Positions 1 to 64,000 of a stretch of DNA of 64,000 bases are shown here, in pieces. Where the stretch lies: assembly GCA_964270895.1 (NCBI GenBank), contig OZ185443.1. One strand, 5' to 3'. The translations under genes were made by a program, and so were the position numbers. Under the pieces are notes generated by a model. It was not told the DNA's origin. It saw only the letters and a program-made list of their open reading frames with translations, and searched no databases. This DNA is from Podarcis filfolensis. Taxonomy: Eukaryota. The number at the start of each line of letters is the position of its first letter. Position 1 is the first letter of the stretch.

Positions 1-1727
1 GGAGTCACCAAGACAAACTTTACCAGCCCATTTCAATCCTCTTTTGTTTCACTTAGTCTTTTTTTTTTTTTTACAAAAACAAGCCTGTTATTTATTTCAT
101 TTATGAATCTCTTACCCTGAAGCAATTTACAAAACCTACTCTGACTTTTCAAGAAGGCACTTTAAAAATCAAGACAGAGGATTTCCTGCTACTAGGAAAT
201 CCTGCTTTAACAATACTCCTTTGCCCCAAAGGTGGAATTCTTAATTCTTCCCCCAACAAAATATTTATATCGTTTGTACAGACTGCTGAATAATTTGGGG
301 CTGGAGGCAGAGAGATCCTACTAAAAGGAACATGACACTTGTTTGCCACACAGTTAGATTCTTGTTACCTGCTTTCTCAAAATAGAATTGCTTTTACTAC
401 TTGAAGTTTATTGCTCCAAAGATACAAAAAGTATTGAAGAGGTATCTAGTACCCACTTCGTAGCTTTAAGTAAATCTGCCATATAATTATTAGCTATTAT
501 GATCTTTCCTAACTGATCAGTTAGGTTTAAGAGTGTTCTTCAAAACACGTCCTGGTTGTCTTTGTAGCTATTAATGTAAGCAGCTTTGGGAGAAAAAATG
601 GAGAGTCATTAGCATTTTTGCTTTAAACTCAGAGAAAAATATCAGTGACTCATTAGTCTTAAGGGCAGGTGGGGGGAAATCTGTAGATCACTTGAGATTC
701 CTGCTACTTTTCTTAAGTGGAATGTGCTAAATCTCTTCCCCAAATATAATGCACATGGACTCAAGGTTAGTTTCCATTATCAAGCTTTTCCTCTATAACT
801 TTACTCTCAAGTAGTGAATCCAAGCTGAAGTCATGGAAATATAGCTGTCCCTTACTTAACTAATCATGACCAAATTGGAGTGAATTGAGATCCTGAGCTT
901 TTCCATTATTTGTAAATATGTTGTACCTTTTACAATTACAGGACTAAATGAGATTTAATAAAATAAAATAAATTTAAACCCAAACATAGGGTTAAAAGAG
1001 ATGAACACTTGTTTATAAGTTCACAGATATTTGCTTGGGTAAGCTTGGCTGTGTAAGTTTTAGGAATGCTGAGTTTTTTAGGAATGTTGCAGAGATGATT
1101 ATGCCTTCCAGAAAAAAACCTGGGCCCCAGGAAAGCTGTCAGATGTTTACTGTCCATTTCCTCCTTGCTTCACCATTCATTTGACTATTTGATGCCAGTG
1201 TTCCTCTCTGCTCTTCTGTTGTGGACTCTGTAATGATCTTCAAGGGTTGTCTCTGAGTACCTGACTGAAGAAGTGGGCCAATGATTTCTCCCCTGTTCTC
1301 TGTAGGTCCAGGAAGTAACATACTAAGCATATCATTAAGTAAACACATTTTGATTTCATCTGTGTTTCTCTCATTCATCATTTAAAAACAGCGAATGGAC
1401 TTGTCCAGAGGCAGTGGTAGCAGTTATTAATCATAACTGTTCCTATCGCGAGAAAGTCAAATTTGTGAACGGCACACCACAAATCTCACTATTTCATGAT
1501 AGGAACAGTCTAGAAACAATATATCCAAATGCTTTTTCAGTAAACTGGAAATTAAAACAAGTGCAAATGAAAGGAGAATTACTTTTACATAAACTTTTCA
1601 GGAATTTGCACCAACCTACAGTTAGATACTAATCCTCAAACTCTTTGTTGCAAATTCTTATTGTTTATTTGATTTTAATAAATAGCCACCAGTTCTGAAA
1701 TGTTTTAACTTTACTACTTCTTCTTAG

Positions 1728-1799
1728 GGATCTTAATGGGAATAATATCACAAGGATCACAAAGACTGATTTTGCTGGCCTAAGACACCTTCGAGTTCT
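1728..1799 (+). CDS. SLIT2: SLIT2 coding exon (exon 2 by homology), one LRR: (L)[23 protein letters not shown](L)
   Basis: Acceptor ttcttcttAG (1726-1727) and donor GTAAGT at 1800. 72 bp, phase 2/2. The translation matches the recalled SLIT2 first-LRR-domain sequence and differs from the SLIT1 and SLIT3 paralog exons. Confidence 0.96.
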
Positions 1800-2954
1800 G
1801 TAAGTTGCCTTTTGTTGTATTTTATCCGTTACTATTGTATGCTGCATATGTGCAGTTCTGTGGAAAATGACTTATTTTATCAACAAGGCTAATTCTTTAC
1901 TTAACCTCTAAAATAACGACAACCAAACTTACACTGTATGAGAAAAAGCAGTTGGGAGATGACATAAAAATTTGGAAGACTGCCACAGTAGCAATTTTGT
2001 ATTGTAGCCACTTGTGATTTTATTCTTTTCCTTGACTCTATAAATACAGCAAATTATTGACTTTCTGAAAACGAAATGCTTTTTAGCAAGCTGTAAAGAG
2101 AAATATCTGTTTTTTAAAGGCTAACTGAATTAATTTGTTTGAATGCACTTTGAGTTTAGGATTGTCAGAAGTTATTCTAGTTAGTAGTAAAGGGAAATTC
2201 AGGAAAAAGAAGCTATCAATGCAACTTGCTTTTAGACCAAATTCTGTGAAAATTGATACAAACTTTTAAATAGTTTTTACTATATATAAAGCCTGGTTAC
2301 TTAATAACTTATAAGTCCTTCTCAGGGCCTGTAGATTAAAAAAAAATCACTATACAGTAATGACTGCTCTTTCAGTGAAGACAAAATCTTCTTTGAGACA
2401 CACTAGTAACAAAATTGTTTTAAATTAGGGAATAATTGCAAACAATTAGATTGGTTTTGATATTTCATCCTAAAGATGAAAAGTTGCAAACTTTTCCTTT
2501 TGTGGAAAAAAAATCACATTAACTCTTTTTCAGTTGAAAACAACTTGATTTATAATTGTAAAGTGTAGCTTTCATTTCTTTTTTTTAAAAAAGAAACTTT
2601 TATACATCACGTACATGTTTTTAACGTTCTGTAATTGAGCAGCAGCTTTGACTTTTTCCTTAAGCAAGGCATATATTTTTATCACCTTTGACCCTTCAAG
2701 TTCTTGAGCAGGTTTAAGGTCTCTGAAAACGGAGAGGGTATTTTCTCTCTTCCTTGGGAAAAAAAGTCATAGTGGAGTTTAAGGTGACAAGTCTTAAACA
2801 CATTAAATTGGATAGGAAGTCTAAGAATAGAGTGAGAATTGTGAAGTTAATAAAGAGCCGATTGCAAGTTTCCCCATTGCTAAAGTGCTGCAATAACAGG
2901 TGTTAATCATCGTTTGATTACTAGCTGTTTTAAAACTCATACTCTGCATTTCAG

Positions 2955-3026
2955 TCAGCTCATGGAAAACAAGATTAGTACAATAGAAAGAGGAGCGTTC
3001 CAGGACCTGAAAGAACTGGAGAGACT
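2955..3026 (+). CDS. SLIT2: SLIT2 coding exon (exon 3 by homology), one LRR: [23 protein letters not shown](L)
   Basis: Acceptor gcatttcAG (2953-2954) and donor GTAAGT at 3027. 72 bp, phase 2/2, in frame with the previous exon. Matches recalled SLIT2. Confidence 0.96.
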
Positions 3027-3513
3027 GTAAGTAACTTTTTATTGATTTGAAATACCACAAAGCAAGTTGTTGTAATTTCCCCCCACTGCCCTCCCTGTTT
3101 CTACTTTGAGTTAAACTACTGGGATTTGTTTGCCCTCATGGAATTCTTATTGGACAGAATCAAATGTAGCCGTAGATTCTTGTAGAACAGAGGGAACAAT
3201 TCTATGTGGGATAGAGGGGAAAACTGAAATGTAATTTTCATTTTTTGAAAGACAAGATTCATTTGCAATCTAATGTGAAGAGTTCTAGGGACTTAAACAA
3301 ATTAACTTGGTACAAGCTAATGATGATAAAACTTGCTCCTTCACTAAGAATACAATTTAAGCATTTGGTTTCCTGTACGTTGTATACTGTGTTGTGGGAA
3401 AGCAAAACATTTGTGTAAGGGAGAAAATTAGTTGTAAAATGCTCTAAAATTTAATGCACTGTACAGAAAATTGTGAAGTGTTTGAATGGATCTAAGAGTG
3501 TAAATAGAAAAAT

Positions 3514-3624
3514 GGGTTGTATTCTACTAAGTACTACTCAGAGTAGACACAGTGAAATGAATGGAATTATTTCCATTTACTTCTATGGGTCTGCTTCAAG
3601 TAGGACCAGTGTTGAATACCACCC
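3514..3624. repeat. Old short palindromic repeat element
   Basis: Inverted ends GGGTTGTATTC/GAATACCACCC and internal TACTCAGAGTAGAC..ATGGGTCTGCTTCAAGTAGGAC symmetry. Confidence 0.55.
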
Positions 3625-4994
3625 ATATCAGCCTGTGTTTTTAGTACTGTAATAAAGTATTTGGAGACTTGAAAGACCATCCTGTTGAATGATAAAGGCT
3701 AGTTAGTTTCTCTCTCATTCCACCTATGCAGTTTCTTTGAAAGCTGCATTTCTGTTGTGTGTATACTGTGTTGCATTTTGACAGCACTCAAGACTGCAGT
3801 AATTCAGTTTGAGACATGAGTTCGTGTATGTTGCATTCTTCTGTACTGTTTAGCTCCTGCATAGGATTGTTCATTGCTTATAGGGAACAAGGCCATCTCC
3901 GAACTATGCTGCTTTTATGAACACTGTTTTTAGTTCTCTGGGGCTGTCTTGTGTTTTTATTTTTTAAAAAACCACTTCAACAGAATGTAACAACTGCATC
4001 TGTCTTTCTCCACCCTTTTTGCCATTCCCTCTGTGTAGCAAGGATGTTTTCAGGACATTACTGGAAAGTCAGACAGTTTAAAATCTTGAAAAACAGCAGA
4101 CTAACTTTCTGTTTCAACTTGTATGGAAAGAGAGTATCTGTGTCTTGCATGCTTTAACAATATGCCAGTGCAGATTTTCTCGAATGCTGACGGTTCTATA
4201 CAGTTTTAAAATATGGCATAAATTTGTTTTGGAAAAGGAACATTTTTGCTTGTTTTTGCTAGGTGGTGTTTTGCATTGATACCGTAGCTTGCAAAAGCTT
4301 TTTATTGATAAAATGGAATCAGAAAAATAGGGAAGGGGCATGCACTGGTGAAGTGGTTTGTGTTTGAGCATAAGAGTTGAAGTTTGCCCAGGTCTGCTGC
4401 TAGTTGAAGTTTTTCTAAAAAATACTAGCAATATCCCTTTTAAAAAATCATTGTGTTTCTGCAAATAGAGAGTGATATGTAATTTATGCACACATACTAT
4501 TTCCAGTTTTTATTTCTGGAAATTAGTTTACAGAAAATTGTTTCCTAAGTGTTTGTCCAAGATCAACAATTATATGCTTGATGAACTGTTAAGTCCCGGA
4601 TCACATACTGGTAGAAGGTGCTCATAAAGATATTGGCGTTAACATAACTTGTCAGCACATTATGGCTAATTTCATCCTCAGAATGTTATTGAGGTATGTG
4701 GATTGTGGCCTAAATCCCTAACACTTTTATGAAACTGAATTAGCCAACTAAGTTTTTTACTCAGAGCAGATCTTTTGGAATTAGCAGACCGAATTTAGTC
4801 ATGCTCATGGATTTCAATGTGCTTTGAGTATCACTAGCACTGGATATAATCCCATGTCTATTTCAAATATGAATGCTATACCTCTAAAGAAACCCCACCC
4901 CAGCAAAGTTGTATCTGTTAAGTCTGCCATCACTGTTTATTTATCAACACCTTTTAAGCACAGCTCTACCCATGTCACATTCAAGGGTTTAATT

Positions 4995-5129
4995 CAGTGT
5001 TTCCCAAACTTGGGTCTCCATCTGTTTTGGACTACAGTTCCCATCATCCCTGACCACTGGTCCTGCTAGGTAGGCATGATGGGAGTTGTAGTCCAAAAAT
5101 AGCTGGAGACCCAAGTTTCGGAAACACTG
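4995..5129. mobile_element. hAT (Charlie-like) palindromic MITE
   Basis: TIRs CAGTGTTTCC(C/G)AAACTTGGGTCTCCA and 8-bp TSD GTTTAATT/ATTTAATT. Confidence 0.88.
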
Positions 5130-6213
5130 ATTTAATTGGAAACTACAAAAGAACTCCGAAGGTGGAAGATACCCCTCTCTCCACCTGCCTCAGTTTTGCT
5201 CTAGCTGGGCTCCAATACTGCTAGCAAGCCCATCAAGGATAAAGCAGTAGGGTTGCAGCACACAAACCTCTTGTGTACTTAATTTCACCCTTTCCTTTTC
5301 CTCTTTTACATGTGACTGTATATAGCTCGATGCTTAGGGGTTACCTTGCATTTTGGTTAATTAGTTGAAACAAGTAATTGTATATTTGTTGAAAACCACT
5401 GCTTTTTTGTGGAAAGAAATAACAATCATGTGGTTAAAATGTATTGGAACTTGTTCAAAAATCAGAATTCGTCTTCTAAGTTGTTTAAGGTTTTCGTTTC
5501 CACCCACATTATGGTAATAGCGTCAGTTTTCTGCTCTGTTCAAGGCTCAAATCACATGTTTTGGAGTAGAAGGAATTTGGAGCCAGAATCCTTTGAAATC
5601 ATCTCAGCTGCTGGGCTATGAACAAGTGTTCAATATCTGTGAGGAAAATATGAAAATTCATTTTGTTGACAATTACCACATCCACCTGAGAGATAGATGT
5701 TGTTGTCTTGAGCCAATTCATCCCTTTGAGATTTTGGAATTCAAACATATTTCCCAGGAAATTCACTGATAACTCTCTTCAAATAGTTCCTTTATGTACA
5801 TGGCGCAGCAGGGACTTGGTTAACATGCATGATATTTAAATATCAAACAAACTACATTGCTGTGGCAGTCTTTTTGATGTATTAAGTGGTTACCATATAG
5901 CGAATGCAAAACCCATCAAAGCTGCTGGCTGGGTCGTGTTCTGTGATTTTGATTGCTATTTAACCACCATACAGTTTCTAGATTAATCCTTGCTTTCTGT
6001 TGTGACACACAGTCTGGCAGACTGATACCGTAGTTTTCATAGCTCTGCAATTTCATCGATGTAACACGTGCCTGTGCTTGTCCCAAGGGCAGGGAACTTC
6101 CTGCCTATGGGCTGACCTCAACCTGCCAGTTTGGTTCATGAGGTCATTTCCACCAAACCATTCTCATCTGATCACTGGTGGCATCATAAGGGGCAGCAGC
6201 AGGGTGGGAGAGA

Positions 6214-6466
6214 AGAATCATAGAATCATAGAGTGGAAGAGACCACAAGGGCCATCGAGTCCAACCCCCTGCCAAGCAGGAAACACCATCAGAGCACTCC
6301 TGACATATGGTTGTCAAGCCTCTGCTTAAAGACCTCCAAAGAAGGAGACTCCACCACACTCCTTGGCAGCAAATTCCACTGTCGAACAGCTCTTACTGTC
6401 AGGAAGTTCTTCCTAATGTTTAGGTGGAATCTTCTTTCTTGTAGTTTGGATCCATTGCTCCGAGTC
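6214..6466 (-). mobile_element. CR1 LINE 3' end
   Basis: Minus-strand translation [58 protein letters not shown] (CR1 ORF2 end), followed by the CR1 TATGATTC-type tail repeat. Confidence 0.9.
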
Positions 6467-7636
6467 TTCCGCTACGCTTCCCTCTGCCACAACTTGCATA
6501 AGAAACTGCTTTTGAGAAGTGTTTTAAGGCAACCTCCACACCTGTGTTACAGCTGGAATGGGCTGTGGGTGCTGTCTTAAAGCCTTTTCAAGTCTCCCCT
6601 CCATTCCCCTTTTAAGCTTCCAAGATTTGGAAACTGAAAGAAAGGGGCGGGAGACTTGGAAAGTTGTGATTGTGGGTGAGTCGCCCCACCCAGATGTCAA
6701 ATTTGGCCCATGAGGCTCATCCAGATAAGGATCTTCTTATAAAGATCTGGCCCTTGGAGCCAAAATGGCTCTCCACCCCTGGTTCACCCTCACCCCATGT
6801 TTGCATTAAGCAAAGAATATCCCTATGGACAAACCCACCTTTGAAAAACCCATAATATCTCTAGCAACTCTGCTCTTCCTCACCACTCATTGAGGTGATT
6901 GTTGATAACGTAGGAGGAACAGAAGACACCAAGCGACATTATAGGAATGTCATGTTAGATCGCATTCTACACCCTCTCCTGGTATACAGTATACAAGCTC
7001 AGAAAGAGTCCACAGTGCCATCCAGGGGGTAGGAGGACAGCAACTGACAGCTGTAGGGCTCCCCTAAGGCAGGAGTTCAAATTCCCCAGAAGTCCAAATG
7101 CCGTAGCCAGAAAATAACCCTTTGACAGGGAAGGGCCTGGAGAAGGGGGGCTGGGGAGAGAGCCGCTCCTGTCGCAACAGCTAGCTATCTCCATAGTCAA
7201 AAGGGTAAAAGGCCTGCATTTGGTACTAATTTGTAACCACACTCCGCCCCTCGAGATAAGGGTTGGTACTTAAGAGTCCAAATGGAAATCATTTTGAATA
7301 CTGTACTGCAGAAAACAGCAGTGCCTGGGTGAGCAAAACAGGTTTTTTTTACAGCACGCTACAAGAACAAGTCTATTAGATTCCATTTAGTCGTCTCAAA
7401 TCAAACTCGCAGTAAAAATAATTCCATGTATAAAAATCCAACATAAAGAAATAAAGATCTCCATTTAAACGGCTTGTTGAAATAGGGAATGTCTTCAGTG
7501 GATTCTGTCTTATGTGTAATGGGAAGGAATTTCAACAGTTAGGTGCACCCATAGTAGGAGCCTGATTCCTATATTGTATGGACAGACTCCTGGTAAGATG
7601 ATATCTCCAGGACACCCTCTCCTTCAGTGACTGATT

Positions 7637-7978
7637 GGCGGGTGGCGCTGTGGTCTAAATCACTGAGCCTCTTGGGCTTGCTGATCATAAGGTTGGCGGT
7701 TCAAATCCCCACGATGCGGTGAGCTCCCATTGCTCTATCCCAGCTCCTGCCAACCTAGCAGTTCAAAAGCACACCAGTGCAAGCAGATAAATAGGTATCG
7801 CTGTGGTGGGAAGGTAAACAGCATTTCTGTGCGCCCTGTTGTGTCACGGTGTCCTGTTGTGCTAGAAGCGGTGTAGTCATGCTGGCCACATAACCCAGAA
7901 AGCTTTCTGTGAACAAACACTGACTCCCTCGGCCTGAAAGCGAGGACTCAACCCATCCAGGTGTCCTTTACCTTTACC
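7637..7978 (+). mobile_element. Sauria (Squam1) SINE, diverged
   Basis: tRNA-like head (A box GTGGCGCTGTGG, B-box-like GGTTCAAATCC), core CCTGCCAACCTAGCAGTTC, and TTTACC tail. Confidence 0.88.
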
Positions 7979-8053
7979 TATACCTATAACAGGTAAAGCA
8001 ACCTGTTTAGTGTTTTGGAGGGCAGCACTGTGAGTTGGTTAATAGCTCAGTGG

Positions 8054-8221
8054 CAGTGGCGTAGCGTGGGTTGTCAGAACCCGGGGCAAGGCAAGTAATT
8101 TGCACCCCTAACCCGTGGATTTGCGCCCCCTAACCCGTGGATTTGCGCCCCCTAACCCTAATCCCCAGATGTTGCGCCCGGTGCGGCTGGCCCCCCCTGC
8201 ACCCCCCATGCTACGCCACTG
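8054..8221. mobile_element. hAT MITE with internal 22-bp tandem repeat
   Basis: TIRs CAGTGGCGTAGC(G/A)TGGG and perfect 8-bp TSD CTCAGTGG (8046-8053 and 8222-8229). Confidence 0.9.
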
Positions 8222-9736
8222 CTCAGTGGCAAAGCATCACAGTAGGACTAGAGATGTGGGTTCAGTTCTCATCCAAAAGAAAGAAATGTGGCTTTCGCAA
8301 GGCAAAATTGATTTGTATTTTGTAAGTGACAACTTCAAATTGAGAAGGGGAGAGTAAAGGACTTCTGCTCTAGTGAGCAACAATTTAATTGCACAGCCAC
8401 AGAACAATCCATACACAGGACCTAACTTGTCACATTTCTCCTTCCATTTCTCCTCAGTCCCGTGTGTAAGATGTTGGGATTCCAGTGATATGCACCAGTA
8501 CTGATTGGGGCATTTGTGGGGCACAAGTGCAGTGTTACAGCACTGGTTTGGCATACAAGAGATCCAGGTTAAAATCCTAACCACAGGTTCCCACAAGAAA
8601 GAAGAACCCCCCCCTCCCCAAATTCCCAACAGCTAACAAGCAAGAGTAACTGACACATGGACTAATACATCTCTCAGGTGGTTTTAAGGCTTGTTCACAC
8701 CCAGGTTGCCTTTCATATTGTCCAGCCCAATTCATCTTGTCCAGTCATGCCACCCCCTTGTTAATTTATATGAATGCCAATATCTGCTAGATATTTCCTA
8801 GCGTGCCTTACCTATTGACCAAGGCTTCCCCCCCCCCATGGCCGCTGCTGGACTGATCCCTACTGTAATTGGGACAAGCTATTTGGCCTCTCCCAGTCCC
8901 CTTGCAGGTGCACTAGTAGCAGGGACGAGCAGAAGACGCAACCCCTTGCTTCTGAGTATTTGAAGTCTGCCTGGTTGCTGTGGAGAGCAGAGAGACAGGG
9001 GGATAGTGATAAACGGTGGGTAGCAGCTGCATACATAACCTGTGACTGAGTGTTCATTAACTCTGTAATTTGAGAGAAGGCACAATGGCTATAGATGCTC
9101 TTTCAATCCTGCACGCCTCATTCAGGCTCCCTGATCTTTATGTGGGACTTTGTATAGTTGGGGGGCGCCTGATGTGTGTATTTGGGGTGTCATCTGTTGG
9201 GGGCGGTGGCGTTGTCATTGAGATAGTGCTTCTCCATCCACCGCAGGGAATTGCACCAGAACTGCTTTTAGTTACTGATTTTGCTACCCTTCCTCTGATC
9301 CTGCATGGAAGAATATGTCACATGTAATTGGCATCATGAGCAGTATGTAGAGTGTAGGCTTTTTGTGTTAATAAAGTTGTCTGTGCTCCTTGTTGCCTTT
9401 CCCAGTATAAGGGAGAACTCAGCAGGGTTTGGGGGTGGAATGGGGGTGTCCAGTGTGACTTCAAGCTGCATGCTTACCCTGTTCCTCATTTATGCTGTTG
9501 CTGTTGTGTGTCTCGGTGTGGTGGTGATGTTTAGGTTAGTACATATAATGTCACCATATTGCATTAGAGAGGCAGACATCGATGTTCTGTGGATGACTAC
9601 TCTGCACATCTTAATGCTTTTTGATGTCTGATGTTTTTAGAGGTTTCCCCTCTTCCTCCCAGGTGGCCCCCAACTCTTCTTACCTGTGAGGGTGCCTTGT
9701 TCTTGTAGGCCCAGTTGCAGCAGTTGGAGTGATGAG

Positions 9737-10186
9737 TGTTAGGATTCAATTCCCGTGCTGCAGTCATGGGATTGTTTATATCACATGACGGTGTATGTTT
9801 TCATTCCACATAGTGGGAAGTGACGGAGACAGGATGTTTGTATTACTGTGTTTCCGTGATGTAGGACGTTTGTTCCTTTGTCTCTTTCTCTTTGCTGTTT
9901 GATGCTGATGAGGAAGGAGCTGAGTTAGAATGCTCCAAGCATATTATATGTACCGTAAATAAAGTATTTTAGCCAAAATGCTGCGCTACTGAGTCTGTTA
10001 CGCTGACTGCCAATACTCTGCTGATCCTGAAGTGTGCTGATGACTGCAAGGCATCAGTTGCTGTGATGTTTGTGCTGGAGAAAGACCGTTGTGCTTGGAG
10101 TCTCCCGACTGACCAGGAGGTAGAGAACATGCCAGCCGGGCATGTGTTTCTGCCGGATTCCTACTTGTGTGTAGGACCTCCTTACA
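9737..10186 (+). mobile_element. Solo LTR (about 450 bp)
   Basis: Ends TGTTAGG...CCTTACA (6/7 inverted), internal AATAAA at about 9958, and flanks ATGAG/TTGAG (4/5 TSD). Confidence 0.6.
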
Positions 10187-11480
10187 TTGAGATGGGAGTG
10201 ATGTTCCCTTGCCCTGGATATAAGGGTGTTGTACTCCAGTTGACTATGGAGGTAATAGGAGTCCTGTTCTCTGATGTTGTCCTCCATTATTGCACTTCAG
10301 TGGTGCTTTATACTGGCAGTGTCTTGCCATTGTGAGGATTATGCTGGTGGAAGGAACTGATGGAATACAATTTTTTTTAATGCCACCGCCAGATTAACTA
10401 TACAAGACATATCACTTTTGCTTCACTGACATGAGGGGATTTAGTAGCAGTTTCATCACACTCAGCAGGTGTTGAGATGAGGCAATGATCACACCCTTGG
10501 TCATTTTTAATACAGTCCACAAATCGACAGCAGAGGATCCTTTATCTCTCGCAAGTAAATGGAATGGAGGTGTAAATAATACAAGTGGCATGTTCAGTCA
10601 TTAAATCAGACTGTGCTTTTGGAAGGGACGCATGTGAATTGCAATGACCTTTGATAACATGTCAGGCACTTGGCTTACTGTTATATATGCTGAGATCAAG
10701 CCATTGAGAGCAAACTTTGTTTTAATCTGTGTAATCTCACTTTGCATTCTGTGGTCATTCCTATCAGAGGTGCTTGGAGACAAAGCCTGCTGCAATATTA
10801 CACCCTGTTCACACAAAGAGCTGCTGTGGAAAACAGGTAGAATCTTAAGTTTGATGTACATGCAGCAGCCCATGGCTGCATTCTTTAATCCATTATATTA
10901 TAAAATATTGCAGCATAAAGCTGCAAAAGAAGTTCACATAAAAATACAAATCTCATTCCTAAATACTTACATTAGCTTGACTTTCAGCATGGATCTTGTT
11001 CCCTCAGAGTCCATGGGAACAGGTCTAAAACTAGGGGTCACCAGTTGGACCTTTGGGCGACAATTTAGCTTGGTGAATCCTCTGAAGTCAATATACCGCT
11101 CATGTGTGCATATATGTATTCGGCTTGATGTTGCATATACAGGCAGTGCTTTTTTTTCTAGAAAAAGAGGTGCTGGATCCTTGTGGAATTCACAAAAATA
11201 ATATAATAGAAGCCCAACTTCTGTCTCCCAATAAAATCGGCAGGAAAAAAATAAAGGCAAAGACTGCATTAAAAAAGACCTGACTCGGATGAATCAACTT
11301 GTTGAATTGGTTAGAGGTGGCAAAAAACTTTTTGGAACTAAAAAGTTATTGGGAGAGTGATTAGAGAGTGTCCTCAACACTAGAGATTGTTGTCATGCAA
11401 TGGCTTTGGTGGCATTCAGATGCCATGTTTGCCAGTCCTAAACATTTCTTCATCCCTCTCTGTGTGCTTGCTCCCTCTTA

Positions 11481-11830
11481 AAGGTAAAGGAACCCCTGAC
11501 CATTAGGTCCAGTCATGACCGACTCTGGGGTTGCAGTGCTCATCTCGCTTTATTGGCCGAAGGAGCTGGCGTACAGCTTCCAGGTCATGTGGCCAGCATG
11601 ACTAAGCCGCTTCTGGTGAACCAGAGCAGTGCACGGAAACGCCGTTTACCTTCCCGCCGGAGCGGTACCTATTTATCTACTTTCACTTTGACGTGCTTTC
11701 GAACTGCTAGGTTGGCAGGAGCAGGGACCGAACAACGGGAGCTCACCCCATCGCAGGGATTCAAACCACCAACCTTCTGATCAGCAAGTCTTAGGCTCTG
11801 TGGTTTCACCCACAGCGCCACCCGCATCCC
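11481..11830 (-). mobile_element. Sauria SINE, full length
   Basis: Reverse complement of the 53074 copy with high identity, ending in an ACCTTT tail. Confidence 0.92.
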
Positions 11831-13897
11831 TGTTCTCTCTTACTTCCCTCCTTTTAACCCAGCTTTATAAAATATTTCTTGGTTTGTCAGATCATGATCC
11901 TGGTTTGGGAATACTTCATGAATGGTATGTGACAAAGTTTGGCAAATCTAGTTTTCACACAATGCTGTCAATGACTCAGGGATGATGGGAATTGGAGCGC
12001 AGCAATATCTGGAGAGCCCCAGATTCTCTACACTTGCTGGGGTGCAGGATTTTGCTCCTACAAAACCTACATTTACTTTTGCAGATGCACCTGCTCAATT
12101 CTTTTATCTATTCAAAAACCAACTGTAAAGTTTTTTTATTTCTTGTAATAAATATCCAAGAGATTGGAAACCTGTTTCTGTTTAGTATCCTCCCTTGTCT
12201 AAATGGCTTCACTGCACAGAGTTGGGTTTCCAACCCTTAGGCTAGACTCTGGATCAGGTGCTGTTGTGCAACATGTGCATGTTCCATTTTCAAGTATAAC
12301 TGCAAGGACGTAGGTTGGCACTAGGAGGCAGCTGTTGCTGGTGTAATTCAGCAAGGTCAAATATTGAGCAGCTATAATTCTGTCATGTGTCCAGTTTGAC
12401 GCTTCCTGCTCTGGTGTCTTGGAAGAATTTTTTTAAAACACAAATTTTGCCTGCAATATATTTTGACTTTCCAGCCCTACTATTTGAATTCTTGTGTGCA
12501 CTATTCCATCACAAGACCTGAAAACCCAGTTTCCCTACAGCGCTCTGTTCTACCCAGTCCATAAGCACAGGGGTTTTTCCCTTAACAAAATCCACATTAA
12601 ACAAAACGTTAGTCTTTCAGAGCACAGTCTAACAGAATATTAAAGTTTTGCATGATTAGGCACCCAAAGAAACAGCAGTTTTGCCAGCTATGGTATAACT
12701 TTGACAATATAAACATTTAATTATGGCAAAGCTGTTCAGTTCTAAGCATGTTTTTGAATATTCACAGAATTCTAGTTAACATACTCTTGTTAGTATATAG
12801 TATAGTGTATTTAAAGAATCATGCATCAGTGGCCCACTACAAGCAGTTGTTTGTATGAATTTGTTTCCATGTCGGTGAGAAAGGAAAGAGAAGCAAAAGG
12901 TGTTAAGATTCGTTTGTTGTGGACTTTTAATGAGCATTAGAGTACCACAACCAAAGTGAGATGGAAATCTGAGTTTGGCTGCAGCCAGCGTCAATTGATA
13001 TTCTTTAATGATGATAAAAGAGATTATTTCCACTTCTTTTCAGCCGTCTCATCTTCCACACGCTCCTCTATATGTGGGCATTGTATAGAATGCTGATTCA
13101 GGTCACTGCACCAGGGAAATTAATGTAGTGAATTTTCTTAGTAACGGTCATGACCTTAGCAGTGGTAACTAGTATTACATTTCATACCATAAAAATGGGC
13201 ACTGACTAAAGATTGATTAAAACAGACCTTTAGTCTAACTTTCATTATGTATTGATGTGCAATGCACATTTTTTTGCAGACTTTACCCGTAGATATTTGG
13301 ATTAGATGTCTGTGAAAAATATATATCACAAATGGCCTTTCAAAAGAGCAGTCGTACTCAGTTACAGTTCTGTAACTGAAAATATTAATGTCTGACTGCA
13401 ATCTGCCACCCACTTATTACCATATTGTTGACCTTTGTCTGAGGAAGCTAATTGGGGAGCTTGGGCAGATAAGCAGAAACTTTTCAGAGTGCAAACACGC
13501 TCTCCCAAGTCCTGCAGAATCCGAAGTGGTTACCAGCCTGTTTTGGCAAATGTGTCGCATAGAGTGTGCCCTACTTTACAGAGGACAGTTTTCTGTTTGA
13601 AAGCATCATCCATTGTGAGAGCTGTCTGGTTGAAGATAAGGAACCATTAGAAGGGAGAGCAAAGGTCCTGTAGCTGCCCATCAACAGTTAGAACTTGGAC
13701 TAAGTGCGACATAGCAGTCACCTGGTCACAGTCTTATCCTTTACAATGAGCTAACACTATTTCTGTTTAAATTATAGTAATTATTTCTAAATCTGCACCT
13801 CTACCTAGAAATTAGCAGTGTAGTACCTATATGTTTCATGACAACTAGTGTTGTGTTTTGGAGTGATGCTTTTTAGCGATACCTAAGTGATCATCCT

Positions 13898-14281
13898 GGA
13901 TGCGGGTGGCGCTGTGGTCTAAACCACTGAGCCTCTTGAGCTTGCCAATCAGAAGGTCTGCGGTTCGAATCCCTGCAATGGGGTGAGCTCCTGTTGCTTG
14001 GTCCCTGCTCCTGCCAACCTAGCAGTTCGAAAGCACACCAAAAAGTGCAAGTAGAGAAATAGGTACCGCTCCGGCAGGAAGGTAAATGGCGTTCCGTGCG
14101 CTGCTCTGGTTTCGGTGTTCCGTTGTGCCAGAAGCGGCTTAGTCATGTTGGCCACATGACCCGGAAAAACTGTCTGCGGACAAACGCCAGCTCCCTCGGC
14201 CTGTAAAGCGAGATGAGCTCCGCAACACTAGAGTCGTTTGTGACTGGACTTAACTGTCAGGGGTCCTTTACCTTAACCTTT
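13898..14281 (+). mobile_element. Sauria SINE, full length
   Basis: A/B boxes, core and tail present. TSD-like TGATCATCCT/TGACCATCCT (13888 and 14288). Confidence 0.92.
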
Positions 14282-15759
14282 TTTAACTGACCATCCTAGC
14301 ATTGTAAAGTCCAAAGTGGGGGAAAGTGCCAGTCTAATGTGCATATATGTACACCTGCTCATAAGTTTGCATTTGGCTAAGTGAGCTTGGTTGATGTGAG
14401 TGGTAGATTGGCAAACATTGGCACAGAAAAGGGGAGCGAATGAAAACGTTTCGTCTGACTTTTCCCTGTCCCTTGATAAAGAGTGGTGGATAAAGGGATA
14501 GGGAAGAGATGGAGGAAACATTTTCATTTGGTCCCCTTTCCTGTGCCAGCATTTGGTGTTTATAAAGACACTCCCAGGGGGATGTGTGGGGACAACCCAA
14601 AGCAAATTTCAATATTTGTAGCATTGGTTATATTGCTCCAACGGCAGTCATTCGAACTTACAAAAACAAAACCTTACACATGAGACACTCAAGGGAAAAG
14701 TAGAGATTTTTGAAAGCCTCTCCAGCTGTTGGTTTCAATGGAGGAACAGTGCTGAAGCAGAGAGATTGGGTGGGATCCCATTGAACAATTATCTGCACAG
14801 GACCTTCTTCTTCCCAACCTGCTTTCCCCCCATGAAGTACCCTTTCCCCTTTTACGATTCTGTACAAAAAGGTGGGTCAGCAGGACCATCACTGCCATCA
14901 TATCCTTTCTCCTTCCTCCAGCTGTTCCTCACTGAAACTTGTCATTTTAGAGGCTATTTGCTGGATTGTGCTTGTGTTTCATTGTTATTGTTGTTTAATA
15001 TATATATATATATACAGCTATAATATAGTTATAATGGAGAAAACTACACAAGGCCTAGAACCTCCAGGCACTCTTTATATTAAACTGGCATTATTTTATT
15101 GCACATACAGTGGAACAATCGTTTTCACAACAACCCTCCATACAAGCCTGGAAAATATGGAACTATAATTGATAAAATTCTTTACTTTCACTTTGTTATT
15201 TTAGCCCATGTGCAATTGCACATATTCCTTGTGCCTATTTTGCAGTTTGTTTCTCTGTTTTAACTTTCACCTGCTGTTGTAATTGTTCTCTCTGTTTTAT
15301 AAACTTTATAAAGTGAAAAAACAAACAAACCTTTAGACCCACGTAGAGACTACACATGTGTAATGTGTAGTCTGGCTCCTAGACAGCTATTAGAAATGTT
15401 ATCTAGAGTGTTGGTGCGATATGGCTTAGATGCCACTGCCTCACGAATATTTTACTTGTGTCTACATACCCAGAGAGGTGTATCCAGCATCAGTAGTTGG
15501 CTTAGACAAGTCCCATTATCCCAGAATGGCCACCTTCTGATCCTGATCTGCCATTGCTGATGTGGAGGAGCTGCCATCACTGCCACCTGCCTTCAGCAAA
15601 AGCTATAGGGCTTGATCTTGGTGGCTTTATCCTGGTGGTTACCGTCTGCTTGGCACTGCATTGGCCCTCCTCCTCTGCCATGTCTGTTGCAAATGGTGCT
15701 CCTTGCCACTGCTGCTTGCCTTTGTGATTGGTGTTGGCTAGGAGTAGCAGCTGCCTAGG

Positions 15760-15990
15760 ACCCACGTACCTATGGGACCACCTCTCCTGGTATGCCCCGC
15801 GGAGGGCCTTAAGGTCCACAAATAACAATGCTTTGGAGGTCCCGAGTCTCAAGGAGGTTAGATTGGTTTCAACTAGGGCCAGGGCCTTTTCAGCACTGGC
15901 CCTGACATGGTGGAACGTTCTGTCACAAGAATCTAGGGCCCTGTGGGATTTGACATCTTTCTGCAGGGCCTGCAAGACAGAGCATCTTCT
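15760..15990 (+). mobile_element. Old L2 ORF2 C-terminal fragment
   Basis: GPTYL..RALRS..LEVPSLKEVRL..TRARAFS..WWN aligns with the C-terminus of the young L2 in this window (GPVYL..RTLRS..LAVPSLREAKL..TRQRAFS..LWN). Confidence 0.8.
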
Positions 15991-18575
15991 GTGAACGGTG
16001 GATGGAGTTAGTGGGTGGAAACTGGAGGCTACATGGTTGTCAGAATGTCTCTGCAGCAATTTCATGTGTGGAATTTCAGGGCTGCGTGTGAACTTTCAGG
16101 GTTTTGTGTGGGCATCAGGTAGAAATGTAGAGCTAGGAGAAGTCTGGATCTAACTGAAGTTGCTTTTAAGCTGAGTATGGGAGAACCCGAAAAGAATCTT
16201 TCACTTACTATAATGAACATGCTCTCTCTTATCATTGTAAGAAGTAAGGAATAGGATTGCTTTTAATAATAGTTGTAGCAAATGATTTGTAAATGACTAT
16301 TTGTAGTCATTTTAGCAAATGAGTAGTATTCGCAGCAAATGTTTTTACTACTGCTTGCAGCAAATGTTTACCATTTTTTGTTCACTATGAATTGCTGCTT
16401 GGCACCAAGTCCTAAAATATGATGGGACTGCATTGTGCTGCACTCTTCCCACATGGATGCAGTATTGATCTTTAGGTCCCTGATGTGCTACCAAAGCCTG
16501 AGTATTCAGGAGGACTCTGAAAATGCTTGGCCTCATTTTTGACAGCTGGGGTCAATATCTTAGGGCAGGTTGTTCTGACATATTTTTTTTCCTGGATATG
16601 TGTGTTCATTTGATAACTTCCCTCAAGCAATTTGGAGGGGGCAGGTTTAATACAAAAATGAATAAACATCAATGGCAATCACCTACTGCTACTTACTGCT
16701 TTCACTGCACTGCTTTTATACTGACAAATACTGACTTGCCCCAAGCACTTTTCAGAATAAGAGCAGTGTTCTGAGTTACAAGCAGAACTCTCTTTCAATA
16801 TCTGCGTTCTGTAACTCTGCAGTGGAACAGAGGAACTGTAAATATTTGCAAAGCTATGCACATTCTAAAATTCCGTCTTTTAAAAGAGGCATGGATGTAT
16901 GTTGTTTATAGGTACAGATCCTCTTGATGCCTAGGAATATATAAACTTGAGGGTTAATGCTGCCCAGCTTTTTCTCTGAAGGTAGATAATGAGCAAAAGC
17001 AGAGAATATGCTTTTGAGCAGGCCTGGAGGGGGAAAGCAGAAAGCAGTTGCTCCTTGTTAAACAGTGTTGAGGCAAACCCTCCTTACTAACATACATGGT
17101 TTTAGGTTCACAGTGCACACTATCCCTTAGCAAGGATGGTGGCACGTTAGTGTTTATCAGTTAATAAAAGACTGTGTGATTTGTCTCTTGAAAATTATAG
17201 GGTTTTGTACTCCCACACCTGTGCTTGCTTATTTTTCCTAAATATTAAGTAATTAGTCTGTGTTTGGATTTATCAGTATCTAAATACCACACCAAAGGTT
17301 CCCTTTTGCTGCAAATCGCAGAAGCTACAGAAAGGTGGTTAAGGGACTGAAATAAATTCAAGTGTAACTTACTCTTAGCCAGATGTAGTGTTGCTGTTCG
17401 TAAATTAGAAGGAATAATTTTGTCACCAACAAAAAATAGTGTATTACTGACAATTGCATGCACTTGCATGTTAGGTTTTGTGTTAGGTTTAGGTTGTGTT
17501 AGGGTTTTTTTTTGCATGTTAGGTTTTGTGGCAGTTTAAACAGTGGCTAAAGTTATCAAAGTTCTCTGAGTATTGATGTGTCAACGTACCAGGATTTTTC
17601 TTGTGATCGTGTTTCTATGCCACATAAGCTTTGTCTTTCATTATATACTGTTTACATTTTAAAAATTCATCATAAAGTACTTGCTATCTCTAAATTCTCA
17701 GAAATAGTTGGCAAATCATGCAGAACGTCACAGCATTAAAACTAGGCTGTCCAGAAAAATTCATATGGTTTCAGACTGACACCTGCAACCTACCTGCCGT
17801 AGGATCTTAGTATAAAACACTAGGATTTCATTTCGTTTCTTTTTTAGCAGGAATGTTTCAAGCAAATGAATATCTGAGAAGGGAAGGAAATACTGTAACT
17901 TTTCGCTCGCTCTTGGGTAAGAGTGTGTAAGCTGTGTAACTGAAGAGCTTGTGTACTTTTTTCTAACTGTAGTAGTTTCTAGCACTATACTTAATTAATC
18001 TGAGTCTAGTTCTCATGGGACTGTCTTTAACAGGTCTAGAAGTCAAATTGCAGTGAGAAGTCCTGTTTGCTCTTTGCAGACCTTTTTAGAAATTCCAAGA
18101 CAGGAAGGCTGTTTATTTTTCCCACATCTGTTTTGTGCTCATTCTTTGAGACACTGTTTGCTGGATGCTCTTTTCTTTTAACCACTTAAATTAGTTGCAG
18201 TGTTGCAAAATGTCAAAATAAGCATTAGTGGGTACCTTTTGTAAAGAATCAAGTTTTTATTGAATTGTTCTTTACAGAATTTAAAGTTGCCTTAGCTTTC
18301 CCATTTACTCAGTTCTGTTGCAGACCATCACTGAATCAATAACTTTTACATTCCTTATGGGAACTATTTATACACACAAGGTTGGTCTTAACTGAAAATT
18401 CAGTTCTGAAATGGAAAATGTAGTACATTAACATTTATGAAGTGGTTAGTATTGGTTAGCTTAACATAGCTCAGGGTTTAAAGTTGACTTGTTTTGGAAC
18501 TGACAAGATTTTGTTACAAATTCCTGGTTTGCACCCAAGAAGAAGCTGAGATTCAGCAACAACAAAAGTAGATGT

Positions 18576-18719
18576 ATTATTTATTTATTGCATTTATTCT
18601 CCATCCTTCTCCCCAAGGAGCTCAATGTGGCATAAGTGGTTCTCCCCATTCTCATTTCATTCCCCACAACAATCCTGTGAGGTAGGTTAGGCTGAGAGGG
18701 AGTGACTGCCCAAGGTCAC
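18576..18719 (-). mobile_element. MIR-core-like squamate SINE fragment (family not firmly assigned)
   Basis: (TTTA)n tail on the + strand and CCCCACAACAATCCTGTGAGGTAGG..GTGACTGCCCAAGGTCAC, typical of CORE/MIR-like SINEs. Confidence 0.7.
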
Positions 18720-18800
18720 TCCATCTCAGCCTAACCTACCTCACAGTATTGCCAGTATGGGGCAGAGACTGTCTCCCAGGTCAGTCTCTGCCCCATACTG
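18675..18800. repeat. Two adjacent near-perfect inverted repeats (32-bp and 19-bp stems)
   Basis: 18675-18706 vs 18715-18746 (31/32) and 18753-18771 vs 18782-18800 (19/19). Confidence 0.93.
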
Positions 18801-18979
18801 ACTCTGAATTGCAGCTAAAATTGTCATCATGGCTGCAGGCAAAGGGGAGTACCTAAGCTCTGCTCAAATTTGTCCCAGCATCTGCACAACAGTCTAAACC
18901 GTGGCTTAGAACAGAAACCTGGCTAGTTTCTGTAAATCATGTTTAAGCAAGTGATTAATTTCAGAAGTATTCTTGTGCA

Positions 18980-19150
18980 GTCAGCGCGTTACTTCCGGGT
19001 TTCGCTGCTCGCGCATGCACAGACGCTCAAAATGACGTCACACACATGCACGGAAGCAGCAAGTTGCGACCCACAGACATGGGTTGCATTCGCTTCAGGA
19101 TGCGAATGGGACTCCAGAACGGATCCCGTTTGCATCCAGAGGTACCACTG
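18980..19150. mobile_element. One-ended fragment of a related mariner/Tigger-like MITE
   Basis: Ends GAACGGATCCCGTTTGCATCCAGAGGTACCACTG-TA. CpG-rich body. Left boundary approximate. Confidence 0.6.
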
Positions 19151-20392
19151 TATAATGTTTCAAGGAATAATTTATTCAACATACTGTGTTTAAAAATCGC
19201 CTTCCATTGTCTTATATAGCAATTTATAGAACAAATCCTGTCTCCAGTAATAATGGGTACAGTGGTCACATCTTAGTTCCTCTGCACTATGTGGAAAAGT
19301 CTTAGTTTCTATATGATCCAGTTGGATCCACTGCTTTAAAGTGGCTTAAGCTATTAATTTGCTGTTGGAGCCTGCTTAGTGTTACTTACACATGAAACCC
19401 ATGGATAGCTTTGGCTATGCATTTACCACATTTATCATAGCAGTCATCAGGAAGGATTCCAACTGACCAGACATTTGGCGAGGGAGGTGTTTGCTTCCCC
19501 TTTTCTCTCTATGCACCTATGATTGACAGTACAATTGGTTGAAATATGAGGTGCTCCCAGCTTATTTGGAACTCTCCATACTTTGAGGTAGTGCTAGCAA
19601 CTAACATATCCTCAAGGGCTTGGGGGTAGAAGCATGGTGGTGGTGGTGGTAGGAACAGGAATATCATCTGTACCTGTACCACCCCTACCAAATAACTGCC
19701 ACAGAGCTAATACTTATGGTGGGGCCATTTATGTTGGATAAACACTGTTTCTGCTTTTCTCAGAGCTTTGATAGGTTGCTCGATCTTGTTCCTACTGGCT
19801 CTTGAGGGGTTGTCATGAGTATAGACATGATTGTCATCATTCATCCACATGCTCCTCTCTTTCAGTTCCATCTTTCAAACCCTGAAAGGTTGTGTAGAGC
19901 TTCCAAAACTGCATTTGGTGCCATTTGCGCACATGAAACTTATTCCACATAGAATGGCAGTATTACTGTTGGTTGGAGGTTCCAGTAATCTGAAATTAGG
20001 TGCATAGCCTTTTGTTTTTGTAGAGTTATATCCTCCCCTCCAAGAGATTGGGAGTGCTCCTAGACCTGACCTTTTCAGTTCGAAGTAATTGACACGTCTT
20101 CAAAAGTCTGAAATGTATTCATTCATTTAAAAATCCATCCTGCCTTATTATGAGAATTTTCAAAGTGACTCACAGTATAAAATATAAAACAAATGCAAAG
20201 ATACAGCATTTAAATATTTATTAAAGCACACTAATGTTCAGTTTAAACTATACTTAAATTATCAATTATATTTAGATATAGATATCTAAAATTTGAAGCC
20301 CAAATCAAGCTGGAATGCATGGATTTAAACTTGCTTCAAAACATGTATTCTGCTTCTGGCTTACTGCAAATTGTGGTTTGTAAATTCAACTA

Positions 20393-20632
20393 TAGTGGTA
20401 CCTCTAGTTATGAACTTAATTCGTTCTGGAAGTAGGTTCTTAACCTAAAACTGTTATAAATTAGAGGTGTGCTTTCACTAATGGGGCCTCTTGCTGCCGC
20501 TGCGCTGCCGGCACACGATTTCCGTTCTCACCCTGGGGCAAAGTTCTCAACTCGAGGTAACTCTTCCAGGTTAGCGGAGTTTGTAACCTGAAGCATTTGA
20601 AACCGAGGCATTTGTAACTCGAGATACCACTG
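20393..20632. mobile_element. Tc1/mariner-type MITE (CAGTGGTACCTC TIR family), diverged
   Basis: TIRs TAGTGGTACCTC/GAGATACCACTG with TA flanks. Body homologous to the other copies. Confidence 0.85.
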
Positions 20633-21634
20633 TATTGTACTAGTTCATAATTATGTCTTCAAGACCATAGGTTGATATGGTGCTTGAACTGAGCCCATAT
20701 CTAAAATGAGGTCCAATAAAACAGCTATTCTGGAATTGACTTGCTACCACTAAACAGATATTAAAAATAGCAAAGAGTACAATCTTATTCATCTTCTGAA
20801 TAAGATGCCACTTGTTCAAAACTGATCACATGTCTGTCTCTTCTGACAGAGGAAGATTTGACTGGTCCCATCTAGGCTCACCCTTTGGCAATAAATATAC
20901 ATCCATTGATATACATACATTTGGCACATTTATTAGCTAATGAGAGCTGAAAGGCTGCTTCCAAAACTGCATTTGGTGCCATTTGTGCACATGGATGGGC
21001 AAACTGAAACTTAATCCATATTAGCTAATGCAGCCTGCTTCTATCTTCCCCGCTGCCATTCTGTTGAGGTGGTGGCTAGTACACAGTCTCCGCTGAGGAG
21101 GACTCTGTGGGGAGGTGCAATATGTTCCTTCAAGTTCTTGATACTGTGCACTCCCTCTTTATACTCATTCCCCGACGATCATAACGACGGGGATTTTGCT
21201 AGCGTTTTATAACGCCACCTGAAAGGTTTGATTTGTTATAGCTCATGTCAGTTTAATTGGCAGTGCTCCTTGAAGGATGAATCGGTGTAACATGCCTGAT
21301 GGTTCTCTTTTTTACAATGACTTTCCACAAGGGGAAAATGATTGCTTAAGCCCAGCAGTAGGGTGGTCTCTCTGCTCACTCCTCATGCTGTCCTCATGGA
21401 GTAAAAAAGTTGGAATTTAAAACACTCATGCATACTTTATCCTAATACATATAGATAAAATGTTAAACTCATCACGGTATTTTGGCTTATGTTTTCTGCA
21501 TAGCCCCTGGCACTCACGTTGGCCTGCTTCTCCTGCATGGGCCACTTAGTCTCAGGTTGTCGAGTTATGACACATCATGATAGAGTTGCTATTTATTTTG
21601 ATTTGTAACTCTCTCTTTTTCTTTTCTACTTCAG

Positions 21635-21706
21635 GCGTCTAAACAGAAATAATCTTCAACTCCTCTCTGAGTTGCTGTTTCTTGGGACTCCAAAACTCTA
21701 CAGGCT
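21635..21706 (+). CDS. SLIT2: SLIT2 coding exon (exon 4 by homology), one LRR: RLNRNNLQLLSELLFLGTPKLYR(L)
   Basis: Long polypyrimidine tract plus cAG (21633-21634) and donor GTAAGT at 21707. 72 bp, phase 2/2. Close to recalled human [24 protein letters not shown]. Confidence 0.95.
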
Positions 21707-22164
21707 GTAAGTAGAAGCTATATTCTGTATTCATTGTGGAAGGCTTTGATATGCTTTGAGTGCTTTTAAGTTGTAAACGAAATATGCCATTGAGTAAGTG
21801 TTTTGTCTGCTTCTGGACTCAGTGCACCTTTAATTCTTGTTTTCTTTTGCTTTTTCATAATTTGTGTGCTGTCCTCTGAATTGTTTCTGTTCCATATTTT
21901 TTAACTCCTATAGTTGACTGATTTAACTTTTCAAACCAGATTAGTATAAATCCTTTTCTTTTTAGTTTGCTACTGGTTTCTGATGACAAGGTCGATTACA
22001 TTCTGGGTGGAGACTGGCTTGGAATATCTCCCCTCTTTGTTTATAACAATATTGAAATGAAATGGCTTAAAGAACCCAAAACTAAAGTAACGATTTGAAG
22101 AGTGTTGGCATTATTGTGGTCTGTAATTTTGATTCCTGACTTGTGGGATTTTATTGTTCTCTAG

Positions 22165-22645
22165 TCGTCTTCTTCTTTGGTGATCACTCATAGCTGAGTA
22201 AGATTGTCCATCTGTGCCGGTGGAGGCCAATTCTGGATCCACACATCCTTCCACAGGGGGGTCATTGGTTTTCGGGCAGGAGTTGATCACGGTGTGGATT
22301 TGCCAAGCATGCCTTCCTCTTAGCACATTTCTCCCTTGTGTCCTGAGTTCGAGTGTCTTCAAAGCCCATGACACCTTTGGTAAAGGCTGTTCTCCAACTG
22401 GAGTTCTCGCAGGCCTGTGTTTCCCAGTTGTCAGTGTTTTATACTACATTTTTTTAGATTTGCTTTGAGACAATCTTTAAACTTCTTTTGTTGACCACCA
22501 GCATTATGCTTTCCATTTTTAAGTTCAGAATAGAGTAGTTGCTTTGGAAGACGATCATCAGGCATCCACACAACATGACCAGTCCAACGAAGTTGATGTT
22601 GAAGAATCATTGCTTCAACACTGGTGATCTTTGCTTCTTCCAGTT
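22165..22645 (-). mobile_element. RTE-clade LINE 3' fragment
   Basis: LEEAKITSVEAMILQHQLRWTGHVVWMPDDRLPKQLLYSELKNG..FKDCLKANLKK is the typical RTE C-terminal region. Ends are approximate. Confidence 0.85.
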
Positions 22646-23348
22646 TGCTTTCTTCTTCTTCTACAGTAGTATGGCTCATGCTGGAAGAATTTTAAAATCA
22701 GAGTAGTGAGCTGTTAAAAACCTTTGATGCCAAGTGTGTTGTGTTTTGTCATATTCTCTCCCTTAATTACAAAGACTGGGACCCAAATAGATGCACAATT
22801 AGTGCTTTGGGCTTGGAATCTCCTTTGAGATCCAAGTCTTGCAGAGTAGTAAATCGTTTTTGAAAATGAAGGACTTCTCAAAAGCAGTTTGTGATGATGG
22901 CATGGGCTCTTCTGTTCAAAGAAAATGAGCAAAACAAAGCGAGACAGACAGAATCACACTGAGATATGCTTGCCCAAAGAATCATTGAATCCTGGCTAGT
23001 CTCTTTAAAGCCTTGGCAGAATAAATTATTAACATTGTAAACCTTAGGGGCAAACCTGTAAAAAGGTTTACAAACAGTCAACCTATACATTAGATACATT
23101 TTGATGTTTTGATAGATATTATCTCAATATTAATGTGGAGTAGATACTATGTTAAAAAGTATCTACATGTTCTAACAGTATTTTAAAGGGAAACCTGATA
23201 AATTTAAAAAATCAAATAGATGCTTCAGTATGTGCACAAAATACAGAAAAGGGCTGAAATCATTACTGATAACATGTATTTTTAAAAATTATTTTGCTCA
23301 GGCCTTGGAGTTTTCTCAAAAATTTATTGTGATCTATAGGTACAAGCA

Positions 23349-23715
23349 GGGAATGCAGGTGGTGCTGTGGTTTAAACCACTAAGCCTAGAGCTTGCTGAT
23401 CAGAAGGTCGGCGGTTTGAATCCCCTCGATGGGGTGAGCTCCCATTGCTCAGTCCCTGTTCCTGCCAACCTAGCAGTTTGAAAGCACGTCAAAGTGCAAG
23501 TAGATAAATAGGTACCACTCCGGTGGGAAGGTAAACAGCGTTTCCGTGTGCTGCTCTGGTTCGCCAGAAGCGGCTTAGTCATGCTGGCCACATGACCCGG
23601 AAAAACTGCCTGCGGACAAACGTCGGCTGCCTCGGCCAGTAAAGCGAGATGAGCGCTGCAACCCCAGAGTCATTCACGACTAGGCTTAACTGTCAGGGGT
23701 CCTTAACCTTTCCTT
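23349..23715 (+). mobile_element. Sauria SINE, full length
   Basis: A/B boxes, core and tail present. Confidence 0.9.
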
Positions 23716-24731
23716 CAACTGCTAATACACATTTAAAAAAAAAGGTAAAGCCCATCAGCTGCTTTCAAGGAGTAGAGTTGAAGTGGGCTATGTAAATCTC
23801 AATAAAATAATGTTTGCTTTGAGAGCCTGGTATGCGCCACATCACAACATCTTGCTTTCCACCTCCTTTTGCAAAGATTGTTTCAGGTTTTTGTGTTAAG
23901 GATCTAAAGCTTAAAAGTTTATACTAAATTATCGCTTCTGTTTCTTTCTGGTTGGTTCTTGTACTTCCGACAACTTTGTTATCAGGTTGTTGAATGTGGC
24001 ATTTGAATAGTGTACACTGATCCATGGTAATTGAAGTCAATGGAATTTGTTTGGTGTAAGCATTCATTTAGTCTCTTTTGTGGGAGGCTTACGTAAAACC
24101 TGTGGTTCCACCCACATTGAATTCCAGTGGTATGATTATTTTCACTGGCAATGCTAGTGTAACATACATGCTTCTGATTATACTCTGAAATAGGAACAGA
24201 GGTATTGTAAGGTAACAATTTGTGCCACTTATGTATAGAACTTTCTGCTTCTGTAAAATAATCTTTAAGTAAATCTCTATTGGAACAGTAGAGAGGGATG
24301 CTATAACTACTAATTATATTTCACAATTCAGAGAACCTTTGGGTAGTATCAAATAATCATAAATAGCGGGGCGGGGGAGAAATAGCTTGATTGGGGTGCA
24401 AGTGTGTGAGAAAGTAATACATAATTACAGTCTCATAAATGTGGGGTGCCACAACAGTGTACTACAACAGATAGTATAACATTCCTGATGTTTTGAGATT
24501 ATTGTTGATCAAACAATGTGTGTTTGTGTCTAGTTATAATGTGTATTAGAACAGCTTGGTAAATATAATGGGGTGCTTTACCTATAGCTCGAATCACATG
24601 TTTCTTCAGGTTAAATGCGTTAAATGCTGTCACTAGAACGCCTTTTTAATATTTTAGCTCATGTGCAGATTGCCACAGTGGTGCCAGCATTAGTTAGTTA
24701 GTTAGTACTTATCTCCTGTTATATTACGTTA

Positions 24732-24973
24732 CAGTACTACCTCGAGTTACATATGCTTCAGGTTACATACGCTTCAGGTTACAGACTCCGCTAACCCAGA
24801 AATAGTGCTTCAAGTTAAGAGCTTTGCTTCAGGATGAGAACAGAAATCATGCTCTGGCGGCGCGGCAGCAGCAGGAGGCCCCATTAGCTACAGTGGTGCT
24901 ACAGGTTAAGAACAGTTTCAGGTTAAGTACAGACCTCCGGAACAAATTAAGTACTTAACCTGAGGTACCACTG
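24732..24973. mobile_element. Tc1/mariner-type MITE (CAGTGGTACCTC family)
   Basis: TIRs with TA TSD and subterminal GCTTCAGGTTACA repeats. Confidence 0.9.
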
Positions 24974-27149
24974 TACTTCTTAAACTTTTAAAACATGTCA
25001 ATGCACTTCTAATGATCACCTGACACCCAAAGTTAAGTGAATCATGTGATAGGTAAGGAAGCATATATGCTTGTTGCATAAAATGCAACACAAAGAGGGC
25101 GCACTCCATATATGAAATATTAGACACGGTTGGATGCCGCCAGCGGCCAGCTTTCCTTTCCTTTGCTGTCTGCTCCAATTTCTCTTTGGCTGAGTTGAGA
25201 GCGAGCGGCGTGTTCAGGTCAAGATGTTTGTTCAGAAATAGAAGTACAGTTGCAGCTGTGTTTGGAGCAGGAGGCTAGTTTAAATAGCATTACCATTTAT
25301 CCAGTCCATTAACAGAACTCTGTAAAATAATATCAACTCTACAATAAGCTACAGGGCAGCATCGTAAAATTACAAGCACTTGATGACAGATGGGACGTGT
25401 AAGTAACGAAAAGTGATAGCTTGAATATTCAGGAGACAATACCTGATATTTTTTTTCTGCCCAAATACTTTGTCTCATTGGATGTAGAAAGTTTCTTTGT
25501 GTTTTTCACCTAGCTTAAGTATGAAAAATCATGTTCCCAGTAAAGTCCCAGCAGGTCAGCTACTGGTGGCAGTATTTTTTAAAAATACTGTTGAGATGTC
25601 AGGTTGTTATGTGTTTCTTAAGGGAACTGTAGTTAGTAAACCAGCCATTTTAGGACCAGTTAGGTAATGATTTTGATGTTTGTCTATATCTCTGGTTCAA
25701 CAAGTATTTTTCTTTCTTGGAATGACCTACATTGTCTCCAGTGACCCACATCCTAATACACAGAGCATTAACTATAGCACCTTTTGTGCAGAAAACCATT
25801 ACAGCCTAGTGAGTGCTTATCTGAGACAAATAGATTTTGACTGATTAATTTGATGAGTTAGGCTATAGTTCATTGATTGCCATTAGCTGCAGGGTACTGA
25901 TTTAGGACCCAAAGCTCAGTGGTTTTCCAAGATACTTATATAGGTACTGTATTTCTAAACATGCAAAAGTTAGTCCTTTGATGTAATCCTCCTGGTAGGT
26001 AAATTGTAGCTAATCAAGAAAACCTACAGTGGAAGAACTTGCAATTTATACGTGGATTAATATGGAAAAAGCATACAAGAATGTACTTAAATATTATCAG
26101 GGTTTCCTGAAGCTGAAATTTACTTAATACTTTTCTTTTCTTTTTTTTTTAAATGGTGGAAGGAAAAGGTTTTCTACATAATCTGACTTGTTGCCCTGGA
26201 CTATTCATTTAGTGCATTGGTTCTTGCAGCCCCTAACAAAAGCACAAAGCTTCATGAGGAACCCTTGAAAAAATTCCTCCTGAATTAATTTCTGCCAGCT
26301 ATGATTAAAGTGTGTGGTACTAGATGTGTCAGACACCATAGTTCTTTGCTTCATTTTACTCCTGGCCTCTTTGGCCCCTGCCACAATGAATCCAAGAATG
26401 GTTACGCAGGAATTGCAGGTTACAGTTGCTACGGTTACCGTTGTCCAGTCGTATCGACATCATTACTCATCTAGTGAGTTACCATGATAGCTACCGCTGA
26501 CTCCCATTCCTGGGAACACTAAAGCCGTTTGAGGCAAAAGAGATGAAAGTTCTTCTGACGGCTCTTATGTTTTGTAGATGAGACATTTTTCAGTTTGCAC
26601 GGTCAGCATTAATATCTGTTTCATAGTAGTATCTTGAAGGGAGGTGAGAATAAAAGTTGTACTGCATTCAAATAGCACGGATCGCATGTTATTGCTACAA
26701 AATGCATAGTATAGAGGAAAAATGTGACACATTCCTGTTCGTGTCTTTTTTCTTCTTCTTAACCCACGTATGGGCAGAAAGGGAATATTAGAGATTTGGC
26801 TTTATAAAACAGTTATATCCAACACTGTTTCAGAGAGACTAAATGAGCATGCTGTTTAAACCACTCCTAAGTTTATATCTGAGTAAACTTATTAAGCACT
26901 TTCAGAGTTCTGGCAGGTGACTTGGACAGTTAAAACATAGACAAGGAATGCCCAGTTGTGGGTTTTCATGTTCCTTTCTCCTTTCAAAAATGATTGGGGG
27001 ATCGACAAAGGACATTAATTGGCAGATTAGGGCCTCTGTATATAATAACACTGGTGCCTGTAAATTGTGATAAACATACAGTATGTGGTTGATAAATGGG
27101 TTAAAAGATGGATGAGTATTAGAAAAAAATAATGTAAATTGGAATAAGG

Positions 27150-27302
27150 CAGTGCTTTTTTCTGAGGGGGACACAGGGGGACGCATACCCCTAAACATTT
27201 TGTGAATCTTAAGTTTGGCCTCATTGAGGGGCAGTATTTTAATATGAGTAGGAAAATGGGAGTACCCCTCAACGTTTTTTTTTTTAAGAAAAAAAAGCAC
27301 TG
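27150..27302. mobile_element. hAT MITE (CAGTGCTTTTTT TIR family)
   Basis: TIRs CAGTGCTTTTTT/AAAAAAGCACTG and TSD GAATAAGG/GAACAAGG. Confidence 0.85.
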
Positions 27303-28138
27303 GAACAAGGCAACAGATTTTAATTAGAAGAGCATTGACAACATTGTAACTTTATGTTCTGCTTGTTAGATGGTGTGTGAAAATTGATAAATAGTTGAAG
27401 CAGTGTCTACTTAATTTTGCTTTTGCTTGCTTTTAGAAGCCTGTATTGTTGTGTTTTGAAACGTCATCATAATGAAAACTGATATTTAATTGAGCAACAT
27501 TATGATTGGTTGGACCATAATTGCCAAGAAAATGAACAGCATTGCGGAATGTGAATGCTTGGTGATCGCTGCCGTTGGAAAAAGTGTTAACTCTTTTTGT
27601 AATGCACTTAAAGACTACTTGTTGCCTTCATTGCCTGCTTCTAGGCTTCCAATAAACATCTGGTTGGTAACTGTTGGTAATAGGATGCTGAACTTGGCTG
27701 TCACTCAGCAGAGCTGAAGTGTGCTGTTCAGTTTTTGCTGATATTAGTATATTATTAGTAATATTAGTATGAATCTCTAAACCTCCTTAAATTGGCATTC
27801 TATATAAACTTTAGCCTGGGAAGATTTTTATTTTCTCACTTTTAAAATTAACACTGCAGTTTTGCTTATTGTGAATTAAATGTGGGTGGGTTTTTTTGGG
27901 GGGGGGTGTAGAATGGAAACCATAATGTGTGATCATTTTCTACGGACTGCAGTGCAGGTACTAACATTTTCATAATGCCAGCAATAAGGTGCAAGTGTTC
28001 TTCTCTCTAGTGAAATGGTAGAAAAGTCTCAAAGACGAGCCCTTTTATCCCATCATAAGCACTTATTTTCTGGCAAAAGAAGACTTTTGGGGCCTTTATT
28101 CTACACATGTAATGATTTGATTTCAGCATAATAGTATG

Positions 28139-28546
28139 TGTGATGGGATGGTGAGCTGCTTGTGCGTAAAATCCTGATCCCTCAGAGTTTGGCTAAGTTC
28201 CCAAACCTCTGTCTGTGATGGAGCTCCTTAAGCATGGCTCCATCAATCGCTCGTTGAATCGGACAGTGGGCGTTTACGGAACTTCTTCCAGCATAAAAGC
28301 TCCTTGACGGAAACGCGTCTTCTGGACTCTCGGCGTGACAGTTTCCGCCGAGGAGTGGGTGTGCCTACGGGAGGTCCTGAAACCTCTCCACTGTTCCCGC
28401 TTGAAGTATCTCTGAGCTCTCCCTCCGACTCACTTTCCCTTGTAACTCCACTTCTCCCCCTGCTGGTCCCCTCCTCCGCTGAGTGGTCTCTCTCACCCTC
28501 CATGAGCCCTTTCACCTCCTTCGTCTCAGATGACAGTTCCCTGACA
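28139..28546 (-). repeat. 3' LTR (408 bp)
   Basis: Direct repeat of 31447-31854, preceded on the minus strand by the polypurine tract. Confidence 0.96.
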
Positions 28547-31056
28547 TCCACCTCCCCTCTAGGGCCCCCTTCACCCCCTTCCCTCCCCTCCTCTGCGGGA
28601 GGCGAGGGAGCAAAACCCCTGAAGGAACCTCCCTCATCTTCCGAAGTTTCGAACACTTCCCTCCACCTTTTGCTGTTCCCGGTTTCCAAGTACTCCTCCT
28701 CCTCGGAGTCTGTACCCTCTTCCAACTCCGATTCCCTGAATCCCTCCAGTTCCTCCTCATCGTCGGTGGTGCCAAAGTACTCCCTCCGGAACCTCGCTAC
28801 TGGTTGAGTTTTCCTGGGGAACCTTTGGTGGAACGTTTCGATCAAGACCTCGTCATGGACCTCCTCTGCCTTCACCCAGGTGTTTTCCGACTCCGGTTCC
28901 CCTTCCCACGCGACCAAATACTCCACCTGATTACCCTTCCACCTGGAGTCGATGATTTCCGCCACATAGTTGCGGCTTTCCCTTTCTTCTATGGCTGGCC
29001 CCCGTGTGGATACCCCTTCACCTTCCCCCCTGTATGGTGACAGTAATGACCTGTGGAATACTGGGTGCAGTTTCATGTGGTTCGGTAACCGGAGTCTGAA
29101 AGCCACTGGGTTGACCTGTTGGATGACCTCAAATGGTCCCAATCTTTTGGGTCTCAATTTCTTGCAACTACCCTTGAACGGCAACCCTTGGGTAGATAGC
29201 CAGACCCGACTCCCCACCCTAATTGTTTCACCTTCCCTTCTGCTCTTGTCTGCCTGCCTCTTATATTCTTCTTTGGCCCTTTCTAAGTTGTGTTGGAGTT
29301 GACGATGGATCGCTTCCATTTCTTCTACAAAAAGTTCAGCGGCCGGAACACTCCATCTCTCTCCTCCTTCCCCTGGAAACGCCCTGGGGTGGCACCCATA
29401 ATTAGCCAAAAAGGGGCTCATCCCGGTGGACACATTCTCTGCATTATTGTAAGCAAATTCCGCTAGTGCCAACTTTTCGACCCAATCGTTTTCTCTGTCA
29501 TTGACATAACACCTCAGGTATTGTTGAAGGATACCGTTTGCCCTCTCCGCCTGCCCATTGGTCTCAGGGTGCCTGGCAGTCGAAAAGTTGACCTCTACGT
29601 GCAACAAGCGCATAAGCTTCCTCCAGAATCTGGACGTGAACTGTTTCCCTCTGTCGGAAACCAGCCTCAAGGGGGCGCCATGCAGCCTAAAAATATGTTC
29701 TACAAACAATTTTGCTGTCTCTTCCGCCGTGACTGCATGTGAGCAAGCTACAAAGTGACCCATCTTAGTTAACTGGTCTACTACGACTAGTATGGCGGTT
29801 TTCCCCTGGGATTTGGGCAGATCAGTCATAAAATCTATCGACACCGCCTCCCACGGTCGTTCTGGTGTGGGTAACGGTTCTAAATACCCCGCTGGTGCCC
29901 GCCTTTCTCCTTTGGCTCTCTGGCATTGGTCACACCTTCTCACATACTCCCGTACATCCTCCCTCACCTTGGGCCACCAAAACTCCCTGGTCACCAACCA
30001 CATGGTCTTGTGTTGCCCAAAATGCCCCGCTGTGGGATTGTCGTGCAGCTGTTTGAGTACTCTCCCCCTCAATTCCCCTTCGGGTATATATAGCGCCCCT
30101 TTGTAATACAATGCCCCGTTTCTTTCTTCAAAACCTCCGGGGTCTTCTCCCTCTCCCCTTAAACCTCTGAGCTTATCCTGGGCGTACTCATCATTTACCG
30201 TTCCCTCTACCAGTTCTCTTTGCCCCACCCAGGCCGCACCACACACCCAGTGGTCCTCTGGGATAATATGTCTCTCTTCTGGCGCTCCCTCCCCCTCCAA
30301 ATATTCAGGTTTGCGAGAGAGAGCGTCCGCTCTGATGTTTTCTGGACCTGGCACATAGCAGATTTCAAAATGGAATTTGGAGAACTCCTGGGCCCATCTC
30401 ACTTGTCGTTGGTTGAGCACCCGTGCCGTTCTCCAATACTCCAAATTCTTGTGGTCCGTACATACTTGTACCTTATGCTGTGCACCAATTAGTAAGTGTC
30501 TCCATCTCCGGAACGCTTCGTGAATGGCGAGTAGTTCTCGGTCATATACCGTGTAGTTCCTCTCGGATTTGTTCAGCTTACGCGAAAAGAAGGCACACGG
30601 TCTCCATTCCGACTTATTGCTCCCTGGCTGAAGCAGCACCGCCCCCACCGCGCGGTCTGAGGCATCAGTTTCCACTCTCATGGGTTTTTGTAAATCCACA
30701 TGCAGGAGCTGTTCTTCCGAAGCGAATGCCTTTTTCAATTCCTCAAAAGCGTGCTCCGCCTCCGCCGTCCAAACGAATTTCTTCTTGCTGCTCAGACAGT
30801 CCGTGATGGGAGCCGTTAAGTGGGCAAAGTTCTTGATGAATTTACGGTAAAAGTTCCCAAACCCTAAGAACCTTTGCACATCTTTTTTCGTTTTCGGTGT
30901 CTTCCATTCCAGCACCGCCTGTACCTTGCCTGGATCCATGGCTAATCCCTTGTCTGATAGGCGGTACCCCAGGAATTCCACCTCCTTGGCGTGGAACTGA
31001 CACTTCTCCAATTTCACCCACAACTGGTTTGCTTGCAGCTGGCTCAGCACTTCCCT
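28243..31056 (-). CDS. Pol remnant: RT thumb/connection, RNase H, integrase (HHCC, DDE, GPF), chromodomain, and acidic/basic C-terminal extension
   Basis: Stop-free 935-aa ORF. Motifs: KLEKCQF..EVEFLGY (RT C-terminus), ETDASD/RELLAI/TDHKNL (RNase H), HDNPTAGH..CDQC, SIDFMTD, VSDRGKQF, QAERAN (integrase), RLGPFEV, and EYLVAWEG..ENTW (chromodomain, about 28816-28968). No protease or YxDD motif. Confidence 0.93.
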   Translation of the reverse strand, partial: REVLSQLQANQLWVKLEKCQFHAKEVEFLGYRLSDKGLAMDPGKVQAVLEWKTPKTKKDVQRFLGFGNFYRKFIKNFAHLTAPITDCLSSKKKFVWTAEAEHAFEELKKAFASEEQLLHVDLQKPMRVETDASDRAVGAVLLQPGSNKSEWRPCAFFSRKLNKSERNYTVYDRELLAIHEAFRRWRHLLIGAQHKVQVCTDHKNLEYWRTARVLNQRQVRWAQEFSKFHFEICYVPGPENIRADALSRKPEYLEGEGAPEERHIIPEDHWVCGAAWVGQRELVEGTVNDEYAQDKLRGLRGEGEDPGGFEERNGALYYKGALYIPEGELRGRVLKQLHDNPTAGHFGQHKTMWLVTREFWWPKVREDVREYVRRCDQCQRAKGERRAPAGYLEPLPTPERPWEAVSIDFMTDLPKSQGKTAILVVVDQLTKMGHFVACSHAVTAEETAKLFVEHIFRLHGAPLRLVSDRGKQFTSRFWRKLMRLLHVEVNFSTARHPETNGQAERANGILQQYLRCYVNDRENDWVEKLALAEFAYNNAENVSTGMSPFLANYGCHPRAFPGEGGERWSVPAAELFVEEMEAIHRQLQHNLERAKEEYKRQADKSRREGETIRVGSRVWLSTQGLPFKGSCKKLRPKRLGPFEVIQQVNPVAFRLRLPNHMKLHPVFHRSLLSPYRGEGEGVSTRGPAIEERESRNYVAEIIDSRWKGNQVEYLVAWEGEPESENTWVKAEEVHDEVLIETFHQRFPRKTQPVARFRREYFGTTDDEEELEGFRESELEEGTDSEEEEYLETGNSKRWREVFETSEDEGGSFRGFAPSPPAEEGREGGEGGPRGEVDVRELSSETKEVKGLMEGERDHSAEEGTSRGRSGVTRESESEGELRDTSSGNSGEVSGPPVGTPTPRRKLSRRESRRRVSVKELLCWKKFRKRPLSDSTSD
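28547..28560 (-). other. Polypurine tract (PPT)
   Basis: Minus strand AGAGGGGAGGTGGA immediately abuts the TG of the 3' LTR. Confidence 0.85.
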
Positions 31057-31403
31057 GCCATCAGGGGCCGGACCCAGTCTCTCGCCCCCCCTTCGAGATG
31101 GCCAATCACAAACGCCACTCGCGATGCCTCATCGGGAAAGTCGTTAAACTGCAGTTCAAGAGCATACTGCATCTCTGTCCTAAAGGCTTGGTAGTTCCTG
31201 GGGTCCCCCCCAAACTTCTGCACCATTCCTGGCATCTTTCTTGCTAGTGTAGCGCCTTTTGCCTTTTCTGCATCCTGCGCCCTCCTTTCTTCTAGCCTCG
31301 CCGTTTGCATTGCTAGCTGGAGTTCCAAAACTCTGTACCTTTCTTCCAGAGTTGGACCTTCTCCAGCTCCTGCTGCTCCTCCGGCTCCAGCTGGGTTGCT
31401 CAT
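31044..31403 (-). CDS. Truncated retrotransposon Gag (N-terminal capsid region, PEG10/sushi-like), 119 aa from ATG 31403
   Basis: KFGGDPRNYQAF...FPDEASRVAFVIGHLEGGARDW resembles sushi/PEG10 gag capsid. The frame ends a few codons after the deletion junction near 31056. Confidence 0.85.
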   Translation of the reverse strand: MSNPAGAGGAAGAGEGPTLEERYRVLELQLAMQTARLEERRAQDAEKAKGATLARKMPGMVQKFGGDPRNYQAFRTEMQYALELQFNDFPDEASRVAFVIGHLEGGARDWVRPLMAGKC

Positions 31404-31433
31404 GATGCCTCTCTGCACAAGCTGCTTTCAGGG

Positions 31434-31444
31434 ACTGTCCGATT
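31434..31444 (-). other. Primer-binding site of self-priming type
   Basis: Minus strand AATCGGACAGT, 2 nt after the 5' LTR, is exactly complementary to ACTGTCCGATT inside the LTR (31565-31575). There is no TGG-starting tRNA-type PBS. Confidence 0.8.
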
Positions 31445-31446
31445 GC

Positions 31447-31854
31447 TGTGATGGGATGGTGAGCTGCTTGTGCGTAAAATCCTGATCCCTCAGAGTTTGG
31501 CTAAGTTCCCAAACCTCTGTCTGTGATGGAGCTCCTTAAGCATGGCTCCATCAATCGCTCGTTGAATCGGACAGTGGGCGTTTACGGAACTTCTTCCAGC
31601 ATAAAAGCTCCTTGACGGAAACGCGTCTTCTGGACTCTCGGCGTGACAGTTTCCGCCGAGGAGTGGGTGTGCCTACGGGAGGTCCTGAAACCTCTCCACT
31701 GTTCCCGCTTGAAGTATCTCTGAGCTCTCCCTCCGACTCACTTTCCCTTGTAACTCCACTTCTCCCCCTGCTGGTCCCCTCCTCCGCTGAGTGGTCTCTC
31801 TCACCCTCCATGAGCCCTTTCACCTCCTTCGTCTCAGATGACAGTTCCCTGACA
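31447..31854 (-). repeat. 5' LTR (408 bp)
   Basis: Minus strand reads TGTCAGGGAA...CCCATCACA. No difference from 28139-28546 found by eye. Confidence 0.96.
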
Positions 31855-34800
31855 GTATGTAATGGTATCAACTGTGCAGATGATTTATTAAGGTGTTGGG
31901 TTCTGATTTTTATCTTGCTCAAAGCTTTTTTTTCAAAAATAGTTTTAAACATTAGCCGTGCACCCATATAATAATACATTTTTGCACAAATGAGCACGCA
32001 AGTTCTACGAAGTGGAAGTGTGCTTCACATGGTATCTAAAACAACATGGACTCTGCTGCGTTTTCAAAAGGACCTTTTTTTGGATCATTATTTTGAAATT
32101 TTGATTGAATTGCCCTCCTAAACTTGATAGTCCTAGCTAAAGTAGAATTTCACATGTTAGTACAAATGAAATCATTGGAGTTGGATAACCTTTGTAGTGT
32201 GTATGGTTATTCATAGCAACAAATAAAGTTTTAAGCCAACTGTTTTGGATGCAGTATTTGCCTCAAGTGAACTTTGTCACACGTTATTGTACATTTTGTC
32301 CTCCTTTAGCTCATATTTCTATTTATTTATGCTTCCCCTTTCAAGAACAAAAACAGTCGAAGTCTAGTATTTTCTTAAATCATGCGATGCTGTTTCCTTG
32401 CTTAAAGGAATTGTGCTCTATTGCTTGAAACTGTAAGTTTGCCTTAAGAATGTTTAATACTAATTTCTAACTTTGAGGTTGCAGATTTTATTCAAATTGT
32501 TCTTCCACCCAGTTATACAGGATTATTTAAAACCTACCCATGATTGCAACATATCTGTAGACCCGAGTAAACCTGAGTAAAGTGTGTGTGTCTGTAACAG
32601 AGAGAGAGAGAGAGATGGGTTTTCCAAAGCAAAATACCACATACTGCAAACTTCAGAGCAGTTTACTGCCCATTCCGTCCAGATATAATGAAATAGATGT
32701 CAGTCTAATCCAGTCCAATTCACTAAGTCCTTTTTGTACGGTTAACTTTGAAAGTTTTGATAAATTTGATATAGGAAACGAAATCCCAGTGAAGGAAGTA
32801 ATTAAAGATGCCAGAAGGTCAGGAAATGCCATTATCATATGGCACAGAAAGGGGGCAAGAAATGTTATAAACAGAGCACCATGACTCTCAGCTCATGCTA
32901 TGTGTTCATCTATTTGTACCCATGTAATCTTCATTAACTAATTCAGAAAGCGGGAAGAAGGAATGAAAACAGGATAATGACAGAAGGGACATACAAGTGC
33001 AAGCCATGATCGTAGTGAGAGATTAAAGTTCGCAGTAACTGAATAGCTGAGAGACGCTCAAAGGAAAGTTGATTGCTTCCCCTCCAACCGTTCCAACTGA
33101 TTGAAAAAACCTCTAATTTAAAGTTCTGTTTGTTCTCTGTCTTAAACTATCAGAATTTCCTTTTAGAACTGGGGGAACACTCTGAAAGAATCCAAGGATA
33201 AGAAGTCATTGCTGGCCAACAATTGTTCCTAATCCTCACAAAATGCTGAAGAAATTAAATTTGTTCTTTATTGCTCGAAGTGTTACCTAGGTCACTGGGC
33301 GATGGGAAAATTGAACTGGAAGTTGAGTGGTGCAATCTTTGTTTTGTGTCTAGATGCTTAACCTTAGACACGACAAGGCATCTTAGAGTGTTGTGGGAAC
33401 GAGGTTCAGAGTATTAAGACCAAGACTTTTATTACCCTGGATTTATAATGGGATGTGCTGTCAGGAGATGAAAATGTTGTGTTTACATTTGACTATTAAA
33501 TGATCATTTAATTAACACCTAAGTGTGGGTGGGTGGGGGAAGGACTTGTAAAATTCTTTACAGCATTTATTTTTTCTGTGGAGGCTTAAACATTCGTGCT
33601 GCCTAAAAGTACATCTGCAAAAGGCATTTATGAACTTCTTCAAGACAGATGGACAGTTTTAACCTGGATCTTTCACCACAGGGTGCTTCAAATATAGTAC
33701 AGTATGTTCCTAAAAATATTTTTTTCACTTTAATGTCAAGAAATGTATGTGCAAAAGTTACAAATACTTGCAAAAATTGGAATAACCTTTAACAGTTTTT
33801 ATGAAAACAACTGTCCTGTTAATCACCCAACCTATATTCGTATATGTAAAACATGTTTACTTGCGTAAGAGTTCTGTGGTGGAAATTCATGTGAAACTGA
33901 ACGCCTTCTGATAAGTAAGATCTTAAATTGTTGTATTTACCCTCTGTTGTGATCTCAAAGAATAAAATGAAATTGGCAATAAAATGCAACTCTGCTTTGC
34001 ATCATATAAGCCAATTTCTGTTTTGGAGAAACTGGTAGCTGTCCAAACATGATGCTTTTATTGTAGACATCCAAAAAATCTTTCTGAACAAAAGCTCAAT
34101 TCAGAGATTATTCCAAAACATTGTTTGCACTGACCATATTTCAGAACTTAAGCCACACTTGGAGCTTGCAAACATATACAAACTGTGGTTTAGAGTCACT
34201 TGTCTCCCCCTATGGTGGTGAAGTTGGAGGAAAAGCTGTAATTACAGTATGTCACTTTGCACAAACCCTGGGCTGCAGATCCAATTCAAACAACGGCTTC
34301 AAATTCAGCATAATTGGTCTACTGCAAACAGCAGTTTATAAATTCAAATATTATACAGGTCCATAATTAGGCTTCCTTGACCAGGATTTACTGTGATGTT
34401 TGAATAGAGTCCATATATAAAAGAAGGTACTGTATAATAAAACACCTACTCTGGAATTCAGTTGCTATCTGTCTTAGAACCACTTATGGAGGTTCAAAAT
34501 CGCATAGAGAATACCAACACCAGAATAGCCCTTGGACTACTTGTTCAAATCGGAGCCTGTTTCTGCCTACCTGCACATGTGAAACTAGCAGGGAGACCTT
34601 AAAGTAGACGTGTCTTCATGAAAGCAATGTCATATGAGCATCCTATATGTCTTGAATATCTGTGTTAAAAGGCAATATAAGAATTGTAGTAACGAAACTG
34701 TTCTGTGTTTCTATTCTCAAAAACTTCATGTGTACCTTTTAAAAATGCACGTCAATACAGAATATTGATCAATGTCGCATTACTCTATTTTACATTCCTG

Positions 34801-35855
34801 AAATATATATGTAGTGGATGTGTTTTGAACACTAAACCATGGTTTAGCCTTATGAAAATGAGACTTGGAAAGATTTGCATTCTCCTCCCCACATGTGGTT
34901 CCAATGAGATTGATACCTTTCTGTTCCGTTAACTGCAGTTTTGGATGGCTTCCAAAACAGGTCGCGCTAGTAGTTGGCACACCAGACTGCTTTAGTTGTA
35001 TCAGTGGGGTTGAAGGTGCCTAATCAGATATCTTCCCTTGAGCCGCAGACCTGTATGCTGTGCGGGAGGAGGCTAGCTACCACTAGGTTTGCTTTAGGTA
35101 AAAGATAATTGTATTTTTAAAAACAAATAAAGTAACATTTTTGCCCAGGGATTAGAAGTTGAGATGAGAACTGAGTTTCTCTCTCTTTCTCTTTTAGATT
35201 TGTGGTGGCTTTAATCCCATTTGTGTATTACCCTTCCCACAGTGATCAATTACCTATTAACAGATGGCTTGATTAACTGATTTGGCTTAGATTAATAAGC
35301 TTTGGTCAGGTCCGTTGTAAAAATGGAAGTACTAGGACTAAACATTTCTCCCAAGTTTACAGAAAAAGCAGAAAATAAAATACAGAAAGGCCAATGCAAA
35401 AACACATTTCATTTTATGGAACCATGAAACATGGCAGCTACTGCCCTTTCTGCTTTAAATAAATAAATAAATCTACTTTTGATTGAAGTGGATGCCACTT
35501 GCAAAAACAACTGGTACCAGATGGGTTCTGATGGGGATGTGATTCCATAGTGTGACTGTTACAGAGAACACTATCCACCTGTTTCACCTAGTGGTTGGTA
35601 CCACTGCTTTTCAAGTGTCTTGCACAAGGAACATTCCAGCGGGACAGTTTGTTGGGATTTTTGACTACGTGCAATTTGATGCAGTTTCCCACAGAGGCAA
35701 TCAAGGAGTTGGCTGAAGGCCAAGAAGACTGAGCAGAGGGAGTTATTATGCCTGGAGATATGGGACCTTGGATTCAACTCTCCTATTGGTCGAGGTCTCC
35801 ACATGGGCATGATGACTCATGACCTTCCTGGTTGGTTGATTGGTTGGTCAGAGTA

Positions 35856-36081
35856 CAGTGGTACCTCAGGTTACATACGCTTCAGGTTACAGACTCCCCT
35901 AACCCAGAAATAGTGCTTCAGGTTAAGAACTTTGCTTCAGGATGAGAACAGAAATCGGGCTCCGGTGGCACGGCAGCCGCAGGAGGCCCCATTAGCTAAA
36001 GTGGTGCTTCAGGTTAAGAACAATTTCAGGTTAAGTACGGACCTCCGGAACGAATTAAGTACTTAACCCGAGGTACCACTG
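35856..36081. mobile_element. Tc1/mariner-type MITE (CAGTGGTACCTC family)
   Basis: TA-CAGTGGTACCTC...GAGGTACCACTG-TA. Confidence 0.92.
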
Positions 36082-36329
36082 TATGTGTGTTTGAGAGTTC
36101 GTTTGGAGTTTGTTCTGTGAGAGAGTTCTGTGTCTGTATCCTGTATATAGTAACTTGTGAGTCTGCTGTAAATAATAAACCTATAAGTAACCAAGTTACT
36201 GGTAGCAGCGTCTTGTTCCTGCATCATCATGCCTGCAACTGACTGTTTCTGGACAGTCTGTGTATGGTTTGCTATATTCAATAGGTTCTGGCTAAGATCC
36301 TTCAACACAGCTTGTCAGCATTCTATGCA

Positions 36330-36790
36330 AATTGATGCCCCCGAGTGGCCCCCAGTTTCATCAGTTGAAATAAAAACGTTAATGGGTCAGTTAAAGCAAG
36401 GGAAAAGCCCCTTGCCCAGATGGGATAGGACCCAATGTTCTTACACTAGACCCGACTGGTCGGCTCCCTTGCTGGCCGACCTGTTCACAAGGGTAGATAC
36501 GGCTGGACTAATGCCAGAGGCATGGACAAGCGCAATCATCATTCCAATATAGAAAAAGGGAGAGCACAGATCACCATCCAGCTACAGACTGGTAAGCTTC
36601 TTCTCCATAAGTGGGGAAGCTATCTACCAAACATCTCCTGGGAAACCTTACCCAGTGGATGTTCTACTTTGCATTACCAGGCCCTGAGGAGGTGGGCTTT
36701 TGCCAGGGAAAAACTACATTGGATCACTGTGTCATACTTTCCCACCTAGTGAGCAAAGATTCTAGTGCTCCTACTGTAAAACTGTACTGC
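36330..36790 (+). mobile_element. Degenerate non-LTR retrotransposon RT fragment (clade not assigned)
   Basis: Broken frames give PEAWTSAIIIPI*KKG..PSSYRLVS..GKL..GF.QGKTTLDH, i.e. N-terminal LINE RT motifs. Confidence 0.7.
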
Positions 36791-36922
36791 AATAAAATGC
36801 ATTCACATTCCTTCAGGCAGGTTGAATAAATAGTGGACCATTTTTAAGTCTAGTAATTTTTTTATGCTTGAGTGATCAATGTATTTTCAATGAACAAAAC
36901 GATCAATACACAATGCAGAAGC

Positions 36923-36924
<2 letters not shown>

Positions 36925-36968
<44 letters not shown>
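36925..36968. repeat. (AC)22 microsatellite
   Basis: Direct reading. Confidence 0.95.
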
Positions 36969-36971
<3 letters not shown>

Positions 36972-37386
36972 ACCTACATAAGTGGGAAAGGATTGCCTGC
37001 AACCTAGTTTTATCTGTCACTCAAATTCAGGTATTGTATTAAGGTCTTCACTCATTTTGAGTGAAAATTTCCTGCCGTATCCTCATGTTAGTTTGCATAA
37101 GCTTAGTGTGTATCAGTCTTTCTGCCTGTGGAGGCACAGCGTATAAAAGCTCTGTGCAGGTATTCATAGAAGTGTTCAAAAATCCGATTGTGGTCATCCT
37201 CAAACAGACCTATTGATTTTAATGGATCTGCTTTGAATATGATTTAACTGAATGTCACACATACAAATAAATGTGAGGATGGGAAATGGGATCTTGCCCA
37301 TTCACTCCGCCTTTCAACCACCATATGTTCTGTGTTGTGTTTGCACAGATGCCTGTGCATATACACCCATTCCTGTCCCCACCCGG

Positions 37387-37558
37387 AGGGATGTAGTTCA
37401 GTGGTAGAGTTCAATTCCTTACACTACCTTGTTAAAGTGATCAGACTGTAGGGATGTGAAATATTTCTTCCTGAGAGCTGTTGCCTGCCAGAGTAGACAG
37501 TACTGGTGTGGCTGGAGAGAGAGACTATCCTTGCGTAAGGCAGCTCCTTATATTCTTG
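37387..37558 (+). mobile_element. Degenerate tRNA-derived SINE
   Basis: tRNA-like head GGGATGTAGTTCAGTGGTAGAG, followed by GAGAGCTGTTGCC..GTAGACAGTACTG..TAAGGCAGCT, recalled as a squamate SINE body. Confidence 0.5.
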
Positions 37559-37765
37559 AACCTGCTGTTTTTGCAAGCTACAGCTTCTGACGCCTGAGCA
37601 AAGAATACCTTAGAGGTCAGGGTGGGGCCAGTAGACATGATCCTGGACTCCTCCCTCCACACATTTGTATGTTCATTTGTGTAATTCATTAAAGTCTCCA
37701 CAAAGCTAGTTTTGGTAATCTTTATGATGACACTGTAGCCTAGTGCTCTTTGTTTTTTCCGTGTA

Positions 37766-37988
37766 CAGTGGTACCTTGGGTTACAGATGCTTCAGGTTAC
37801 AGACGCTTCAGGTTACAGACTCCGCTAACCCAGAAATAGTACCTCGGCTTAAGAACTTTGCTTCAGGATAAGAACAGAAATCGTGCGGCGGTGGTGGTGC
37901 GGCTAAAGTGGTCCCTCAGGTTAAGAACAGTTTCAGGTTAAGAGCAGACCTCCAGAATGAATTAAGTTCTTAACCTGAGGTACCACTG
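37766..37988. mobile_element. Tc1/mariner-type MITE (CAGTGGTACCTC family)
   Basis: TIRs with TA TSD. Confidence 0.9.
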
Positions 37989-39677
37989 TATAGCAGATTG
38001 AGATAGTAGCGAAGGCTTTCTGGAGCTATCCAGAGAACTTGGGGCATGCCAGCTTATTCTTTTAATCACTATAAATGCCATACCACTTGAAAAGGCGTAC
38101 TCCTCAACTGTCTCAGGGAAACAGGAACATCCTGGTTTTTGGCATGAGAGCACAGCACCCATTTTGTGTGTGACCCAGTTTTAAGGTCATTTGTTCCTTG
38201 CTTTCTCCTTTCTTACCTTTACATTGCCAGGTTTTGTAATTGGGAACACTGGTTCTCATCCACACCTAATTCTTGTTATGTTGTGTCATACCAGGAGCTG
38301 GTCATTGGTCATCAAGGGGAGTTGCAAAACAAGCAGAGTAGAATATCTGCTAGCTTCAATAAGCTTTTAAAATCTTATACAGAGCATCCAGTTTACTCAG
38401 AACAGTGAAATTGCATGCAGAATTAAGTGAGGAACATTTATTTCTCTGAAGCATGACATCAGTATCAGTGCTGCGTTTGCTTTTAGATAGAGAGAAGAAG
38501 AGGGGAAGCAATTGTGGAACTGTTGCCAAAGGCATTACTGTGTTGTTGCTGTGTGTAAGTTCAATTACTGAAGTGAGATTTGAATAAATGAAATGTTGCC
38601 TTAGAGGGAGGAAAACTATACAGTGTCGTAGTCCTGTGTGTTATGCCTTATGTGTTAAGTGCTGGTAGGGAACTGACAGTATGCTCCCTCTAATGCCAAG
38701 TTTCTGAGCCGTGATATTCTGTGCGAATTAAACTTGGCATTTCATCTTCTGCAGTTTACTTTGTTCATGCCAGATCTAGTCACTCTTCTCTTGTGCCTTC
38801 AGCACCGTTTTCAGTGTTCATGCCTTCTGTTTGGTTTCTCAAGTGTTTTTCTCTCCACATGAATTCATATTTCAGCATTAAAGGATAGGCGATCAAAGCC
38901 TTTTAATTGGAAGAGCCGTGGGGCTGATTGACATAGCTATGGTATCACTTGAAGATGGTAAGGCTTTTGTGCGATAGTCCTTGCATTGTCAATTCCCCTC
39001 CCCCCCATATTGTAGTTGGTTATCATGTCGTAAACCTGATTGTGTGATATGACCTTTACGGTTTTTCTCTTCAACCTCTAAAATAATTTATTTGGTCTTA
39101 GAACCTCTTCTTCAGCCTCTTTTCTGCATATTATCAGTTCTCTTTTCTTAATACAGTATTAAGATCGCCTATTTAAATTAGATTATAATTCTGTTGCCAT
39201 AGCTTTACTTTTATGATTTTTGTTCTCTTCTCAGTTTTTAATTATTTTATATTTTGTTCTGTTTATATTTATATTGCAAGCATTTTGATGACAGGGCCCA
39301 ACTTTCTAGCTACGTTGGGAAGGATTCTTATTGGTAATAAAAGTGAACTTTAATATACATTTTTCCTATGCCTTCTGCATAGTGCACACACAAACTGGCA
39401 TAGTAAAGCATTTGTGAACAAATTTCACAGTTTCACAGTTACCTGATTTAGACCACTACAAGCAAGAATTGAGCTGCACCTTTTTTTTTGTTCCCTCCTT
39501 CTTACGTACTGTACTTCTAATTCCCAAACTTTATAAACCAGAATGTTCCAACCCTTAAAATTTGTGGTGTTCTGACATTGCATGTTTTTAAAGAGATGTT
39601 GAGCAGTGTTGGTATAAGTGTTTCTGAGCAAACAATTTTGCTGGGGTGTTTCAAGTTACAAAATTATTAAAGGTCCT

Positions 39678-40036
39678 AAAGGTAAATGGACCCCGATAAA
39701 AATTGCGGACGACTCCAGTTGCAGACGACTCTGGGGTTGCAGCACTCATCTCGCTCTATAGGTCGAGGGAGCCGGCGTTTGTCCGCAGACAGCTTCCAGG
39801 TCATGTGGCCAGCATGACTTAGCCACTTCTGGTGAACCAGAGCAGCACACGGAAACTCCATTTATCTTCCTGCCAGAGCAGTACCTATTTATCTACTTGC
39901 ACTTTGATGTGCTTTCGAACTGCTAGGTTGGCAGGAGCTGGGACCGAGCAACGGCAGCTCACCCCGTCGTGGGGATTCGAACCGCCGACTTTCTGATCGG
40001 CAAGTCTTAGGCTCTGTGGTTTAGACCACAGCACCA
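39678..40036 (-). mobile_element. Sauria SINE
   Basis: Reverse-complement head, core and ACCTTT tail. Confidence 0.9.
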
Positions 40037-40633
40037 GTTCTAAGTTTGCATTAAATGGCAGTTTGGAGGAGGGAAGGATTCTGTGTGTTTCTGAAATTCA
40101 CATGCTAGCCAGAAATTTTAGGATTCAATTCTAAAGCGATACATATAATACTTAAGAGAATAAAAATACAATATGAGACAAACACCAAAGGCTGATTCAC
40201 ATTTCAACAGCTTGTTTTCTCCAAGCAATCCTCCTTCCATGCGGGATTACACTGAGAAACATCAGAGTGAGTTGGGCGGAATGTGGATGCAACCTAAAAT
40301 ACAAAGCAGCCATTTGTTTGCATTTCCCCCCACAGTTTATGATTGTGCAAACGATCACCCAGATTCTGTATACAGGATGAATTGTTTGGTGAAAACAAGC
40401 AACAGCTTTATCGTGCATGAACTGTCCATGTGTTATAAGCTAGTTGAATTGAGCAGAAGCAGAAATGGGAAGTTGTATATAGGTTTTTGGTGTTTGTTCT
40501 TACAGACACCATGTTTTCTTTTCATTTGCACCTCTTCATTTTAGGATACCCCACCCAACTCCTGTATAATGGAGGAAACTGAAGAAGGAACATCCTACTT
40601 GAGTGTAAGCTGGGGAGATATCAAAAGTATACA

Positions 40634-41129
40634 CAGTTCTTTTTTGGGGGGGGTACTAAAGGGTACAAGGGACGTGGGTGACACTGTGGGTTAAATCACA
40701 GAGCCTAGGACTTGCCGATCAGAAGGTCGGCGGTTCAAATCCCCGCGACGGGGTGAGCTTCCGTTGCTTGGTCCCTGCTTCTGCCAACCTAGCAGTTCGA
40801 AAGCACATCAAAGTGCAAGTAGATAAATAGGTACTGCTCTGGCGGGAAGGTAAACGGCGTTTCCATGCTCTGCTCTGGTTCTCCAGAAGTGGCTTAGTCA
40901 TGCTGGCCACATGACTCGGAAGCTGTACGCCGGCTCCCTCAGCCAATAAAGCGAGGTGAGCGCCACAACCCCAGAGTCGATCACGACTGGACCTAATGGT
41001 CAGGGGTCCCTTTACCTTTAAAGGGTACAAAGTACTAGCACCTCATCCCAATATTTTAAAAGTGTGGTACAACTTCATGGTGAGTTCCGACACCTTTCCC
41101 CCCTCTAAAAATAAATTTAAAAAGCACTG
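40634..41129. mobile_element. hAT MITE (CAGTGCTTTTTT family) split by a Sauria SINE
   Basis: CAGTTCTTTTTT at 40634 and AAAAAGCACTG ending at 41129. TSD-like AGTATACA/AGTATATG. Confidence 0.7.
40669..41018 (+). mobile_element. Sauria SINE nested in a hAT MITE
   Basis: 12-bp TSD TAAAGGGTACAA (40657-40668 and 41019-41030). Confidence 0.94.
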
Positions 41130-42479
41130 AGTATATGTGTGCCTAAAAGTCCAATGTTCCATTCAAAAAACTAAAACAAATTTCAGGAATGCAATAGGCC
41201 TAAACCATGTAGTTGCTAATAATTTGAATTTTCATGCTTAAGTAAGGAAAGAATTGTAAAGCCCAAATTCTCATGCTCATGCTGCTGTATCCTATTTGGA
41301 CAGTTTTCATTGCAGCTTGCTGACATTTGGATAACACAGGCTTTTGTAAAGACTTTTAAAATGTGTGATCTGTAGAATGTTTTAGTAATCCAGTGGCTAA
41401 TGTTTTGTATGGAAGATGGAAAATAAGCAGTGCTTCAATCACGAAAATGCCAGCTAATTTCACCAAGTGTGAACTGTAAAAAGATGTATGGGACTGATGC
41501 TACTGCCTGGAAGAGAAATATATAAATAACTATTTACTCTAATGTTTTATGCATAATTGATACTGTGAAATAAAGCCTAGTTGGTATTTGAACACAGGGG
41601 AATTTCTTAATACACAGTGCTATGAAGGGAAAAATGGAATAATGACTTGATGTTGATGAGTGTCTGCTGTTACTGGTCCAGAGGGAGTTATGATAATGGC
41701 AGCAACCCAAGCTCTATGCTACAATCACAGTGAAGGGAGAGAACTTAAGAGGTTTTGTATTTGTCATTCTTAGCTTTCTAGAAAAAAATATTTTTAGAGG
41801 TGAACTGGAATGCTGCTGAATAAGGCAAAAATCCTACTGAAATATTCAAAGGATATTCACAGTGGCCACAAACCATTTTAAATAATATTGAACTTGCAAA
41901 TTGATTTCAGTCTGTTGAAGCGACCAAATAGGTATCAATTTCAGAAGCAGCAGTGCTAGGGCCATAAATTTAGTGCGTTGGCTCTTTGATTAACACCTGC
42001 TTAGACAAAAACAGCAGCCTATAAATTTTGAAATTGCTGGCTGAGATGAGAACAATGGTGACGCACATTTCAATATTGCATTTGCTAATTGTGCTTCACA
42101 TTAACATAGATTTTTGTTGTTCTAAGCTGTTCTACGGTAGAAGGTGTATGTGGTTTTAGGTCTTGTAAGACATGATCAGGGAAAGTAACAAGTGAAAAAT
42201 GATGAAAGAAACTGAAGACTATCAGAAACATGGCTAGGGTGCCTTAAAGTCAGTTATGCACTATTGAATGTCAGTATAATCCTCAATCATCCTATAACTT
42301 GAATGAAAATCTTGATCTGACTGCCACAGAGTTTAGGGAATGAGGCAATTGAAAATCACTTCTTTCTTGAAACTGTGGTCGTCTTTTAGCTTTTCAGTTC
42401 TATGGTTGAATTCAATACTAAACTATAGTTTAGTGTTACAATAATAAGATTTAGTGAGCTTTGTATCACAAAAGTTACT

Positions 42480-43470
42480 TTCTCATTTCTGGTCTGTCAC
42501 ATTTTTGCCCCAACCTGTATCACTTTACACTTATTTACATGGAATTACATTTGACATTTTACTGCCCATTGACTCAGTTTGGAGCGTTGCATTTTGGAGT
42601 GTTTTGCAGTCTCTTTGTTTTTAACATCTCTGAACAATTTAGTATCAGCAGCCAGCTTGACCTCCTCACTCCTAATGCTAGATCGTTTATAAACAAGTTT
42701 AAAAGCATAGGTCCCAGTAATGATCTTTGAGGGACTCCACTTTCTAGTTTGTTCCATTTGGAGCGCTGTCCATTCATTCCTACTCTACTTAACCAATTAC
42801 TCATCCACAAGAAGACCTCTCCTTTTATTCCTTGACTGCTAAGCTTACTCAGGAGTCTTTGGTGAGCTACTTTATCAAAAGCTTTTTGAAAGTCCAAATA
42901 TGTTGCATCAATTAGATTATATATATATATATATATATATATATACTTCTGACACTCTCAAATAATTCTAATAGGTTTGTGAGAAAGGACTTTCCTTATC
43001 AGAAGCTATGCTGACTTCTGCTTGTTTTATGTGCTTGGTTATTTCATATTTAATAATACTTTCCACCAATTTTCCAAGGACGGACATTAAGCCAACCGGC
43101 CTGCCATTTACAGGATCTCCCCTGGATCCCTTTTTGAAAATTGGTGAAACGTTGGCTCCATTCCAGTCCTGAGGTGTGGAGGCTGATCCAAGGGGAAAGT
43201 TACAAATTTCTGTTAGAATAGCAAGAGATTTCACATTTAATCCTAGGGTGGATGCTATCTGGGCCTGGCAGTTTCTCAGGGTTTTTCTTCTTCTTCTTTA
43301 GTCTCTATTAGTCCTAGAACTTTATCTTTCTCTACCGCTATCAGCCTTAGCTCCCCATTTTTCCTGCAAAGGTTAGTTCAGGCACTGCGATCTACCCTAT
43401 GTCTTCCATCATGAAAGATAGATGCAAATAATTCATCCAGCTTCTCCACAGTCTCCTTATCACCCTTTAG
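42480..43470 (-). mobile_element. Degenerate CR1 LINE ORF2 fragment, interrupted by (TA)n
   Basis: ANVSPIFKKGSRGDP..RPVGLMSVLGKLVESI and DFQKAFDKVAHQRLL..SGVPQRSLLGPMLLNLFINDL in broken frames. Confidence 0.88.
42918..42945. repeat. (TA)14 microsatellite within the CR1 remnant
   Basis: Direct reading. Confidence 0.95.
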
Positions 43471-43557
43471 CACTCATTTGACTGCCAGTGAAGAGGAGTG
43501 CCACTGTCTGGGACAGGCCTGGCATGTGGCAGAAGCCCGATCTCTGTGCAAGTGATC

Positions 43558-43744
43558 CATAGCTGTCAACTTTCAGATTTGAAAATAAGGGATCAGCAGC
43601 CTAGAAAATAAGGGATCAGCAACCTCACCTGTCCCGGGAGAGTCTACGGGATATCTAACAATCCGGGATAGTAGCAGGAAGCAGCGGGAAACGGCGCTGG
43701 AACAAGGGAATTTCCTGCAAAAAAAGGGAATGTTGACAGCTGTG
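43558..43744. mobile_element. hAT MITE (CATAGCTGTCAAC TIR family)
   Basis: CATAGCTGTCAAC/GTTGACAGCTGTG TIRs, TSD AAGTGATC/AAGTGGTC, and internal duplication GAAAATAAGGGATCAGCA x2. Confidence 0.82.
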
Positions 43745-44064
43745 AAGTGGTCAATAAGCTGCCAATAGTGGAAAGCTCCAGAATGGGGCATCTGGGGATT
43801 GGGGTTGGGGTCAGGGCGCCAGAATATTCCCTGAGGAGCAAAATCCATGGGTCCCTCTGATGCACCAGCCTAGAGCTGCCTCTACAAAATCCTTCTTTGG
43901 GTTCCTCTGGAAGGCTGCAATCCAACAGACACTTTCCTGACAGTAGGTCCTATTGAGTTTTCTTCTGAGTAGACATGGTTAATGTTGATAATAGTATACG
44001 GTATGAAGAGGCAGCAGGAGAATTTCACTTAGACAACACAGGCACAACAAAGCATATCCAGGTG

Positions 44065-44362
44065 GGTATGCAGGTGGCGCTGTGGTCTAAACCACTGAAC
44101 CTCTTGGGCTTGCCGATCGGAAGGTCGGCAGTTTGAATCCCCACGACGGGGTGAGCTCCCGTCACTCTGTCCCAGCTCCTGCCAACCTAGCAGTTCGAAA
44201 GCACGCCAGTGCAAGTAGATAAATAGGTACTGCTGCGGCAGGAAGGGAAATGGTGTTTCCGTGCGCTCTGGCTTCCATCACAGTGTTCTGTTGTGCCAGA
44301 AGCAGTTTAGTCCTGCTGACCACATGACCCGGAAAGCTGTGGCCAGGGGTCCTTTACCTTTT
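44065..44362 (+). mobile_element. Sauria SINE with internal 3' deletion
   Basis: Head and core intact and about 60 bp missing before the tail. TSD-like TATCCAGGTG/TACCCAGGTG. Confidence 0.88.
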
Positions 44363-44563
44363 TACCCAGGTGTCAGAGAACTCAGTGCCTCCACTGTACC
44401 TTTGCCAAGTCTTTTTATGGAAAATGAGTGCTTTATGTCGACATGACATTGTAGAGGACTGGAGGAGGTAAAATAGTTTCCAGAATACATACTGATTCTC
44501 TTTGTTTTACTACAATATTGATGGTTCTTTCTGTTTTTGTTTTAATTGCCTGCTCCTCAGAAA

Positions 44564-46931
44564 CTGGTGTTTACCTCTATGGATGTTGGTGATCTGACAC
44601 TAAGTAAAAGCGAAACAAAAGAAGTGCCATGGTCAGATCACTTCCTGGTGCAACTGGACTTCTCCGTGACCCTTCCCCTCTGCAGGGAGGTGGGACCAAT
44701 TCAGATGGTCGGCCCCCGCCACTTAATGGATCCAAATGGTTTCCAGAGAGTGGTAGGGGATGTTTTATCCCATGTTGATGGCCTTTCAGCTGATTCCCTG
44801 GTGGCCCGCTGGAATGTGGAGTTAACCAGGGCGATTAACTGTTTGGCTCCGAAGCGCCCTCTCCGATTGCATGGAGTCCGAACAGCCCCGTGGTTTTCCA
44901 CGGATCTGAGGGCAATGAAACAATCGTTGAGACGGCTAGAGCGCTGGTGGCGGATGACCCATTCTGAAGCTGACCGGACACGGGTTAGAGCTCAATGTCG
45001 AGCCTACCAAGTGGCGGTAGCGACGGCGAAGAAGACTTTCTTCACCGCCTCTATTGCATCTGCAGAAAACAGCAGCATGAGACTTTTTCAGGTGGTTCGC
45101 AATCTAGCGGAACCACCTGCTACATCGGGGTCCAGTACGGGCCACATGATCTCCTGCAATGATTTTGCAAAGTTTTTTGCAGATAAAGTCGCTCAGATTC
45201 GGGAAGAGGTAGATGCCACCGTGGGAGCAGGGCCGAGGCGAGCCAGAGTCCTGTCTAGTCAAATTGCGTGGGATCAGTTCCAATCTGTTACCTCCGAGGA
45301 TGTGGACAGGCTGCTTGGACGAGTGAAACCAACCACCTGTCTCCTTGATCCTTGCCCATCCTGGCTCATAAAAGCTAGCCGGGAAGGGCTGGGCAATGGG
45401 CTTCGTGGAGTGGTGAATGCTTCCCTCCGTGAGGGAGCCTTCCCAGACCCGCTGAAAGAGGCGGTTATTAAACCGCTTCTTAAAAAACCATCTTTAGATG
45501 CGGCCACAATGGCCAGCTATCGCCCAGTCTCAAATCTTCCATTCTTGGGCAAGGTGATTGAGCGAGTGGTTGCTGAACAATTCCAGGCACGCCTGGAAGA
45601 AGCGGACCATTTGGATCCCTTCCAGTCAGGATTCAGGCCTCATCATGGGACTGAAACTGCCTTGGTTGCACTGGTTGATGATCTCCGGCGGGCTAGGGAC
45701 AAAGGTGAGAGCTGTTTCCTAGTTCTGCTGGATCTCTCAGTGGCATTTGATACCATCGACCATAACATCCTTCTGGACCGTCTTGAGGGGCTGGGAGCTG
45801 GGGGCACTGTCATACAGTGGTTCTGCTCCTTTCTCCTGGGCCGTGTTCAGAAAGTGGTGGGGGGGGGATGAGTGTTCAGACCCCTGGGCTCTCACTTGTG
45901 GGGTGCCTCAGGGTTCTGTCCTCTCCCCCATGCTTTTCAACATCTATATGCAGCCGCTGGGAGAGATCATCAGGGGGTTTGGGCTGGGTGTTCATCAGTA
46001 TGCGGATGATACCCAGCTCTACCTCTCTTTCAAATCAGAACCAGTGAAGACGGTGAAGGTCCTGTGTGAGTGCCTGGAGGCGGTTGGAGGTTGGATGGCA
46101 GCTAACAGATTGAGGTTGAATCCTGACAAGACAGAAGTACTGTTCTTGGGGGACAGGAGGCGGGCAGGTGTGGAGGATTCCCTGGTCCTGAATGGGGTAA
46201 CTGTGCCCCTGAAGGACCAGGTGCGCAGCCTGGGAGTCATTTTGGACTCGCAGCTGTCCATGGAGGCACAGGTTAAATCTGTGTCCAGGGCAGCTGTTTA
46301 CCAGCTCCATCTGGTACGCAGGCTGAGACCCTATCTGCCTGCGGACTGTCTTGCCAGAGTGGTGCATGCTCTGGTTATCTCCCGCTTGGATTACTGCAAT
46401 GCGCTCTACGTGGGGCTACCTTTGAAGGTGACCCGGAAACTACAACTAATCCAGAACGCGGCAGCTAGACTGGTGACTGGGACCGGCCGCCGAGACCACA
46501 TAACACCGGTCTTAAAAAACCTACATTGGCTCCCAGTACGTTTCCGAGCACAATTCAAAGTGTTGGTGCTGACCTTTAAAGCCCTAAATGGCCTCGGCCC
46601 AGTATACCTAAAGAAGCGTCTCCACCCCCATCGTTCTGCCCGGACACTGAGATCCAGCGCTGAGGGCCTTCTGGCGGTTCCCTCACTGCGAGAAGCCAAG
46701 TTACAGGGAACCAGGCAGAGGGCATTCTCGGTAGTGGCGCCCTCCCTGTGGAACGCCCTCCCACCAGATGTCAAAGAGAACAACAACTATCAGACTTTTA
46801 GAAGACATCTGAAGGCAGCCCTATTTAGAGAAGCTTTTAATGTTTGATGTATTAGAGGATTTTAATATTTTTTGGAAGCCGCCCAGAGTGGCTGGGGAAG
46901 CCCAGCCAGATGGGCGGGGTACAAATAATAA

Positions 46932-46970
<39 letters not shown>
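44564..46970 (+). mobile_element. Young 5'-truncated L2-clade LINE (ORF2 from the end of the endonuclease through RT) with (ATT)n tail
   Basis: Two overlapping stop-free ORFs (441 and 366 aa) with PWSDHFLV, SYRPVSNLPFLGKVIE, DLSVAFDTIDH, GVPQGSVLSP and QYADDTQLY. One frameshift at the G9 run 45859-45867. (ATT)n tail at about 46932-46970. Short AACTGG duplication at both ends. Confidence 0.93.
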
Positions 46971-46974
<4 letters not shown>

Positions 46975-47289
46975 GGCAAAATGAAATAGGTGCTTGAAAC
47001 CCTACAGTATAGAAGCTTGCAGCTCTGTTTGTAACAAGATAAAATTAAAATGTAAATTCAGTTTGTAGTAATTGTCTGAATAAACTGAACCTTTAATATA
47101 TGAAATGTTAAAATTGTATTATAATTTTTTTATGACAAAGCAAGTTATACACAATAAGCTATTTTGTTCCTAAGGCAACACAGTGACTTTCAATCTGTAA
47201 AAGGCACTAAATAAAATAAATATTGCTTATTTTTCAGTCTTCCCAAAAATATTTTGGTTTAGCGTTATATTTGAAGCAGGCCATTGTGA

Positions 47290-47419
47290 ACAGTTCGGAA
47301 GTGATATTCTCATTCCTGAATTCTCCTTCAGAACCTGAACATCCAATGCGGCTTCTGGATGTTTTAGAAGTCGAATGGACTTCTAGAATGGATTCTGTTC
47401 GACTTCCGAGGTACCACTG
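47290..47419. mobile_element. One-ended fragment of a related mariner/Tigger-like MITE
   Basis: Ends GGATTCTGTTCGACTTCCGAGGTACCACTG-TA. Left boundary approximate. Confidence 0.6.
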
Positions 47420-47454
47420 TACTTTAGTGTTATAGCCTAAAGAGAATAAAGATA

Positions 47455-47620
47455 CCGTATTTTTCTGTGTATAAGACTGTTCCCCTCCCCTACAAAATAA
47501 TGTCAAAAATTAGGGGGCATCTTATACACGGGGCCATCTCCCCCCATTTTCTTAAATCCGAGTCCCCCAAAATAGGGGCGTCTTATACATGGGGGGCGTC
47601 TTATAGACGGAAGAATACGG
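47455..47620. mobile_element. Tc1/mariner-superfamily MITE (CCGTATTTTTC TIR family)
   Basis: 23-bp TIRs (CCGTATTTTTCTGTGTATAAGAC vs CCGTATTCTTCCGTCTATAAGAC) with TA flanks. Confidence 0.85.
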
Positions 47621-48867
47621 TAATCATTGTTGAAACTCTGGGCTGCTAATACAGAGTTTGGGGCTGTTGTGTGATTCATTCCGTCTAGTTACATGTGGAA
47701 CTCAAACAGGCGTAGACTGTATTTAAAAGCCTTGCTTAACCGTAACATGTCAAAGCTGGAAGTACTTTGAGAGCAGATTTCCATTTTACTAGTTAATGAC
47801 ATTAGAGCTGTCTTAGAGCCAGCGTTAAGATGACTGAATGAAATGGTGGAATGGGAATAGGGTTTATTTGGAGGGTGGCAGTGGGGTCAAAGAATCTGGA
47901 AGCAGTTCTGCAACTTCTTGACATGCACTCCTGTGTATATTCCCATTCAGAAATTCCATTTTCAGATTTACTCCTGATAATGCACCTATATTATAAAAGC
48001 AGTAGTTAAGATGGATTTACTTTTTCAAACATGTGTTTATTAATCTCTCTTTCTGAACGGTAGTTTGCATGATTTCTGTGTGAGATTTTCATGCATTTTT
48101 CTCTCTCAGCATAACAATCCAGTGTGTAGATTAATGAATTCAAAAATTGGTCTCAAGGGAAGGCTCCATCTTGTGGATGACTGTGGAAAACAGTTCCTGC
48201 TGATTTACCATCTAAACATAATGAAATATTGAGAAGAATAGGTCTCTCAGAGCTTAATGTACAAAGTCTATGTTTTCTATGGGTAGTTCAGAATTTCTTA
48301 CCTTTGATATTTAGTCCTGGGATAAGTTTAAAACAAGTTAAGTATATGAGTACAAAATAATATTCTTTCTGCGTAGCAAATCCAGGCTAATACAGTTTTT
48401 AATTAGTTTTGTCAAATTTAATGTGAAGAAATAGTTGGAAGATGTTAGGTCAGTTCCTCATTGGGTCTGAATATTCTGCTTTTAATGCCAATCATATATT
48501 CCTTCCACTGACATTATCCAATGGCTTACATCACAGAGACCTGAGTAGATGAGTGTGATGGTGTTTTCCTCAGCCTTGTCTGCCAGGTTACTTGGTGGTG
48601 AAGCAGCTCAGACCCAGAGAATGGGGGAATGGGGTTATCATTGCCTATTGCTTGGGACAATCACATAAGTGGGGAAGTGGCAGGAGCCACAGTGGAGGCA
48701 GACTTGAATTAAGTCTAACTGCATATAGCTTAGAACTCATAATCGAGCCTGTTCTGTGGCAGTGATAGTAAGAAAGAAGACTTGCTCATATGCAGTCACT
48801 GAATCTGCTCAGTGCTATCTAGTGGAGTTGGTTCTTACAATAAGTTGCATGAGACCATGGAAGCCTG

Positions 48868-49325
48868 TTGTTGTTTAGTCGTGTCCGACTCTTCATGACC
48901 CCATGGACCAGAGCACGCCAGGCACTCCTGACTTCCACTGCCTCCCGCAGTTTGGTCAAACTCATGTTGGTAGCTTCGATAACACTGTCCAACCATCTCG
49001 TCCTCCATCATCCCCTTCTCCTTGTGCCCTCACATTTCCCAACACCATGGTCTTTTCCAGGGAGTCTTCTTTTCTCATGAGGTGGCTTCAGGATCTGTCC
49101 TTCCAATGAGCACTCAGGGCTGATTTCCTTCAGAATGGATAGGTTTGATCTTCTTGCAGTCCATGGGACTCTCAAGAGTCTCCTCCAGCACCATAATTCA
49201 AAAGCACCGATTCTTTGGCAACCAGCCTTCTTTATGGTCCAGCTCTCACTTCCATACATCACTACTGGGAAAACCATAGCTTTAACTATATGGACCTTTG
49301 TCGGCAAGGTGATGTCTCTGCTTTT
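48868..49325 (-). mobile_element. BovB (RTE) LINE 3' fragment
   Basis: RDITLPTKVHIVKAMVFPVVMYGSESWTIKKA..AFELWCWRRLLRVPWTARRSN (BovB signature), (CAA)n tail, and 10-bp TSD TGGAAGCCTG (48858-48867 and 49326-49335). Confidence 0.93.
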
Positions 49326-50341
49326 TGGAAGCCTGCTGTCACTTATTTGCCAAGCACTTCGTGGTTTTGCTCTGACTTGGACTCCTAGTTTATCATAAAA
49401 GTTTTTAGAGGAGGTGTACTGTGTTTTATTGGCAATGCAGCTCCAGAGGTCTTTGAGCAAAACTGGTTATCTAGATTCCCCTTCATTCTGGGTTTTGTCT
49501 GGGTTTGGACACAGGAACTGTTTGCTGTTCTTGGTTTCATGCTGCATATAGGGTGTGTTTTGCCAGCTTTTGACTGGTATACTGGCTGTGGTCCTTCCTG
49601 ACAAAGTGAACACTCTACACAGTTATTCCTGCTATAGTGACATGAAAATTAGACTACTATTATGTGCTCTAAATGGGGCTGCCCTTGAAAAGCACTCAGA
49701 AACATCTGTTAGTGCAAATTCTGCAGCCAGATTGCTGCAGGTAATAGGCAAACCATTATATATGTTTTTAAATCCCATCAATTCCTTATGCTATGCACTG
49801 GCTAGAAATTTAGCTTCTCGGATTAATTCATAATGATAGCCTTAACATTTTAATCTTCGAATGATGTGTGACCTCAGTTCCTTAAGGAATGGGTTTTTTT
49901 TTTCATGTGGAGTGGACCGCATGCTCTGATCATGCTCTGGGATTCTGTTTCAAATTGGTGAACGTCTGAAGATGAGTCTGCTGTCATCTATGGATAGTCA
50001 TCTTTTGTGCTGTGGTACCTAGACCTCCCCTATGAAATTGTCTTGTCAAAACAATACTGCTTCAGGTGGTTGGTGAAGACATTTTTAAAAGAGGTCTTTT
50101 ATTAATCATTTTTCTGGCTCATTTCTATTAGTGGAATTTGTTAAAGCAGGCTGATATTAAGATAGTAATTCAAGTGTATATTAGGTTTGTTATAGGCACT
50201 ATGTTTTATTCAGTCTTTATTACTCTCTGTTAGCTTCTTTGAGTCTCTTTGGAGAAATACACAATTTAAAAATAATACCAAAAGTAAGTTATTAATGAAT
50301 AGGATATTAAAGACCTAGTTGAATATGACAGCAATTACGGC

Positions 50342-50600
50342 TTGTATCCAATGCTAGCTCTACCCAGTGTAGGCTCATTGTAGTTAACGATAAACTAACT
50401 TTAGACCAGGCATAGGCAAACTCAAGCCCTCCAGATGTTTGGGACTACAATTCCCATCATCCCTGACCACTAGTCCTGTTAGCTAGGGATGATGGGAATT
50501 GTAGACCCCAAACATCTGTAGGACCAGAGTTTGCCTATGCCTGCTTTAGAGTCATTAATTCCAGTGGGTCTTCTCTGAATAGGACTAACGTTGGATACAA
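50342..50600. repeat. Old short palindromic repeat element (interrupted by the hAT MITE)
   Basis: Inverted ends TTGTATCCAATG/CGTTGGATACAA. Body similar to 3514-3624. Confidence 0.6.
50407..50543. mobile_element. hAT palindromic MITE nested in an older palindromic element
   Basis: TIRs CAGGCATAGGCAAACTC and TSD CTTTAGAC/CTTTAGAG. Confidence 0.88.
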
Positions 50601-50757
50601 TCTCAATCTTCAAAGCTGACGTTTCTCATTCATTGCTTCTTACATTATTTCTCATGAAACATATATGCTCTTTTAATGACAGCCATCATTATGATTATTA
50701 AATTACCACTACAGATTGCTTTTAACATTATATCCACCCCCCACTCAAAAAAATTTT

Positions 50758-51120
50758 GGGACGCACGTGGCGCTGTGGGTAAAACCTCAGCGCCTAGGAC
50801 TTGCCGATCGTCAGGTCGCCGGTTTGAATCCCCACGGCGGGGTGCGCTCCCGTTGCTCGGTCCCTGCTCCTGCCAACCTAGCAGTTCGAAAGCACTCTTA
50901 AGTGCAAGTAGATAAATAGGGACCTCTTACTAGCGGGAAGGTAAACGGCGTTTCCGTGTGCTGCGCTGGCTCGCCAGATGCAGCTTGTCACGCTGGCCAC
51001 GTGACCCAGAAGTGTCTTCGGACAGCGCTGGCCCCCGGCCTCTTAAGCGAGATGGGCGCGCAACCCCAGAGTCGGACACGACTGGCCCGTACGGGCAGGG
51101 GTACCTTTACCTTTACCTTT
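50758..51120 (+). mobile_element. Sauria SINE, distinct subfamily
   Basis: Diagnostic GCACTCTTAAGTGC and GGCCCGTACGGGCAGGGG, (ACCTTT)n tail, and TSD-like ACTCAAAA..TTTT. Confidence 0.92.
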
Positions 51121-52056
51121 ACTCAAAATTTTAAACATACAAAGTGAAGTAGCTGCAAATGCACATTTGTGTAACCTGGGAATGGCTGAGTGTAAGTTGT
51201 AAAATTTATCAGTCAAATCATGCCCAAATGACTTGTCTGCAAGATCCTTTTCAGTGTCAATAGCCTGATGTCTGCAGGGCATATAACTGAGGTGTGATGG
51301 TGCATGATAAAAATGGCTGAGTTGCTTTCCCCAACATTTACAAAATAAATCTGGATGGAGATACACCAGCATAAGAAAAGAAATTTATAGAGCTGCCCAA
51401 GAACAATAATATATGCATCAGCAACAAAAAGGAAGAAGGGCAAGAGACAGAATGGATTTTGTTTCATAGCTATGGTAGTTGCCATAAACAAAGATATCTT
51501 AATAAACATTTCAATACTCCAGTTGTACAGTAGGGTCAGGTAGAGGCTGGATCAGCTATCTAGGCAAAGTATCATCTTTGTAGAGAAAAAAATTGAATAT
51601 TGTCATTGGCATTTTAGGCAAATATATTCCGCAACATAAAAACAGCCTCAAGGGAGCTGTTTACAGTATGTGGACTTAAGACAAGCAAATTAGATCTTCT
51701 CTGGAACTTAAGAATCTGTCCTCCATATTACCCATTCTTGCAATAATAAGTTGCCAAATCGGTCTCATAAATACCTCCATGCAACTGTTTTTTAAAAGGG
51801 TAAAATAGAGAAACAAGCTGTAGATTTGCAAGGATCTTCAGAAAGCTTGATGTTCATGTTTGTTCTTTTTCTTAAATCTCTCACACAAGTTCTCATATTA
51901 GTTCTTTATGAACTCTTCCCGGCTGTGTGGATGCTGGTGATGGGTATTTCAGAAATAGCCATTATGGCAGCAGGCAACAGCAGCATATTGCCACAATGCT
52001 TGAGGAGTAGTCCCTGGACCATAGCTTGAATCATTGTGGCATGAGGGGGGACATTA

Positions 52057-52747
52057 CAGTGGTGCCCCACAAGACGAATGCCTCGCAAGACGGAAAACTC
52101 GCTAGACGAAAGGGTTTTCCGTTTTTTGAGCTGCTTCGCAAGACGAATTTCCCTATGGGCTTGCTTCGCAAGACGAAAATGTCTTGCAAGTTTGTTTCCT
52201 TTTTCTTAACACCGTTAATACAGTTGCGACTTGACTTCGAGGAGCAACTCATAGAACGCAGTGTACATAGTAGCCTTTTTTGAGGTTTTTAAAGACTTTC
52301 GTGATTTTTGAAGCTTTTCCAAAACTTCTTTTGCAGCCATTTGGTAAGTTAAGCTTTTACAACTTTTTGGGGGGGTTGGATTTTGGGTTGGGGTGTTTGG
52401 AATTCAAGGACTTGGTGTTGGGGAGGGGTTTGCAAGAATCTGGAAGCTTGTGTGTTTTTTCCTGCATTTTTATGATTTTCTGTGACCATTGGGCCACTCT
52501 GCTGTTTTTTTAAAAAAATTCTGGGTTTGAATTTTGAAATGCTCTTTACAGTATGTGTGACTTTAAAGAGCACTTAATAAACTCTTGTTGTACCAAATTT
52601 GGCTTTGTTTGGACTTTTTTTGACCATAGGAACGCATTAATTGATTTTCAATGCATTCCTATGGGATTTCGTGCTTCGCAAGACGAAAAATTCGCTAGAT
52701 GAAAAAATTCACGGAACGAATTAATTTCGTCTTGCGAGGCACCACTG
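52057..52747. mobile_element. Tigger/pogo-like non-autonomous DNA transposon (691 bp)
   Basis: 22-bp TIRs CAGTGGTGCC(C/T)C(A/G)CAAGACGAA, TA TSD, and repeated subterminal TCGCAAGACGAA motifs. Confidence 0.88.
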
Positions 52748-53073
52748 TACTATAATCTTTTCATTTGGTATTTTAAAACTTTGGTTCCTATGCACTCAGC
52801 AGGCCTGGTATTAACGCGTGTGGTACTAACAGGTATAAATGTAAATCTTGTTGCATGAAGTACTTCCAGGTGGTGTTTCTGCTTTTCTATGGCATTCCTT
52901 TTAGGCATTTTGCTGTGGGCATTCCTTTCCAAGAACAGAACAGATTATATTTCTGATTGCATGTGGAACTTAAATGGCAGAATTCAAAAAGCTTTGACCA
53001 TTCATGGACAATGTTAAGACTTCTGATGCAAATTTGGGATAAGATTGTAAATATCACTTAGATACAGAATGTT

Positions 53074-53435
53074 GGGACGCAGGTGACACTGTGGGTTAAA
53101 CCATAGAGCCTAGGACTTGTCGATCAGGAGGTCGGCGGTTCGAATCCCCGCGACGGGGTGAGCTCTCGTTGCTCGGTCCCTGCTCCTGCCAACCTAGCAG
53201 TTCAAAAGCACGTCAAAGTGCAAGTAGATAAATAGGTACCGCTCCGGCAGGAAGGTAAACGGCATTTCCATGCACTACTCTGGTTCACCAGAAGCGGCTT
53301 AGTCATGCTGGCCACATGACCCGGAAGCTGTACGCCGGCTCCCTCAGCCAATAAAGCGAGATGAGCGCCACAACCCTAGAGTCGGTCACGACTGGACCTA
53401 ATGGTCAGGGGTCCCTTTGCCTTTGCCTTTACCTT
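53074..53435 (+). mobile_element. Sauria SINE, full length
   Basis: B box GGTTCGAATCC and 11-bp TSD TACAGAATGTT (53063-53073 and 53436-53446). Confidence 0.95.
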
Positions 53436-54742
53436 TACAGAATGTTAGAGAAAAATGTTTTCTGAACAGTCTCTCAAGTGTTTGCCTGCCTGCTTTCAGT
53501 TGGCAGGCTGTATCACGCAGTGTCAAATACTTTTCATGTAACAAAGCAATTTCACCTTGTTTGGAATAGGAGAGGTTTCATTCATAAGACATTGTACTGT
53601 TTTTATCCTCTCTCCTGGCATCCAGGTTTGTAATTCTCTGGCTCTTTATTATGAAGCTTTAATGCAGTGGGCTATGAAAGGGAAATAACAAAGTACTTGC
53701 AGCAATCGGAGGAAATCAAGATAACCCAATGAATTTTTTGTGTGTTTTATGAATTGATACTTTTAATCATGCCTCACCACAGGTGGTAGTTTATTTGGTT
53801 TACATGAGTAGTTTTTAAACAAGTTAGTTTTAAGTTCCACAAATTCCTTGCTCAGTGAATCTTTGGTAAATGGATTTACATTTTGAGTTTTTTTAGAGTG
53901 TTTCTTTTTAAATGTGCTTTAAAAAAATCTTCATTGTTGCAGTTGGCAAAACAACCTTTGAATGCAGGAGTCGTTTGAACAAAAGCTGGCTAGATTGACA
54001 GGTTATATAGTCTTGCTGTTGTCTGACTCTGTGCTGTGATATAGTGCTGAAGTTGCCATATAAGTAAAATAGCTACCGTCCAATTTTTATTAAACATGGT
54101 GCCAGTGATGGTGATGGCTGTTTTAATTAATAGACACTGTCTCCCCTCTCCTATCTATGTTTCTCCTTTTGAACTTTGCACATTTTGATTGCTGCTTTGT
54201 AGCATTTCTGTAGTAGTGGGCACACTAAAACGAGGGGCATGTCCTTTTGAATGTCTCTCTCAAATACAAAGTTCCTCAAGAAATAGTCATGACTATGAAT
54301 TGTCTAAAGCAGGGGTCACCAACTTTTAAAGGCTCATAGGCACATGTTTAAACCAGATAAACTATCATAGGCACCACAGACAAAGCACAACCTATTCTAT
54401 TCCCTACAATATAATTCTTATTTCAAACCTAATTTCAGTAGTGGTGGGGACCCTGCAGGTTCCAGCAAAGGCTTCTACTCATGTACATGTGCCCATGGGC
54501 ATCATATTGTCATTTTAAAATAAATGAACAAATAAAGCAAGCGATTGCCTTATTTGCAATCATTATGTTTTACATAATGAATTAGATACAAGTGTGCAAA
54601 TGTTCAAGGCACATTTTATGTTCCATTAAGAAAAAAGCCAACTTAGCCAAAGAACTGGGTGGGAAACACAGGGGTCATTTTGTGCTGGGGAAACATTTGA
54701 AACATGTTGCTCTCTCATCTACACTTAGAGGTGCAACAGAGA

Positions 54743-54875
54743 GGCATTTTTTCAGCCAGAACTCACCACAACTCAGTTCTGGCACCTCTCAGGTGGGCGC
54801 CATTGCCATTATAAGAGAACAAGGGAGGCGTTCATAGTGAGTTCCAGCACCTCTTTTTCTAGAAAAACAGCACTG
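54743..54875. mobile_element. Partial MITE related to the CAGTGCTTTTTT family
   Basis: TTCATAGTGAGTTCCAGCACCTCTTTTTCTAGAAAAACAGCACTG matches ends seen at about 11144-11175 and about 41085-41129. Confidence 0.55.
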
Positions 54876-56169
54876 GGAACAGTCTAGAGAAAACTTCCCC
54901 TAATGAGGACGCGCTCCTCATTATCACTAAAATAAGCAGATATTGAGTCCTTCAATGTGGCTTTTGTAGGTTGTCTTTATACACCTACAGTCAGTCATTT
55001 TAAACTTTCTATGCTAAATAATGATTCATAAATTTATTGTTTCTGTCTAGAACAATTAAGAAGACAAGACTCTCTTCATGGTTTTCAGTGTCCCATAATT
55101 ACCTTTGTCCAGTTTTGTAGCTTGCATATATTGTCAGAAGTTCATGATGAGCCTTTTGGAACAGACTTCCATTTGCATGCATAATGCATAACTGTGGAAA
55201 TGTGAGTCTGTATGAAAAGCATGTAGTTGTTTGCCTTCTTCTTGCATCAGAATCATTTTTTCTTTTGTTCATTTTATGCTTGTTTCCAGAGGCTTAAAAT
55301 GAGAGCTTTGTTTCTGACATAATGGCTTAGTGTAAGCTTACATTGTTGATCCCTTTAGTAGATGCAATGTAATCCACTTTGGTAATGTGAATTTTTAAAC
55401 AATCACCAGCCTTTGCCATTAACCCTTCAATACTAATGGTAATACCCTAGAAAAAAAAACCACTACAAAGGAATTCATTTCCCTGGACTTGCAGGAGACT
55501 TCACAACATTAGTATTCCTTCAAGTGGCCTGTTTCCAACTTGTCCAGTGCTAAATGTAAGAAGTAACTTGTAAGCCACAGGAGTTGAAGTTCTAATATAG
55601 TTTTCCTTAAAGAGATATATGGAAACCACTTTTAGGGAATCCAAAATGCCTTTGCTGCCGCTTCTCTTTTGTACTGATTTGTGCATGCTCTTAATTTGTC
55701 TTTTAGTGAACTGCACCCTGTATACTTGCATGACACATACAGAAGCACCAACTTTATAAAATATTTGCCTTTAGTTGATCGGTTAGATCAGTCAGTTTAT
55801 GATATTTTTAACTGAATAAAAAAGGCATCCCTATCTGATTTCGCAACAATATTTTGTAGAAAATTTTTTAATAAAAGTACTTATTGAAAACTGTAGATGA
55901 TTTGGAGCATCTTGGAAGAAGCACCACCCACCACACTCTCCCATTTTCTTAGATGTTACCCACTGCAATACATACACAAACCATCAAAAAAGTAGAAAGT
56001 TGGTTCCTCAAAACTATGTTAAGTGCACATTGATGTGGCTCATTTCATTATGTGGCTCAGATTTTTTTATTTGGATGGCATCCCTAATATTCACCCAACT
56101 AACCTGAGGTTTCTGTCCATCTTACTGCATACATGATTAAGTAGGGGTCCCTTTGTGCTTTGAAAAGAC

Positions 56170-56510
56170 AATGAACCTTCTTTAATATGTGATGGACCTG
56201 TAGGAAAGTGAGGGCATTCTGGGAAATGATATATGATGAAATAAAAAAGATGTTTAAAGTGATTATACAAAAAAAACCCCGGAAGCCTTTCTCTCAGGGG
56301 TTATTGGGACAGAAGTTCCAAAAAAGATGATTAAGTTGTTTATGTATGTCACAACAGTGGCTAGGATTCTTTATGCACAAAAAAAGAAGAATGGATGAAG
56401 GTGATGATGGACTATGCTGAATTGGCAAAGTTAACAGCCAGAATAAGGGAATCTAACGTTGATTGCTTTGTGCAAGAATTGAAGCACTTATAGACTATTT
56501 AAGGAAATAT
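56170..56510 (+). mobile_element. Degenerate L1/Tx1-like ORF2 C-terminal fragment
   Basis: FFNM*WTCRKVRAFWEMIYDEIKKMF..KPEAFL..LFMYVTTVARILYAQK..DYAELAKLT across frameshifts. A-rich sense strand. Confidence 0.7.
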
Positions 56511-57456
56511 TACAGTTTGATGAACTCACGTGTAGCATTCGAAAAATGAGCAACAGAAGGAATTAGAGAATGCAGTATTGATGTTATGGTGTTAGAGATA
56601 GAGGGGGAGAAATAAAAAGCACCATGGAATAAAATTTTTGAAAATCTAAAAAAAAAATTATAAAAACAACACTGAAACACCTGACTTTTTGAAGGAATCA
56701 CAAACCCTGAATGTTCTAGGGGGCTCATGTAATAATTGGCTTCCAAAGAGAGATTCTTTATTCATGAATCAAAGAAGTTACAAACAGCAAGAAATACTGG
56801 TCAACCCTTACCAGTTCTCACTATGAATTACCTCATAGAGCAAAACTGCAAATTAAGACTCTTCAAAGGAAAGCCAATAATGCAGAAAACAGCTGAATTT
56901 AGAATTGATATTATGCTGTCTGAAACACAGAGGGGCAGACAGAAAGTTACAGCTTAGCACCTGCTACTGGTGTTTCTCAAATCCCTAAAGTGTTTTGTGA
57001 AAAAAAGGCAAAGGCAAAGTAATTCCACACAGTAATTAAGTTAAAAGGCAAAACTACTTGCACTTCTGATATGCCTGCTGTAATAAAAATAGCAATCAAA
57101 GTTACTTTTGCCATTAGCATATGCCTTGCTTCCACGGTAGCGAGAACGTCCTGTGACATGCTCCCAGAAAATCAATTTCAGCAGTTATGCTACTGAAAGA
57201 TGTGTTCATTCTTAGTATTTCTAAAATTTTATTTCCCTGGGAAAACTGGAAACACTTTTTTGGCCATTAAAAACGTATTTAGAAGCGGAGCTGTAAAGGG
57301 GTAGGGGGTGCTAGTTTGTACAGCCCCCCCCAACAACATTCAAATTGGGGTATCTGGAAATGAGTTTCATCTTTTTGTAGAATGAGAGACCAGCGATGAC
57401 CCAGGCCCCATTCCATTTTTTTAATCGCTTCATTATAATTGTGTTTTTTCTGTGTA

Positions 57457-57685
57457 CAGTGGTACCTCGGGTTAAGAACTTAATTTGTTCTGGAGGTCCG
57501 TTCTTAACCTGAAACTGTTCTTAACCTGAAACACCACTTTAGCTAATGGGGCCTCCTGCTGCTGCTCCTGCGCCGCCGGAGCACAATTTCTGTTCTCATC
57601 CTGAAGCAAAGTTCTTAACCCAAGGTACTATTTCTGGGTTAGCAGAGTCTGTAACCTGAAGCGTCTGTAACCCGAGGTATCACTG
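57457..57685. mobile_element. Tc1/mariner-type MITE (CAGTGGTACCTC family)
   Basis: TIRs with TA TSD. Opposite orientation to the 35856 copy. Confidence 0.9.
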
Positions 57686-60600
57686 TATTCTCCAGCAACA
57701 GCGGTATTGCTAGGTATGTGAAAGATGCAGAACACATGGCCATGTCACTGATTTGCATAAAAAATTGCACACACTCATGTAATTTACAGATAGAAATTTA
57801 GGTCAACTTTCATGGGTGGGGGGGAATACAAACTCTTGACTGTTGCTGTCACAGCTAACTAATAGTTGTGGGGGTGCCACAGTCTGTTGGTAAGAACTTC
57901 TGTGCATATTAAAACCGAAACAAGCCTTTTCTCTTTTGCTCATCCACACTGACCTGCAAACTATGTTAAAAAATAAATAAAAAGCTTAACAGTCTGTGGT
58001 AAGATAAACCTGAGGCTGGGGTTCCCTAATTTCCTTCCCCCCTTGGTCAGTACCTCACAATCAGCAGCGTTGAGCCATTGGAGAGGAATTGTAGCTCTCA
58101 GTCTGTCTCCCCTGCTGAACCATTAGCTCCCCTCCTTTCGCAAGCAACTTTTAAACCTAAGGCTTAAATAAAAGGGAATTTCTTAATCATGATCAATATC
58201 CTATCCTAAATCTACTCAATATTGTCACAACAATCTTGAGACCCCCACTGTTCCTAGGGAAGGTGTTAGTATATTTCGTTCATTATATGATAACTTGCTC
58301 TTCCTTTTGCCCGACTTTTTGCTTTGCTTGGAGAGAGCAAATAACAGCCTTTGGCTAGTGCTTTACTTTCTATTGTCTTCTTTCACTTCAGAAAGAAAAC
58401 TGGTCAGTGGAACCCAGTGGGGATCCTCCCTTTGCTCCAGATGGTTGTGACATTTGAGTAAACCTTGGAGGATTAAGAGCACTCTGGTGAGCAGTCACTG
58501 TAAACTCCTGACACAACCTGACAGTCTAAGCTGAGTTCCTGACCGATTTAAGGTGACCATGGGTGCAGGATAAAAATCAATTGCCATGTGGATTTGTGAA
58601 AATACATGGTAATATGAGTTGTGTCTAACGCTAAAGAAAATTGATTTGTGAGGAGGGCAGGCTAAACACATTATTCAAATGAAATGATTTACATGCCTTC
58701 CAACTCATTAATTTTAGCTTGTCTACTGCCTTTTGGCTGAATGAGCACAGCGTGATGCAAATGTCCTTACTCTTAAATCTGGTTTGCAAACAACCGCAGT
58801 AGTTGAAGAATGGAAGAAACTATGGGAGCTCCTCAGACCTCAAACAGGTTGACTAAATGTAATTATGCGTCAGCACCATCTGCTCCAATGTGATAAGAGA
58901 GTAAACATCAACACCTTTTATTTTGGGCCTATTGGATCAGAATTCCCTGTTATTCTTCTCTGATTAAACTGAAATTGTTCCTCGTTGATGAATCCTCAGA
59001 AATTAGTGTGATGGGAAAATTTAAAAGTCTCACCAGGCATTGGGAGATATAGAATTTTGTTACATGCTAAAACAAATTCTTAGATAACGTAGCTTTCATG
59101 TTCATGTAAGGGGATAGTCTGTGTCTTAGATTCCAAGATTGAGCCATTCAAAAGCCATATGGCAACAGGTACACAATTATCAGTGTTATACATGTCTTCA
59201 AAGTAATGCTTTTATTCTGGATGAATAAATATTTAAATCATACTGTTTAACACCGTCTCTGCTGGTAAACAGACAATGCTTCAGCCCTAGCCTGTAAATT
59301 GATCTATGTTATCTATAGATTGCTTTTACTACACAGGAATTGACTGGAGTAATTTTGTGACTTTCAGTGTTTTCTCTGTTTATCAGAGCATGACAGAAAG
59401 TCTGGTTTTGTTCCATAAGGGGAGATGACGGGAAAGCTCTGATGTATTTAATTATTACTTTGCAGCTCCCACCAGTTCTCTTGTTTTTTTGTCTATCTGA
59501 GAAGGCATGCTATGAAGGCACTGGGAAATTATTGTCCTTACAAGAAAGGACTAAACCTTATAAATTGCCATCTTTGATTTTGCTGGATGTATTACGTGTG
59601 ACGTATTATTTCAATTTTTTTTAATAGTACACTATACAATTTTTCATGTGTGGCTATCAAATGTAATGCTTTCAATAATTCTTATTTTAATTATTCTTAT
59701 TCTTATTAATTACAGAGATATTTTGCTCTTCATTTCAAGCATCAATTGATTCCCCCCTTTGATCTAAGTTCCCTGTGTACACTCAGTCTTGTATATCAAG
59801 AACTTTATTTGCTTATTTGCAAATTTATAAGAAGTAAAAATAACACTGTTAAAGTGGAATAAACAAGTTGGTGTACACAGACATGGATCACATTCGTGCA
59901 CAGAAAACACAAGAGTAAAAGTCCAAATTAGTTAGCTTAGAGCAAATTTTCTACTCTTACAGATAGAAGTCAGCCGTTCAGAAGGATTCAGCAGTTCAGA
60001 CTTCCTTCGCTGTACACTTGATAGAAAATTGTTTGGTTTTGTCCTGTGATTCTTCCTCAGCGTAGTAATCTATCTCATCTGCCACAGTGTTGTTTCTGAT
60101 ATGTATTTCAGAGTATATTATTGACCGCTTGTGATATACCAGACAAACTTGTTGTTTATCTTCTTGAAATAACTTTCGTAGGTTAGGTAGACATTGAACT
60201 AAATTGAAAGTCACACACCCCTGCTTTTTTTTGCAAATTATATCCACATTGTTTAAAAAAAAATAATGTGTTGCATTGGCATATTGCTAATTTTTTTTAA
60301 TGAAAAGTCAACTGGTAAAGCAAGTAATAGTTTATGCAGAAGAATAAGCCATTTCCAGAAAACAAAAAGCTCTATACCTGTTCTGGCATCTTACATATAC
60401 TGCATTACATTTGTGGAACAACAGTTTAAAATGGCACCGCCAAATTATGAAGTCTCTGTATGTCTAAGCTCATTTGTCTTTCATTTCTGATCCTATTTTA
60501 TGCATCCCGTATTTTAGCCACTGCCTTCAATGGTGTTAGCACAGTTTTCCTTTAATGGAGCTCTGCCAGTGTTAGCTATTTTTCAAGCCTCTTGAGGCTG

Positions 60601-62541
60601 CTTAACTCTGCAAGGTTGCTTGGAAACCCTCCTTTTCCAGGCAGTTCCCCCTGCCTCTCAACTCGCACTAGCTTAATGTTTAAAGCTTCTGAGAACAGAG
60701 GTCTATGTGTGGTTGTTCTGTTGTGACCCTTGTGGTAGTGAACCAGTGACCTCTTAAACACAGACGTGAAGTTGCCCATTGTCGTTTGCATGTCTGTCTA
60801 GTTAAAACAAACACCATACCAGCTGCTAAACAATTGTAGTCGACGCCTTTTAAAGTCGTTTGCATGATTACTTCAGAAAGGGAAAATATCGCAATGATTT
60901 AAGAACAGAAATTATAAGTTGATTATTTGAAATGGATCTAAACACCCTGACATTTTGAAAGGTTGCAATGCAGAATCCACAGTCCGCCACCTTAATTCTT
61001 CCTTTGATTAATGCTTATAGTGAACCGGTTTTGAAAAGAAAGCCAGAAGGATGAAAGCAACAAAGTGAGCATGAGTGTGGCTGGGTTTTTGGTTTTGTTT
61101 GTTTTTTTAAAAAGATATTTGCTCTCATCTCTAGATGGATGGTTTACATTCCTTTATCCTAAAAAAAAATTTTTTTCTTTCCAGTAGCACCTTAAAGACC
61201 AACTAAGTTAGTTCTTGGTATGAGCTTTCGTGTGCATGCACACTTCGTCAGATACGAAGACCAACACGGCTACCTATCTATTCCTTTATCCTGTTCGTTT
61301 CCCCAAAATGTAACTTCATTCCAGAATGCATCCAGTTTTATCAGGCAATATGTGGATTTTTCCTTTCATCCTGAGCCCTTTTAGCAACAATGCTGAGTGA
61401 AATAATTTGAACCTTTCTGACTGGCATTATAAACAAATGTCTAGCTAGGTGTTTTTCATCCATGTGCCCTAAGCATTTGAAATTAGAAAGAGTATCCAAC
61501 ATGATTTTAGATATTTACCATACTGCAATATTGCCTACTGCACCATAGCTAAGTTTTCTCAAATCATCAGACCCTTTAATCTGGTACTTCCATTTTCATT
61601 CATTTCAAAACCATTAGTATTTCATTATACTTAATTATTAGTGGTTGCTTAAGAAAAATGCTGATAGTTTTATGCTGACAGTCCTCAAAGTTTCCAAAAG
61701 CAGAAGTAACACAATGCTGAAGACTTTGATGTTTTGACTTGCCATATTAGTTTTTCTGTGAACTCGGTGAGTTGTCAACATATGTACTTCAGGCAGGTTG
61801 TGGTAATTGTGCCTCTTCTATCTGCTGTGCTACATTCTACTTTGAGTTCAATATATCCAGTTAACTGATTCTTTTAGTACTTCTGCTTTGAAGTGTTTAC
61901 ATTCATCAGTGGGCAACCGCCACTAACCTGTATGCATATCATATATTGTATAACAAACATATTGTATAAACAATAGCCCCAAAGCTGCTTTTCCTAGGCA
62001 CAAGCAGTTTGGAGCGGAGAAGTGGAAGGTAGGTAAAGAGTTAAGCCCTCCTACCTACCATTTCTACTCTGTTCCAAATTGCCTCCTCCTAGGCTTTTGT
62101 CTTAGAAAAGCAGCTGTCAGGCTTTTGTACACTAACACATGATAATATGTATCAGGGCTCTTGCCCTTTTGAGAATCGAACGTTCCAGCGTGGTGGACAG
62201 GAGCAGCAGCAAATGTAAGGAATTTCCCAATCTTCCCAGTTACGAAATTGCACTGTTAGGAAATACCATCATCGTTTGCCACTGAATTTTTGACATGAGT
62301 CTTGACCCAAAGGGCTAAGTGGTCACATGTGGCAGGACTTAACTGTATCTCAGCCCTCCCTGTTTCCAAACATGCCAGACTCTTAAATCTGAAATACATA
62401 AATGATTCAAACAGCAAAACATTCTGCACTTGCAGTTCCTTGCACACCTAGTATTTCTGTAGTTGATAGAATTTGAAAGTTTGTTTTGCATGCAAGGCCC
62501 ATAGTGCAAGACCTGTGCTGCTTCACTTTCCCTCCCTTATG

Positions 62542-62767
62542 CAGTGGTACCTCGGGTTACATACGCTTCAGGTTACAGACTCCACTAACCCAGAAATAGT
62601 ACCTCGGGTTAAGCACTTTGCTTCAGGATGAGAACAGAAATCGTGCTCCGGCGGCGCGGCAGCAGTGGGAGGCCCCATTAGCTAAAGTGGTGCTTCAGGT
62701 TAAGAACAGTTTCAGGTTAAGTACGGACCTCCGGAACGAATTAAGTACTTAACCCGAGGTACCACTG
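62542..62767. mobile_element. Tc1/mariner-type MITE (CAGTGGTACCTC family)
   Basis: TIRs intact, with flanks TG/TA. Confidence 0.9.
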
Positions 62768-63079
62768 TAGTTGCTTTCAGCCGCTTGTCTTTTGTCTCTA
62801 TCTGCTTTAAGTTTATTTGAGTTATAACCACTTTTTTAAAAAAAATATTGTCTTTATTTATTTTCATAAATTTTCAGAAAATTACCTTTTATCCCTCTCC
62901 TCTAAGTCTTCTGTGCTTTTTTTTTTTTTTTGCATGTTTGTATCTTATGCTGGTCTGTGACTGTAATAAAGTTTGATAATAATGATGTTGTACATGAAGC
63001 CAAACAGAACACACACAAACACCACCCGCATCACCAGAAAAATATGGAAATGAGACATTTTTACCACTATACAGTGGTA

Positions 63080-63447
63080 AGGTAAAGGTAAAGGTACCCC
63101 TGCCTGTACGGGCCAGTCGTGTCCGACTCTAGGGTTGTGTGCTCATCCCGCTCTAGAGGCCGTGAGCCGGCACCGTCCGAAGACACTTCCGGGTCACGTG
63201 GCCAGCGTGACGAAGCTGCAGCTGGCGAGCCAGCACCAGCACAGCACACGGAAACGTTGTTTACCTTCCCGCTATAAAGCGGTACGTATTTATCTACTTG
63301 CACTTAAGAGTGCTTTCGAACTGCTAGGTGGGCAGGAGCTGGGACCGAACGACGGGAGCTCATCCCATCGCAGGGATTCGAACCGCCGACCATATGATCG
63401 ACAAGTCCTAGGCACTGAGGTTTTACCCACAGCGCCACCCGTGTCCC
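63080..63447 (-). mobile_element. Sauria SINE (same subfamily as 50758) inserted into a MITE terminus
   Basis: 12-bp TSD TATACAGTGGTA (63068-63079 and 63448-63459). Confidence 0.93.
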
Positions 63448-63451
63448 TATA

Positions 63452-63694
63452 CAGTGGTACCTCGGTTTAAGTACTTAATTCATTCTGGAGGTCCGTACTT
63501 AACCAGAAACTGTTCTTAACCTGATGCACCACTTTAGCTAATGGGGCCTCTTGCTGCTGCCATGCTGCCGGAGCACAATTTCTGTTCTCATCCTGAAGCA
63601 AAGTTCTTAACCCTGAAGCACTATTTCTGGGTTAGCAGAGTCTGTAACCTGAAGCATATGTAACCTGAAGCGTATGTAACCCGAGGTACCACTG
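63452..63694. mobile_element. Tc1/mariner-type MITE (CAGTGGTACCTC family)
   Basis: TIRs with TA TSD. The left terminus is duplicated by the adjacent SINE TSD. Confidence 0.9.
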
Positions 63695-64000
63695 TACCTT
63701 GAAACTTAGGATAGGGAATCTCCCTCAGGCAACATATAATCAAAACACTGAACATCTTAGAGGTATTTTCTGAGTCCTACATGTGGGGGGTGGGGCAGGG
63801 TGAGTGGATTCATAGAGAGCACTTTCTATCTCATTTTAGTACTCTCCCTAAATGGAAGCATCTCTATTTCCCATGATTGCTCTATTACTAAACTTACTTG
63901 CTCAGAAATTTCCATTGATTTTAAATAAGGTTTGCATCCAAGTAATTATCTTTAGGTCAGCAGCCTTAATTACATCTCTAATTTGGGAATCTATTTAGTT

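Follow-up and report, generated by a model that had tools for sequence, protein, structure and literature searches.

Tandem LEDGF/HRP2-type binding motifs are predicted in the integrase tail of a young lizard chromovirus

The integrase of a young lizard Ty3/Gypsy chromovirus of the Tf1/sushi group, found inserted in the 64,000-nucleotide stretch of Podarcis filfolensis DNA analysed here (the window), is followed by an acidic, disordered tail in which all sequence features of the LEDGF/HRP2-type TND-interacting motif (IBM/TIM) are present. We interpret this tail as two host-like short linear motifs in tandem, both of the LEDGF/HRP2 class and predicted to bind the integrase-binding domain (IBD) and so to tether the integration complex, and we put the probability of this reading at roughly 0.6. 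Six lines of evidence are supported directly by the data: the anatomy of the motifs, the purifying selection on them, their single origin, their likeness to MLL1, the loss of the aromatic cage in the neighbouring chromodomain and the family's recent activity.

The original prediction placed two similar units downstream of the chromodomain, and minus-strand translation gives exactly these (Table 1). It also set them in acidic sequence rich in CK2-type sites, a description that holds for the tail: 30% of its 89 residues are D/E, and it contains seven S/T-x-x-D/E sites (sequence sites only), two of them in each unit linker. AF2 placed low-confidence helices on the helix parts of the units (aa 751-758 in unit 1 and a short one at aa 797-799 in unit 2); confident structure in the tail was limited to no more than two short helices, and the tail was not packed on the chromodomain. 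Of the composition-preserving shuffles of the tail, 0.2% contained one full unit or more and 0.0125% contained two or more; we conclude that the units are not due to chance.

Table 1 Features of the element and of its integrase tail in the window.
Feature	Position	Strand	Description
3' LTR	28139..28546	-	408 nt, TG..CA; 100% identity to 31447-31854
Target-site duplication GTATG	28134..28138	.	second copy 31855-31859; flanks inspected
LTR(U3)-encoded pol C-terminal extension	28246..28548	-	terminates in conserved basic LLCWK...PLSDS.SD segment
Polypurine tract	28547..28560	-	AGAGGGGAGGTGGA; adjoins 3' LTR, within pol ORF
Acidic tail, disordered, aa 746-834	28549..28815	-	between chromodomain and polypurine tract / 3' LTR; AF2 pLDDT 42-59
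Unit 2, aa 795-813	28612..28668	-	RWREVFETSEDEGGSFRGF; helix part RWREVF, linker ETSEDEGGS (9), then FRGF
Inter-unit spacer	28669..28737	-	acidic; length and sequence variable among relatives
Unit 1, aa 753-771	28738..28794	-	RFRREYFGTTDDEEELEGF; helix part RFRREYF, linker GTTDDEEE (8), then LEGF
Chromodomain, aa 696-743	28822..28965	-	Pfam 1.3e-9; AF2 pLDDT >90
Integrase	29029..30075	-	Pfam
Tf2-1-type SH3	29029-29214	-	Pfam E-value 4.5e-18
rve core	29566-29862	-	Pfam E-value 7.3e-11
H2C2 zinc finger	29911-30075	-	Pfam E-value 7.5e-23
pol remnant, open, 935 codons	28243..31050	-	RT C-terminal part, RNase H, integrase, chromodomain, acidic tail, LTR-encoded C-terminus
N-terminal gag fragment	31044..31418	-	weak DUF4939 match
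5' LTR	31447..31854	-	outer boundaries confirmed by the joint 28132->31854 of the empty site seen in other runs

The published definition of the motif comprises an obligate helix with F/V/L/I anchors and an acidic, G/S/T-rich, CK2-phosphorylated linker of 8-16 residues; FxGF is required by every known LEDGF/HRP2 partner and is optional for other TNDs (PMC9987994). The consensus of this hook is D/E-x-E-x-F-x-G-F (PMC8022399), or has S at position -2 (PMC8022399, PMC7337902). In MLL1, the anchors are F129/F133 and F148-L-G-F151, and the F148A substitution abolishes binding; isolated IBMs are weak binders, MLL1 1-160 having a Kd of ~15 uM and needing menin for tight binding (PMC8022399). Checked against these published instances, as had been proposed, both units fit the definition (PMC9987994, PMC8022399): the helix parts carry W/F...VF at i and i+4, matching F129/F133 of MLL1, the acidic linkers are near the lower limit of 8-16 residues, the surrounding tail has the low pLDDT of intrinsic disorder, and the hooks are preceded by acidic residues, with the exact consensus in unit 1 of several sublineages (for example, DDEESFEGF and EEEEDFVGF). 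The same layout is seen in the validated DPF3a peptide LFGSTSESDTSTFHGF (PMC7337902). Several points weigh against the reading: the first hook residue of unit 1 in the window's sublineage is L or M, where the consensus has F and where MLL1 does not tolerate F148A; unit 2 has Gly at position -2, where the consensus has E/S; the linkers are short; and isolated IBMs bind weakly.

The MLL1 sequence behind the proposed likeness proved correct: a PDB query with the 25-residue peptide returned an exact match, chains 3U88_M, 2MTN_A and 6EMQ_A containing exactly RRFRAVFGESGGGGGSGEDEQFLGF, the LEDGF-binding segment of MLL1. Under a scoring matrix in two blocks, derived solely from 20 distinct retroelement units, this PDB-verified segment scored 34.1 bits (16.4 + 17.7) against a background best of 9.8 in 190,770 residues, which bears out the claimed resemblance of both units to MLL1. 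Searches of PDB sequences with short queries were less informative: phmmer with the 94-residue tail gave no matches, and hmmsearch with a 25-column unit profile gave only chance CylK matches (E ~6); the absence of IBM chains may reflect the length of both queries and does not speak against the reading. An ESM-Atlas feature search with the tail reached scores of at most 0.78 and retrieved nothing. A candidate RVxF-type PP1 motif in the helix part of unit 2 was rejected by eye because its V and F are adjacent.

Within each unit, the xGF hook is the most conserved part. In unit 1, F759, T762, E766, G770 and F771 are near-invariant among 12 clade sequences, and the hook of the window's sublineage reads LEGF or MEGF, several other sublineages having FEGF, FVGF or FKGF; unit 2 retains its W, F and FxGF anchors in every intact clade tail, the hook being FRGF in all intact copies. 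Pairwise comparisons with the relative L002 showed saturated synonymous differences (pS 0.56-1.0); pN was 0.10 for the integrase core, 0.20 for the units, 0.21 for the chromodomain and 0.445 for the spacer between the units. The original prediction proposed checking whether sister elements keep the F..acidic..[FL]xGF units as the intervening sequence drifts, and this is the pattern observed. Since synonymous sites are saturated and unit pN is low, nucleotide-level constraint is ruled out, and we conclude that the units are under protein-level purifying selection. Among 331 proteins (144,253 residues), 25 sites with an acidic linker followed by PhixGF occurred in 16 proteins, every site lying immediately C-terminal to a chromodomain. 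All carriers fall in one clade (SH-aLRT 98), with squamate sisters that do not have the motif; the two clade rows in which it is missing are truncated sequences, and every member with an intact tail carries the units. The named clade members, Podarcis muralis and P. lilfordi, belong to a single lizard genus, and the units were absent from the Anolis, snake, amphibian and fish relatives compared. On this phylogenetic evidence, the units are restricted to one clade and have a single origin.

From these patterns we infer binding, its regulation by phosphorylation, the identity of the TND partner and a resulting insertion bias. The helix aromatics and the xGF aromatics would occupy the pair of hydrophobic pockets in the TFIIS-N-terminal-type domain (the IBD) of PSIP1/LEDGF or HDGFL2/HRP2, while the acidic linker, reinforced by CK2 phosphorylation, would rest on the basic patch that separates the pockets. 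Two units per integrase, multiplied across a multimeric intasome, could provide avidity. The integration complex would thereby be tethered to transcribed chromatin marked by H3K36me2/3, and the tail may supplement or replace methyl-lysine reading by the cage-less chromodomain.

An alternative interpretation is that the units are real, selected linear motifs with a non-TND partner. Candidates are histones, contacted in chaperone-like fashion by acidic and aromatic residues, adaptors for import or trafficking, and other proteins of the element. Aromatics embedded in acidic stretches are a common binding mode, conservation by itself does not identify a partner and AF2 was confident of nothing beyond the two short helices; nevertheless, we consider this unlikely, because the IBM/TIM class has this three-part layout, with this spacing and exactly the D/E-x-E-x-F-x-G-F hook, and because so strong an MLL1 match in both blocks is unexpected for a generic acidic-aromatic patch. 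We give still less credence to binding of another TND (IWS1, TFIIS, Elongin A, MED26 or PNUTS), in which case the tether would be the elongation or Mediator machinery and not an H3K36me reader. The surface with two pockets and a basic patch is common to TNDs, and TIMs made of a helix and an acidic linker serve several of them (PMC9987994), but the element FxGF that is optional there and present in all known LEDGF/HRP2 ligands is precisely the part most conserved here. Also improbable, and slightly more so, is a role in the element's own cycle, in which the tail would inhibit or chaperone its own protein by folding onto the basic C-terminal region of integrase or onto the basic LTR-encoded end, or would act in polyprotein processing or stability, its IBM likeness being coincidental: an acidic segment could plausibly pair, within the same molecule, with the conserved, strongly basic C-terminus that follows the tail, yet such a role leaves the invariant aromatic anchors, the hook and the MLL1 match unexplained, and AF2 packs no part of the tail on the chromodomain. 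Finally, a by-product of low-complexity acidic sequence or of nucleotide constraint beside the polypurine tract, as the tail's acidity and position might suggest, was rejected as very improbable given the rarity of paired units among the shuffles, anchors kept at saturated synonymous divergence, a spacer that drifts at twice the rate of the units, and the clade distribution.

Recruitment by LEDGF/HRP2, the reading we prefer, can be set beside the state of the chromodomain, whose fold is retained (Foldseek matches to HP1/CBX with target-normalised TM up to 0.92). The methyl-lysine cage of dHP1 consists of Y24, W45 and Y48, and in an alignment with dHP1 1KNA a Glu of the lizard element faces Y48. 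This third cage position is non-aromatic in 17/17 clade members, whereas it is aromatic in 178/219 sequences elsewhere; the first is aromatic in 1/17 clade members as against 177/219. The cage Trp alone is mostly retained, so that two of the three aromatic positions are lost and the motif clade does not have the methyl-lysine aromatic cage of chromoviruses. The clade is chromoviral by ancestry, but its reader looks disabled or retargeted. We caution that the cage loss may be unconnected with the tail. Canonical chromoviral chromodomains bind methylated H3 and steer insertion to heterochromatin, according to Gao et al. 2008 as cited in PMC5053271. Compared with other chromoviruses, the motif clade shares the element class, the position at the integrase C-terminus and the chromodomain fold, but it has lost the two cage aromatics and added a tail that would point to euchromatic readers. 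A tentative scenario, to which we give slightly less than even odds, is that a vertebrate chromovirus lineage dropped methyl-lysine reading, gained tandem LEDGF/HRP2-binding peptides by mimicry or by KMT2A-like host capture, and shifted its insertions out of heterochromatin into transcribed genes marked by H3K36me.

Cellular IBMs (KMT2A/MLL1, JPO2, POGZ, IWS1 TIM3, ASK, MED1 and DPF3a) share with the retroelement tail the three-part layout, the hook consensus, an acidic S/T-rich linker with CK2-type sites and a disordered location. The helix part R[F/W]R.VF and the hook F.GF of the retroelement units are nearly identical to those of MLL1. The MLL1 linker has 14 residues and those of the retroelement 8-9, and some retroelement copies depart from cellular IBMs in starting the hook with L or M. 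Cellular IBMs are carried by host transcription factors, whereas here the motif is predicted, belongs to a retrotransposon integrase and occurs as two tandem units. POGZ, a domesticated pogo transposase, is the closest transposon-related IBM carrier, yet it is a host gene. HIV-1 integrase contacts LEDGF through a folded catalytic-core dimer interface, whereas the peptide of the lizard element would be host-like and disordered, competing as cellular ligands do. The proposed outcome is nonetheless similar to that for lentiviral integrase and LEDGF/p75, namely a complex held to the LEDGF IBD and thus to H3K36me-marked transcribed chromatin (PMC5053271, PMC9987994). The integrase tail of the gammaretrovirus MLV carries an ET-binding motif of ~16 residues around a key Trp, with the BET ET domain as partner (PMC5053271); it embodies the same idea with a different motif, differing in partner and motif chemistry from the lizard tail, which is acidic and has an FxGF hook.

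Host-factor tethering accounts for the insertion sites of retroviruses and yeast retrotransposons, while tethers of vertebrate LTR retrotransposons are almost unknown. A literature search found no description of LEDGF-binding-like motifs in Ty3/Gypsy elements, in agreement with the claim originally made; a 2023 study of fly LTR elements that favour active genes considered a mechanism like that of LEDGF, for which, it stated, there were no supporting data (PMC10018349). If the LEDGF/HRP2 reading is true, this would be the first LEDGF/HRP2-dependent retroelement beyond lentiviruses and the first to use the cellular-ligand mode, HIV and a lizard retrotransposon having converged on LEDGF through different interfaces. 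It would also be a natural example of how a mobile element can copy a motif of host transcription factors, and of a targeting switch alongside the decay of a chromodomain reader. A defined 19-residue peptide, named anchors and a currently mobile family make the question directly testable with peptides and existing population genomes, and, further ahead, tails of this kind might prove interesting as short peptide tags that direct integrating vectors.

The element in the window has LTRs with a target duplication, the order RT-RNase H-integrase and a chromodomain at the integrase C-terminus, all as in chromoviruses; its Tf2-1-type SH3 domain and its nearest relatives agree with this assignment, and Pfam also recovers RNase H, the integrase zinc finger and rve within the 935-codon ORF. 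An empty-site allele was found in three other sequencing runs from two organisms, its joint omitting 3721 nt, that is, the 3716-nt element plus 5; together with the identical LTRs and the target duplication, it shows that the family is live or recently active. The initial ~300 nt of the 3' LTR (element orientation) are translated as part of the pol ORF, and this LTR-encoded C-terminus is conserved in L002, and partly in the relative L001, despite saturated synonymous sites; GGEGGP.GEVD, encoded by the polypurine tract, is likewise kept in relatives. The window copy itself is a non-autonomous derivative with an internal deletion, the junction of which joins the gag fragment to the RT C-terminal part at about 31051-31062; contigs from four other runs part from the window sequence at 31051/31062. 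Since protease and most of RT are missing, this copy probably does not yield a functional pol protein of its own. No further copies of the element were found within the window. The only other long ORFs near the insertion are a LINE-type RT remnant and some without assignment.

Translation of the minus-strand pol ORF puts the two tail units at aa 753-771 and 795-813, exactly where the original prediction had placed them. Both belong to a tail of 89 residues separating the chromodomain from the polypurine tract, and the acidic setting with CK2-type sites described for them is borne out by a content of 30% Asp/Glu and seven S/T-x-x-D/E sites, the linker of each unit having two. AF2 modelled the chromodomain confidently and left the tail disordered, with short helices that coincide with the helix parts of the two units (aa 751-758 and 797-799).

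TND-interacting motifs (TIMs), which bind TFIIS-N-terminal-type domains (TNDs) such as the LEDGF/HRP2 IBD, combine a short, obligatory helix whose anchors are F/V/L/I, a G/S/T-rich acidic linker of 8-16 residues phosphorylated by CK2, and an FxGF motif possessed and required by all known LEDGF/HRP2 partners (PMC9987994). All three parts are present in the retroelement units, whose linkers measure 8 (unit 1) and 9 (unit 2) residues. MLL1 makes its contacts through helix residues F129/F133 and the hook F148-L-G-F151, the consensus being D/E-x-E-x-F-x-G-F (PMC8022399), and the DPF3a peptide LFGSTSESDTSTFHGF has a phosphorylatable Ser at -2 (PMC7337902). The consensus is matched exactly in several sublineages of the chromoviral branch carrying such units (hereafter the clade), while in the window sublineage the first hook residue of unit 1 is L or M and residue -2 of unit 2 is Gly. 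The MLL1 sequence quoted in the original prediction proved letter-for-letter identical in PDB 3U88_M, 2MTN_A and 6EMQ_A, and the likeness claimed for it held under a two-block matrix built from 20 distinct retroelement units only, which scored the MLL1 segment at 34.1 bits against a best combined background of 9.8; either block alone scored about the same as the single best among roughly 180,000 background positions. At the level of sequence, the case for assigning the units to the TIM class is strong.

Word-based and exhaustive profile searches gathered 331 proteins (144,253 residues), mostly fish, amphibian and squamate chromoviral integrases. Within this set, 16 proteins carry a total of 25 instances of an acid-rich linker plus Phi-x-G-F, always directly behind the chromodomain, and a tree built from the SH3-chromodomain region unites these carriers in a single clade (SH-aLRT 98) that includes only two non-carrier rows, both truncated. 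No units were found in the Anolis, Vipera, Python and Rhineura sister sequences of this tree; named carriers are confined to one lizard genus (P. muralis and P. lilfordi), with one ENA and one Logan contig in addition. Across the clade, one or two units are present and the spacer between them varies in length and sequence, with R, W/F, F, T/S and the xGF hook retained as anchors. In comparison with the Logan contig (L002), synonymous change has reached saturation (pS 0.56-1.0) and non-synonymous divergence amounts to 0.20 for the units versus 0.445 for the inter-unit spacer (chromodomain, 0.21; integrase core, 0.10); units are thus kept in sister elements while the intervening sequence drifts, and their slow amino-acid change despite synonymous saturation shows that selection acts on the peptide rather than on nucleotides near the polypurine tract.

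The best-supported reading, to which we give a probability of roughly 60%, is that the tail mimics cellular LEDGF/HRP2 ligands and would thereby hold the intasome to H3K36me-reading proteins at transcribed chromatin, with avidity supplied by tandem units and integrase multimers and affinity adjusted by CK2; here we infer binding, partner identity and insertion bias. Less probably, the units bind a different partner or a different TND, and an intramolecular role for the disordered tail is a further, lesser candidate. An artefactual unit pattern is improbable, since one or more units turned up in just 0.2% of composition-preserving shuffles of the tail, and two or more in 0.0125%.

Tethering to LEDGF has a known parallel in HIV integrase, which engages LEDGF through a folded interface. 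The parallel of the MLV integrase tail and the BET ET domain differs in both peptide and partner (PMC5053271). For fly LTR elements, a 2023 paper considers LEDGF as a candidate tether, noting that no data exist (PMC10018349). IBM/TIM-like motifs in a retrotransposon integrase were not described in the literature searched, which agrees with the original statement that none was known from Ty3/Gypsy elements.

The chromodomain has an HP1/CBX-like fold, and in alignment with dHP1 a Glu faces Y48, the third of the three methyl-lysine-binding cage aromatics. This position is aromatic in none of 17 clade members versus 178 of 219 other chromoviral proteins, and position 1 (Y24) in 1/17 versus 177/219; position 2 (W45) is Trp in 13/17 versus 215/219. 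The window copy has a Tyr offset by one from position 1, paired with Y24 by HMMER through a gap, and no other clade member has an aromatic there. Cage loss in these alignments coincides with tail gain, as a correlation only. Three P. muralis proteins (P0012, P0155, P0156) form a deeper branch of the clade with a variant tail (YFDDWLF, S/T-only linker, FQGF, acidic stretch, LSGF), and their cage Trp is gone too (LAREGT). Three proteins of a sister squamate family in Anolis carolinensis (P0225-P0227) have an intact cage (W.GF) and, at a comparable place in the tail, a conserved hook-like DEEENLGF, its first hydrophobic position occupied by Asn; this sequence may be a precursor or remnant of the motif.

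Features of the retrotransposon and other repeats in the window
Feature	Position	Strand	Remarks
Tail unit 1	28794-28738	minus
Tail unit 2	28668-28612	minus
LTRs	28139-28546, 31447-31854	minus	408 nt, TG...CA, 100% identical pair
Target duplication	bordering both LTRs		GTATG, 5 bp
pol ORF	28243-31050	minus	935 codons: RT C-terminal part, RNase H, integrase zinc finger, rve core, Tf2-1-type SH3, chromodomain
pol end in U3	28246-28548	minus	~100 codons
Internal deletion junction	about 31051-31062		gag fragment against RT C-terminal part
Candidate priming sequence	31425-31446	minus	GACAGTCCCTGA
First LTR bases	31840-31854		TGTCAGGGAACTGTC
LINE-type RT remnant	44546-46847	plus	two overlapping ORFs
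Interspersed repeats, examples	23344-23649, 40663-40968, 53068-53373
Interspersed repeats, second set	24748-24975, 35856-36083, 62542-62769

Both units are hosted by a minus-strand LTR retrotransposon. In three other public runs (two from one organism, one from a second), contigs show the empty site, joining 28132 to 31854 with 3721 nt skipped and one GTATG, so the insertion is recent; it is either polymorphic or specific to a single lineage. Upstream of the pol ORF there is nothing beyond an N-terminal gag fragment of ~120 codons; the copy lacks protease and most of RT. Because contigs from four other runs part from the window exactly at 31051/31062, longer family members must exist, and a P. 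muralis pol protein of 1280 residues (P0001) is one. Fusion of the gag fragment to the RT remnant, together with the recent insertion, makes the window copy a young, internally deleted, non-autonomous family member, whose nearest named proteins are exclusively from P. muralis and P. lilfordi, so that its host is probably a lacertid lizard.

The pol ORF continues through the polypurine tract into U3 of the 3' LTR and ends in a basic segment (LLCWK..basic..PLSDS.SD). As this segment is kept in L002, and partly in a second related contig (L001), despite saturated synonymous sites, the LTR encodes a selected pol C-terminus, which may serve in nuclear localisation or chromatin contact. The sequence GACAGTCCCTGA, immediately downstream of the 5' LTR, is a near-complement of the first LTR bases, TGTCAGGGAACTGTC, which is compatible with self-priming of the Tf1/sushi type.

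Elsewhere in the window, the two overlapping ORFs at 44546-46847 lie in different frames and both match RVT_1 (E 2.6e-13 and 1.6e-17), identifying by sequence a frameshifted non-LTR reverse transcriptase remnant. Interspersed SINE-like or solo-LTR-like repeats of several families (180-300 nt, 63-94% identity) are found across the window, and one family brackets the retrotransposon at roughly equal distances, outside the element.
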